A DNA stretch of 64,000 bases, taken from NCBI GenBank assembly GCA_000004985.1, contig GG738845.1. One strand, 5' to 3'. This DNA comes from Naegleria gruberi (taxonomy: Eukaryota). The notes under the pieces were generated by a model. The model did no database searches and was not told the DNA's origin. It worked only from the letters and a program-made list of their open reading frames with translations. The first letter of the stretch is position 1. Every line of letters starts with the position of its first letter. Shown one piece after another: positions 1 to 64,000 of this stretch. The position numbers were made by a program, and so were the translations under genes.

Positions 1-782
1 ATCAATGAATTTAACACATCTCTTAGTGTAACCCTTCTTGAGACTGAATTTAACCTTATTATATCTGATACACTTCTTTGTCTTTGTGTATTTGGCACAA
101 ATCTTGTGACATTTTTGTTGACAGAAAGCATGATAGTAAGTATCAGTCCATCCCTTATAGTGTTTACCTTGAACCTTCTTCCATCCCTTTTGGCATTTAC
201 AGACTTGCTTATAGGCAGAACAGTAAGCATCGAGTTTGTATTCAGCACATCTCTTCTTGTAATGATAGCCAACTTTTGGAACATTGATGAATTTAGCACA
301 GACATTTGACTTGTCATACTTGGTACAAACGAAATGATAAGCATATTCATCACAGGCATTGTTCTTTCCCTTATGTTCACACAGATTCTTCCATGTTGAC
401 TTGATACAATACTTTTCACTCTTATGTTTATCACAAACTTGTTTGTAACCTTTTGAAAAAGTTTACAAAAATTTTGTAAAATTTCAAATAACTTACCATG
501 ACCCAAACATAATTTTCTAGATTTGGAATATTTATCACACTTGCTGAATCTCTTATATTTCAAACATTTTCCTTTACCAACCAACTTCCAATCGCAGCAC
601 TCTTTCTTAGTACCAACCCATTCATAATCAGAACATTTTCCCTTTACACTTTTGTAATGAGTACATTTCGAATAACAAAACTTTTGATGATCTGCATAAC
701 TATCAACAGGTTTACTCAACTCTGTTGCCTGAATGAAAGCAATGCAAAGTGAAAGTATCAATAATATTGTTGCAATCTTCAT
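1..782 (-). CDS. Secreted cysteine-, lysine- and tyrosine-rich repeat protein. The 3' end runs off the window. There are two exons, with a 47-nt intron at about 450-496.
   Basis: Translating the minus strand from the ATG at about 782 gives a signal peptide MKIATILLILSLCIAFIQA. It is followed by repeated C-x-KY and C-x-K units of about 30 aa, for example CYSKCTHYKSVKGKC, CDKYSKSRKLC, CDKHKSEKYC and CAKYTKTKKC. The reading frame stays open across a GTAAGT..AG intron and continues to position 1. Confidence 0.55.
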   Translation of the reverse strand, partial: MKIATILLILSLCIAFIQATELSKPVDSYADHQKFCYSKCTHYKSVKGKCSDYEWVGTKKECCDWKLVGKGKCLKYKRFSKCDKYSKSRKLCLGHGKLFEILQNFCKLFQKVTNKFVINIRVKSIVSSQHGRICVNIRERTMPVMNMLIISFVPSMTSQMSVLNSSMFQKLAIITRRDVLNTNSMLTVLPISKSVNAKRDGRRFKVNTIRDGLILTIMLSVNKNVTRFVPNTQRQRSVSDIIRLNSVSRRVTLRDVLNSL

Positions 783-1021
783 ATTTGTTTTTTTTATTCT
801 AAATAATAAATTGCGAAATGTGATATTTAAACCAACCACAGTTCAAATCAAAATGTCATACATATATGAAAATGATACTCTTCAATTCATTTTACTCAAA
901 GTCAATTCTAAAACAAGTTTATACAATTCTCAATAGTATTTGTACCATATCAGAAAAGTGGTCATTGAAGTTGTGAGAGTTTGTTGCAAAAATTATTTTA
1001 TGACCAAACACATCAAAAAAA

Positions 1022-2591
1022 ATGTCAGGCAACAACTTTAATTACCAACCAATGCCACCATCACATTTTTACACTTCTTCCTATTCTTATAATAATAATA
1101 ATATTTTACCGTCATCATTCAATAATATTGTCAGACCTCCAATTATTACACCACCATCCATTGAAGAATATGAAAAGATGATCCAAGAAAGAAATGAAAA
1201 ACTATCCACCATGGTTTTTAATAATACTCCCTACAAGAATATAATTATAAATCATCAACAAAACAAATCATCAGATCAAAAAATTCGTATTGGATCAATA
1301 ATAGATCCTGATATTGTGGAGGGTAGAGAAAAATTTTCCATTCCTAAAGAATGGTTACCTTATTTAGAACATTACAAAACATCTGTTGCATTTATAAGCT
1401 CAGATGAATTTGAAAAGATTGGTGTTAATGAAAATAATATTGAAAATATTTTGAGATTGATGAGATTGTGGGATGAAAGTAGATTGACTCTCAAACCAGA
1501 AGAAGAGGCACAATGGGCTTATAAAGCTCTAGATGCATCATCAGAATATTCTCCATCATGGAGTCCATCTAATCTTACTGGTTGTTCAAATACCTATCCT
1601 AAACATGGTACTGTATTTTTTTATTTTCATATATATTTTACTAAAATTTAAAGGTGACTTTACAACTGCTTGGGCTCCAAAAGATGAAAAAGGTAAAATG
1701 GAATTTGTAATTTTAGAATTTAAAAATTATTACAAAATTAGAGGAATTCAAATTTTTGAAACCAATTATCCAGGAGCTATTGTTACAATATCATGTTTAC
1801 CAAGAGGAAAAGACAAGTACCAACAAGTAATCGATGGATCAATTGTAGGATCAACAACTTTTGAAGAAAATGATTCATGGGTAGTACTCTATCAAGGTAA
1901 TCCTCAACAACGAGAAATACCAATGAATTCTAGAATATTCAATCCTACACTTTATCCTACAAATTTCGATTCTAAAATAATCAGATTGGATATGGATACT
2001 ACATTATCAAATTCTTGGTCTGAAATTGATGCTGTTAAATTAATAGGAATACCATCAACAATAAGAGAAGAAGAGGAATATTGGGTCTCCTCCATTGTTG
2101 ACTTTTCATCAGAATATAGTGGATGGCCAGTGACTAATATTATTGGACCTTCAAGAGTATTTCCAAATTATGGAGATATAAGAGAGGCATGGTAAGTTTT
2201 ATATACTTTTTTATTAACAAGTTTATACAATAATTACAGGGCACCTTCAAAATCACGTAATACTATATCATTGGAGTTTGTTATTTTAGAATTTCCACAA
2301 TCTTTATCAGCTAAAAGAATTGATATTTTTGAAACTTTCAATCCAGGAAGTTTAATTAGAATAATAGGATATTCAACAAATCCAAAAACTGATATCTACT
2401 CAACTCCATATGTTATTTATTCAGGAATGGCTAATCCACAACTAGAAAAAGTTTCTAGAATTAATTCTATTCAGGTTGGCAATGAATTCAGCTCAATTCC
2501 AATCAAATTTTTAAAGTTAGAAATAGATACAAGTGGAAATTCAGGATTTTATGAAATTGATGCTGTAAAGTTAATAGGCTATAGTTTTTAA
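1022..2591 (+). CDS. Protein with two tandem domains of about 110 aa, each a possible galactose-binding-like (DOC/discoidin-like) fold. Three exons, with introns at about 1608-1653 and 2192-2239.
   Basis: Three ORF-track segments (1022.., 1533.., 2271..) join through GT..AG introns while keeping the frame. The second and third exons each open with a related repeat: KMEFVILEFKNYYKIRGIQIFETNYPG...EIDAVKLIGIPS and SLEFVILEFPQSLSAKRIDIFETFNPG...EIDAVKLIGYSF. Confidence 0.5.
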
Positions 2592-3499
2592 TTACTCTTT
2601 TCCTTAATATCAAGTTTAACCATTGTTCTGAATGGATCATAATAAGTCATTTCAGCTTCTTCTACACCATGACCAAGTAAAGTCATATATTTCCACAATG
2701 TAGATTTGGCATTTGCTGCTATAGCTGTCATAATGTGCCAAAATACATGTAAATACAGAAAATAAACATTTGGACAAAAATAAAATTCTATTGCCCAAAG
2801 TATGAAAGCAACCAAGAAGAATACGAAATAAATTAAATAAACTCGTCTAACATTTCTAGAGCAGGCATCAATTTTTTCTTGAGAAGCATGTGGTAAAACC
2901 TTTTTAAACCATATCTCTAAATTATTTCCTCTATAAACATGAAGAGCTTCTAGTAGTGTTGAGATATTCAATAGAGCAGCAAAAACATAAACGAAAATAG
3001 AATAACTGTCAGAAACCCAAATAGTTGAAATTGAATGACCAACTGTCACAAATGTCAATACACTTGAAACTAGTATATTATACCATAAACATTCATCATC
3101 TTCCTTATTTCTCAATAAGAACATGTGTATTCCAAGCATTACAGCAACAACCATAGGAATTTCATCAAAGTATTGGAAAAATCTTGTAAGGGTACAATGT
3201 AATAGAGCACTTCCCAATCCAAGAATCATTGAACATACACTACTTAAAACAAATCTCCAGTAAAACCTATTTTTCTTTCCATAACAATATTTGAACGTAA
3301 AATAAAGATGAGAGATGGAAATTAAACAGTAAACCAATGAAGAAATGGTATTGGCAGGCTCAGCAATAAATGAAGTATGTTGGAAATTGGCTTCACAAAA
3401 ATCAACAGTTGACGTTATTAATGTCTTTCCTGCATCATCCCGAGAGTAGAAAGATGGATATCCCTCAAAAGATGAATGGCTTTGGTCTGCTTGAAGCAT
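2588..3499 (-). CDS. Alkaline ceramidase (ACER/YPC1 family), single exon, 303 aa.
   Basis: The ORF begins at an ATG at 3499. The N-terminus reads VDFCEANFQHTSFIAEPANTISSL, which matches the conserved ceramidase motif (vdwCEeNY...yIAEf.NT.SN). The protein has a multi-pass hydrophobic profile with conserved His and Asp residues. Confidence 0.7.
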   Translation of the reverse strand: MLQADQSHSSFEGYPSFYSRDDAGKTLITSTVDFCEANFQHTSFIAEPANTISSLVYCLISISHLYFTFKYCYGKKNRFYWRFVLSSVCSMILGLGSALLHCTLTRFFQYFDEIPMVVAVMLGIHMFLLRNKEDDECLWYNILVSSVLTFVTVGHSISTIWVSDSYSIFVYVFAALLNISTLLEALHVYRGNNLEIWFKKVLPHASQEKIDACSRNVRRVYLIYFVFFLVAFILWAIEFYFCPNVYFLYLHVFWHIMTAIAANAKSTLWKYMTLLGHGVEEAEMTYYDPFRTMVKLDIKEKSN

Positions 3500-3720
3500 T
3501 TTTTTGTTTTGTTAATTGAGTGATTTTTTGAGGTGAGGTTGGAGATTAATTTTTGGTCCGACAGATTAGGGCGCACTAAATCAAGAACAGAACCTCAATA
3601 AGCAAGAGAAACAATTTTAGACATGACAAGGAGATTAAATTTATTTATTTTACAACAATTAGTGATTAAATTTACAATCTTTTGATGATTAATTTGCTTG
3701 GTGGTGATTGAGGATTCTTT

Positions 3721-4734
3721 TTACATCATTCCATTCTTCTTGTGTAAGCAAAACATGTCTGCAATTCCACTAACTTTTTCAAATAAATGTCTTTCTTCAT
3801 CAGAAGACATTTGACCATCTAATTCTCCCTTTCTTAAAATCCCCCAATTTGTAAAAATGAAGTGTACTGCCTTATCATGAATATCTTGTTCTTCTCCTCT
3901 TGTTGCAAGAGAAAATATTCTTCCAACATTTTTCAATGTAATGGAGGTAGACATTTTCTTTGCATATTCACCAACAATACCAATTAAACCCATTCTTTCT
4001 GCCAAATTGAATAATTCAGTTAAATCTTCATCAGATGAAATTCCTTGCTTCTCACAACTTGATTCAAAATCTTCAGTGTAACAATATTGTATTATTGCTC
4101 TAATATGTTTTTCTGATGATGGTTGGAATTGATCCAAATCAATTTCCATTGGATTTGACAACATATTCTCCTTTCTTTCTCTCATATATTTAGCAAAATT
4201 TTCAGGAGCAATATAAGGTGTTGAGGATTGGGGTGGTGTTGGTTTGTTTGAAACTTGAGAAAGTACATTTCTAAATTTTGTACAATGACAAGCTAAAACC
4301 AATCTATGCATTTGAATTGGTTGTTTTAAATATTTTGATTTAAGAGCCAAATCTGCTAGAGGCATCTTTTCATAAATGGTTGGCATTGAATACTTTATCC
4401 ATTTTGAGGTTGAGGTACCGGATGTTTTGAGAAACTCTTCAACCTTTTTATATTGAGGAAACTCCTTGTCAATTTTACCAGTTAAAATATATTCTAAGGC
4501 TTTGATAGTAATGTCAGTATCATATGTTGTTTTATAAGTAATAATACCATTCTTCTCCTTCTTTAAAACTTGAAGTTCAGGTGCATTGTTTTGAATAAAT
4601 AATTGATAGAATGGAATAGAATCTCCTGTTGATGTTGTAAGAATGGCGTCATACAAGTGAGGATACTGATTATTGATTTCATTTCTTGAAAGTAAATATT
4701 TGATTGAGCGACCTGGATGTTTAGAGGATGACAT
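3721..4734 (-). CDS. Hypothetical protein with BTB/POZ-like segments, 337 aa.
   Basis: The ORF has a real ATG at 4734. Two segments fit a BTB-like pattern: YDAILTTSTGDSIPFYQLFIQNNAPELQ and IQMHRLVLACHCTKFRNVL. The family assignment is tentative. Confidence 0.35.
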   Translation of the reverse strand: MSSSKHPGRSIKYLLSRNEINNQYPHLYDAILTTSTGDSIPFYQLFIQNNAPELQVLKKEKNGIITYKTTYDTDITIKALEYILTGKIDKEFPQYKKVEEFLKTSGTSTSKWIKYSMPTIYEKMPLADLALKSKYLKQPIQMHRLVLACHCTKFRNVLSQVSNKPTPPQSSTPYIAPENFAKYMRERKENMLSNPMEIDLDQFQPSSEKHIRAIIQYCYTEDFESSCEKQGISSDEDLTELFNLAERMGLIGIVGEYAKKMSTSITLKNVGRIFSLATRGEEQDIHDKAVHFIFTNWGILRKGELDGQMSSDEERHLFEKVSGIADMFCLHKKNGMM

Positions 4735-4886
4735 TTTTTTCTTTCTTTTTGAAAACTTACAATATTATGACCACAATTTAAACACTAAAGTTGACCACAG
4801 ATGATTTAATAATTGAAGTTGAAAGATGGAGGAGATAGACACGAGTCCTCTCTTCAGAGATAAGGTGCGGATGTATAGTAAGAATA

Positions 4887-5886
4887 TTAAGAAATTACTT
4901 TGGAAATTGCTCTAAATACTGTTGATACCCACAACATGTAAATCATATGAACCAATACAACAATACCCAATAGAATAAATCCGTTTGTTTTCTTTACAAC
5001 TTGTTTTGGTCCTGATACATTTTGTAAACTTGTTTCAGCTGTTCTTGAATAAAAAGTCAAACCAAAATTAATACTTCCTGATAACCCAATTGTAAAATAT
5101 AACAAGTATGGAATAATTGTCGATAAAGATCCAGCTCCATATAAAACAAAAACGACAACTTGAATGAGGCAAATAGGCACAAGTTGATATCCTGTAATGC
5201 ATAAAATAGAAATTAAACTTAAATTACATCCAAGAATTAATCCAGCAATAAGGAAGAAAATAGATGCACCAATCCAATAAACAAATGATGCGAATAAACT
5301 TGTTCCAATCAATGTTCCTTCATTCTTTCCAATTTGATTATATTTAATAATTATTGTTAGAAGGTTTCAATAACATATTGTTAATAGATTTGATGATTAA
5401 TTATAATGTGTGAGTATTAATTGCAATAAAACAATCAAATTTTCATTATTATTGTTAGTATATTAATTTCCTTTAAAATAAACCTACAACATGAACATCA
5501 GAAAACTTCATTTGAAAATCTAATATTATAGCTAAAGTAAATGTAGCAACAAGTGGAACAAATAAATCCGGTTCCTCAATGTGATTGATCATGGGGTTAA
5601 GAGGTTTAACAGAGTTGATTATTCTCTGAAAAACTTGTTTTTCTTCTAAATTAATAAAGTATGGTTTTAAAAATCCGAAGGAAAACCATGATGGTACGAC
5701 TTTGGAAGTTGTGCTTTGTAGCATTGATTTAGCAAATTGAAATTGAAAAGAATTCGTAAGCTCATCCTCATCTTGATCTGGTATTGTTGGTGTGGATGTT
5801 TTCGTTGTCTTGGGTTTACTTTCTTCCAGTGATGAGAGGTTTTCATCAAAGTTTGATTCTATCCAATCAGAGTTGTTATTATTCAT
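4887..5886 (-). CDS. Yip1-domain family membrane protein. Two exons, with an intron of about 163 nt at about 5325-5487.
   Basis: The ATG lies at about 5886 (MNNNNSDWIES...). The frame is maintained from the end of exon 1 (...SDVHV, followed by GTAGGT) to an acceptor before NEGTLIGTSLFASFVYWIGASIFF.... The C-terminal half consists of multiple transmembrane helices typical of Yip1/YIF1 proteins. Confidence 0.5.
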
Positions 5887-6129
5887 GATGATATTTTTTA
5901 ATAAAATATTATTAACAAAATATTCGGAAAGAAATAAAATCTTCATAATAAATCATCTTTAAAAGTTGAATCATTTAATAAACTAAATAATTAGTGATAA
6001 TAAGTCATCTTTATAATGAAAACATTTGGGAGGGGAAAGTGAAAAACCAACAGATAGAACTTCAACAAAAAATGGCACCTCATAAACGCATAGGACAAAT
6101 TTAATTTCTCTTTTGAATTTTTAAAAAAA

Positions 6130-7482
6130 ATGACTAAGAAGAACAATCCATCTCTCCCACCACAAGTGGAGGATTTGAGAACAAGAGTTCGTGTTGGTAG
6201 ACACGCTCCTACACAAACATCAACAATTAGCTATCACTCTAGTTTTCAAAATTTAAATTATGATAATAGTTTTTCTTTAGAGGACTTTCAAGAAAACTTA
6301 CGGATTAATATTCTTAAACGTGATGAAAATGATTTAGTATTTGAAATGATTGGAATTGATGCTCCTATTGCTAATGCTTTCAGAAGAATTATGTTATCCG
6401 AAGTTCCATCTATGGCTATTGAAAAAGTTGTTTATTTAACAAATACATCTATTATTCAAGATGAAGTCCTTGCTCATAGAATTGGTTTGGTACCAATTAG
6501 ATGCGATCCAGACTTTTTCTTCTTTGCTAGGGATATTAATCAAAATGAAGATATTAGTGCATTTGCTCCTCCACAAGAAAGCAAGTACAAAAACACGAAT
6601 GTTGACTCTGATGATTCTGATGATGATGAAATTCATCCACCTTTACCAACAATGGCTACCTATGCACCATCTTTAGCAAACAAATCTACACCTTTTTGGC
6701 AACCTCCAGAAGTTTTACTTGATAACGAATATATTTTATTTGAGTTGAATGTTACTTGTGAAAAGACATTGGTTCCAAATCCACATAACCAAAACAAACT
6801 TGAATACAAGCATTCTAAAGTCTATTCAGGTGATTTAAAGTGGGTTCCAATAGGAAATCAATCAACTCACTTCAATGGAGAAAATGCAATTAGACCTGTT
6901 TATGATGATATTTTATTAGCCAAGTTGAATCCTGGACAATCTATTCACGTACAATGTTATTGTGTTAAAGGAATTGGTAGAAGTCATGCTAAATGGCAAC
7001 CTGTTGCTACTGCTACATATCGTTTAATGCCAGAAGTTGTTTTTAAAGGAGAACCTGTTACTGAACTTAAACAAGCTAAGGAACTTGTTGAAAAATGTCC
7101 AATGAATGTATTTGATATTGAAGATTCTCCACAAACAGAATTTGATTCTAAGGTTCGTGTTGCTCGTCCAATGAATTGTACAATGTGCAGAGAATGTATT
7201 CGTGAAGATAATTGGGACAAGAGAATTCAATTATCAAGAGTGAAAGATCATTTCATTTTCTCCATTGAAAGTGTTGGTTCTATACCAGGTGGACCAGCAG
7301 AAATTTTCAGACGTGCTCTCAAGATTTTCTGGCAAAAGTGTGAAGCACATTTGATTAATTTAAGAAATAATCCAATAGGTTCAAGACAAACTACTTCATC
7401 CGAAACGAATGAACAAGATGATGTTGAAATGAAAGAATCATCAAAGAAGGATAAGAAAAAGAAGAAGAAAATTTTACAATAA
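6130..7482 (+). CDS. POLR1C: DNA-directed RNA polymerases I and III subunit RPAC1 (AC40), single exon, with an acidic insertion.
   Basis: The segment DENDLVFEMIGIDAPIANAFRRIMLSEVPSMAIEKVVYLTNTSIIQDEVLAHRIGLVPI matches the RPB3/AC40 alpha-like dimerisation domain. A C-terminal motif CTMCRECIRE is present. Confidence 0.85.
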   Translation: MTKKNNPSLPPQVEDLRTRVRVGRHAPTQTSTISYHSSFQNLNYDNSFSLEDFQENLRINILKRDENDLVFEMIGIDAPIANAFRRIMLSEVPSMAIEKVVYLTNTSIIQDEVLAHRIGLVPIRCDPDFFFFARDINQNEDISAFAPPQESKYKNTNVDSDDSDDDEIHPPLPTMATYAPSLANKSTPFWQPPEVLLDNEYILFELNVTCEKTLVPNPHNQNKLEYKHSKVYSGDLKWVPIGNQSTHFNGENAIRPVYDDILLAKLNPGQSIHVQCYCVKGIGRSHAKWQPVATATYRLMPEVVFKGEPVTELKQAKELVEKCPMNVFDIEDSPQTEFDSKVRVARPMNCTMCRECIREDNWDKRIQLSRVKDHFIFSIESVGSIPGGPAEIFRRALKIFWQKCEAHLINLRNNPIGSRQTTSSETNEQDDVEMKESSKKDKKKKKKILQ

Positions 7483-7589
7483 ACTATTTTAATAATAATT
7501 ATATTAATAATAATTGAATAATTTCAACAAAATTAATTTCAGCAATTTGTTTGAACAAGCTTGTAAAAAAAAGAACAACAATAAAAAAA

Positions 7590-10497
7590 ATGACCAACAA
7601 GAGAAAAGCAAATGCTCCACCAAAAGATTTCAAGAAGGAAGTATGTAAATTTGTGATGATTTAATAATAACAATCGGAATAGAAAAAAAAAGTGGGAAGA
7701 AAATTAAAACCAACAAATTATACAAATATCGAATTCAAGACAAAGGGTATTTATATGGCCCACCAAAATTTGAGAACTGTAGATACATTGGAAAGTAATT
7801 GGGTTACAAGCAGAAATATTGGATTACAGGATATATTTCCAAAGTTAAAACACTATAATGTAAAAACTGTGGTGTCTGCTATGAAAAGTCTTTTGGAGTT
7901 AGTTACTCTACATCCTATTGTCTTGAAAGTTTATTTGGGAAAAATATTAAATGAAATATCACATTTACTCTTAATGGGAGAAGATGAAATTCATGCAGCA
8001 TTATATAATTTCTTGAGTTATAGTTTACCTAAAATATCAAGCGTAAGTTTGAGATAATTTGAACTTTTCCAATATTGTTTAGGCTTCTATCACTCCATTT
8101 ATATCATTATTAATGGCTTATCTTACATCGGGAATGACTCATCTTATTGGAGCTGTTAGAAGATATTCATTAAAGATTTTATCAAAATTTTTGGAACATT
8201 TTCCAATACCAATTTCCCAATATGCAGTTAGAGTAATGCCTAATATTTGTTACATTTTCATGTTGAGCAGAACAGGAGTCTTATATAAGGGAGCAAGATA
8301 TAGAAGCTTACAACAATTATGTGTTACTGTATTGGATAATTATCTTTCTGTTTTATTTGAAAATAACAAACTTGGAATACCATCCAGTAAAAAGGTTAAT
8401 CATACACATACACACAACCACATGAAAATGAACCTGACAAATATTAATTCATCATCATCTCAATCAACAGGTAATATTTACTTTTCTAACAATAGTTCTG
8501 AAAAGGCTCAATATTCATTTGATAATGTGGACCAAAAGAAACTTCACTTATTGAATCAATTGTTGACTAGAAAGATGGCTGTTCAAGATAATCTAGAAGA
8601 AAAAACAGTTAAGTTGGATGCTGAACAACTCCTAGAAGTTGGAGATGAAAAGAAAGTAGAACAAGAAGATAATGATAACAAACCATCTGAATTACCATCT
8701 CTTAGAAAATTATTACAAGAAGAAATGCAAATCAAAGTTTATAATTTAGAGGATGAAGAATCTATTGCTGAATTCTTTAAATTAATTTTCCATATACTTG
8801 TTGAGGTTTGGATTGAAATTTTTGAAGAACAAAGAGCTTCTGCAGCTAGTCACCATATTCAAACCGAATATGTGCTAACTGTTATCAAATCTGTCTTAGA
8901 TATTGCTTATCAACTTTTATATGCCTTTGAACACACTCAACAAGGTTCTCAAACTAAGAATATTAACAGCAAAATTGTAAATAAGGCATTGAAGAAATCA
9001 TTGAACCACTTTGTTACAAAGTTACCACTTCAACTTTCTTCTAAAATAAGACAAACAACAAATAGTATTGATAGAACCAATGCAAGCTTGCTTTCAATGC
9101 TATCATTTGCATTTGGAAAGTTTAGTACAGAAAAGGAAAGTAGCGAGATTACTTACAAAGAGTGGGAACTTGTTTATTTAAAGCAATTTTCATACTTTTT
9201 ATCAAGTGCAGAATCACTCAACTTGCATGATGAGGATTTTGCAAAACTTCTTGGATCATTCTATAGAATGTACAAATATTTACCACCTTCAATAGGAGCT
9301 CAATTATGGAAACATTTAACTAGTTTGTTTGTTAAACAAGGAGCTTATTCATCAAAGCAACAGTTAATTTTGGAATTCTTTGCTAATGTTGGACTTAAAG
9401 ATGAGTCAATTACACCTCCTCCAGATGTTATTGAACAGTGGGTAGCAGTATTAGTACCAATGCTATGCCAATTAGATGAAAAACATTATGAATTAAGCAA
9501 ACATATTCTTAATGTTTTACTTGGACTTGCTAAAAATCCAAAGTTCCAATCTTTCATATTGAAACAAGTCAATCAATCAATTGTTCCATTCTATTATGAT
9601 GAAGAAAAGAAACAATTTGGACCATTTGTAAATCTACCAAAATATTTACAATCCCTATCACTCCAGTTAATTTATTATTTTGATGTTTTACCTCCAGAGT
9701 TAATGAAACAAATATCAAGAGCATGCTGTAATACAGAAAAGAGACTAAATTTCGATTTGCTTACTCAAGTCATTGAGGTTGTGAGACATCATACAAACAA
9801 TGCAAGCAAGCAAAATAAGCTTAAGCCATCTGTACATATTAGTTTCCTGTGTACTATCCTGTGTTTTGTTTGCTCTCCAACTGGTGAAACTAACAACCAA
9901 ATTGGTCTTGTTGGTGTTGGTGATGTTATACAAGAAATCATTGTTTCACTTCAAGATTATTCCACTACTATCTTTTCAAAGTTGGTTCCTTTCTTAAGAA
10001 ATAATTTGGAAAAACAAGTTAAAACTGAAAAGCCAAATATTACACTATTGGGAGCTTTATTACAAATATCCGCCAAGACTATTAGTTGGACAAACATGGA
10101 GCAAATTGAAACAACAAATCTCTCACTAATTGAAGAACTTATACCGAAAGCTCTGGTTTGTTTCCTCAAACATACAATTCTCCAACAACGAAGATCAAAA
10201 TCATCTTCCATTATTACTAGAGAGATTTTAATCTCTTATTATCCAACCTTGAGAAATATTATCAGTTTACTAGATAATCAAATTTCAACACTTGAGCCTC
10301 ACTTTGTTTTGGATATTATTTTAGTTTGTATGAAAGTTGCTCTTTCTCATTATCATACCAATAAGGGAGAATCAACAACATTAATACAACAAATTGAACA
10401 GCAATGCAAGACACTATTTGAGAAGAATGAGTTTGTTGAGAATGAGTACTCATCAAAGAAGAATCAAATTTTAGGTCTTTTAAAGATGAATCAATAA
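7590..10497 (+). CDS. TEX10: TEX10/Ipi1 homologue, a component of the Rix1/PELP1 pre-60S processing complex. Three exons: about 7590-7640, 7683-8042 and 8083-10497.
   Basis: The N-terminus MTNKRKANAPPKDFKKE..KKKVGRKLKPTNYTNIEFKTKGIYMAHQNL resembles the Ipi1_N domain (KK-rich, then TNFTDTSFKTKSIVLPEQ). It is followed by a long helical-repeat body. The introns are GTATGT..AG and GTAAGT..AG, and the frame is maintained across both. Confidence 0.6.
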
Positions 10498-10507
10498 ATT
10501 AAGTTTA

Positions 10508-13500
10508 CTATATATTGGCTGAAGTGTTTGTTAATTTTACGAAATATTGTTGGACCAAATTGAGCACTTTTGGCTTACCAACAAAAACAGTTTTAAGCTC
10601 GTGGACAACTTGAATACACTCTAAACAGAGGAATGGGAATGCTCTTGATAATCTCAATAATGTATCCAATATTTCCTTTGCATTGGATAACTCTTCCTGT
10701 TGATTTGCTGAATGTTTGCTTGTAAAAAGATCAATACTTCCTTCTGGTGATGACATGTTGTTTGCTATTAATACAGATCTCTGGTTTGCAATTAATTTTA
10801 ATTTAGCAATGGCTGACCTTGCAACATCAATATATCTTTGTAAAGGATACTTTTCGCATATAAATGAGGCAAGTTGTACTGCAAACATTTGCTGATTAAT
10901 TTTTGGTTGATTAAGTAATTCATTAATAAAATCCATACATATATGGATTGAATCTATAAGGGAGACTGTAATAGGTAAAAGGGCAGGATTATAGGTTTGG
11001 AAGTGTATTAATTTAGATATTGGAGGATTTTCAATAAATCTTTGATGTATAAATTGGCAAATTTTTCTTTGAATAATTCTCATATCGGTACTCCCATTAT
11101 CTTCATGAATTGAAGAATTATCTTTGGAAAAAAGGTTTGGATTTAAATATTCTAACAAAAGTTGAAGAATAGTACTTTCTTGAACTTTAGAAAAGCTGTC
11201 TTTCAAGACAGCTTCATTTGGTACAACTTGTGTAACATATTTTGAAGAAGCAGTCATGAAAAGAGATAATACTTGTAAGAAAATATCCAATAATGGTGGA
11301 CACATAAAAACTCTTTGATCTACTTTGAATAATATCAGGATATTTTCATAGAAATTAATATAGGACATTTGGGAAGGGTTATATTCTTTTGGTAGTAGGA
11401 CCTGTGCTGTCTTTAATGCTAAAGACATTGGATTTGTTTTTGAAAACATCCATTTCCACCACTCTTTAAAAGCATTGAAAACAAAATGTCTAACATTTTG
11501 GAAATTATACAAAAGACCATTATGGTTAGATACATCAAGCATGAATAATATTTGGTCTTCGAGTTTCTGTGAAATTTGCTTGTCATTTCTTAGATCATCA
11601 AGTACCATCTTTGTTTTGTTTTGGTCTTTCATTGGTGTCAAAATGATTTCCTCAATAACAACAGAGGTAATATGTACATTTTCTCTTGTTTCGTAATGAA
11701 TCACACTCTCTGATAAGAGAGTTTCAAGATGGAATAAATATTGTAACTCTTCCACAACTGATAAAAGTTGACTATAAAAAACTTTGACTTGTCTTCTGTG
11801 TTCTTTGATGTATTTTACCACTTCTACAACATTACATTTCTCTATAATATTAGGTCCATATCTTTGTTTTTTAAAAATATTATTAACCGATAGAATATAA
11901 TACAATAATAAAGCTCTAGAAACTTGATTAGATTTTGGATTTTCAAAAATCTTGGCAACTTTTTCTTCTTTGAATAATCTCATTTCAAATATTATTGTTG
12001 GATGTGGAGTACAATTACTAATTAATTCATCAATTATTTTTGGAATGAGATGATGCAATGTTGAGCGTGGGTTATCAACAGATTGAATATTTTCGAGTTG
12101 TTCAAACACCCAATCAGATGCATCTACAGAATGCTTTCTAAATAATTTACTTTTCAGCATTCTAAAAACACACTGAAGCACATAATCATTGTCTGAAGTA
12201 TAAAAAGGAAGTGGAGTAACAGTCAATATGTCCTTGGCAAGCTTTTCCACAGGAAACAATTCAGAAATAAAAAGTTGAGAAATCTTATCTCCCAATTGTC
12301 TCTTCAATGTATTTTCGTCCAATAAATAACGTGATGGTTTGTAAGAATGTACTATTGTCTCACCTCCCGTTTGAGAACCTTGATTAGATGTACTTGTATT
12401 AAATGAACCATGGCCACTGTGTTTTGAATTTCTATAGACTGGATGAAGAGTATCCAATACAAAAGTAGAAATACTCTTGTAAAGCTCAGCATGAAAATTT
12501 GTGGCTAACAATAAGAGAATATTCTTAATAATAATTTTGTCAAAATGTGATGTACCTCCTTCAGTGTGCATAGAGTTGGCTACATCCATTAAAAACTTAA
12601 TAAAATCTCTCAATATAGATACTATATTACTGTTAGAAGAGTTATCAACTACCATTAAATCTGAAGAAAGTGACGCAGTCAAATTTTCTCCACAAATAAA
12701 TAGAAATGAGAATCTTAGTTTTGTAAGATGTATGCTAACTGGGATGTTTGGATTTGTGTTAATCACCATCGAAAAATCGTTTCTAAACACATTAAAATTT
12801 GAAAGAAGCATTAAAGCCGAGCATAGTCTCATTAAGGAACATGTTTCAGAAACAGATAAATCTTCTCTTTGGAGTTCACTAATAATAAGTTCTCTTATGA
12901 TTGCTTGAGTTTTTGTATTTTGTTTGATACAGTCAAACAAGCAAGATTCCGAGGGTTTAGAATCTGTAAAAATGTTATTAGCACCACTCTCAAGTACTAC
13001 ATTGAAGCAGTTATTGAAGAAGCTACAATAGTCCTTTACACAATCAAATGTTATTCCAAGACATAGATCTGAAAATTTCTTGAACTTCATACAATAAAAT
13101 CTAACTTTCTCTGCTATAACTCTAGAAAAAAGAGAGACTTGTTTTAGTATTGATTCCAACCTTGGTAAATAGAGACTTTGTGATGCAAATTCTCTTATTA
13201 AAAATTCAATTACTTCTTCTATAATATAAGGGTGGTTAAGCATGATTGAAATAATATATTTTTCGGAGAAACAATGTTGATTCTTATTTGATGATTGATC
13301 ATCTCCGAAATATGAAGGTAATTGAAGACTGAAAAGAAACTTGATTAAATCTTTAAATAACCAAGTCAAGTGTTCTTCATTTTGTAAATTTTTTCTCCTA
13401 TTAATTGCTGCCTGTATAATTGAATGATGATATTGGCCAACATTTGATGGAAATAAAAAGCAAGGCATTTGCATCAAACAAAAAGAAAGAATAAAACTAA

Positions 13501-14028
13501 TCTCTGTAAAGTATACATCATTACAGAAAAGTATACTACTTGGATAATTTGTTGTTGAATAAATTCCAAATATTTCCTTCAAAACCATGCTAAAAAACTG
13601 TTGTTGGCAACTTGATAATCATCTTTAACCTACCTGACTCTATTTTGTGGATCGGAATTTTCAAAATTGATAGTTATATTATTATTGATAGGATTTTGTT
13701 GATTATTAGTAATGAAAGTAATAAAATCCTTCTCAATAGAATTCCAATCAACTTGTCTGTACTTGTTGCAAAGTCTAGAATATTCATTCAAAAAAGGGGA
13801 ATTTAAAATGTTGTATAAATGAAGTTTGTTGTTGGAGTTATTTGGTGATTGGAAATGTTGATGGGAGAGGCAAGGAATGTAAAATTTTAGATCGTTTGCA
13901 AAAGGAGTCACTCCGTCAAATAATTCCAAATTACAATCGTTGTTATATACTATTTTCTTTAAATTAACAACTTCATGTTCTAAAATATCAAAAAGCCTAG
14001 ATGTAATACACTCAAAAAAGAGGGACAT
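10508..14028 (-). CDS. Large (about 1150 aa) alpha-helical HEAT/ARM-like protein of unidentified family. Two exons, with a 44-nt intron at about 13590-13633.
   Basis: The 1026-aa ORF is joined in frame to an upstream 132-aa ORF through a GTAGGT..TTTAG intron, giving the junction ...DPQNRVS|MVLKEIFG. I see no recognisable catalytic motif. Confidence 0.5.
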
Positions 14029-14094
14029 GTCACCAATGTATTTTTTTTAATCTAAAAATTTTATTAAATTATTAAAATCACAAACAAAAACTAA

Positions 14095-17000
14095 TTAGAA
14101 TAGAAGTGGGAGTGTTTGAGATTCACGTTCTTCGGAATCTAATAACATTCTCTCAAAAGACCATTTGTTTTTTTGAAATCTAAATAGGGAACTATCATCA
14201 TACCATTCACTTGATGGCTTCAGTATAAATTGTAATAAATATCTACAATTATCATCAAATTGTTTCTTTTTCACCTGAAGAGTCTCTCCTCCAAGCATCT
14301 TATACATTCTCTTTGATGAAGCGGATTTCTTCTTGTTGTTATTGATCACTAATCGACACTTTTCTACTAAAACTTTTCTAAGTTGAGTGTAATACTTTAG
14401 AAATTCTTTCTTTTTTAAAGAAATAGCCTTATCTTGTGTTGGTATTTTGGAAGATTCATACCTTAATTTGTCCAATAAAATTTTCACGTATTGTAGAAGT
14501 TGTTCCTTGTCTGATTCTGCAATGGATGGAGTATTAGTAAAGCAATCAGAGATACATTTAACCAGTAATTTAAATCTGTACAACAAATTTTCCTTCAGAA
14601 AAAGCTCTTGAATTATTTCAAAATAAATTGAAAATAAGGAAATATCTCTGATAGTAATACTGGAACTAGAGCTTTCACTCTTCAAGCTTTTGTTATCACA
14701 AAATTGCCATTCTTTTTCAGTGAATCTATTCAATAAAAGATTGACCTTTTGTTGCATTGAGCTTGACATAATGGTACCAAAAAGTAAGGCAAAAGTTTTG
14801 CTGTTGAAACTAAACTTGTGATAACTTGTTAAAATATCAGGAGAAAATTCTGGAATATTATTACTTGCTATTTTAGAGGTAGTAAACTTTACGCTATGAA
14901 TTGTTAGTAGTGATGAAATAAGATTTAACTTACCAAAATATTCTATCATTAGATTTGATTGGTAGAATATTGATCGAAGCGTCTCCAATTTTAATTCTTC
15001 TTGGCATTCTATATTTGAGATTTTCGAAAAATTCCTTTTTGTGAATTTTCATCAATAAATATGGTGATTGGTCTCTCTTTTTTTCTAGATAATTATTAAC
15101 CTTATCTAGAAAGAGGGTCTTGGAAGGTTTTTCTATTGGATAGAAAATACTTAAATACTTGGAATCAATAATATGAAAATTCTTTGAATAGTTTTGAGCA
15201 TTATGCTCAAATAGTTGATTTCTGTAGTCAGATGAATCCAGAGAGTAGGGATAGCCAGTAACATATAGCAAACCGCTTTCATTCGGAGTTACAGTAGAAT
15301 TGTTAAAATGTGAAACTATTCTTTCGTATTTCGGAGTATCTGATGATGTGGTAAAGAGAGTAACTAAAATTAGTGAATCTTTAAAATATGGGAAAATGTC
15401 CCTATTATTCTTATCATCGCCATGATATCTGGAATCCCAAACATATAAAGCAAAACCTATAGATCTGAGTAATCTTTTGTAATACAGGTATGCTTTAGAG
15501 GTTAGATGATTACTATCCGTAACTAGTAATGCTTTTCCTAGATTAGTGTTATGATAGTTACTTGAAATGGATTTGTCTGGTATTAATACTATTGTTTGAA
15601 CTTTCCTTTCTATGGTATTTCCTTTATATTCTAACTCTATTATCAAATGGAATTTTCTAAAGCCAAGAGTTTCTTCATCAATTTTCTTATGATTCAATAT
15701 CTGTAATGCAAAATTAAGTGTTGTCACTCTTTCTGTTAGTTTTTTCTCTAGAGTAAATGCCAAGTCCTTTTCAATAACCTTCATATCTTGAGGTATGGAG
15801 GAAATAGACTCAATTATAGAAAGCTCTGGGTCCATTTGAGAATTATGCCTATCAAATTTGTTTCCAGTTTCTTGTATTAAAAACACATTATCTGTGAATA
15901 TTCTTTCTGTATCAACATCTTTGTTAGTAATGTAAACCTTGATACTGGAACCAATAAGGGTATGTTCAGTCTTGTTTTCTATTGAAATGGTAAATTTTTG
16001 AGAATTATTGGAAATACCCAGTGCAGATGGACAGTCAAACGAAGAAAGAGATAATGGATAATAAATAGGCATGTCACATAATTGGCCTTGAGATAATGTT
16101 AAGCCGTCTTTCTTTCTAATAGAATAACTCAGGCAACATGATTGAGAAGTAATTTGTTGTGGCTGTTTAACTTGCTTTCCAACCAGTAATCTGAGAGGGA
16201 GAGGTAATTTAACACTTTCTCCTCCGCTTAGAGTTGGTAGTGTTAATTGGTTATTGGATTCTGATGATTGATTTAACTTTAAAGAATTAGAAAATCCAAG
16301 TACATCAGCAAAATCATTTCCCTCAAATTCTATAAAGCAATAATCAGGTGCAGATAAGCCTCCTGTATTCTTAATTTCAATATCTGTAATTGCCAATTCA
16401 CATCCAGGTTCAATAAAGTGAGTTGGATCTACTAGATCCAGCTCTGAAGAGTCAAAATTGTCATCCTCTAATATCAAATTATGACCTAAACTTTTTTCTT
16501 TGATAGCATTGGCTACAATCTTTACATTGAATGACATCACTCTCAAACTGAAAGTTGTATTGGCCTGTTCTATCACATCTCCAGTTTGTTTAGAAACTAC
16601 AATATACTTGATAACACCACTTCTTCCCTTTCTACCATTGACACCTTTCCAAATAGAATTATTTTTGGTTTTTGTTTGATAGCCACTAAAACCTGTGTGT
16701 GAAGGTGTCTCAAAGAAACTCAATTTGGAAAATGTCAAAACACTTGATTGACTGGTAATAGTAGAGAGTGGAACCTCTGGTGGAAGCACTATTGAATTAA
16801 CATCAAAATCACCAAAACTACTTTCTATGTAGGGATCTCCTCCATTCCCACCTTCACAACAAATTTTTAAATATTGTTCATCCAATAAATACTTGATATG
16901 TTCCTCAATTACAATAGTTACATTTCCACCATCTCCACCATCTTTACCCATTATTGATTCATTACTGCTGTTATCAAATGAATCACCAAAAAGTTGACTT

Positions 17001-17452
17001 GTTGGACAACCATTACCTCCTGTTCCACCTTCTGTAGTGATGAAAATATGAGGTTTTCGGGAAGAGAAATTTTCCAATTCATAAACCTCTTCAACAGTAT
17101 CATTTTCATTGGTAGGAGAAGACATAAAAACAGAAACTCTCAAAGTATCCTCTAGTAATTTGATGAGTACCAGTAGGTGTCTACCATCTGCTCCTATTTT
17201 ACCTAATCTACCATTAGAACCAGAACCATCAACAACTAACTGTTCATCGTTTTTCAACTCTATAATTTCAGATTCATAGATGGATTGTGTTGTAGAATAG
17301 TTAGTTGTATTTCCTTTCGTGTCCAAATCTGTATGTTTTCTTTCCGAGTTGAATAATTTGAAATCAAAATTATTCTTATAGTGATTAATATTGTTATTAT
17401 TTATACTATTGTTCTTCAGGTCTAGCTTTAATCTAGAGAGTAGTTCATTCAT
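14095..17452 (-). CDS. Large (about 1100 aa) protein containing an Obg-fold-like glycine-rich module. Two exons, with a 40-nt intron at about 14894-14933.
   Basis: The 840-aa ORF ends ...IFW. A GTAAGT donor at that point and a TTCATAG acceptor restore the frame into the 14095-14988 ORF, so the latter's TTG 'start' is intronic. An internal segment reads TEGGTGGNGCPTSQLFGD...GKDGGDGGNVTIVI. Confidence 0.5.
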
Positions 17453-17762
17453 TTTCTTTCATCTTGCCGTTAATGATGAGATTAGTCTTGTATGTTACCA
17501 AGCACAAACACCATCTTTGTTATTTGCTCATAAAACTGAAATTCTATTTTTTTAGAAAATGCTCAAATTTAATTAAAAGGACTTTATTGAAATAAAACTA
17601 ATATTACTTTACAAACATAATATTATTTTACAAATAAGTATTATCTATTGTTCTATTAATACTAGACCAATAATCCAATTCCCTTCCAAAGAATTCTTTC
17701 ACCACAAAGAAAATCCTTTGTTCACACCAAAAGCCAAACATTGCAACAAGTTCGAAAAAAAA

Positions 17763-20700
17763 ATGAACAACAATCAACAACAACAAGACCAGATTTTCCA
17801 AAATCTTTTGCAGGCAATTCACATCATCCACAACTCTTCTTCACCACAACAACAAAGATTGGAGGCTCAACAGGTAAATATTAAAATAATTTTTTAAACT
17901 CATAATGAAAAGTTTGTTGAAAACTTTAAAACCAATCAACCAAACAAGATTGATTTTTGTTGGACTTTTATTAATAATAATCAACCGGAAGAAGTTAGAC
18001 ATTTTGGATTGCAAATAATTCATCATATTGTTAGTAGAGAATGGCCAACAATACCTTCAACCTATCAATCAACACAAGCAAAAATTAAAGTAGCACAAAC
18101 ACTATTGGATTATGCAGCATCGGGCACAAAACACATGTTGGAAGAAAAATCATTTATCAAGGAAAAATTAGCTTCAATATTGTCAATAATAACAGAACTA
18201 ACTTGGCCATCTGTGTAAGTTGATGACAAATAGTTTTATTTCTTATTAATATTTTAGAATACCTGACATGTTGGAAAATATTGTTAAATTAACTGGTATG
18301 GGAGAAACACAACGAGAAATTGCTATTATCACTTTGAGATCCTTAGCTCAAGATTTGACAAGTGATTTTGCTACTGATATGCCACCTAATAAGAGAAGAG
18401 ATTTAATCGAAAAATTGCAACCAAAGATTCCAGACATTTTTACAATGGCATTTCAATTATTTGATACTTCATTTGGAATTTATAAGTCTAAAAATGACCA
18501 AAAGTCATATACTATTAATCAAAAATTGCTTAGGTCATTAATAGACATGAGCATGGCATTTGTTAGCGATTGGCTAGATCCAGCTCACTTTTTCAATCAT
18601 AATATTATTGACATTTGGATTAGTTTAATGCATGTTGAAGAATTTAAAATGGTAAGTGATTTAAATTGTTGGAATTATTCTTTAATAATTTTTTTAGGAT
18701 TCAAGTCATTGTTTAACCGAATTTGTAGATGTTTCATGGGGTTCAAAGAAAGAACTAAATATGGCTAATCACATGTCTATTCTTTTAGCTAAATTATGTG
18801 AAAATGCTAGAATTATTCTTGGAAAAGCTAATCCTGACAATTTGGAAGATGAATATGAATTTCACAAAGTATTATCAAAGTTATTTGTTGCATTTTCTCA
18901 AAAGCAATTGAAATACCTTTCTGAAAAACATACTGAGATTGTAGACAAGTAAGTTTTTGTAAAACAATTAAGGTGTAACGTTCTTTTACGAAAAGTTTTT
19001 TGACAGTAGTATTGGAATTTGACAAACATCCTTCATTGGTTATTTTTAATGATACTCTTGTGATTTGGAATGGTATTTTCAGTAATCCAAAACTTCCTTT
19101 TTGTAATGCACCATTTTTGGCAAAATATTTTGAACCTCTTCTCCAAGTAACCAGATTAAAAATAACAAAAGAAATTGGTAATCCAGACGTGGAAAGATTC
19201 GAAAGTAATCTAACACATCAATTGTGTTTAATAGATTTCGAAGATAAAAAGGAATACTATCAACTTCATGGCTCTATGAGAAGTCAAGCAAGATCGCTTG
19301 TACAACACATCACACATAGAGTACCTTTTGATTCTGTTAAATTTGCAACTCTTCAAGTAACAGAGGCATTAAAGACAAACGCTCCAAATCCAAAAGATGA
19401 CAAGGGACCTAATGGATACTGCAGTGTTTTTAGTGATGCTTATCTTTTATGGGAATCTTCAACTACATTTTATGAGTGGGTAATTGAAAGTGTTAGTAAT
19501 GATAAAGCATCTGGTGATGAAAGAATAATTGAAGCTGAAATGTACTTGCTTGATATTTGCCTCAAATTTAGTACTGATGATCCACTTATTCAAACTGTAT
19601 TTGTTAGACTTTTCAAATCTTTCTCTCATCTCAATAGAAGAAATAAGAATTCATTGATGGCAATCGCTGAAAATTTATTCAAACAAATGCAATTTAGACC
19701 AAGTAAGGAGGTTGGAAAAGCTGTTGAGGACCTCACAGAAGATACATCTTCAGCTAGACAAAAGGCTCACACAACTTTCATTTCACTTTGTCAATCCAAT
19801 GCTAAAGATCTTCCTCAATTCTTAAAAGAGTTTGTTAATTTAGCAGAACAACTCTGGTCAAAGAAAGAAATTTTAAGTAACGAACTCATTTTAATGTATG
19901 AAGCCTTTGTAGTTATTAGTAATGAGTGGAAAGATTTTAATCAACAAAAGCAATTTTTAGATTATTTATTGAGTCCACTTATTAACGAACTCAACTCTAA
20001 TTTATATAAGGAAGTTATGAATTCAGTACCACTACTTTACCAAGCATGTGGAATTTTAAACGAAGAAAATCAAGAAAAGAAGGCAAAATTAGAAGATATC
20101 AAGAGTAGAATATTCCATATACTAACAACAATAACAAGTTTGGCAGACAGAATGCCTGAAAATCCTCAGGATATGGGTATGGTAGATCCTTTGTCTAAAC
20201 AAGTTAAATATCCAATTTCAACCTTCATTTTAGAAGTTTTACCAAATATTCTTGGATTGGTAAGAACCATTCATATGTGCTACACAGTAGAAGGTCAAAA
20301 TCTAGTTCCTCAACAAGTAAGAAAATACATTTTACATATTGGTATTGATGAACAATACATGGCTCGTGGAGATGCTTTTGTACAGTCAAAGGTTTCATCT
20401 GAGCAATACACAATTCATAGAATCCATTATTACTTGACAAATTTAAGAAGATTGTGCTATCTATTAATAGGACAAGCTTGTAAATATTGTGATAAGGAAT
20501 TGTTTTGGGCTAATCCATCTTTATTCCAAATGTTAACAGATTCTGTGTTTTCTTTTATTGAATTTATTGGTATTAGAGACCTATCATTGATGATGTTAAA
20601 CTTTTTCCAAAACTTTTTCGAAAATATTCCAGAAGAATTACACAACACTTTACTTTTGAATATTTTGAAACCTCTCCTTTCACTTTTGGCATCAAGAATT

Positions 20701-21471
20701 GAAACAGCACAAGCAGAAATTTGTGATAAGGCTGGACAAACAATAGGAGATGAAGGAGTTCTTGATGAAATAGTTAAGGAAAAACACTTGAAAGAATTAT
20801 CTTCTGTTGTTGTAAATATTATTTTGAGAGCTACCAATTCAATTAGAATATCCAAAGATAATCTCAAACCAAAAGCAGATGTTATTTGTACGTTTATTAT
20901 TGGAAATAGTGATTTGGTAGGCTTGATTGTGATGCTTTTCTGTAAAATAATTGCTGTAATGTTAGATCCAACAAGTGTTGTGAAATGCGTAATGATTTGT
21001 GATAGAATTATTCGTTTTATGAGTAATAATCAATTAGGAGCCTATACTAATTTATTTGCTGGAGAGCTTTTCTACTCATTACTGAGATCTTTAATGACAA
21101 CAGTTGATGAACAATTGCAAGATTCTATCATTTCACTCACTACATTTATTTATGGTTGTTTTAGAAAAAAGACAAATACTATGCGAGACATTTTAACACA
21201 GGTACCAACTTTAACCCCTCAAAAGGTTAAACATTTTGATGATGCATTCGGAAAAGCTAATGATGAAAAGGATAAGAAAAAGAAAGTCAAGACTCTTTTA
21301 TCTACAATCTGTGGTATGCAAAAAGGTGCACCTTCAAAGTCAAAATCTCTCTTATCTTTAACAGGTACAAATCCAATTCAGCAACAAAGTAATGACAAGA
21401 AGAAGGGATCAAAGAAACCAACTTCATTCCTTGATAATGCCACAGTTGCTGAACTTCAAGGTTTATTTTAA
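17763..21471 (+). CDS. XPO5: Exportin-5, a karyopherin-beta family member. Five exons: about 17763-17873, 17913-18214, 18258-18651, 18698-18948 and 18996-21471.
   Basis: EEVRHFGLQIIHHIVSREWP resembles human XPO5 VAIVRHFGLQILEHVVKFRWN. IKEKLASILSIITELTWPSVIPDMLENIVKLTGMGETQREIAIITLRSLAQD...PPNKRRDL resembles IKDALSRIVVEMIKREWPQHWPDMLIELDTLSKQGETQTELVMFILLRLAEDV...PPQRRRDI. All introns are 40-47 nt with a GT donor and an AG acceptor. Confidence 0.8.
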
Positions 21472-21473
21472 AA

Positions 21474-21481
21474 TGGCGCCA
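21474..21481. promoter_or_regulatory. TGGCGCCA palindrome (E2F-like TTTGGCGC core on the minus strand), 44 bp upstream of the channel ATG and directly after the exportin-5 stop.
   Basis: The sequence is aaaaTGGCGCCAaataaaa. It is a GC-rich 8-mer sitting in an AT-rich spacer. Confidence 0.3.
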
Positions 21482-21524
21482 AATAAAACTACAATCATTT
21501 TTTTTCAAAGCTCAAAAAAAAACA

Positions 21525-23612
21525 ATGCCTAAGAAAAAGCAATCCAAAGAGGATTTTCCAACCTCTCTCGGAGAACTTCTAAAGAGGAAGGAAAATTTTG
21601 TTACCAAACAAATTAACGATGAAAAAGCTGAGAAGGAAAAAGCAAAACAAGAAGTTAAAACAGAATCAAAAAAGTTACCATTCTACAAACGACCTTTTTA
21701 TTTAAAGTATATTAAACCATCAATTCTATTTCTCGTTGATAGAAAGAAATGGTTCAACAAATGTTGGATGGTTTTTATATTTTTGATTGAATTGTATAAT
21801 TCCTTTATAATTCCATATAGAGCTTCTTTCGATTTTGAAAATTCAATGATGTGGTATATTGCTGATGCTCCTTTTGACTTAATTTTGTGGCTTGATTTGA
21901 TTCTTAACTTTTTCTATCCTTATAGAGATGCTATGAACTTGTGGGTTGATGATTTTAAGAAAACTGCCAAAAGGTATGCAGTCAAAGAAAAACTTGGATT
22001 ATGGACAGATTTGATTTCATTATTTCTTCTTGATTGGATTCCAGTCGCGGTTGCTACTTCAAGTAACGATCCAAGCCAGTCCTATCGTGCAGTTTGGAGG
22101 TTGAATAGAGCTCTATTATTTTTCAGAGCCCTTAAAAGATTCCCTAAAATTGAAGCTCTTATTCCTGCCAAATTCGCATCGATTGCCAAGATGTTCAAAT
22201 TACTTAACTTTGTCATTATCGTCGCAATGTCTGTTCACATTTCATCATGTGTTTGGTTTTCAATTGTTATGGCTGAATATCCTGATTCACAAGTATTTAC
22301 ACTTAGTGCCTCAATTTTTGAGCCATCAACCACTACTTTGTACAAGTATATGTATGGTTTTTACTGGAGTTTAGTTTCCATGGCAGGATATGGAGGTACC
22401 ATGCCTGTCTCTGATTTACAGGTTGCTTTTGTAGCTATTATTTACTTAGTAGGAATCGCTGTCTTCGTTACCGTCATTGGTATCGTCTCTTCATTAGCTC
22501 AGGATTTAAATGTAACAGAAAGTGCTTTTATAGAAAAAGTGGATGCAGTAACAGACTATATTAATTCAAGAGGATTGTCAGCTTCCTTAAAAAAGCAAAT
22601 TTTACAATATTACCAATATCTATGGAAGAGTAGAAAAGGATTGGATGAGTCAAAGATTATTAGAGAACTTCCTGATTTTTTGAAAATAGATGTTGCTATG
22701 CAGCTTAATGCTGATATTGTAAAAAAGGTTGAATTGTTCAAATCTTGCTCTCAGAACTTTATTCATGAAGTTGTTATTAACTTGAAACCTAGAATTGTCA
22801 TGCCTGGATCTTATGTGATCAGAGAAGGAGAACCAGGAAATGAAATGTTTTTTATTGGAAAAGGTGTAGTGGAAGTTAGATCTAAAACAGGAGTTTTGTG
22901 GTCAACCCTTGGAAGTGGTTCTTTTGTTGGCGAGACTGCTCTAATTGATTCTGTTAAAAGAACAGCCAATGTTATTTCAATCGAATATGTTGACTTGTTC
23001 GTGTTAGAAAAGGAAGCTTTTGATGAAATTATGTCAACTTATCCTGAAGATGCCAAAAATGTTATTGCAACCAGCGAGGCAAGAAAACAAATGAACAAAC
23101 AAAAGGCAGCACAATCAGCCCTCAATCTCAAAGGAGACACAATTCCATATGAAGAAATTACCAAACTATTGGAAAAGATTTCAATTGGCCTTGTTTATCA
23201 AAATGTAGAAGGAAACGACTTGTTCAAAGCACTTTCAGTAGTTATTCACGATCCTGCAGAGGTAATTATTCATCACATGGATGAATATTTACGAAATAAG
23301 AATAAGGAAATGCAAAGTATTATTCTTCCAAACGCAAATTGTGCTGATATGGATCAATTTATGGAAAAGTTGAAAAAAGGTGAACATAAGGCTGGTGAAA
23401 CTGAAGTTAAGGTTATTGCTTTGCAAATGAGAAGAACAATTATTGTTGCGAATCCTATAGATGGAGGTAAATTTATTATTCACGGACATGATGGATCAAC
23501 ATCTGAAGTTTTCGAATTGCATGATTTGAGTGATTCTGATAGATTCCACAAACCTGTTATTATTATCACTAGTGGAAAACCAGGTGTTTACTTGGCAACC
23601 AGAAAGAAATAG
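21525..23612 (+). CDS. Cyclic-nucleotide-binding six-TM cation channel (CNG/K-channel-like) with a C-terminal OTU-like domain. Single exon, 695 aa.
   Basis: The protein has S1-S6 hydrophobic segments and a pore motif SMAGYGGTMP. A cNMP-binding domain reads FIGKGVVEVRSKTGVLWSTLGSGSFVGETALID...RTANVIS. The C-terminal 150 aa carry OTU-like motifs VEGNDLFKALS and GETEVKVIALQMRRTIIV. Confidence 0.75.
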   Translation: MPKKKQSKEDFPTSLGELLKRKENFVTKQINDEKAEKEKAKQEVKTESKKLPFYKRPFYLKYIKPSILFLVDRKKWFNKCWMVFIFLIELYNSFIIPYRASFDFENSMMWYIADAPFDLILWLDLILNFFYPYRDAMNLWVDDFKKTAKRYAVKEKLGLWTDLISLFLLDWIPVAVATSSNDPSQSYRAVWRLNRALLFFRALKRFPKIEALIPAKFASIAKMFKLLNFVIIVAMSVHISSCVWFSIVMAEYPDSQVFTLSASIFEPSTTTLYKYMYGFYWSLVSMAGYGGTMPVSDLQVAFVAIIYLVGIAVFVTVIGIVSSLAQDLNVTESAFIEKVDAVTDYINSRGLSASLKKQILQYYQYLWKSRKGLDESKIIRELPDFLKIDVAMQLNADIVKKVELFKSCSQNFIHEVVINLKPRIVMPGSYVIREGEPGNEMFFIGKGVVEVRSKTGVLWSTLGSGSFVGETALIDSVKRTANVISIEYVDLFVLEKEAFDEIMSTYPEDAKNVIATSEARKQMNKQKAAQSALNLKGDTIPYEEITKLLEKISIGLVYQNVEGNDLFKALSVVIHDPAEVIIHHMDEYLRNKNKEMQSIILPNANCADMDQFMEKLKKGEHKAGETEVKVIALQMRRTIIVANPIDGGKFIIHGHDGSTSEVFELHDLSDSDRFHKPVIIITSGKPGVYLATRKK

Positions 23613-23650
23613 AATCACCAACAAAATATCAACTATTTTGGCTATTTGAC

Positions 23651-32636: not shown

Positions 32637-33014
32637 TTGTTGATGTCAGACACTGTAAAGAAGCTTCATTCGGTTTCTGGACGAAGTTTTGCACAACCAA
32701 CAATTAGTAGTTTGAATCTATCAAAAAGTAACCAAGCAGGAATACTCTCCCCTATTCGGAAAAGACAAACTCCTCAAGCAGATTTTGCAAACAAACAATT
32801 TAAAAAGGAGAATGTAAGGAAACCATCAGCACCTCCAAATCAACAAAAACCTTCCGATAACAACATTGTGACATCAAATAAGCAGATAGACAAGAAAGAG
32901 ATTCTAAGAAGGCAAATATACGCAACCAATCACATGATGAAAATAATAGAAAATCAAAAGTGGGAATTATTAAAAAAGGGGCGTCATAACTCAAATGCTT
33001 CATATACCTTATAA
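32637..33014 (+). CDS. Hypothetical small basic protein of 125 aa; the coding status is uncertain.
   Basis: The only support is an open frame sitting in the divergent spacer between two genes. The predicted protein is Lys/Gln/Ser-rich and shows no recognisable domain. Confidence 0.2.
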   Translation: MLMSDTVKKLHSVSGRSFAQPTISSLNLSKSNQAGILSPIRKRQTPQADFANKQFKKENVRKPSAPPNQQKPSDNNIVTSNKQIDKKEILRRQIYATNHMMKIIENQKWELLKKGRHNSNASYTL

Positions 33015-33144
33015 TATTATTATATACACTTAATTTAAAAACTGATTAAATATTCCATAATTCTATCTCCTTTCAAAAACAATCACAGAATATTGTCATA
33101 ATTTCCGTTATCAGTTGGTAAGTTGATAGAAAAACAGTCATAAA

Positions 33145-33154
33145 TTTAAAGTAC
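33145..33154. promoter_or_regulatory. TTTGGCGCCA (E2F-like site), about 55 bp upstream of the PACRG ATG.
   Basis: The sequence is gtacTTTGGCGCCAtaaaat. Confidence 0.3.
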
Positions 33155-33207
33155 TTTGGCGCCATAAAATTTACAGCATTAAATCAAAACAAAAAAAAAT
33201 ACAAAAC

Positions 33208-34298
33208 ATGGACACCAATAATTTAGGCCAAGGTCCAACTGCAGATTTTAAAGGAGAATATGTTCATCCTGTTGTCTCTGCAAATAAGGGAACAGCATCA
33301 TCACTGTTGCTTGAAGAATACACCAAGACCCACATTTGTAAAAATCCTTTGAAAGGAGGAGGAAAACAATCCAGGCCCGATGCAACTTTTCTTCCAAAAT
33401 CAAGTGAATCTCCTTTTGGAAGTTTCCCAAATGAAATGAAGCCAAGAACAATGAAGACTCAAAGAATTCAATCATCGACAGAATCTTCCCTTGATTCAGG
33501 ATTGGTTGGTTCTAAAATGTTGTCAAGTAAAACTACCTTGGAAAAAACTGAAAAGGGAACTTTCATGTGGAGCTCTAAGAAAATTGGATCTGGAGGAGCC
33601 TCAAGCTCTTTAAGAGAAGGTAAAAAGCCAACACCTCCACCAAAACCTGTTGCTGGTGCAATGGAAAGAAGATCCATCCCAGAAACACAATTCAGAAAGT
33701 TTTACGAAAGAGGAGACTTACCAATCTCTATTAAACATGAGGGAACAAATGAAATCCATTGGAAAGTTAAAGCTGAAAAACTCGATTATCATCACTACCT
33801 TCCAATATTTTTTGATGGGTTAAGAGAAAAAGAAGAGCCATATAGATTTTTAGCAGTGCAAGGAACATTTGATTTGTTAAAATATGGTAAAGATAAGATT
33901 GTGAACTGCATACCACAACTAATTATTCCAATCAAGAGTAAGTAATATTACTGTAATATTCCATATTCTTTTACCCTAAAATAAGCTGCTTTAAATACAA
34001 GGGATCCTGAAATTATATGTACAGTACTGAAAGTAATCCAACAATTAGTTTTATCAAATGAGAAAGTTGGTGAAGCCCTAGTTCCTTACTATAGACAAAT
34101 TCTTCCAATTTTCAATCTCTTCAAGACCAATAATATCAATCTTGGAGATGCCATTGAATATTCTCAAAGAAAGAGACTAAATATTGGTGATTTAATTGAA
34201 GAAACTCTTCAACTGTTAGAGCAAGAAGGAGGTGAAGATGCATTTATTAATATTAAATACATGATTCCAACCTATGAATCGAGCGTGCTCAATTAAAC
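33208..34298 (+). CDS. PACRG: Parkin co-regulated gene protein (PACRG), an axonemal inner-junction protein. Two exons: about 33208-33937 and 33986-34298.
   Basis: [54 protein letters not shown]...IPQLIIPIK|[86 protein letters not shown] is near-colinear with human PACRG. The intron has a GTAAGT donor and an AG acceptor, and the stop codon is at about 34296-34298. Confidence 0.85.
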
Positions 34299-34378
34299 AA
34301 TGTTTCCCCTTGTATAGAATCCAAAAATAAACCCTTTCTTTAAAACGTCACATTTTAAATTTCATCCAAATCAAAAAA

Positions 34379-35363
34379 ATGGTGGAAAGTACGTTACCTC
34401 TGTCAATTAACTCATTATTTTAATATTTATTAGAACATACTATTGGTATTTTTGGTCCTTATGCTGTCGGAAAAACAAGTGTTTCAGGTTAGTTTCTTGA
34501 GAATTTCTACTAATTTCTAATTAAAATTATAAAACAGTACAATTTGTGGAAAATAAGTATACGGAAACTCATGATCCTACAATAGGTTAGTTGACTAAAT
34601 AATATTTTGATTAAAAATTATTCAAAAGAGGATTACTTTGAAATAACAAAGAATATTAGAGGAATAACATCTAACATTACAATATTGGATACAGCTGGAC
34701 AGGAAAGGTTTGTTATTCACTAATAATAATAATAATATTTAATAATTTGAAAGCTATCAAAGTTTATTATCGGGTTTGTTTCTTTAACACTTTTTTAAAA
34801 TAATATTTTCAAAAACAGATGCCATGAGTGAAGCCGAAGGTAAGATTTATAAATTTATAGTTTAGGATTAACTGAAATTAAAAGGATTTATTTTGGTATA
34901 TAGTGTTGTGGATAGAGAATCTTTTGAAAAAGTTCAAAAATTGAGAGAAAAAGTAACAATGGTACAAAGTGCAACTGTGCCAGTTATTCTTGTTGGAAAC
35001 AAAGCTGATTTAGAAGATGAACGTCAAGTTTCTACTAGTGAAGCAGAGCAACTTGCGCATGGAGTTGGATGTCCCTTCATTGAAGCATCAGCAAAAACTG
35101 GACTAAATATTGAGAAAATATTTGAGTTGATTGTTTGTCAAGTTAGAAAATCAAAAGGTCTAAAAATTTCACTAGATGGAAATAATGACGATTTACCAAA
35201 CATAATCTCTCAAACAACAACAAATGATAACTCATTACATGTTTCCAATGAACCCTCAACACCAACTTCCCCTAATCAAAAAAAAACAAGGAAAAATTCA
35301 AACAGTAAAGATACAAATCTTAATTCCCCAAACAATAAGAGAAAGGATTGTGATATTCAATAA
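34379..35363 (+). CDS. Ras-family small GTPase, Rheb-like, with a C-terminal CAAX box (CDIQ). Seven exons, including microexons of 10, 20 and 21 nt.
   Basis: The assembled protein reads MVEK|HTIGIFGPYAVGKTSVS|VQFVENKYTETHDPTI|EDYFEITKNIRGITSNITILDTAGQE|SYQSLLS|DAMSEAE|GFILVYSVVDRESFEKV...VPVILVGNKADLEDERQV...EASAKTGLNIE...CDIQ. The G1-G5 motifs are present. Positions 12 and 13 are Tyr-Ala, non-canonical as in Rheb. The spacing between DTAGQE and ILVYS equals that in Ras and Rheb. All introns are 40-50 nt GT..AG. Confidence 0.6.
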
Positions 35364-35480
35364 AATTTATTTCAATAAAAGTAAAAATACATGTTCAATT
35401 CAAAAAGTACTGTATTATTGGAATGAAAAATTCAATTTCAATCTTTAAAAAAAAATAATAAAAAAATTTGAAAAGAAAAA

Positions 35481-38396
35481 ATGGCCCAATACCTAACTAC
35501 AAAGGCCGAAAACGCTCTCAAGAGAACGGCTGGTATGTAATTATTCATCACTTCATTAAAAATATTAACCAATTTTCTTGCAGATTACATCCAATCTGAA
35601 CAATTAAATTTAGCTTTCCTTGAACTTGGAGCAATTGTCTCTAAATTCGGTCGTCAAATCAAAACATGGCACGAAATTTATGAAGATGTTGCTAAAAGAT
35701 TCATCAAGGTATCTGTAGAGTTAAGAAAAGCCCAAGAAATCAAGAACGTCCTTTCTTCATATAGAATTCTCTGTCAATCAAGCGAAATCAAATCATTTGG
35801 TAATGTTATTTTGTTGTACTTGGACCAAGCTGAAAAACGCACACAAAAGGCTATCGAAAAGTCCAAGAGCAAATCCTTGACTCTCGAAAAGGATTTAGAA
35901 AACGAAATTCCAGAAAACATCCTTCTTTATGAAGTTTCCGGAGAAGGATTAAAGGATAGAACTGACCGTGAAATTGTTACACCATGGATGAGATTTTTGT
36001 GGGAAACCTATAGATTGGTACTCGAACTCTTAAAGAAGGATCCACAATTAGAATCCATCTATCATGAAACTTGTAAGAGAGCTTTTGATTTTTGTCTTAA
36101 GTATGAAAGAAAGACAGAATTTAAGAGACTTTCTGATCTTTTACGTGCTCATATCAAAGGTGTAGAAATGTCATCTTACGAAAGCATTGCACAATATCTC
36201 TCTGCTCGTTTCTTCCAATTAACTGTTGCTATCAAATTGGATTTATGGCAAGATGCTTTCAAGAGTGTCGAAGACATTTACTATTTGATTTCTACATCAA
36301 AGAGTGTTGTTATTCCACAAGCAGAACTCTTGAATTACTATGAACAGTTGACAAAGATTTTCTGGACTTCAAAGAACTACATTCTCCATGCTTATGCTCA
36401 CTATAAGGCTTTTGCAATTCATAAGAGTATTTCTAATTCCTCTGTATTGCAAACCTCCGCTAACAGTTTGTTACTTTCCACTCTTACCACTCCATCAAAC
36501 ACTAGTAATGAAACTCTTCCAACAGACTTTATTTCTGTTAGAAATGAAAGAAGATTAGTTTCTCTCTTAGGTTTGAGTGTTCCACCAAGTAAAGAGCTCC
36601 TTGTATCTGAATTAGATGCCAAGAATGTAACACAATTAGTAGATACTCAATTGAGAGACCTTTATAGAATTCTTGAAGTTGATTTCAGTCCACTTAAAAT
36701 GTGTGAAAAGATCAAGCCAATTTTAGAATATGTCAAATCAAAGGAAGATTTAGCTATTTATTATGAACCTCTTAAACAAATTACTGTTACAAAATTGTTA
36801 CAACAACTTGCAAGAGCTTTCCAAAGTATCAAAATTGAAACTGTATCCAAGATGGCTGATTTTGTATCTTTAATTCAACTTGAAAAGATTCTTGTTGAAA
36901 ATGCAAACACTGGTAAAATTCAAGTTATCATTGATCATGGAAAGGGTGTTTTGGTATTCGGTAAATCACCAAGAACTTTCGATGCTAATGATGTACATAA
37001 TCAAATCGCCTTGTTCGGTAAAAGAATTCATGATGTCATTGATATGATTCATCCAGAAAGAAAGGAAGAAAAGGAAAAGAAGAGAAAGAAGTTCATTGCT
37101 GATGTTTCTAAGAAGCTTTCTCCAGAAATTGAACAAATTTCTATCAGAAACGACTTTATTAGAATGAAAAAGTTGTGGCACGAACAAGAACACAAGAGAG
37201 CCTTGGAAAAGGTTGAAGAAAGAAAAGTTGAACTTGCCAAACAACGTGAATTGGAAGAAGAAAGAATTGCCCAACAAGAAGCCAAGAATAGAGAAGAAGA
37301 AAAGAAGAGAAGAGAAAGAAAAATTGCTGAAGAAAAGAAGAAGAGAGAAATTATTGATATGATTACCAATAATAACACTAAAGCAGAACAAGATTTGTTA
37401 AAGGTAGCCAATAAGTCTCTCAAAAAGAAGCTCACTTCCCTTATTGAAATGGAAATGGATGACATTATCGAACTTAAGAGAAGCGAAATTCAACGTGAAA
37501 AGAAGGAAAAGGAGAAGAAATTGGTAGAAAAATCCAAGAATATGGACTATCTTGAAATTACTAGACGTGAAATTGAAATGCCACTCTTTGATGATTATAA
37601 TAAGAAACAACAACAATCAAATAAGGAATCATTCGATAGTTATGTCAGTAAGCAAAACCTTGAACTTCAAAAGGAGTTAACTGAAATGAGACAAAAGAAA
37701 CAAGAATTATCCAAATACTTTGTTGATACTACATACTTTGCATCTGAATTTGTTTTGAAGAAGAGAAAGGAAGAATTTGAAAGATTAAAGTCAGAACAAG
37801 ACAAGAGAAAACAACAAAAGAAGGAAGAATGGGAAACTAAACGTGTTGCTATTATCGAAGAAATTGAAAGAAGAAGAAAGAAGGAAGAAGAAGAAAGAGA
37901 AATCAGAAGAAAGGAAGAAGAAGAACGTAAAAAGAAGAGAGAACAAGAAATGGAAGAAGAACGTAAAAAGAAGGATGAATATGATAGAATTCAAAGACAA
38001 AAGGATGAGGAATATTATCAAAGACAAAAGGAAAAACAAGCTGAAATTGAAAAGAGACTCCAAGGCCAACAACAAACACCAAAGAAACAAGACAGATGGG
38101 GTGGTTTGGATAGTGAATCATCTTCACCATTTGGTGGTGCCAAGAAGTCTAGTGGTTATGTTCCTCCTCACTTGAGACGTCAAGAATCTGCATCTGATGC
38201 TCCAAAGGAACAAACTGAACAAAAGCCAGAAACTAATAATAGACGCTTTGCTGGATCCGATGAATCTTTCTCTGCCTTTGGTAAAAAGCCAGCAAGTGGT
38301 ACAGGCGGCTCAAGTGGCTCAAGTGGTGCAGGTGGTAGAGGTGGATTTGGTAGTAACAACAACAACCGTGATGGTGGCGATAGATGGAGAAAATAA
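35481..38396 (+). CDS. EIF3A: Translation initiation factor eIF3 subunit A. Two exons: about 35481-35532 and 35584-38396.
   Basis: GEGLKDRTDREIVTPWMRFLWETYRLVLELLKKD resembles human [51 protein letters not shown] resembles MELWQEAFKAVEDIHGL. The protein has a PCI-domain region and a long K/E/R-rich helix, with an RWGG/GGFG-rich tail. The first intron is GTATGT..CAG. Confidence 0.9.
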
Positions 38397-38463
38397 TCGT
38401 CTTATTAAATATTATTTATTGTTAAACATATTTTGTTTTTTAATTGGATTTTTAAATTAAAAA

Positions 38464-39036
38464 ATGTCATCAAAAAAGGATTGGAAAATCACTGTTGTGA
38501 CAAATAATGAAGGAAATATAAAACCATTCAATTACATTAGTGGTGTAGCTGTTGAATCATCTTCTTCTTCAAATACTACCAAGGATATCTCGGAAAAGAA
38601 GAAACAACAATTGGATCTCAAACAAAAGAAATGTTGGGAATTTGCCACAAGTCCTTTCCGTGGTTTATTCATGAATGTTTTTCTGATGTGGATGATTGGA
38701 AATCAAATCAATATTTTCCCAATAATTTTTACTGCTATGGCCATTATGAACCCTATTAAAGCCATGCTAGGAATTGGTCAAGGTATGTGTTATTGGTTTT
38801 CATAAATTTACTAATAATTCTTTAAAGCTTTTCAATCTTTCGACTCGGAAGAGGGAGGAAAAATTAATACAATCTTGCCAAAAATTGTTTACTTTTTACT
38901 TCAATGTGTATCTTTAGGAATGGCAGTTGTAAAACTATTTTACATGGGTCTGCTGCCAAACGAATCCGATTGGGCTCACACAACTCCTCTCCATCCAACT
39001 GAATTTGTTGTTCCTTTAGTATCAAACAATATGTAA
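38464..39036 (+). CDS. EMC4: ER membrane protein complex subunit 4 (EMC4/TMEM85). Two exons: about 38464-38782 and 38828-39036.
   Basis: KKCWEFATSPFRGLFMNVFLMWMIGNQINIFPIIFTAMAIMNPI...LFYMGLLPNESDWA matches the conserved EMC4 core, which ends in ...mGLLPt..SDWla. The intron is GTATGT..AAAG and the frame is maintained across it. Confidence 0.75.
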
Positions 39037-39076
39037 ATTCAAATTGAATTAATAAAAATCAAAAAAAAATTAAAGA

Positions 39077-40142
39077 ATGAAAAAGAAGGTTCTATTGATG
39101 GGAAAGGTAGGTTGACAGTTATGTACTTTTCTCTGATCAGAGGTTTAAAAACCCGATTAAAGAGTGGAAGTGGTAAAACTTCAATGCGTTCTATCATTTT
39201 TGCCAATTATATTGCTCGTGATACAATGCGTCTCGGAGCTACTATTGATGTAGAACACAGCCACGTTAAATTTCTTGGAAATTTAGTTTTAAATTTGTGG
39301 GATTGTGGTGGTCAAGGTTGGTGTTTAATTATTCTTAAATAACTGTATATTTAATTATTTTATAATTTTAAAAAGAGGCATTCATGGAGACCTATCTTGA
39401 ATCACAAAGAGATCACATTTTCCGTAATGTAGAGGTTCTTATATATGTTTTTGATGTTGAAAGTAAAGAATTGACTAAAGATTTGGCTTATTATCATGAT
39501 TGTTTGGAAGCAATAATGCAAAATTCGAAGAATGCCAAAATATTTTGTCTCATTCACAAGATGGATTTAGTACCAGAAGATCAAAGAGACAAAATTTTCC
39601 GTAAAAAGGAACAAGAACTCAGACAATTATCATCACCAATGAAAGTAACTTGTTTCCGTACTTCAATATGGGATGAAACACTCTACAAGGCTTGGAGTAC
39701 TATTGTTTATAGTTTAATTCCTAATATTCAAAGTATTGAGGCAAACCTTGATAATTTTACAAAGATTTGTGGAGCTGATGAGGTAGTTTTATTCGAAAGA
39801 GCTACATTCCTTGTGATATCACATAGTACAAGCCATGAACATCCAGACGTTCATCGTTTTGAGAAAATTTCAAATATTATCAAACAATTTAAAATCAGTT
39901 GTTCAAAGGCACAATCTCAATTTCAAAGTATGGAGGTAAAGAATTCTCAATTTTCTGCTTATATTGAAGGTTTTACACCAAACACATATATTATGGTTAT
40001 ATTGAGTGATACAAGTATACAGAGCGAGGCTGTTCATATGAATATTAGGGTTGCAAAGAAGCACTTTGAAAAGTATTTGAAAGTTTCAACTACAGAGGGA
40101 GGTCAACAAATTGCCTATGATCCTTCTTCCAATGTTTTGTAA
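39077..40142 (+). CDS. RRAGA: Ras-related GTP-binding protein A/B (RagA/B, Gtr1). Three exons: about 39077-39106, 39163-39316 and 39376-40142.
   Basis: [10 protein letters not shown]|[51 protein letters not shown]|[33 protein letters not shown]...[24 protein letters not shown]...FLVISH...[19 protein letters not shown] is near-identical in pattern to human RRAGA. Confidence 0.9.
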
Positions 40143-40156
40143 AGTAAATTAATGAT

Positions 40157-41844
40157 TTATTGTAATTTGACAGGTCTCTTTTGATGTTCCACATTTTTCC
40201 ACTCCTCACCTTCTTGTGTTGGTGCACTTTTCAAAAGGCTTTTCATTAGCAATTCATAAGTAGAGTGATGAGGTTCAAATTCTTCTCTTAATACCAGGTT
40301 AAAATTCTCCTCTGTTGTTGAGTGAATTGACAATTCCAAAACCCACCAAAATGAAGGCACAAAAAGAATTTCATGTTCCTCCAATTCTACAGAAATTGCA
40401 ATTGAGTTTTTAAGGAAATTATTTTGAGTTTTTAAATTTTCCACAATATTAAAAGGATCAATTGAGGATATCACTGTATGACTATGAATTCCAGTCCATT
40501 GTTGAAATTTCCAATCCATCACTGAAACTTTTGGTTTCATACTATCAGAGTGTAGAGGATCAAAAAGAATAAATTTTGTTTTGCCCTTAATTTGAATAAA
40601 AATACTCTCCTTATTTGTTTGATAAATAGGGAGGACAAAATTGTTTAACAAAATATCATCAGAGTATGATAATCTCATAGAGATAGATCTAAAGTGTAGA
40701 GATTCTCTAACAATATTTGGTTGAAATGGTAGTGAGTTAGTCAACCATTTTTGATTGATTTTAACTATCTGATATGGAATCATAAATCCACCTTTTGACC
40801 AGTAAGTATTGTAATATTAAATCTTTTGACCTACCTGGTTTGTGATTGCTTCTCAATCTTTCATAATTATTATAATGATCCATTTGGTCATTCCATGTTG
40901 ATCTCTTCCAAGAAAATGATAATTTTGGATTTTGTAACGCATTTTCTATTTGAAAACCTGAGCCAGTTATTAAATCATCAATAATTGCCTGAGTAGATGC
41001 AATACGTTCAAATCCATCAGCAAACAAAACAGGTTCATCATTATTTTCGTATTTTTGATTCTTAATATTATTTAAATTAGAAACAACACTATCTCTTATT
41101 TGAGATTGATCTGCAACATCTGTTTCTATATGATGTTTAAATGGAAATTCCTCTGACATTTGCCCTAAAAGTGGAAACACGTTTGATTTGATTTGAGTTT
41201 TGATTTGGTCTACTCCATGGAGAGGTTTCTGAGTAACAATGAAAAATTCTTGTTTTTTTAAATTATCAATAAAGGTGTAATGCCATCCAGCTTTGAAACA
41301 TTTCCATTCTCTTCTAGGTAAGGTTTTTAAACCTGAAAGTTTTACTGGTCGTCCATTTGCAATAAAGCTACATATTAAGAAAATATTTACAAATTTCACA
41401 ATGAATTCATTTTGTTGTAACTTACTATTTGAAAAATATAGTTCCTTTTGGAAGTTTTTCTCTAAACTCAGGTACTCTAGTTCTATCACCACGATCTTCT
41501 CCCTCAATTTTTTCAATACTTCTCTCTAAATGTACTAATTGTTCTTCATCTCTATCGGGAGATGTTCCACTGAATAACGTATGATCCTGATTTAATTTTG
41601 AATTCCATAATCTCATATTCTCAAATACTTTTCGCGTCACAAATTCATAAGTCATTTCTTTATGGTGTAGAATATTAGAAACTGGATTAATTTTGTTTCC
41701 TTTCATAAATCCAAACAATGGAGCAAACACAACAGATCCAATAAGACATCCAATAGTAAAAATCAACAATAGAATTAAAATGTTTAAAATTGCCATTTTT
41801 TCACTTTCCAATAATTCACCATTTGATTTATACAAATCCATCAT
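40157..41844 (-). CDS. Type-II membrane-anchored protein with a JmjC/cupin-like domain (JMJD8-like?). Three exons: about 41844-41426, 41367-40835 and 40791-40157.
   Basis: The N-terminus has a transmembrane helix AILNILILLLIFTIGCLIGSVVFAPLF. The frame is maintained through GTAAGT..TGTAG and GTAGGT..AAAAG introns of 58 and 43 nt. A candidate HxD metal-binding motif reads FILFDPLHSDSM, with further His residues downstream. Confidence 0.4.
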
Positions 41845-42079
41845 GATTGAATGGGAAAACTATCGTCATCAAGTTTCTTCGATTCTTGTTCAATTTGGTT
41901 TGATGACATTTTTTTAAAACCATGGAAGATTTTGCTTGGATCAAAAAGGTTCTCACCAAATAATCAAGTTCATAAGAAAAAATTGTCTCTTGTGTGAGTC
42001 TCTCTACAACAGAACATACGATCAACACGAATCATCACATCATCTTGTTTACCAATTTAATTTGTAATAATTTTTTGAA

Positions 42080-44068
42080 ATGGATCGTACACCCACCATA
42101 GAAGAAACAACCCATAAGGCTCAAATTTCTCTTCTTCCATCATGGCAAATTAATTTACCGTTCAATGTATTCAAGGCTGACCAAACCAAAAAGTTGAATT
42201 TTCCTCCAACCATGTTGAACGTTTTGGTAAAGAAGATAAAATTATTGATGAAAAACAAACCAATCACTGGTGTTGGTTTGATGGTGGTTATGACAATTTA
42301 CGCCATTCTTGTGGCTAGCCTTTTCCCTTCATCTTTAATCAAAGCTCATGGTTCCTTTGTTTTGGGTTTTGGTTCACTTGCACTTGGTGATGATCTTTTT
42401 AGAAGTTTCTACAAACTTTGTGTTGAAGGAGAGAAAATTATGAATAGTGGACAAATTTCTTCAAATTCAGTCTCATTGACAAATTGGTGGAATGGTTTTC
42501 AACAACTTGATGAGGGTCAAGTTTGGGTTTTGTGGTGGAAATGGGGACTATTTCACCGATCCTTTATTTTATTCCTCAATAATCTGAAACACTTAGCTTC
42601 TCCAAGCACAACTAACAGTAGCACTGTTAATAGTATTAACACGAAGAAAAGAAGAGTATTCCTGTTAGAGGGTTTTAACGCAATACTCCTTTCTTCTTTG
42701 TTTACATATACTGCTCTCAAGTATCCAGATAATAGGTTACATACTGTCATTCCAAAACAGTTACAATATTTGGGGTCATCACTTCTTTGCTGTTATGGTA
42801 TTAGTGCCATTAATCATTCATTTAATGATAATAGTAGTTGGGAGCCTCTACCTAAATGGATCGCCCTCTACCTACTAACTATTGGTTCTTACATGGGAAC
42901 ATATTGGAGCTTTGAATGTGTCTACGAATTTATTGATCTATTCCAAAATAAGAATTACTCTTCCTACACTACAACCATGCTATTCATTTGGTATCTTTCA
43001 AAGTTAGCCGTCTCATCTAGTGTTGGTGTTGTTAGTACTTTTGCTCTATTGGATAAGTTAAAGATTTGGAAGACTCTTGGTAATTATTCAGATAAGCTAT
43101 TGATTAATGCTAAAAAATATCAAAAGGAGTTCTCTGCTATTGGGTTGAGCACGGCCAAGGGTTTGGGACTTTATTCATTTGCTGCTGGCTCATATAATTT
43201 TGTTGAATCTATGAAAAAATTCATTCAACACCTTTTAAATGAAGACAATACCACACTCTCTCTTGGAATGCGTGCAAAGGAAATGGGTAAGGATGTGCTC
43301 TTCATTGCTGGAATGTATGCTGGATTTTATATTTTCAATGGAGCTCTCTGTTTTGGCTCTCCTTACACAAAGGTTCCATTTTACTTGGAAAATGAAGCTC
43401 TAAATTTAACAGTGGGTGGTGTTACATTACATAGTGTTGTTGCAGCTCTTTCTAAATTTTCCTATTTTTATAATAAGAAAATTTTGGATGAATCAACAAG
43501 CCTCTCAATTTTAGCAACTTTAGATAATGTTTTATCATATGAAAATATTGCTCTTACATTTGCAACAAGTGGTACATTTATGTATGCCAATGATTTACTT
43601 TTGAATGCATATGATAAGGTCACAAATAGTTCTAATCAAATTCGACCAGTTTTCAATCCAGTTCCTGGTGGCATTAGCTTGAGCACTAGTTTGTCAGCAG
43701 TTGCCCTCAAACATTTCTTATCTGCTGGTAGTTCTGTTTTGGGAGCAATTGGTACTCCAAATCAAAGTATTGTTTCTTCTTTGACAAGTTTGGGATTACT
43801 TTTACCCCTTTCAAAGGATTTAGTAATTGGAACATGTTCTCTTGCTGCAAGTGGGTTTGTTTTAATGAAAACATTCCCTTCTCTTAAACCACTTATTGAG
43901 AAACCTTTGCAATTCTTTGATAAAATTATTGGAAGAAGATCAAGGAAGATTCTGAGTATTTTGGGTTCTCCACAAGCTGCTTTTACACTTTTTGCCACAA
44001 TTGGAAGTTATATCATTTACAAAAAGTATATCTATGACGAAGAATTGTTTGAACAAACAGATAACTAA
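42080..44068 (+). CDS. Hypothetical multi-pass membrane protein, 662 aa, single exon.
   Basis: It is a long ORF that starts at an ATG and contains at least eight hydrophobic helices. I recognise no family signature. Confidence 0.45.
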   Translation: MDRTPTIEETTHKAQISLLPSWQINLPFNVFKADQTKKLNFPPTMLNVLVKKIKLLMKNKPITGVGLMVVMTIYAILVASLFPSSLIKAHGSFVLGFGSLALGDDLFRSFYKLCVEGEKIMNSGQISSNSVSLTNWWNGFQQLDEGQVWVLWWKWGLFHRSFILFLNNLKHLASPSTTNSSTVNSINTKKRRVFLLEGFNAILLSSLFTYTALKYPDNRLHTVIPKQLQYLGSSLLCCYGISAINHSFNDNSSWEPLPKWIALYLLTIGSYMGTYWSFECVYEFIDLFQNKNYSSYTTTMLFIWYLSKLAVSSSVGVVSTFALLDKLKIWKTLGNYSDKLLINAKKYQKEFSAIGLSTAKGLGLYSFAAGSYNFVESMKKFIQHLLNEDNTTLSLGMRAKEMGKDVLFIAGMYAGFYIFNGALCFGSPYTKVPFYLENEALNLTVGGVTLHSVVAALSKFSYFYNKKILDESTSLSILATLDNVLSYENIALTFATSGTFMYANDLLLNAYDKVTNSSNQIRPVFNPVPGGISLSTSLSAVALKHFLSAGSSVLGAIGTPNQSIVSSLTSLGLLLPLSKDLVIGTCSLAASGFVLMKTFPSLKPLIEKPLQFFDKIIGRRSRKILSILGSPQAAFTLFATIGSYIIYKKYIYDEELFEQTDN

Positions 44069-44099
44069 ATTAAAGTTTACAATGTGTATTATTAAGTTG

Positions 44100-44486
44100 C
44101 TATTTATCAAAACTATTTAAATCTTCTTGTGAATCAGATGCAGAAGAGTTATCATCAGGGTGGTCATTACTTGTAACGAATTTTGTTGATGCAATATAAC
44201 TCTTTTGTCTTTCTATTATTGTGACAATTGAAAAGACAACAATCATAATTCCAAGTAATGCACAAGTCAAGTTTGAAAATATGGATGAAACGCTCATGTT
44301 GTAATGTTCTCTATGAATAAACTGCCTGTATTTATAATATTCATGGTGCTTTGCCTGTTCCTTACAATGCAATAAGGAATTAATATCATTTCCGTTACAA
44401 TTAAAGGTTTCGGTACAATCAATTAAAGATGTGAACAAAAGGGAGGCAATTAATATTATCAAATATTGAGTCTTGTTGATGTACAT
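44100..44486 (-). CDS. Hypothetical small type-I membrane protein, 128 aa.
   Basis: The ORF has a signal peptide MYINKTQYLIILIASLLFTSLIDC. It is followed by a Cys-containing ectodomain, a transmembrane helix LGIMIVVFSIVTII and an acidic tail. Confidence 0.35.
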   Translation of the reverse strand: MYINKTQYLIILIASLLFTSLIDCTETFNCNGNDINSLLHCKEQAKHHEYYKYRQFIHREHYNMSVSSIFSNLTCALLGIMIVVFSIVTIIERQKSYIASTKFVTSNDHPDDNSSASDSQEDLNSFDK

Positions 44487-44701
44487 TATGTTGTTTTTTT
44501 TGAAAGGAAATAAAGAGAAAGAGGAAGCATTATGGATAAATTTGTTTTCAAACCAAATCGAAACTCTGCTTGTTCTTTGTGTTTGATGTTGATTTTAATT
44601 TTGACCGTTGCCAAAAATCAGTCAAAGTCCTTACTCTCGGAATATGAAAAGTGCGTGCACTACTCGGTATTTCGCAGTAAGGACAATTTTGCATGCATTC
44701 T

Positions 44702-46082
44702 TTATTGCTCGTTGTTTGGTGGTAAATTATTTTGAGTAGAAAATAAATTTACAAAACTCTTGTATAATTTTTCATTGTAAGCTTCCAATTGGTTTTCTGT
44801 TTGAGAATTGAGTTTGTGTAGAATTTCATAACATTTAGCAATTGACCTCCTAAAATCAATCATATCTTGTTCATAAAAATCTCCAATTGTTTTGTTATCG
44901 GTTATTTGTGGAGGGTTTGTGGAAATATCCTCTGGTGATGTTTCTGTAGTTGATGGTATGGATTTTTTAGCTAAAAACTCCAATTTCTCATTAATGTTGG
45001 ACAATTCGGACCAACATTCTGAAAGAGATATTTTAAAATTAGGTGTCAAACCTGACCACTCAGGGCATACACTCAATACTACATGAAATTTCACAAATAT
45101 AGTTGGCCCAGCCTTTCCTTCTTGTACCAATAAATCTTTAAGGTAAGCTCCTGAAGACATGAAAGGATAAGCCCCTGTTAATGTATTATTACCATAAGGT
45201 CCATAAACTTTTCCCGTATTTGTCTCGAATTTAATTTGCATTAAAGCCTCTCGTTGATAGCCTGATACTTTTACAATATATTCATTATCTGAAAGAAATA
45301 TTTCAACATTGTCATTTCCACCTGTGGGTGTGCCATATGTTTTTGATGTTTTGTTGCTATATGATATCTTTAAAACGACTGGGTCAACCCAAAAATAATT
45401 GAAGAAAACCTACGCTCAAATAATCAATATAAATTCCCCAACGTAGTACAATTTTTTTGATTTGGGTTGTAGGTATTACCATTCTCTTAAATATATAACT
45501 GTTTCTCGAATAATCTCCATTTTCAAGCTGTTTAACATTTCCATACTTGAACATTATAAATTTGTTAAAATAATTTTGTTTTTGTATATCAGTCAATGGA
45601 AGTAACTCTTTTTTCTGGGATGGAATTGAATTGGTGGTGGATGAAAGAGGCTGATTTTCTTGATAGATTATTGGTATGAGAATGATGTCAATTCTTTACA
45701 AACCTTTAACTTGAGTAAATTTCGAGAGCATTTCCATGAATTGATATTCCGAATAGGATCTCATAGTTTCTGGGTATGTTTCAAATAAATGATCTAAATG
45801 TTGATCAAGAGTTTCTATTGGTATTGCTACAGAAAGTGAATCATTACTACTAGTGCTCATTTGAGAACTACTAGATAGAGATCTTCTAAGTTGTGGTGAG
45901 GATGACTGAATGGAATGTATGTCCTCTCCTTCAAGGAGAGGATTAGTTGCTGAAGTATCATGAACAGAATTTCCCATGAATGATTTTAAAAACGCTCCAA
46001 ACCCTCCTTGAGCATTTGATGGAGAGGAGAAGCTTGTGGAGCTTCGGGTTCTATTGTTGTTGTTATTGTTATTCGTTGACAT
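44702..46082 (-). CDS. Jacalin-type lectin domain protein with a poly-Asn/Ser-rich N-terminus. Three exons: about 46082-45704, 45658-45414 and 45367-44702.
   Basis: Three ORF segments join through introns of 45 and 46 nt (GTTTGT..CAAG and GTAGGT..TAAAG). The domain reads ...RWGIYIDYLS|ISYSNKTSKTYGTPTGGNDNVEIFLSDNEYIVKVSGYQREALMQIKFETNTGKVYGPYGNN. This fits the jacalin beta-prism consensus (GG.G..F......I..I.G.......L.F.TN.G..yGPyG). Confidence 0.6.
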
Positions 46083-46178
46083 TTAAAAAAATTACTAGCA
46101 TCAGGCGACGAAGTATTTTTGTGGGTTGATGATCAAGATATTTTTTTGTTTTTTGTTCCAACAACATTCTATTTTATT

Positions 46179-47264
46179 TTAAACACACGACAATCCAACA
46201 TGAAATGTGTCACCCTCCTTTAACAATTTGTAGTGAATAAGATTTTTGAGAAATGGTTCATCGACTGGACAAAGATGGTTATCAGAAATAAGGAAAATCG
46301 ATTCCACTTCAACTCGCTTGAAAGTGATTGAATAGCAATTCATTGCTTCAAAACAGTTGTTCAAAATTTCTTCCTTGAAGATGGAACAACAACTTCCATT
46401 TTGGCTACAGTATTCTGATGGGAAAATATTATAGTCTAATCTTAACAAAGTAATTATGGGATCAAAGTTGTTTGTTGTGGAGTGAAATTTTAACAGTATG
46501 GAACAAGAACCATCATACGGAACAATTTCAGTGCTTTGCTTAATTTTCTTTCTTTTTAAAGTGCTGTCTGAAAATGTTCTCTTTTGAGAAGGTTTCAAGT
46601 TCTTTATCGTTCTTCCAGAACCGTCTGCAGATGGAATATACTCTCCTCTGGAATACCTCCAAACCTTGTTAAAATCTGTTGAACAAACTGGCCCAAACAT
46701 GATTGAAGTGGATGGAAAGGTTTTTTGGTATAGCTCAGCGTTTTGAGCATGAATAAAATAATTCTTTTTGAAAGACATATTCGCTCTCTTACAAATAACA
46801 CAATATCTGTTAGAAGGATCTGGAAACATGTTTCTCACCTCATGTAAACTCTCTTTAGAGGATTTAATCTTAGAGGGGAAGGTTCTGTTAGTATTATTTT
46901 GATTAACATCTTTGGTTTGGTAATTGCCAATGATAAAACAGTTGTCATTGAAAATATGCTCTGCTACCAAATTGTGATTGGCAGGACTGTTATTGTGTGA
47001 TAAACTATCGGTTGCACATGTGTCTGAAGAAAACTGTGCAAAATTGAAAGGTGCAATAACATTGTCTGACTCAACAAATTCAACAGGAAGGAATGAGTGA
47101 TATGAATCAAAATTGCAACTATTAGATAACATGATAACTTTTTTTAAGGTTGGGATAATCGAATAGACTAATCTTGTGAGTGTTCCATCACGCGAGGTCA
47201 TTGTCATGACTTCCTTATTTGTCTGGCTGCCAAAATTTGAGAAACACCCAAAAACAATAACCAA
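46179..47264 (-). CDS. Hypothetical protein of about 340-361 aa.
   Basis: It is a long ORF. The first real ATG (MTMTSRDG) is at about 47207, and the ORF-track start at 47264 is TTG. The protein is Cys/Asn-rich and shows no recognisable domain. Confidence 0.4.
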   Translation of the reverse strand: MVIVFGCFSNFGSQTNKEVMTMTSRDGTLTRLVYSIIPTLKKVIMLSNSCNFDSYHSFLPVEFVESDNVIAPFNFAQFSSDTCATDSLSHNNSPANHNLVAEHIFNDNCFIIGNYQTKDVNQNNTNRTFPSKIKSSKESLHEVRNMFPDPSNRYCVICKRANMSFKKNYFIHAQNAELYQKTFPSTSIMFGPVCSTDFNKVWRYSRGEYIPSADGSGRTIKNLKPSQKRTFSDSTLKRKKIKQSTEIVPYDGSCSILLKFHSTTNNFDPIITLLRLDYNIFPSEYCSQNGSCCSIFKEEILNNCFEAMNCYSITFKRVEVESIFLISDNHLCPVDEPFLKNLIHYKLLKEGDTFHVGLSCV

Positions 47265-47543
47265 TCATCCTAACATATGTGTGTCCAAAAAGAATAGAAG
47301 CTTACTCTCTGAATGTAATATCTCATACAACGCGGGATAGAAACGTAACTTTCAACAAGGAAAGGGTTGCTTCAATAGCTTATCATGATTTTTATTTTCA
47401 AGAAATTCCAAACTTATGTTAAAATCTTTCATAAAACATGATTAGAATAAGGAAATTGTAGACTCTTTTGACCCAACATATTAAGGTTTTGAGTGCTAAG
47501 AAGTTTAATAAAAGAATCCACCTTCAGAAACAGAATAAAATGA

Positions 47544-48899
47544 TTAGAAATTTATCATTTTAAATTTGAAAACTTTTTCTCCTCGATTTTTTCTCTGGCT
47601 TTCATGTTCTCCATTCGAAAAATCAACAAATTCATTACCCAATAAGTGTAACTGATCTGAATTTTCAGTATTACTTTGCTTTTGACTAAATTTTTCACTA
47701 TCATCAAGAGATAGTTTGTCAAACGGTAGAACCAATGGATTACTATTACTTCTCTTTCTACTTCTGATAGTTATTGAAGAAAGTGGTAATGAGGATTGGT
47801 TGCTGTTCTGAGTTAAATTGGTGCATGTGTTACTTGAACTTGTTGGAGAGAAGGATCTATTTCTACTTGGTGCATGTATTGAGTTTGACATTTTGTTCGA
47901 TTTTTTAATTTTGGGTGAGTTACTTGAAATGATTTTGTTTGCTTGGGTAGCTGCAGCTATCGAATTCCAAACTTCCTTTGCAGATATTCTTCTTGAAAGA
48001 GGATTAAAGGGATTTGGATTATGTAATGATGCTCTTTCTGAATATTGTTTGATGGATTCTTCATTTTCTATTACAAGTACAAAGTCATTCTTTGATTCAT
48101 TGCCAAGTGGTTGACTTGTAGGTGTTGATGGTGTACTTGATTTTTGATGATTTTGAGAATTAATGACTACAGTTTGGAATATACTTGTATTACCGTTGTT
48201 GAATGGTAAAGGTGAACTTTGTTTGATTAATGTATTACAATTGTTGGAATTACCACAAATATTAAAATTATTACATGAGTTATAACCTGCACCACTGTTC
48301 GTGTGAATAGCAGTACTTGAAGACGTTGTGGCAGGGTGTAGGTTATTAGTTGTAAAACTCGTTATGATATCTGTATTGTTTGGTGATAAGATTTGATTAT
48401 TGGTGTTCAAATATGAAGTGTTGCCCATCATTACAGGTGGTACACTTCTAACTCTTGAATGAGGTGCTTTACCTCTTCCATTAGAATGAGGAAATTTGTT
48501 TTGTTGCGTTATGTTTGATTGTTGTGACACTGAATCGATTGTTTGTGAACCATTTGTGGTACCATTTGAAATTGATCTATTCCTAACTATCATACTATTA
48601 TTTGTGAGTTGTGTCTGATGATAATTATTAGTACTATTACAATTACTACTTGCAAATTCTATTGTTTGTTGACTTGTTGTATGAAAATTGTCTTGTTTTG
48701 TAGAGGGTTGCGCAAACCACTCTGATATGGAAGGCAATCTTTCCTGTTGTTGTAGTTGGTTATTATTATTGTTGAAATAATTTACATGAGTCTTTTTGTT
48801 TCGAATAATAATATTATTTGGTTGAGTGGTTGGTTGTTGAAGGGGTTGTGTAGTGTTGTTGATGTTTCCAACAGTATTGTTGGTCATTGAATCGGTCAT
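47544..48899 (-). CDS. Hypothetical low-complexity, Asn/Ser/Thr/Gln-rich protein of about 450 aa.
   Basis: It is a long ORF with an ATG at about 48899, and the ORF-track start at 48920 is TTG. Homopolymeric N/S/T tracts are characteristic of regulatory or transcription-factor-like proteins. I see no defined domain. Confidence 0.4.
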   Translation of the reverse strand: MTDSMTNNTVGNINNTTQPLQQPTTQPNNIIIRNKKTHVNYFNNNNNQLQQQERLPSISEWFAQPSTKQDNFHTTSQQTIEFASSNCNSTNNYHQTQLTNNSMIVRNRSISNGTTNGSQTIDSVSQQSNITQQNKFPHSNGRGKAPHSRVRSVPPVMMGNTSYLNTNNQILSPNNTDIITSFTTNNLHPATTSSSTAIHTNSGAGYNSCNNFNICGNSNNCNTLIKQSSPLPFNNGNTSIFQTVVINSQNHQKSSTPSTPTSQPLGNESKNDFVLVIENEESIKQYSERASLHNPNPFNPLSRRISAKEVWNSIAAATQANKIISSNSPKIKKSNKMSNSIHAPSRNRSFSPTSSSNTCTNLTQNSNQSSLPLSSITIRSRKRSNSNPLVLPFDKLSLDDSEKFSQKQSNTENSDQLHLLGNEFVDFSNGEHESQRKNRGEKVFKFKMINF

Positions 48900-49061
48900 T
48901 GTATCCAACACATTACCCAATAAAAAAGAATTGTTTTTTTTTAAATTTAGTGTTATTGGTATTTATTGTATTATGTAATGATTTGTTGTGCCAGAAAGAG
49001 GTAGTGATTAACAAAAGGAGTGACGTTTTCCGAGATTTAGATTGTTTCCATCTTGACTTTT

Positions 49062-50282
49062 ATGTGGAGGACTTTTGAAACTATGAAACGATTTGGCATT
49101 TGTAATTCCAATCAAGCAGAACCATTAAAAAAAATGCACACCCTCATCTTGATAGATTTTCTTCCGGAAAATGAAAAAAAGCAATTTGATCTTAAATATT
49201 CAACATTATTAAAACAACATCAATTCAATAGAAAATTATCCATTCCTTTTTCTGGTAATTTTTTTAACGTAGCAACTCTTGGCTCAGAAGAGTCTGGTGA
49301 AAGTAATAATCATTTTAATTTACCTTTTGATATTATTAAAATTGACTCTTTCATGATGATTACAGATCAAGAAAATCAACGTATTCAAATCTATGAAAGA
49401 AATTTATATTATTTTACAATCAAAATCAAGCACAATTCAAAGTTTAAGTGTAAACCAAAAAGAATAGAGTCATCGGATGATGGTGTTTTTGTTTCGTTTG
49501 ACTTTGATGATAATTCATTATTGATTAAGCTGGACAAAAAGTTACTATTTGAAAAAATACAAAAATCTATTAAGGAAGGTATTAACATTATTAACATCAA
49601 TTTAGATGATACTCTTGATAATTTAATTATTTGGAAATCAGAATATCAATCCAATATTTTAGCATTGAAACCAATTAATTGCCAATTAGAAAAATTTGTA
49701 ATTGTTTCCACTCAAGATAACATGCATCTCATTCAATCAAATGATGGGCAATTTTTAAGAGAGGCATTTAGCGATTCAACAATTTATGATTTAACTTTAT
49801 TTAAGGTTGATGAAAAAATCAATTTATTAGCCTCTGGAAATAATTCTGTTTTTATATTTGATCAGTTATTTGAAGAAGGGTTTGAAATGAACTCTGAACT
49901 GCACTCTATTATTTATCCAAGTTCGTCCTATGGCTCTTCATTAAGTATTATTGTAAATGAGGGTTTGAATGTTAGAAATATTTGTTCTAGAGCTTTTTTA
50001 AAATCAGGCATTGTTCAACCAACAAAGAAAACAACAAAGGAAGTAATTGCACACAAACAAATAATAATAGCTGAATCAGCGAGTAGCAAGATACATATGT
50101 TTGATTTATTCTTAATGAAACAAACAAAGAATAGCTTAGAGACATTCGTATGGGATTACGAACTTGTAAAAACGTTTAGAAAAAAGCCAGTACTGAACTA
50201 CCCTACAAGCCTTTTGATAGATGAATATGGAAATTTATTTGTTGTTGACTCAAAACAACACAGAATTCAAATTTTCAGATAA
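49062..50282 (+). CDS. NHL-repeat-like beta-propeller protein of about 405 aa.
   Basis: The C-terminus YGNLFVVDSKQHRIQIFR* and the internal QENQRIQIYERN match the NHL blade motif (G.l.V.D..N.RIQ.F). The ATG is at about 49062, and the ORF-track start at 49053 is TTG. Confidence 0.45.
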   Translation: MWRTFETMKRFGICNSNQAEPLKKMHTLILIDFLPENEKKQFDLKYSTLLKQHQFNRKLSIPFSGNFFNVATLGSEESGESNNHFNLPFDIIKIDSFMMITDQENQRIQIYERNLYYFTIKIKHNSKFKCKPKRIESSDDGVFVSFDFDDNSLLIKLDKKLLFEKIQKSIKEGINIININLDDTLDNLIIWKSEYQSNILALKPINCQLEKFVIVSTQDNMHLIQSNDGQFLREAFSDSTIYDLTLFKVDEKINLLASGNNSVFIFDQLFEEGFEMNSELHSIIYPSSSYGSSLSIIVNEGLNVRNICSRAFLKSGIVQPTKKTTKEVIAHKQIIIAESASSKIHMFDLFLMKQTKNSLETFVWDYELVKTFRKKPVLNYPTSLLIDEYGNLFVVDSKQHRIQIFR

Positions 50283-50307
50283 TTAATTTCAAATAATTCT
50301 AACTTTA

Positions 50308-50877
50308 CTAGTAAACTCGAGTACCTGGTTTTACACCAAGTGTTTCCTTTGGTGCTAGTGGTGTAATTGTTTCAAAAGAAGAATCAGTGTTTTCCTCTGG
50401 TTTTTCTCTTGTTGCAAACATGATCATCCCATGAGATAGATGGTTAGCCATTGATTTTGGTTGAAGATTTTTCACTACTAAAACTTGTTGTCCAATAAAT
50501 AAATTATTTAATTCCTCAATATTATCTGTTGTGGATATGGAGGGATAATGAAGACGAATACCCGAAAGGATTTGCCTAAGATTTTCTTCTCCTATATCTA
50601 CTTTAAAACAAATTAATTTCTTTGATTTCTTAACAAATTGTGCTTCCATAATTTGTCCAACAACTATCTCAACCTTCATAAAGTCATCTATGGTAATTTC
50701 TGAAGACTTGCATTCATTTTCCGATTCAAGACTTTTTTCGTTAGAATTTTCAACTTGGTGATGAGAATTAAACTGATGAAATCCTCTTTTTGCAATATAA
50801 AAATATTTACTATTCCGACAGAAAGAACAATTAAAAGTTTTCCTTGATGATGGAGAAAATACTCTTCTCAGAAACAT
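50308..50877 (-). CDS. Stand-alone tRNA-binding (Myf/EMAP-II/Trbp111-type OB-fold) domain protein with a mitochondrial-type presequence, 189 aa.
   Basis: VVGQIMEAQFVKKSKKLICFKVDIGEENLRQILSGIRLHYP...QQVLVVKNLQPKSMANHLSHGMIMFA...KPGTRV resembles the tRNA-binding arm of MetRS, Arc1p and EMAP-II (VG.I.e.e.hpdadkLyv..vdvGe...rqIvsGl...y....l.gr.vvvv.NLkp.kmrGv.S.GMll.a). The N-terminus reads MFLRRVFSPSSRKTF. Confidence 0.6.
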   Translation of the reverse strand: MFLRRVFSPSSRKTFNCSFCRNSKYFYIAKRGFHQFNSHHQVENSNEKSLESENECKSSEITIDDFMKVEIVVGQIMEAQFVKKSKKLICFKVDIGEENLRQILSGIRLHYPSISTTDNIEELNNLFIGQQVLVVKNLQPKSMANHLSHGMIMFATREKPEENTDSSFETITPLAPKETLGVKPGTRVY

Positions 50878-50905
50878 TTTTTAAATTTTTTTTTAATATA
50901 AAATT

Positions 50906-51592
50906 TTATAAAATTTCAATTATTTCAGAAACCTCATTAGGATCTAATACTTCAGTCACATCATCATCATCACTTGAAACATCATCTATTTCAACAGGTC
51001 TTAATGGAGTGGAATCAATATAAATTATATTATTTTTTCTGTGGGTAATAGGAGTGGTAAGATTAATGAAAGATTTCTCAGGTGTGTGATGTATTTCACT
51101 TTCGTCTACAAGANNNNNNNNNNNNNNNNNNNNNNNNNNNNNNNNNNNNNNNNNNNNNNNNNNNNNNNNNTCTTCATCACTATTCTCATTTCTATAAAAT
51201 CCATTCACTAGTTCGTTGTAGTCAATTTCAAAATCTTTCTTCTTGACAGTAACTACTTTGAAGGTCTTACTCTCTTTTTTATCAAAAACTTTGAGTGAAG
51301 TGAATCTTGACCTACACACAGGACAAAGATTGGAACGTTCCTTCCACAAACAAATACACTTGTTACAAAATTGGTGTTTACAATGATTTGGTACGGCCTT
51401 TGGATAGGAAACAGTAGATAAACATATTGTACAAACTTGTTCGCTATCATCACTTGAATTTTCAGTGTTGTGAGTTTCGGAAGAGGATGGTTTTTGTTTT
51501 TTTGTTTCCGTATCCAAAGTGTTATCTGACTTTCTTTTCAATGCTATGGTTTTAACAAGTCTTTTCCTTTTAATTGGTGATGGTGAGGTCAT
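50906..51592 (-). CDS. RING-finger E3 ligase-like protein with an acidic C-terminus carrying SIM-like hydrophobic-acidic clusters. A 57-nt assembly gap lies within the CDS.
   Basis: A C3HC4 RING reads CTICLSTVSYPKAVPNHCKHQFCNKCICLWKERSNLCPVC. The tail contains IIYIDSTP, VEIDDVSSDDDD and EIIEIL. N residues at 51114-51170 interrupt the ORF, but the frame appears to be preserved. Confidence 0.5.
   Translation of the reverse strand: MTSPSPIKRKRLVKTIALKRKSDNTLDTETKKQKPSSSETHNTENSSDDSEQVCTICLSTVSYPKAVPNHCKHQFCNKCICLWKERSNLCPVCRSRFTSLKVFDKKESKTFKVVTVKKKDFEIDYNELVNGFYRNENSDEXXXXXXXXXXXXXXXXXXXXLVDESEIHHTPEKSFINLTTPITHRKNNIIYIDSTPLRPVEIDDVSSDDDDVTEVLDPNEVSEIIEIL
51114..51170. other. Assembly gap, a run of N inside the RING-finger CDS.
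   Basis: Fifty-seven consecutive n characters are present at this position. Confidence 0.99.
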
Positions 51593-51701
51593 TCCTAATT
51601 TTTCCTTCTATTTAATGAACGGATGAGTACGAAGTTTAAATGGTGAATGCAATCATTCGTTTAATACCTAATTTTTTTGCATTTTTAACGGCAAAGAAAG
51701 T

Positions 51702-51709
51702 TGGCGCCA
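51702..51709. promoter_or_regulatory. TGGCGCCA palindrome, about 110 bp upstream of the RING-finger gene ATG on the minus strand.
   Basis: The sequence is agtTGGCGCCAaaattaaa. On the minus strand it reads TTTTGGCGCCAACT. Confidence 0.3.
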
Positions 51710-51767
51710 AAATTAAAAATAGTTTTTACAAAAAGTACCATGTATTTACATTTATTTACAAAGTTTT

Positions 51768-52760
51768 CTAAGGTAAGATCTTCTTGATCATCTCTTTTTG
51801 TTGATTATCTAAAAATCGAGGGAAGACTATGGCTGGTTTAATGATTAGGTCTCCTTTTTGATCTGGATTCTTGGAAAGTGGCATACCTTCTCCAGAAACA
51901 GTTTTAGAATATCCTGGGTTTACAATGTCATTAATAGGTATTCTTAGTGTCCTATCATCTAATGTTTTAACTTCTATTACAGTGCCTGAAAGTGCTTCTT
52001 TCAGGGATACATTAGGAGTGTAAATAAGATTATTTCCTTCCCTTTGAAAAGTATTATGAGGTTGTTCATCAATTTCGAATACTACATCTGCAGCAATAAT
52101 ACCTGGAGCTTGATCTCCCTCGTTTTCAAATCTTATTTTTGTTCCCTTCTTAAATCCTTTTTTGATTGGAAAAGTTAAAATCTTTGATTCTTTTCTTGTT
52201 GTTTGCCCATCTGGGTTTAGAACTTGTTTTGTAATCTTTATCCTCTTTGTTTTTCCTTTGTATAAATCCTCTAGGGAACAAACAACTTTTTGAACAACAT
52301 CTGGAGCCTTTCTTGGTCCTCTTTGTTGAGTACTCTTAAAGAATGATCCTGGTCCAAATCCAAAGGATGAAAATGAGTCATCACCATCATCAAATCCTCC
52401 ACTAAACATTGAATCGAAAGGGCTTCTTGCCCCAAAGAATTGTTTGAAAATATCTTCAGGGTTTGTAGCATGGAAAGTATAGGAACCTCCACCTCCACCA
52501 AATCCGGCACCACTTCCACTTGTTGGAATTCCTCCCTTTAGGCCTTCTTCCCCATATTGATCATAGATTGCTCTCTTATTACTGTCACTTAATATTTCAT
52601 AAGCTTCAGCAATTTCCTTAAATTTTTCTTCGGCCATTTGCTTGTTGTCAGGATTTCTATCGGGATGCCATTTTAATGCAAGTTTACGATAGGCAGATTT
52701 TAATTCCTTCTCATCGGCACTTCTAGAAACCCCAAGTATTGAGTAATAATCTTTTCCCAT
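51768..52760 (-). CDS. DnaJ/Hsp40 homologue, subfamily B (Sis1/DNAJB1-like), 330 aa.
   Basis: The J-domain reads [40 protein letters not shown] and contains the HPD motif. It is followed by a Gly/Phe-rich linker and then C-terminal substrate-binding domains. There is no Cys-rich zinc finger, which indicates type II. Confidence 0.85.
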
Positions 52761-52814
52761 CTCTAATTCAAGACAGTAAATGTATGGTCGTTTTTTTTGA
52801 TGTTATTATTAAAA

Positions 52815-52823
52815 GAGCGCCAA
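52815..52823. promoter_or_regulatory. GAGCGCCAA half-site variant in the divergent DnaJ/NIPBL promoter region.
   Basis: The sequence is aaaaGAGCGCCAAtatc. On the minus strand it reads TTGGCGCTC. Confidence 0.2.
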
Positions 52824-53037
52824 TATCTTGATGTTGTAAGTAGACGTGATGATTAAGAACTGTTTGAGCACTTTTTTTGTCTTTGTCATTCGGAATGATA
52901 GACGTTTTTAAAAAAAAATTTATTTTCAATTTTATTCCGAACCAAAAATTATTCCGATGCTATCGTGGAAACAAAATCCTTTACCCGCCAAATCTTGTTC
53001 TTGTTGGTGAAAGAAGTGCAAAATAAAAATTAAAAAA

Positions 53038-56000
53038 ATGTCTTCAAATAATAATCGGATACCTTTATCAAACAATGGATCAAGATTTATTGATGCCTTT
53101 CTTCCTCCTTTTTGTGCCCAATTTTCTATTATCAACGAAATGCCTCCACTGACTGTCAAAGAACAACCAATATTCAAAAATATCGATCATCCATCCAAAG
53201 ACTTGTACACTTATAATTTATTACAATGTCCTCATCACAAAGAGGAAGTAATTAAATGGCTTGATACCAATGATGAAAATTTAGTTGAAGGACTTTATAA
53301 TGTTCTCACTTCAAAACCAAGAATGGATGATGAAATGTAAGTTTTCAGCAAAAGGAGTTATAAATTCTTTGCCAAGTATTTTAAACTCTAATGGTGGTAG
53401 TTTAGTACAACAAGATTTGAATAATAATAGTAAGAATTCAGTACTTTTGAGTTCACTCTTAAAATTCCAGGAAGATAAAGAAAATCGACCAATCAATCCT
53501 TCACCTGTATCATATGATTTATATAAGAAATCTTTACAAAAAGAAACACCAAAAGTTACTTCTAATACTACACCAATCAAGATTCGTAAAGCTAGAAGAA
53601 ATAAGAGTAAGTTTTCACTAAACATTCATTTAAAATCTTCTATTTTAGAATTAATTGATGAAGTTGAGACACAAGAAAAACCATCTTCAACAGTATCTAA
53701 TGGTCAACCTTCAAAACTAGTAATTAATGCAAAACTTGCTCCAAAAACAACAAGTGTCGAAAAACTTATAGGAGCACTTGATGAACTTTTTGCATGGAGT
53801 GACTTTAGACAAAGCGAAGATGAATTGGTGGAAGAAAAATTTCTTAAGGATGTAGAAGTTGAAATAGGCTTGGCTCATAAAAATAATTATTTGAAAGAAG
53901 TACCTACGGAAAAATTAATTAAATTGTTAAGTGTGCTAGAGAGTCAAGTTAATGTAGGATTAGAATTAGTTAAAGTAGTATCAGAAACTTCAAGAGAAGA
54001 ATTAGTAGAATCTTTAAAACAAGATAAGGATAGTATTAGTAAGGCTTCAAGATGTGCTATACTATCATTTACTGTTATGTCTGGTAGAGGCGTTTCTAAG
54101 GAAACTCTAAATGAAGAATGTTTTGAAACCATTCTTGATTTTACCAAAACAGTTTTGAGAAAATATATTTATCCTATTGTAGAATCAGAAGAAGCTCCAA
54201 AAAAGAAAACAAGTAGAAAATACAGTTGCAATTCAGAGATGATTCAATTGTGTAAAATTTTCAAAAAATTAGACAAAATTCTTAGGAAACAGTCTTTGAA
54301 AGACGAATTTATTTTAACAATATCAGATATCGTTGTTTCTACTTTCTTTGTAAATGGTATTGATGATATACAACTTGCATCATTGGGTGTTATTACAAAA
54401 GTAAGTTTATTATTATTGATTCACAGAGGTATTAATAATCACAAAAAATGTGTTAATAGATTTTCTCTTCTTATCCAGATCACAGAGAACAAATTCTTGG
54501 TGAGATAACAGTTTCTCTTTTAAGGCTTCCAGCCAACAAGAAGACTGACAGAAGGTTTAGAATACCAGAAACTTCAATTCATATCCAAATGTTCACATCT
54601 CTTATGCTTCAATTAATTCATTCATGCACTGATATCAAACGAAATGAAACTTCTGTAGCAAGAAAACTCATCTTTGATAATGTTGAAAATAATTCAGATG
54701 ATGATCAGGATGATGATATTATGAAGGACTCAACTCCTGAATCAGAAGACATTATTATTACTACATATGAACAAGCTGTTCGTTGTGCCACAACATTTTC
54801 AGAGTATTTCTTGGAAAGATGTACAAAATCAGAATCTGTGGATGGAGATAATAGACTAATTATTGAACATTTTGTGGAGGATTTACTGGTGGTTCTTCCA
54901 TTGCCATCATGGCCAGCAGCAGATCTTTTACTTCAAGCGTTAGCTAACATTCTTTGCAATAAGTATCTCTCTCAAAAAGATATTGCTGATAAGTATAGAC
55001 AATTGGCTTTAAAAATTTTGGGAAAACTTGCTGCTAGAATTAAAGAACTTGAATTTAAAAATTTACAGTTCATGAAGGACTACATGTTAACAATGGAATG
55101 CGTACAGGATAACAATGGTGAAACTAGTAATACTATGGAGTTACATACTACCAAATTGCAAGATGAGTTTAAAACTTTATTTGAGTTGGACGAAATTGAC
55201 AAGATGAAACTTTCGCTATTCACATATCTCAATATGAAGCAAAAAGATTATCCAATGATTTCTTATTCTAAACAGTTTACAATCGCTCAGTGGTTTTATG
55301 ATGAAAGAGAAATAGAAAAGAAAGCACCATTCTACAAAACTTTATTATTGAGAGATGATACTGATACTGTAAACACGTATGTAGTATTTTAAATTATCAT
55401 TTATTAATTCCAATCCAAAAGACCCCTACAAGATGTCGAGTCACAAAATTTATATATTAATATTCTTTGTAACAGAAATTCAAGTATCATTAACAAGTTT
55501 GACTTTGTCTTTGGCCAAATTATTTCAGAACTGAAGGATGACAAACCAAAAGTCCGCGCAGATGCTATCAAAGCTTTACAAACAGTTATTAATATGGATT
55601 CATCTGTATTAATGAAAAATTACGTACAACTTGGAATTCGTGAAAGAACTGTAGATGCATTCCCTTCAGTGAGAGAGTCTGTTATTGATTTAATAGGAAA
55701 TGCTATGATAACTCTGAAAAGATATGAAGATTTTTATATCAGAATAATATTAGATAGAGTCAAAGATACATCAAAGAGTGTTAGAAAGAAAAGTATTACA
55801 ATTCTGGGAGAACTTTGTTCCTTAATTACTGAAGATAATATGATTACAGAAATTTGTAAAACTTTAGCAAGTAGATTAAGCCATCAAAACAAGGAAGAAG
55901 ATAATATCAAGGAACTAGTTTTAAAAACCTTCACAAAGCTATGGTTTGATAAAAATACCACAGAAAAATTCAAGCTAAGTGGGCTTCAAATTGTGGATGT

Positions 56001-58377
56001 TATAGGAAAGCAAGCAATAGATTTTAAACAGTACAAAGATCATTGGCTCTATCAAATTATTAATGTAAGTTATCATCTTTAATACTAACTATATTTAAAC
56101 TTTATTAACAGTTGGCCAGTATGTCAAAAGATCACGAAAAAATTCAAACTTCTCTTAAAATGATAATTGAAACTCTTATACAACATGTAATCAAATTGGA
56201 TAGCGAAGAAAAAAAAGCTACATCGCCTAGCGAGTTATTCAATAGGTTTAATATTGTAACTTGTATGAGTGCTTTACATTTGATTTGTCTAGCTGATCAT
56301 TCTTTATTTCTTTCTCACTTTAGAAATATTTCTGGTAAGTCGCAGAAAATTTAACCATCTAATTATTCAACCCATTAGTATATATTAAATCTGAGAATCA
56401 ACTCCCTCTTGTTTATCATGCTGTATGCATAGTTGATAAGTTATCTCCTTATATTAACAAACCAGAGCAAAAATTTTGCGATGTTCTCCAAAAAGAATTA
56501 GTGAAATTAATATTTTCATGTCCAGGTGTTAAACAAGAAATAATAGAGGCGTGTGTCAGCTGTTTGTGTAATTTTTGCTCAAGAATCAAAAATACTCAAT
56601 ATTTATACACTGTTCTTAATAATATATTCTCTTTCATAACAGTGTCAGATACTAATCTGCAAAGCGAAGCAAGAACTTGCAGATTGCTTTATGCAGCAGC
56701 ACTATTTTGCAGATATCACGACTTTGATAGTACTTCAGATATGATTGAAAATATTACCAATCAAAACTTGAAACCTGGAAAAATTGTACAAACTATTTAC
56801 AGCATCACTATTGGCTGGATTTCCAAATCGTCTGAATTGATCAAGCAAAAAGCAGCCAGATCTTTAGGATTCTTATTGATAAGACAACCTAAACTTTTCT
56901 TGGTAAAGCAAACTCAAACTGCTATTTCACAAAGCTTGTCCAGTGAAAATAGGGATTTTGTCTATGAAGTTGTCTTGATGTTTAAAGACTTTTTACTGGC
57001 TGAAGAATCAAAGCTAAGCTCCGCTACCCACCAAGAGAATATGGATGCCGGTGTAACATCAACTTTAATGTTAAGCTACATTGATGCATTGATTGCTCTT
57101 TTAGACGATACTACTGATTATATTAGGCATGCCACTCTAGAAGTTTTAGAATTAACTGTACAACAAGGATTAACTATTCCTTCAAAGATAATGAAATATA
57201 CATTGGCAATGGAATCAGATCCTAATAGTGATGTTAGAGAAAAAGCCCATACTATTAATTTATACCTTAAAGACAGATTTTTAAAAATGTTTACCAGTGA
57301 AGCCAGACATAGTTTTTCAAAGGCATTTATGCATTTGAATAATATTAATGAGAAATCTGTTATAGTGAAAGGAATAATTGATGGTAAAAGTGCCTTCCAT
57401 GGTATTTATTCATTGTGCNNNNNNNNNNNNNNNNNNNNNNNNNNNNNNNNNNNNNNNNNNNNNNNNNNNNNNNNNNNNNNNNNNNNNNNNNNNNNNNNNN
57501 NNNNNNNNNNNNNNNNNNNNNNNNNNNNNNNNNNNNNNNNNNNNNNNNNNNNNNNNNNNNNNNNNNNNNNNNNNNNNNNNNNNNNNNNNNNNNNNNNNNN
57601 NNNNNNNNNNNNNNNNNNNNNNNNNNNNNNNNNNNNNNNNNNNNNNNNNNNNNNNNNNNNNNNNNNNNNNNNNNNNNTACCTTTATGATAGAAGCTCTAA
57701 TTCATTTACCATATAAGAGCTTGTATGAAGTTGCCGAAATTGTAACTACTCTTGGTGAAAAATTGGATATGTTAGGAGATAGTGTGAAAGAAGAGCTTAA
57801 AAATCAAATCAAAAATGAGGAAAAGGAGTTGAAATATGTCAGAAAATACATTACACTATCATGCTGTTTATGTTTCTTGATTCAATTTAAAAACACACTC
57901 CAAGTTAGATATAATTTGACAAATTCAAAGATGGAAGAGTATTCTGCAGATTCAAAGTCCTTCATCAAAAAGATTATTACATCCTCCTCTATCAGGGATG
58001 TTTCTCTTGTGGAATTTAATTTAATAATTCCTAAATTAGTTAAAACTATCTCAAGTCAAGACTATGAAGATGAAACAATAGCTGAATTGTATCAATGGTC
58101 AAAAAAAATTATCAAGAGCCACATGCACGATGGTTTTAATGTTACAGTGGGAAAAGCAAAAAGAGGAAAAAGAAAAACTTCTACAACCAAAAAAACCACC
58201 AAAAAGAAACCAGCACCAAAAAAGAGGAAGAAGGCTGAGGAAGAGGAAGAATATTCTGGAGAAGATACTGAAGAAGACAATCCACCAAATGAGGAAGAAG
58301 AGAAAACACCCCACGAAAGTGCCTCTGAAGAGGAAGTTGAACCAATACAGACCAGGAAAAGAACAAAGAGAAAATAA
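53038..58377 (+). CDS. NIPBL: Cohesin loader SCC2/NIPBL (Nipped-B). The gene has several exons, and internal junctions fall at about 54400/54460, 55376/55422, 56064/56112 and 56334/56379. A 259-nt assembly gap lies inside the CDS, and the 5'-most exon join is unresolved.
   Basis: IFSSYPDHREQILGEITVSLLRLPANKK resembles human VFSRYEKHRQLILEEIFTSLARLPTSKRS. IHIQMFTSLMLQLIH resembles MYIQMVTALVLQLIQ. KQFTIAQWFYDEREIEKKA resembles KFYIAQWFRDTTLETEKAMK. SVRKKSITILGELC resembles SVREAAVELLGRFV. IKELVLKTFTKLWFD resembles IKKLVNETFQKLWFT. CVSCLCNF resembles CVSCLGAV. All resolved introns are 44-59 nt GT..AG and keep the frame. Confidence 0.8.
57419..57677. other. Assembly gap, a run of N inside the SCC2/NIPBL CDS.
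   Basis: Two hundred and fifty-nine consecutive n characters are present at this position. Confidence 0.99.
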
Positions 58378-58383
58378 AAAAGT

Positions 58384-59808
58384 TTATTGACCTGGTTGTA
58401 CAAAAATATATTCCTTGGAGTATTTTAGCTTTGGAGTGACATTAGGGGTTAACTGCTTTCTCTCCTGTTCTGAATAACCATCACATCCAGGATTACTACA
58501 AGTAAAAATGCATACACAACCGAATTGCATTCCTTCCTCCACACCCTTCTTTACGTATTTATCTACCTGTAATTGATAAATTAGAGTAGGTAAAATCTCA
58601 AGTTCAAAAACTCTAGGAGCGCCACACTTGTCACATTTTGGAATGTAATCTGAAGGATTTGGCTCTAAATCATGTTCGTGATCCAATTCGTCCTCATCAT
58701 CACTGTGTTCAGAATCTTTTAAAGCTACTCTTTGTGCCTTTTCTTCCATTAGTTTTTTCTTAATCTGTACATATTTTGAAAGTAGATCTGTAGGTGCATC
58801 AGAAACCCATAATGGTTTACCACCGTATTGCCATCTTATTGACTGGTTAGGGCATTTTGCAAGAATAGTTTGAAAGTGTACAAAAGCAAGACTAATCTTT
58901 TGAGACTCAGGAATTTCAACTCCTTGGTTTGTTTCAGCATGTGTTTCATCATCTGTTTCTTCACTATGCTCTCCTTCTACTTTATCACCTTCTTCGGTTT
59001 CCTTGAAATTAATTCCTTGAATCTTTTCGCTCATAAATTTCTTTGCAAATGCCTCAGCTTCAACACCTTCGTTCACTTCTTCATTTTTCAATTCCTTTAA
59101 TAATTTCATTTCTTGGGAATCCTCTGGAAATTCTTCATCTTCTGGTTCCTCATAAATATCCAAAGCAAAACATGGTAAATTTCCTTCTGAAACTGCCAAA
59201 GAAACCTTCTTCTTCTTTTTCTTAGTAGTTTCCTTTTTGGTTACTTTTTGCAAAGAAGAAGCTTGATTTGCAAGTAAATTATCTAACTCCTTGTCATCAA
59301 CTGTTTGATTCCAATCCGTAACTTGTTCGGTATTAACTTCTAATTTAACTTGATCTTTTGGCTTGTTTTTTTGCTTTTCGACCCTCTTTTCATCTACTTT
59401 GAATTGTGTTCTTAAACAGGTCCATGCATTGCTCTTTTCACTACAACTTGCATTATTACAACCAAACACATATAAAAAACGATCATAGCCAGCAATAGGA
59501 ACATAGCATTGGGTGACCAGGAATAATTTAGATGAACAAATCCCACACTTTAATTTTGGAAGTTGTGGAACAAGGTTTGCGATATCCTTATCACTTCTTC
59601 CCTTCAATTCCATAATATCAAGTTCACTCTCCGAGATCCAAGCAGGATTTCCTCCTAGTTTGTTAAAATATGGATCATTATCATCAGGAGTATTTTCACC
59701 AACTCTTTGTTCTGGTTCTCCAATCCAAGGATATTCTTCAAAATAATTACTTTCAAGACCAAATTCTTTTAAATCTTGCTCCGAAGATGAAGAGCCTATG
59801 CTTAACAT
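58384..59808 (-). CDS. PDCD2: Programmed cell death protein 2 (PDCD2/Zfrp8 family), single exon, 474 aa.
   Basis: The N-terminal region KCGICSSKLFLVTQCYVPIAGYDRFLYVFGCNNASCSEKSNAWTCLRTQ matches the PDCD2 N-terminal region. The C-terminal CDKCGAPRVFELEILPTLIYQL...FGCVCIFTCSNPGCDG matches the PDCD2_C domain. The ATG is at 59808. Confidence 0.75.
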   Translation of the reverse strand: MLSIGSSSSEQDLKEFGLESNYFEEYPWIGEPEQRVGENTPDDNDPYFNKLGGNPAWISESELDIMELKGRSDKDIANLVPQLPKLKCGICSSKLFLVTQCYVPIAGYDRFLYVFGCNNASCSEKSNAWTCLRTQFKVDEKRVEKQKNKPKDQVKLEVNTEQVTDWNQTVDDKELDNLLANQASSLQKVTKKETTKKKKKKVSLAVSEGNLPCFALDIYEEPEDEEFPEDSQEMKLLKELKNEEVNEGVEAEAFAKKFMSEKIQGINFKETEEGDKVEGEHSEETDDETHAETNQGVEIPESQKISLAFVHFQTILAKCPNQSIRWQYGGKPLWVSDAPTDLLSKYVQIKKKLMEEKAQRVALKDSEHSDDEDELDHEHDLEPNPSDYIPKCDKCGAPRVFELEILPTLIYQLQVDKYVKKGVEEGMQFGCVCIFTCSNPGCDGYSEQERKQLTPNVTPKLKYSKEYIFVQPGQ

Positions 59809-59894
59809 TTTTTTTAAAACTTATTTTAATTCAACAAGTATTGCTACCAACCGAGATTTGATGCATAATAAGAATATTATTTATTATTATTGTA

Positions 59895-62774
59895 TTACAT
59901 TTCTTGCTTGGTCATACTATCGGCAATACTATTATTAAATCTGATAGAATCTAATCTCTCCAGTTCTCCTTGAAAATAGTTGGCCAAGTGGATCTTTACA
60001 AACTCCAAAATCTCTAAAACATTGTACTGGGTGAGTGTAGTATCTTTCCTTTCTTTACCTTTCCACAAATAAATAGGCATTTTGATGTTTTCGACACCAT
60101 ACTCTTTCATCATTATCAACAATTCCTCTATTATCATTTGTGTCTTTGGAAGAATGTTAATGTTCAAATCCATTAAAAATGTTCTCCTTCCCTTTGCATT
60201 AGGAGATTTTGGACAGATCACAAGTGACTTCTTAATGTATTTAATATGCTTTCCAAGGGAGTTTACAATTCGTTCCACTCTTTCAACTGTAAAATCATCA
60301 AATGGTATTTCGAAAGTGAATACGTCGGTTGTCTTAATGTCTTCATCACTCCATGATTTAGAAAGTTTTTGAGGTGATTCATTTGGCTTATATCTCAAAA
60401 CTAAACCATCAGGAGTGCTCACATAACCTGTTGGTATTATTCTCGATCCAGTGGTATTTGCAGCCAACCTATGAGCTTTCACAAAGCTGTCTTGAGCTTT
60501 TTGTTTCTTAACCCTCATATCTTTACTTTCATACCATTGCCCCAGTTTTTTACAAAGATAGACAGTATTCTCAAATTGTCTTTTTTGAATAGAGATACTA
60601 ATAGAGCTTCTCGAAACGATACTCCTAGCACTTGCAATGCTTCCAACTACAGAACTGTTGGTACTATGATTTTTCATTGGTGAGTCAATCATAATTGGTG
60701 AATAATTCTCCACTGGTCTACCTTTGATTTCCTTTTGTGGACTTTCAATAGATTCTCTTATTGAGTCTGATTTGGAATCTGCAGATTCAACCTCAATCAC
60801 CTCTTGTTCTTTGGCCATTACATCTCCAAATTGGTTAATAAATGAATCCTCTGCATCACCTAGCAATTGATTGGTCTTTTCAGGAGAGTTTTTTGGTCTT
60901 GGTGTCATTTCAGAATCAGAAGATAGATAAGGAGGTTCATTTTGTGCTTCTTTTGTTGGTGACTCCATTTCTTTAACAGGTGAGGATGTTACAGGATTTT
61001 CAGACAAAGTCTCATGAATAGCAAAACTTAATATAAAATGATTGATTTTTCCCTTGATTTTGTCATCGTCATCCATGAACTCAGAATGAAGATCAGAGTA
61101 AATATCAGATCCCTCAGCTTCAACTTCTTGAGAGCTGAATATATCTTTCAATGTTGATGTATTTAGTAATCCTTTTCCTAGAGCTTTGAATTCTGAGTAA
61201 ATGTTAATTCCCTTCTCATCAACGGCTCTAATATCTGAAAAATATTCTGGTTCTGCATAGCTCAAATGCTTCAATAAAGCTCCTCTTAATGTTGACATCC
61301 ATAGAGGAAAAGCAGTCAGTTCTGTATTGACTTGTTTTCTTGAATGAGGGCTTTGCAAAAACAGAATAGCCAACACAATAGAGAGTTCAACTTTGAGTAA
61401 TTTGTGAGCTATCATGGTAGAATTTTGTTTTTGCTTGCTATTAGTTTTGTTTTGTTCTAATGATGATTTCAATAAAACAGAGAGTGTTTGAAAATGACCA
61501 ACAATAAGTCTTGAAACTTTTTCTTCGTAAGGTGAGGTTTGCAAAAGGTATCTTAAAGCTCTTACAGCTAGAGAAGCAGGTCTAACTGTACATTGTTTCA
61601 AAACTCTGATAAATGATTTCCAATATCCTTTTGAAATAAACTCTCTATGTACATCTAAGAATAATTCCTTTCTTCCATCAGAATTTTCTGCAATTTTCGA
61701 ACTGAACAAGGTTTCCAGCAACTTACAAACTGCCTCAAGAACATCCCTTGAAGAGTCTTTAGTTAATCTGTCATTCAATACTTTACAAAGAGTTGGAACA
61801 GAAACAAACTGGGTTGCCTTTGGATCACTCTTAAATATAATTTCAATAATTTCTGCCGATAATGCTCTAACCTCTTGACTTGAATCGATATTTAAAACCT
61901 TGATACACACTTGAAGAGTATTTTCTTTCAACAATTCATCTGGGTAATGATTACTGAACTCTCTCAAAATTGCACAACAATAGCTCCTTACCAATGCATT
62001 CGAGTCACTTTCCAAGCATTTCAAAAGTTGACTAACTCCCTTTTGAAGAAGTAATGCAAGTCTTCCAACTTCGTTACGAACAACAAAGAAAAACAAACAT
62101 TCGGCCACTGCTAAACGAACTTCTTCATTTCCACTATTTGGAATACCTTCTTCCCTATCTTTTTCAAACAAAAATTCCATTAGCACATCTATACCATGCT
62201 CATCAGCAATAGCTTCAGCACACATCTTTGAAAGTGCTTTTAACTTTTGGTCATCCACGGTCTGTTCATACATATTCCTTGATTCATACGAACATATACT
62301 AACGAACTTGCTCATACATTTTAAAGCATAAATTTTCAAATGATTTAACAATTGATCCGTTTCGATTGCAATTTGAAGTTGATAACCTCCTTCCTTAGAA
62401 GATTCAATATAAGCATTGGATTTTGTGAACTGAGGAACACTAACAAAATCCAATAGGAGAGAGATGAAGGTATATTCCTCTTCCTTCTCTAAAGCATTAT
62501 CAAATACTAATGCCTTCAATCTTTCTGGCTCAGGGTCTGATGACAGAAGAGTAACTGCTAATTGGAAACATTCCAATGCTTGATCAATACTTTCCATCGA
62601 TAAATCCTTAGAGGCTTGATTAAGAAACCTTCTAATGTTTGATAAACAATCATAAAGACACTCGCAAATATTTTTCATGCAATCAGCTTCTTCCTCAATG
62701 GAAGGAGCAGGCTCAGAGCCGTAAAAACCTTTCTTTCTTGACTTTGATATATTTTCATCATTAAAGTCTTTCAT
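59895..62774 (-). CDS. Hypothetical 959-aa armadillo/HEAT-repeat protein with a distinct C-terminal domain of about 200 aa.
   Basis: It is a long single ORF that starts at an ATG at 62774. Repeated helical units of about 40 aa run through the first 600 aa. The C-terminal region ...YKPNESPQKLSKSWSDEDIKTTDVFTFEIPFDDFTVERVERIVNSLGKHIKYIKKSLVICPKS... shows no recognisable motif. Confidence 0.5.
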   Translation of the reverse strand: MKDFNDENISKSRKKGFYGSEPAPSIEEEADCMKNICECLYDCLSNIRRFLNQASKDLSMESIDQALECFQLAVTLLSSDPEPERLKALVFDNALEKEEEYTFISLLLDFVSVPQFTKSNAYIESSKEGGYQLQIAIETDQLLNHLKIYALKCMSKFVSICSYESRNMYEQTVDDQKLKALSKMCAEAIADEHGIDVLMEFLFEKDREEGIPNSGNEEVRLAVAECLFFFVVRNEVGRLALLLQKGVSQLLKCLESDSNALVRSYCCAILREFSNHYPDELLKENTLQVCIKVLNIDSSQEVRALSAEIIEIIFKSDPKATQFVSVPTLCKVLNDRLTKDSSRDVLEAVCKLLETLFSSKIAENSDGRKELFLDVHREFISKGYWKSFIRVLKQCTVRPASLAVRALRYLLQTSPYEEKVSRLIVGHFQTLSVLLKSSLEQNKTNSKQKQNSTMIAHKLLKVELSIVLAILFLQSPHSRKQVNTELTAFPLWMSTLRGALLKHLSYAEPEYFSDIRAVDEKGINIYSEFKALGKGLLNTSTLKDIFSSQEVEAEGSDIYSDLHSEFMDDDDKIKGKINHFILSFAIHETLSENPVTSSPVKEMESPTKEAQNEPPYLSSDSEMTPRPKNSPEKTNQLLGDAEDSFINQFGDVMAKEQEVIEVESADSKSDSIRESIESPQKEIKGRPVENYSPIMIDSPMKNHSTNSSVVGSIASARSIVSRSSISISIQKRQFENTVYLCKKLGQWYESKDMRVKKQKAQDSFVKAHRLAANTTGSRIIPTGYVSTPDGLVLRYKPNESPQKLSKSWSDEDIKTTDVFTFEIPFDDFTVERVERIVNSLGKHIKYIKKSLVICPKSPNAKGRRTFLMDLNINILPKTQMIIEELLIMMKEYGVENIKMPIYLWKGKERKDTTLTQYNVLEILEFVKIHLANYFQGELERLDSIRFNNSIADSMTKQEM

Positions 62775-62908
62775 TATTAAATATCGGTTAAAATAAAGGT
62801 TTGCTTTTGTTATTTTTTTTAAGGATGAATTTCGTAACGTTTTTGCAAGCTTCTACTGTAGGTGAAGAATGTTGTACTGAATATTGATTTAAATTTTATT
62901 TAAAAAAA

Positions 62909-63784
62909 ATGTTAAACTCATCATCTTTGCTAGCACACAGCCGCTCATATATTCGTACCCTCTCACAAGTGGGACGTAATACCATCAACAAAAACGGATT
63001 TAATATTAATTCTATTATGATGAACCAAGAACAATTTAGAGGAATTAAAAGTAATCCAAAAGCTGGAAAGAGTCAAAAGGGTCAATCACTCTTTACTCGT
63101 CAAAAACCTAGTGTTACATTCTTGGAGGAAATTGCAGAACCTTATATTCCAAAACTTTACAGTACCAATAATCCATCATCAGGAATTAAAGAAACCTTCT
63201 CAAGACTGTGGTTTCAATTTTTGAAGGTTTTAAGTCACAACAGATCTCTTTTCCGTATTTTCAGAAGATTGGGAAGTCAATTTGGAGTTAAAGGCAATGC
63301 TAATTTTCAAAAGGAAGTTTTTGAACATTTTCTAGAGTATAAAAAAGGAATTGCAAATAACGACCTCAAGAAATTGAACAAAGTTTGTACATCAAGAGTC
63401 TTAACTCAACTAAAGAGAGATAGTAGACATAATTCAGAAAAATATCAAATTGAATTAACTACAAATTCTAAACCAAAGGTTGTTCACTCTTTCATTTTGG
63501 ATGTTAATCAAAACAAAGAAATAGCACAAGTAACTGTTAAAATGGATTTGAATGAGAAATTATTCAGCAAACAGGATATAGCTGGTGGAAAACAACAATT
63601 GAACCTTGAGTCTGATGAAAACAAAGTATATTATGTAGTATTTGAGAAACCATTAGATGATTTCAGCAAACAATGGATGATTGCTGGTTTTGTTGATCCT
63701 GCCAAAAAGTATATCGAACCAACAACAAAAGAAATCATGTATGGCGGAAGTGCACAAAAATTAACAAATGCAAATGAAATATAA
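62909..63784 (+). CDS. Mitochondrial protein with a Tim44-like domain, possibly mitoribosomal mL45 or Mba1-like. 291 aa.
   Basis: The N-terminus MLNSSSLLAHSRSYIRTLSQVGRN is an amphipathic basic presequence. The C-terminal half, YYVVFEKPLDDFSKQWMIAGFVDP, is compatible with a Tim44-like/NTF2-like fold. The family assignment is tentative. Confidence 0.35.
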   Translation: MLNSSSLLAHSRSYIRTLSQVGRNTINKNGFNINSIMMNQEQFRGIKSNPKAGKSQKGQSLFTRQKPSVTFLEEIAEPYIPKLYSTNNPSSGIKETFSRLWFQFLKVLSHNRSLFRIFRRLGSQFGVKGNANFQKEVFEHFLEYKKGIANNDLKKLNKVCTSRVLTQLKRDSRHNSEKYQIELTTNSKPKVVHSFILDVNQNKEIAQVTVKMDLNEKLFSKQDIAGGKQQLNLESDENKVYYVVFEKPLDDFSKQWMIAGFVDPAKKYIEPTTKEIMYGGSAQKLTNANEI

Positions 63785-63858
63785 ACCCAAAGGGCAGAAG
63801 AAATTCTTGTTTACAATTAATTTAATAAATTCCAAATGTAGGGATGTTGGTTTAAGCT

Positions 63859-64000
63859 TTAGTTGTCAATACCATACTTTTCCATTTCTTCAAGTCTCTT
63901 TTCACGAAGTTCTTTAGCTTGTTCTTTTTGTTTTGTGGTCATAGGGATTAAAGTAGCTGGGTGAATGGCAAGTGTTGGTTGTAAAAAGTGTCTGTAGAAA
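63859..64000 (-). CDS. 3' end of an unidentified CDS; the 5' part lies beyond the window.
   Basis: The open frame on the minus strand ends ...LAIHPATLIPMTTKQKEQAKELREKRLEEMEKYGIDN*, with the stop codon at about 63859-63861. Confidence 0.3.
   Translation of the reverse strand, partial: FYRHFLQPTLAIHPATLIPMTTKQKEQAKELREKRLEEMEKYGIDN

What the first reader, a model, noticed from the sequence alone, without database searches (positions are those of the whole stretch)
33145..33154. A recurrent GC-rich palindrome TGGCGCCA, containing the E2F-like core TTTGGCGC, sits in AT-rich upstream spacers
In intergenic DNA that is otherwise very AT-rich, the 8-mer TGGCGCCA occurs three times: at 21474 (aaaatggcgccaaat), 33147 (tttggcgccataaa) and 51702 (gttggcgccaaaat). 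A half-variant GAGCGCCAA occurs at 52815. Looser variants are tggcacctcat near 6077 and gggcgcactaaa near 3573. Every occurrence lies 40-110 bp upstream of a start codon. In its flanking context the motif reads TTTGGCGC(C), which is the classical E2F/DP consensus TTTSGCGC. One occurrence lies in the divergent promoter shared with SCC2/NIPBL, a cohesin loader and therefore a plausible cell-cycle target. Another lies upstream of the ciliary gene PACRG. The palindrome could instead be the site of a different dimeric factor.
Basis: partly seen in the sequence, partly recalled or inferred. Interest (0 to 1): 0.5.

Follow-up and report, generated by a model that had tools for sequence, protein, structure and literature searches.

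The report
Conserved E2F-type promoter sites in Naegleria
The GC-rich palindrome is a real, evolutionarily conserved promoter element in the amoeboflagellate Naegleria gruberi that matches the optimal binding site of E2F cell-cycle transcription factors. Its best-conserved targets are flagellar genes rather than classical replication genes.

Summary
All three lie in spacers 43-109 nt upstream of an ATG, none in about 53 kb of coding DNA. All three read TTTGGCGCCA on one strand. Against all 8-mers in non-coding DNA the excess survives Bonferroni correction (P 0.006).

The PACRG site is conserved at the same place in N. lovaniensis, Willaertia magna and three heterolobosean-like metagenome contigs. 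Substitutions are mostly G/C swaps within the core, as the E2F consensus TTTSSCGC allows. A second ciliary gene, CFAP298, carries TTTGGCGCC/TTTGGCGCG upstream in four lineages. A PWM built only from the foreign sites ranks the three window sites first.

N. gruberi encodes one E2F, one DP, one two-domain DEL/E2F7-8 protein and RB. The DEL promoter carries a cluster of such sites.

The E2F reading is therefore supported. The cell-cycle reading is only partly supported: ORC6 has no site, and SCC2 has only weak variants, including an unnoticed TTTGGCGGG. PACRG is flagellate-specific.

This is a new member of a known kind. It gives a testable lead: an E2F-family factor may control flagellar genes in Naegleria, whose cilia-gene regulators are unknown.

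The parts
33155..33164 (+). E2F-type site TTTGGCGCCA (8-mer palindrome 33157-33164), 43 nt upstream of the PACRG ATG
   Evidence: Top PWM score, 18.4 of 18.5 bits. Conserved at the same position in six related genomes or contigs.
33166..33176 (+). AAAATTTACAG box just downstream of the PACRG site; a possible initiator or transcription start region
   Evidence: Conserved as AAAATTTACG, AAAAAATTTACA, AAAAAAAATTACAG and TTTTACAG in PACRG promoters of N. lovaniensis, Willaertia, L002 and L005. Its function is inferred only.
21474..21483 (-). E2F-type site TTTGGCGCCA (minus strand; palindrome 21474-21481). It lies 2 nt after the exportin-5 stop codon and 43 nt upstream of the CNG-channel ATG.
51700..51711 (.). 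E2F-type site GTTGGCGCCAAA (TTTGGCGCCA on the minus strand, the strand of the gene), 109 nt upstream of the RING-finger gene ATG (51592, minus)
52815..52824 (-). Weak E2F-like variant ATTGGCGCTC, 54 nt upstream of the class-B DnaJ ATG (52760, minus), in the DnaJ/SCC2 divergent promoter
   Evidence: PWM score 12.3 bits, not above the coding-sequence background.
52983..52992 (-).
   Evidence: PWM score 12.2 bits.
33208..33945 (+). PACRG, first exon (NAEGRDRAFT_82851)
   Evidence: Pfam ParcG 6.4e-34. 92% identical to the annotated N. gruberi protein.
21525..23612 (+). Cyclic-nucleotide-gated channel gene (the annotated model EFC50264, 587 aa, is the ≥90%-identity cluster representative)
50906..51592 (-). 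RING-finger protein gene (contains an N run at 51114-51170)
51768..52760 (-). Class-B DnaJ gene (EFC50619). Its best full-length solved match is the radial-spoke protein DNAJB13/RSP16; orthology is unresolved.
53038..58377 (+). SCC2/NIPBL cohesin-loader gene (several exons)
   Evidence: Nipped-B_C and cohesin HEAT hits.

Best explanation
The palindrome is the core of a promoter-proximal binding site for the E2F family of winged-helix factors, with full form TTTGGCGCC(A)AA.

Inferred mechanism: the single N. gruberi E2F-DP heterodimer, or the two-domain DEL/E2F7-8 protein, binds the GGCGCC core through the RRxYD helices. The site lies about 30-110 bp upstream of the start codon and a few bases upstream of a probable initiator. 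From there the factor switches the downstream gene on or off, possibly together with RB.

In this lineage the site is wired to genes of the flagellar apparatus: PACRG here, and CFAP298 in relatives. It is also wired to the E2F-family gene DEL and perhaps weakly to SCC2. I therefore think it couples these genes to the RB/E2F switch between the dividing amoeba and the non-dividing flagellate.

Shown: the sequence match, location in spacers, absence from coding DNA, cross-species conservation, and presence of the factors in the genome.

Inferred: which factor binds, the sign of regulation, and the link to differentiation.
For: 1. Three exact sites, all intergenic, significant after correction over all 8-mers.

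2. All three read TTTGGCGCCA, which matches the JASPAR/HT-SELEX E2F1 consensus TTTGGCGCCAAA. TGGCGCCA is the named E2F motif of Cryptosporidium promoters.

3. Orthologous PACRG promoters keep a site 40-85 bp upstream of the ATG:
- N. lovaniensis: GTTGGCGCTCA
- Willaertia: TTTGGCGCCTA
- L002: TTTTGGCGGCAT (reverse strand)
- L005: ATTCGCGCCGA
- L008: TTTCGCGCCAA
Most changes are G/C swaps within the core or losses in the flanking T/A runs; one is a C-to-T change in the core (N. lovaniensis).

4. CFAP298 promoters carry TTTGGCGCCAA (L006), GGCGCCAAAAA (L010, the only such site in 20.5 kb), TTTTGGCGCGC (Willaertia) and TTTGGCGCCAAAA (L092-L094).

5. Over 128 kb of foreign loci, 9 of 38 TTSSCGS sites fall in the 2.3% of sequence that lies within 300 bp upstream of these two genes (P 1.9e-7).

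6. A PWM built only from foreign sites ranks the three window sites first, at 18.4 bits; the next distinct locus in the window scores 12.5 bits.

7. N. gruberi encodes E2F (EFC36120, RRIYD), DP (EFC41842, RRRVYD), DEL with two E2F_TDP domains (EFC40606), and RB.

8. In an N. gruberi-like contig, all three TTSSCGS sites of 8.1 kb lie within 165 bp upstream of the DEL start, including TTTGGCGCC 37 nt before the ATG. E2F sites on an E2F-family gene's own promoter are what an E2F network would predict.

9. Sites occur in both orientations and in divergent promoters with no 3' end nearby (L008, L010).
Against: - No binding or expression experiment exists, so the factor is inferred from sequence alone.
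- Only two ciliary genes could be followed across species.
- Acrasis kona PACRG has no clear site, and L006 PACRG has only an imperfect one.
- ORC6 in the window lacks a site.
- The functions of the CNG channel and the RING protein in Naegleria are unknown.
- One non-ciliary gene (NDH-2-like, L008) also has a site 27 bp upstream.
- A genome-wide count in N. gruberi could not be made.
- Several related loci come from unclassified metagenome contigs. Their heterolobosean affinity is inferred from PACRG similarity.
Confidence: 0.7

Rival explanations
1. This is a classical G1/S E2F-RB element marking replication and chromosome-cycle genes. The flagellar genes are incidental.
For: SCC2/NIPBL has TTTGGCGGG 45 nt upstream of its ATG, plus a second weak variant. 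The DEL/E2F7-8 promoter has a site cluster. E2F, DP and RB are present.
Against: - None of the three strong sites in the window sits at a known cell-cycle gene.
- ORC6 has no site in 350 bp.
- The SCC2 variants score no better than chance hits in coding DNA.
- PACRG is expressed only during flagellate differentiation.
- Amoebae have no basal bodies, so cell-cycle control of PACRG and CFAP298 has no obvious logic there.
Confidence: 0.12
2. The site belongs to a different, unidentified dimeric factor of Heterolobosea that happens to prefer a GGCGCC palindrome with A/T flanks.
For: The core is palindromic and works in either orientation. No direct evidence ties E2F proteins to it. The transcription factors for cilia genes in Naegleria are unknown.
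Against: Orthologous sites drift to CGCGCC, GGCGCG and GGCGGC while keeping the T/A flanks. This is the degeneracy of TTTSSCGC, not of a strict TGGCGCCA reader. E2F-type sites also cluster on the promoter of an E2F-family gene.
Confidence: 0.13
3. The element acts at the 3' end of the upstream gene (termination or polyadenylation), or as a spacer or insulator between tightly packed genes, rather than as a promoter element.
For: Site 1 starts 2 nt after the exportin-5 stop codon. Site 3 lies 58 nt beyond the DnaJ stop codon. The L006 site lies 106 bp beyond the PACRG stop.
Against: In L008 and L010 the site lies in divergent promoters with no 3' end nearby. The position tracks the downstream ATG in orthologues even though the upstream neighbour differs: N. 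lovaniensis has an extra gene there.
Confidence: 0.03
4. It is a chance recurrence of a rare GC-rich word.
For: There are only three copies.
Against: Bonferroni-corrected P 0.006 within non-coding DNA. Zero of 100 shuffles reach 3 copies. Independent conservation in other genomes gives P 1.9e-7.
Confidence: 0.02

Closest known systems
E2F/DP binding site (TTTSSCGC; JASPAR/HT-SELEX E2F1 consensus TTTGGCGCCAAA; overlapping inverted site TTTCGCGCCAAA of the mammalian DHFR promoter, the last from my own knowledge)
   Same: The sequence is identical or nearly so: TTTGGCGCCA(A) here, TTTCGCGCCAA in L008, TTTGGCGCCAAAA in L093. The site is promoter-proximal, independent of orientation, and close to the probable start site. 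Cognate E2F, DP and DEL proteins with the RRxYD motif are encoded in the genome.
   Different: Binding has not been shown. The conserved targets seen here are flagellar genes, not replication genes.
Cryptosporidium parvum upstream 'E2F' motif 5'-TGGCGCCA-3' (Oberstaller et al. 2013, PMC3734150)
   Same: The same 8-mer, over-represented in short AT-rich upstream regions of a compact protist genome that retains E2F/DP.
   Different: In C. parvum it lies upstream of a very large and functionally mixed set of gene clusters, including ribosomal proteins. Here it is sparser: 3 strong sites among about 45 genes. It was traced to specific conserved targets. The lineage is unrelated (Discoba versus Alveolata).
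Animal multiciliated-cell module E2F4/5-DP1 with Multicilin/GEMC1
   Same: An E2F-family site is used on genes of the centriole/cilium programme in a non-dividing, differentiating cell (for the animal system).
   Different: The animal co-activators (geminin family) and the downstream RFX and FOXJ1 factors are absent or unknown in Naegleria. The animal targets are mainly centriole-biogenesis and regulator genes. Homology of the wiring is not shown; convergence is equally possible.
RFX X-box (GTNRCC-N0-3-RGYAAC) of ciliary genes in animals and choanoflagellates
   Same: An imperfect palindrome lying close upstream of ciliary genes.
   Different: The half-site differs (TTGGCG versus GTTGCC). RFX is reported absent from Naegleria.

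Membership tests
E2F/DP-type binding site | Matches the consensus TTTSSCGC (optimal palindrome TTTGGCGCCAAA) | tested here: met
   All three window sites contain TTTGGCGC, and they are the only TTTSSCGC matches in 64 kb. The consensus is cited.
E2F/DP-type binding site | The same genome encodes E2F and DP proteins with the DNA-contacting RRxYD motif | tested here: met
   NgruE2F has RRIYD, NgruDP has RRRVYD, and NgruDEL has KRRIYD plus a second domain. The exact sequences are N. gruberi proteins EFC36120, EFC41842 and EFC40606. Pfam finds E2F_TDP, E2F_CC-MB and DP domains.
E2F/DP-type binding site | Located in promoters, absent from coding DNA, and functional in either orientation | tested here: met
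   3 of 3 sites lie in spacers 43-109 nt from an ATG, and 0 lie in about 53 kb of coding DNA. Both orientations occur.
E2F/DP-type binding site | Evolutionary drift limited to changes the consensus tolerates (S for S in the core; T/A runs in the flanks) | tested here: met
   The PACRG and CFAP298 series show the cores GGCGCC, CGCGCC, GGCGCG, GGCGGC and GGCGCT. The last is a C-to-T change that still fits TTSSCGC.
E2F/DP-type binding site | Physical occupancy by E2F/DP, and an effect on transcription | not testable with these tools
   This needs EMSA, PBM or DAP-seq, CUT&RUN, or reporter assays.
E2F/DP-type binding site | Marks G1/S and replication genes | tested here: inconclusive
   ORC6 has no site. 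SCC2 has only about 12-bit variants. The DEL promoter has a cluster. No genome-wide test was possible.
E2F/DP-type binding site | Sites on promoters of E2F-family genes themselves (autoregulation) | tested here: met
   In L011, TTCCCGCCA, TTGCCGC and TTTGGCGCC all lie within 165 bp upstream of the DEL ATG. They are the only TTSSCGS sites in 8.1 kb. The contig is N. gruberi-like: its protein falls in the same 90% cluster.
Animal E2F4/5-Multicilin ciliogenesis module | E2F sites on genes of the centriole/cilium programme | tested here: met
   PACRG in 7 of 9 lineages examined (the extra one is L016) and CFAP298 in 4 of 4. Only two genes were examined.
Animal E2F4/5-Multicilin ciliogenesis module | Geminin-family co-activator (Multicilin/GEMC1) present | not tested
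   No search was made. A review lists RFX, FOXJ1 and XAP5 as absent from Naegleria.
RFX X-box | Half-sites GTNRCC / RGYAAC | tested here: not met
   The sites read TTGGCG/CGCCAA. RFX is reported absent from Naegleria.

The most novel reading that the evidence does not exclude
In Naegleria and its relatives, an E2F-family factor (E2F-DP or the atypical DEL) is a direct regulator of the flagellar and basal-body gene programme that is switched on when amoebae stop dividing and become flagellates. That would fill the gap left by the absence of RFX, FOXJ1 and XAP5. It would also suggest that the E2F-cilia link seen in animal multiciliated cells is either ancient or has arisen twice.
Probability: 0.35. 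Interest if true: 0.75.

Novelty: new member of a known kind. Interest (0 to 1): 0.55.

Why it matters
E2F sites are textbook elements, and the same 8-mer is already known as the E2F motif of Cryptosporidium promoters. I found no description of promoter motifs for Naegleria in the searchable literature.

A 2025 review states that the factors driving cilia genes in Naegleria, Chlamydomonas and Tetrahymena are still unknown. Here an optimal E2F site is conserved at a fixed position upstream of two flagellar genes across Heterolobosea. N. gruberi has just one E2F, one DP and one DEL.

That yields a short, concrete candidate list and a motif that can be counted genome-wide against existing differentiation and mitosis RNA-seq time courses. 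It also gives a first anatomy of a Naegleria promoter: an E2F-type site, then a TTTACAG/CTACAA box, then an A-rich leader before the ATG.

Tried and rejected
1. A chimeric query (E2F+DP+DEL+RB) meant to fetch several N. gruberi loci at once failed. The search appears to keep only proteins at least 55% as long as the query and returned plant and animal E2F/DP proteins. One of the three searches was lost.

2. Looking up the N. gruberi E2F gene locus gave no record. The E2F and DP promoters therefore could not be read.

3. A scan of JGI metagenome contigs with a PACRG alignment returned mostly about 1.1 kb transcript-like contigs and GC-rich genomic contigs of unknown origin. There the motif is too frequent to interpret. 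One contig, L016, has TTTGGCGCG about 100 bp upstream of PACRG.

4. Expression tables for N. gruberi were not held. The expression class of the CNG channel, RING and DnaJ genes could not be checked.

5. I tested whether the DnaJ is the radial-spoke protein RSP16/DNAJB13.
- The best full-length solved match is DNAJB13 (6e-86), and the TLDDRxLxIPIxDI stretch is shared.
- It keeps HPD.
- Its J domain and C-terminal domain score at least as well per residue against DNAJB1 fragments.
- Verdict: unresolved, so not used as evidence.

7. Acrasis kona PACRG shows no convincing site.

8. No tRNA or Rfam RNA explains the sites.

Full report
**Source and gene map.** Five ORF products of the window are identical to annotated proteins of Naegleria gruberi NEG-M, which lie on a 1.56 Mb scaffold. 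The window is 31% G+C and very compact, with about 45 genes, few introns and spacers of 20-300 bp. Pfam identifies the genes next to the motif:
- a cyclic-nucleotide-gated channel (21525-23612, +)
- PACRG exon 1 (33208-33945, +)
- a RING-finger protein (50906-51592, -)
- a class-B DnaJ (51768-52760, -)
- SCC2/NIPBL (53038-58377, +)
- ORC6 (23651-24694, -)

**The observation.** TGGCGCCA occurs three times, at 21474, 33157 and 51702. Shuffles expect 0.08 and never give more than one. GGCGCC occurs nowhere else in the window.

All three copies are in spacers. Those spacers make up about 16% of the window and are more AT-rich than coding DNA. Within non-coding DNA the expectation is 0.010, giving P 1.8e-7, or 0.006 after correcting for all 8-mers. 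It is the strongest 8-mer that is neither low-complexity nor an overlapping word of the same three sites.

Each site reads TTTGGCGCCA on one strand. These are the only TTTSSCGC matches in 64 kb. The 8-mer ends 43 nt before the ATG of the CNG channel and 43 nt before that of PACRG. It lies 109 nt before that of the RING gene.

It also holds an unnoticed TTTGGCGGG 45 nt before the SCC2 ATG. No tRNA or Rfam family overlaps any site.

**Conservation at PACRG.** PACRG homologues were found in other heteroloboseans and their loci were fetched. Local gene order (Ras/PFU gene, small ORF, PACRG) is kept in N. lovaniensis and Willaertia magna. The rest of the spacer does not align, yet an E2F-type site sits 40-85 bp before the PACRG ATG in each of the following:

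| Genome or contig | Site |
|---|---|
| N. lovaniensis | GTTGGCGCTCA |
| Naegleria-like ENA contig (L002) | ATGCCGCCAAAA, i.e. TTTTGGCGGCAT |
| W. magna | TTTGGCGCCTA |
| JGI contig L005 | ATTCGCGCCGA |
| JGI contig L008 | TTTCGCGCCAA |

In L001, L002 and L005 it is the only site, or nearly the only site, of its kind in 5-21 kb. Acrasis kona shows none, and L006 shows only an imperfect one.

The core changes are GGCGCC to CGCGCC or GGCGGC, plus one C-to-T change in the core (N. lovaniensis); other lineages lose bases in the flanking T/A runs. All but that one are G/C swaps allowed by TTTSSCGC. A box AAAATTTACAG follows the site in most lineages.

**A second ciliary gene.** In L006 a perfect TTTGGCGCCAA lies between PACRG and the next gene, CFAP298. 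I treated this as a prediction, searched for CFAP298 homologues and read the three other lineages available:
- JGI contig L010 has GGCGCCAAAAA 68 bp before the true ATG. It is the only TTSSCGS or SGCGCS site in 20.5 kb.
- W. magna has TTTTGGCGCGC about 255 bp before the called ATG.
- L092-L094 have TTTGGCGCCAAAA ending 45 nt before the ATG.

Over all nine foreign loci available at that point (128 kb), 9 of 38 TTSSCGS sites fall in the 300 bp upstream of these two genes. That region is 2.3% of the sequence (binomial P 1.9e-7). The loci were chosen by gene, not by motif. Of the intergenic sites in the five annotated loci, five of seven belong to these genes. One of the other two lies before an NDH-2-like gene.

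**Independent scoring of the window.** A PWM built only from ten foreign sites gives 18.4 of a possible 18.5 bits to the three window sites. The next distinct locus scores 12.5 bits. The SCC2/DnaJ variants (12.2-12.3 bits) are no better than hits inside coding DNA.

**The factor.**
- TTTGGCGCCAAA is the JASPAR/HT-SELEX consensus of human E2F1.
- TGGCGCCA is the motif called E2F in Cryptosporidium promoters.
- The data of Medina et al. 2016 list one N. gruberi E2F, one DP, one DEL (E2F7/8-like) and one RB.
- The first three sequences are exact N. gruberi proteins (EFC36120, EFC41842, EFC40606) and carry E2F_TDP domains with RRxYD motifs.
- In an N. gruberi-like contig, the three TTSSCGS sites of 8.1 kb all lie within 165 bp before the DEL start. 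One is TTTGGCGCC, 37 nt before the annotated ATG.

E2F sites on E2F7/8 and DEL promoters are a known feature of animals and plants (my own knowledge). This ties the motif to the E2F network.

**What it regulates.** PACRG1 is reported as differentiation-specific in Naegleria: it is induced when amoebae become flagellates and is not induced in mitosis. CFAP298 is a ciliary protein family. ORC6 has a 19 bp spacer and no site within 350 bp.

The window therefore gives little support to a replication regulon. It gives fair support to use of the site on flagellar genes. A review notes that Naegleria lacks RFX, FOXJ1 and XAP5, and that its cilia-gene regulators are unknown. My searches for E2F together with ciliary-gene promoters returned only animal work.

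The DnaJ next to SCC2 resembles the radial-spoke protein DNAJB13/RSP16 over its full length. It is equally close to DNAJB1 fragments and keeps HPD, so I do not count it.

**Rivals.**
- A 3'-end or insulator role is unlikely, because sites occur in divergent promoters (L008, L010) and follow the downstream ATG.
- A different palindrome-binding factor cannot be excluded without binding data. It fits the drift pattern and the DEL cluster less well.
- Chance is excluded.

**Verdict.** It is an E2F-type promoter site: a new member of a known kind. The interesting part is the conserved wiring to flagellar genes, which is a testable lead rather than a demonstrated regulon.

Noticed in passing
window 52933-52940 and 52950-52957 (also 7674, 44637, 45745, 50811; related cattcggaatga near 52888): TATTCCGA occurs 6 times against 0.76 expected, and no shuffle reaches 6. 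Two copies lie 17 bp apart in the DnaJ/SCC2 divergent promoter. It is a candidate second promoter motif and does not fit a canonical heat-shock element.
   Followed up: partly
window 4768-4774 and 4792-4798 (minus strand), also 958-964: GTGGTCA is repeated 24 bp apart just upstream of the BTB-domain gene (ATG 4734, minus). Overall there are 9 hits against 4.1 expected, a weak excess.
   Followed up: partly
window 33166-33176; 21487-21495; L001 ~9972-9981; L003 ~9973-9984; L005 ~5055-5062; L093 ~93-101: A TTTACAG / AACTACAA box follows the E2F-type site by 1-30 nt in many of these promoters. It may mark the transcription start. It is not general to all promoters of the window.
   Followed up: partly
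window, start codons throughout (e.g. 21525, 24694, 53038, 59808): Start codons are typically preceded by an A run (AAAAAAATG). This helped to choose the real ATG in prokaryote-style gene calls of related contigs.
   Followed up: no
window 51114-51170 and 57419-57677: Runs of N (masked or unsequenced) lie inside the RING-finger ORF and inside SCC2. Translations there are incomplete.
   Followed up: no
L011 3610-3733: The promoter of the DEL/E2F7-8-like gene in an N. gruberi-like ENA contig has TTCCCGCCA, TTGCCGC and TTTGGCGCC within 125 bp. They are the only such sites in 8.1 kb. This suggests E2F-family autoregulation in Naegleria.
   Followed up: yes
window 32643-33014; L001 6897-7310; L003 9499-9906; L002 2-373: A small ORF of 123-137 aa with no Pfam match sits between the Ras/PFU gene and PACRG in at least three of the Naegleria/Willaertia loci (in L002 the Ras/PFU side is cut off by the contig end). 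It is a conserved unknown gene whose 3' end abuts the PACRG promoter.
   Followed up: no
window 24695-24713: Only 19 bp separate the stop of the Glu/Gln-tRNA synthetase gene from the ORC6 start codon. The ORC6 promoter must therefore lie inside the upstream coding sequence.
   Followed up: partly
L008 8664-8674: GCGCCAAAAAA lies 27 bp upstream of an NDH-2-like (alternative NADH dehydrogenase) gene. This is an E2F-like site at a non-ciliary gene in a heterolobosean-like contig.
   Followed up: partly
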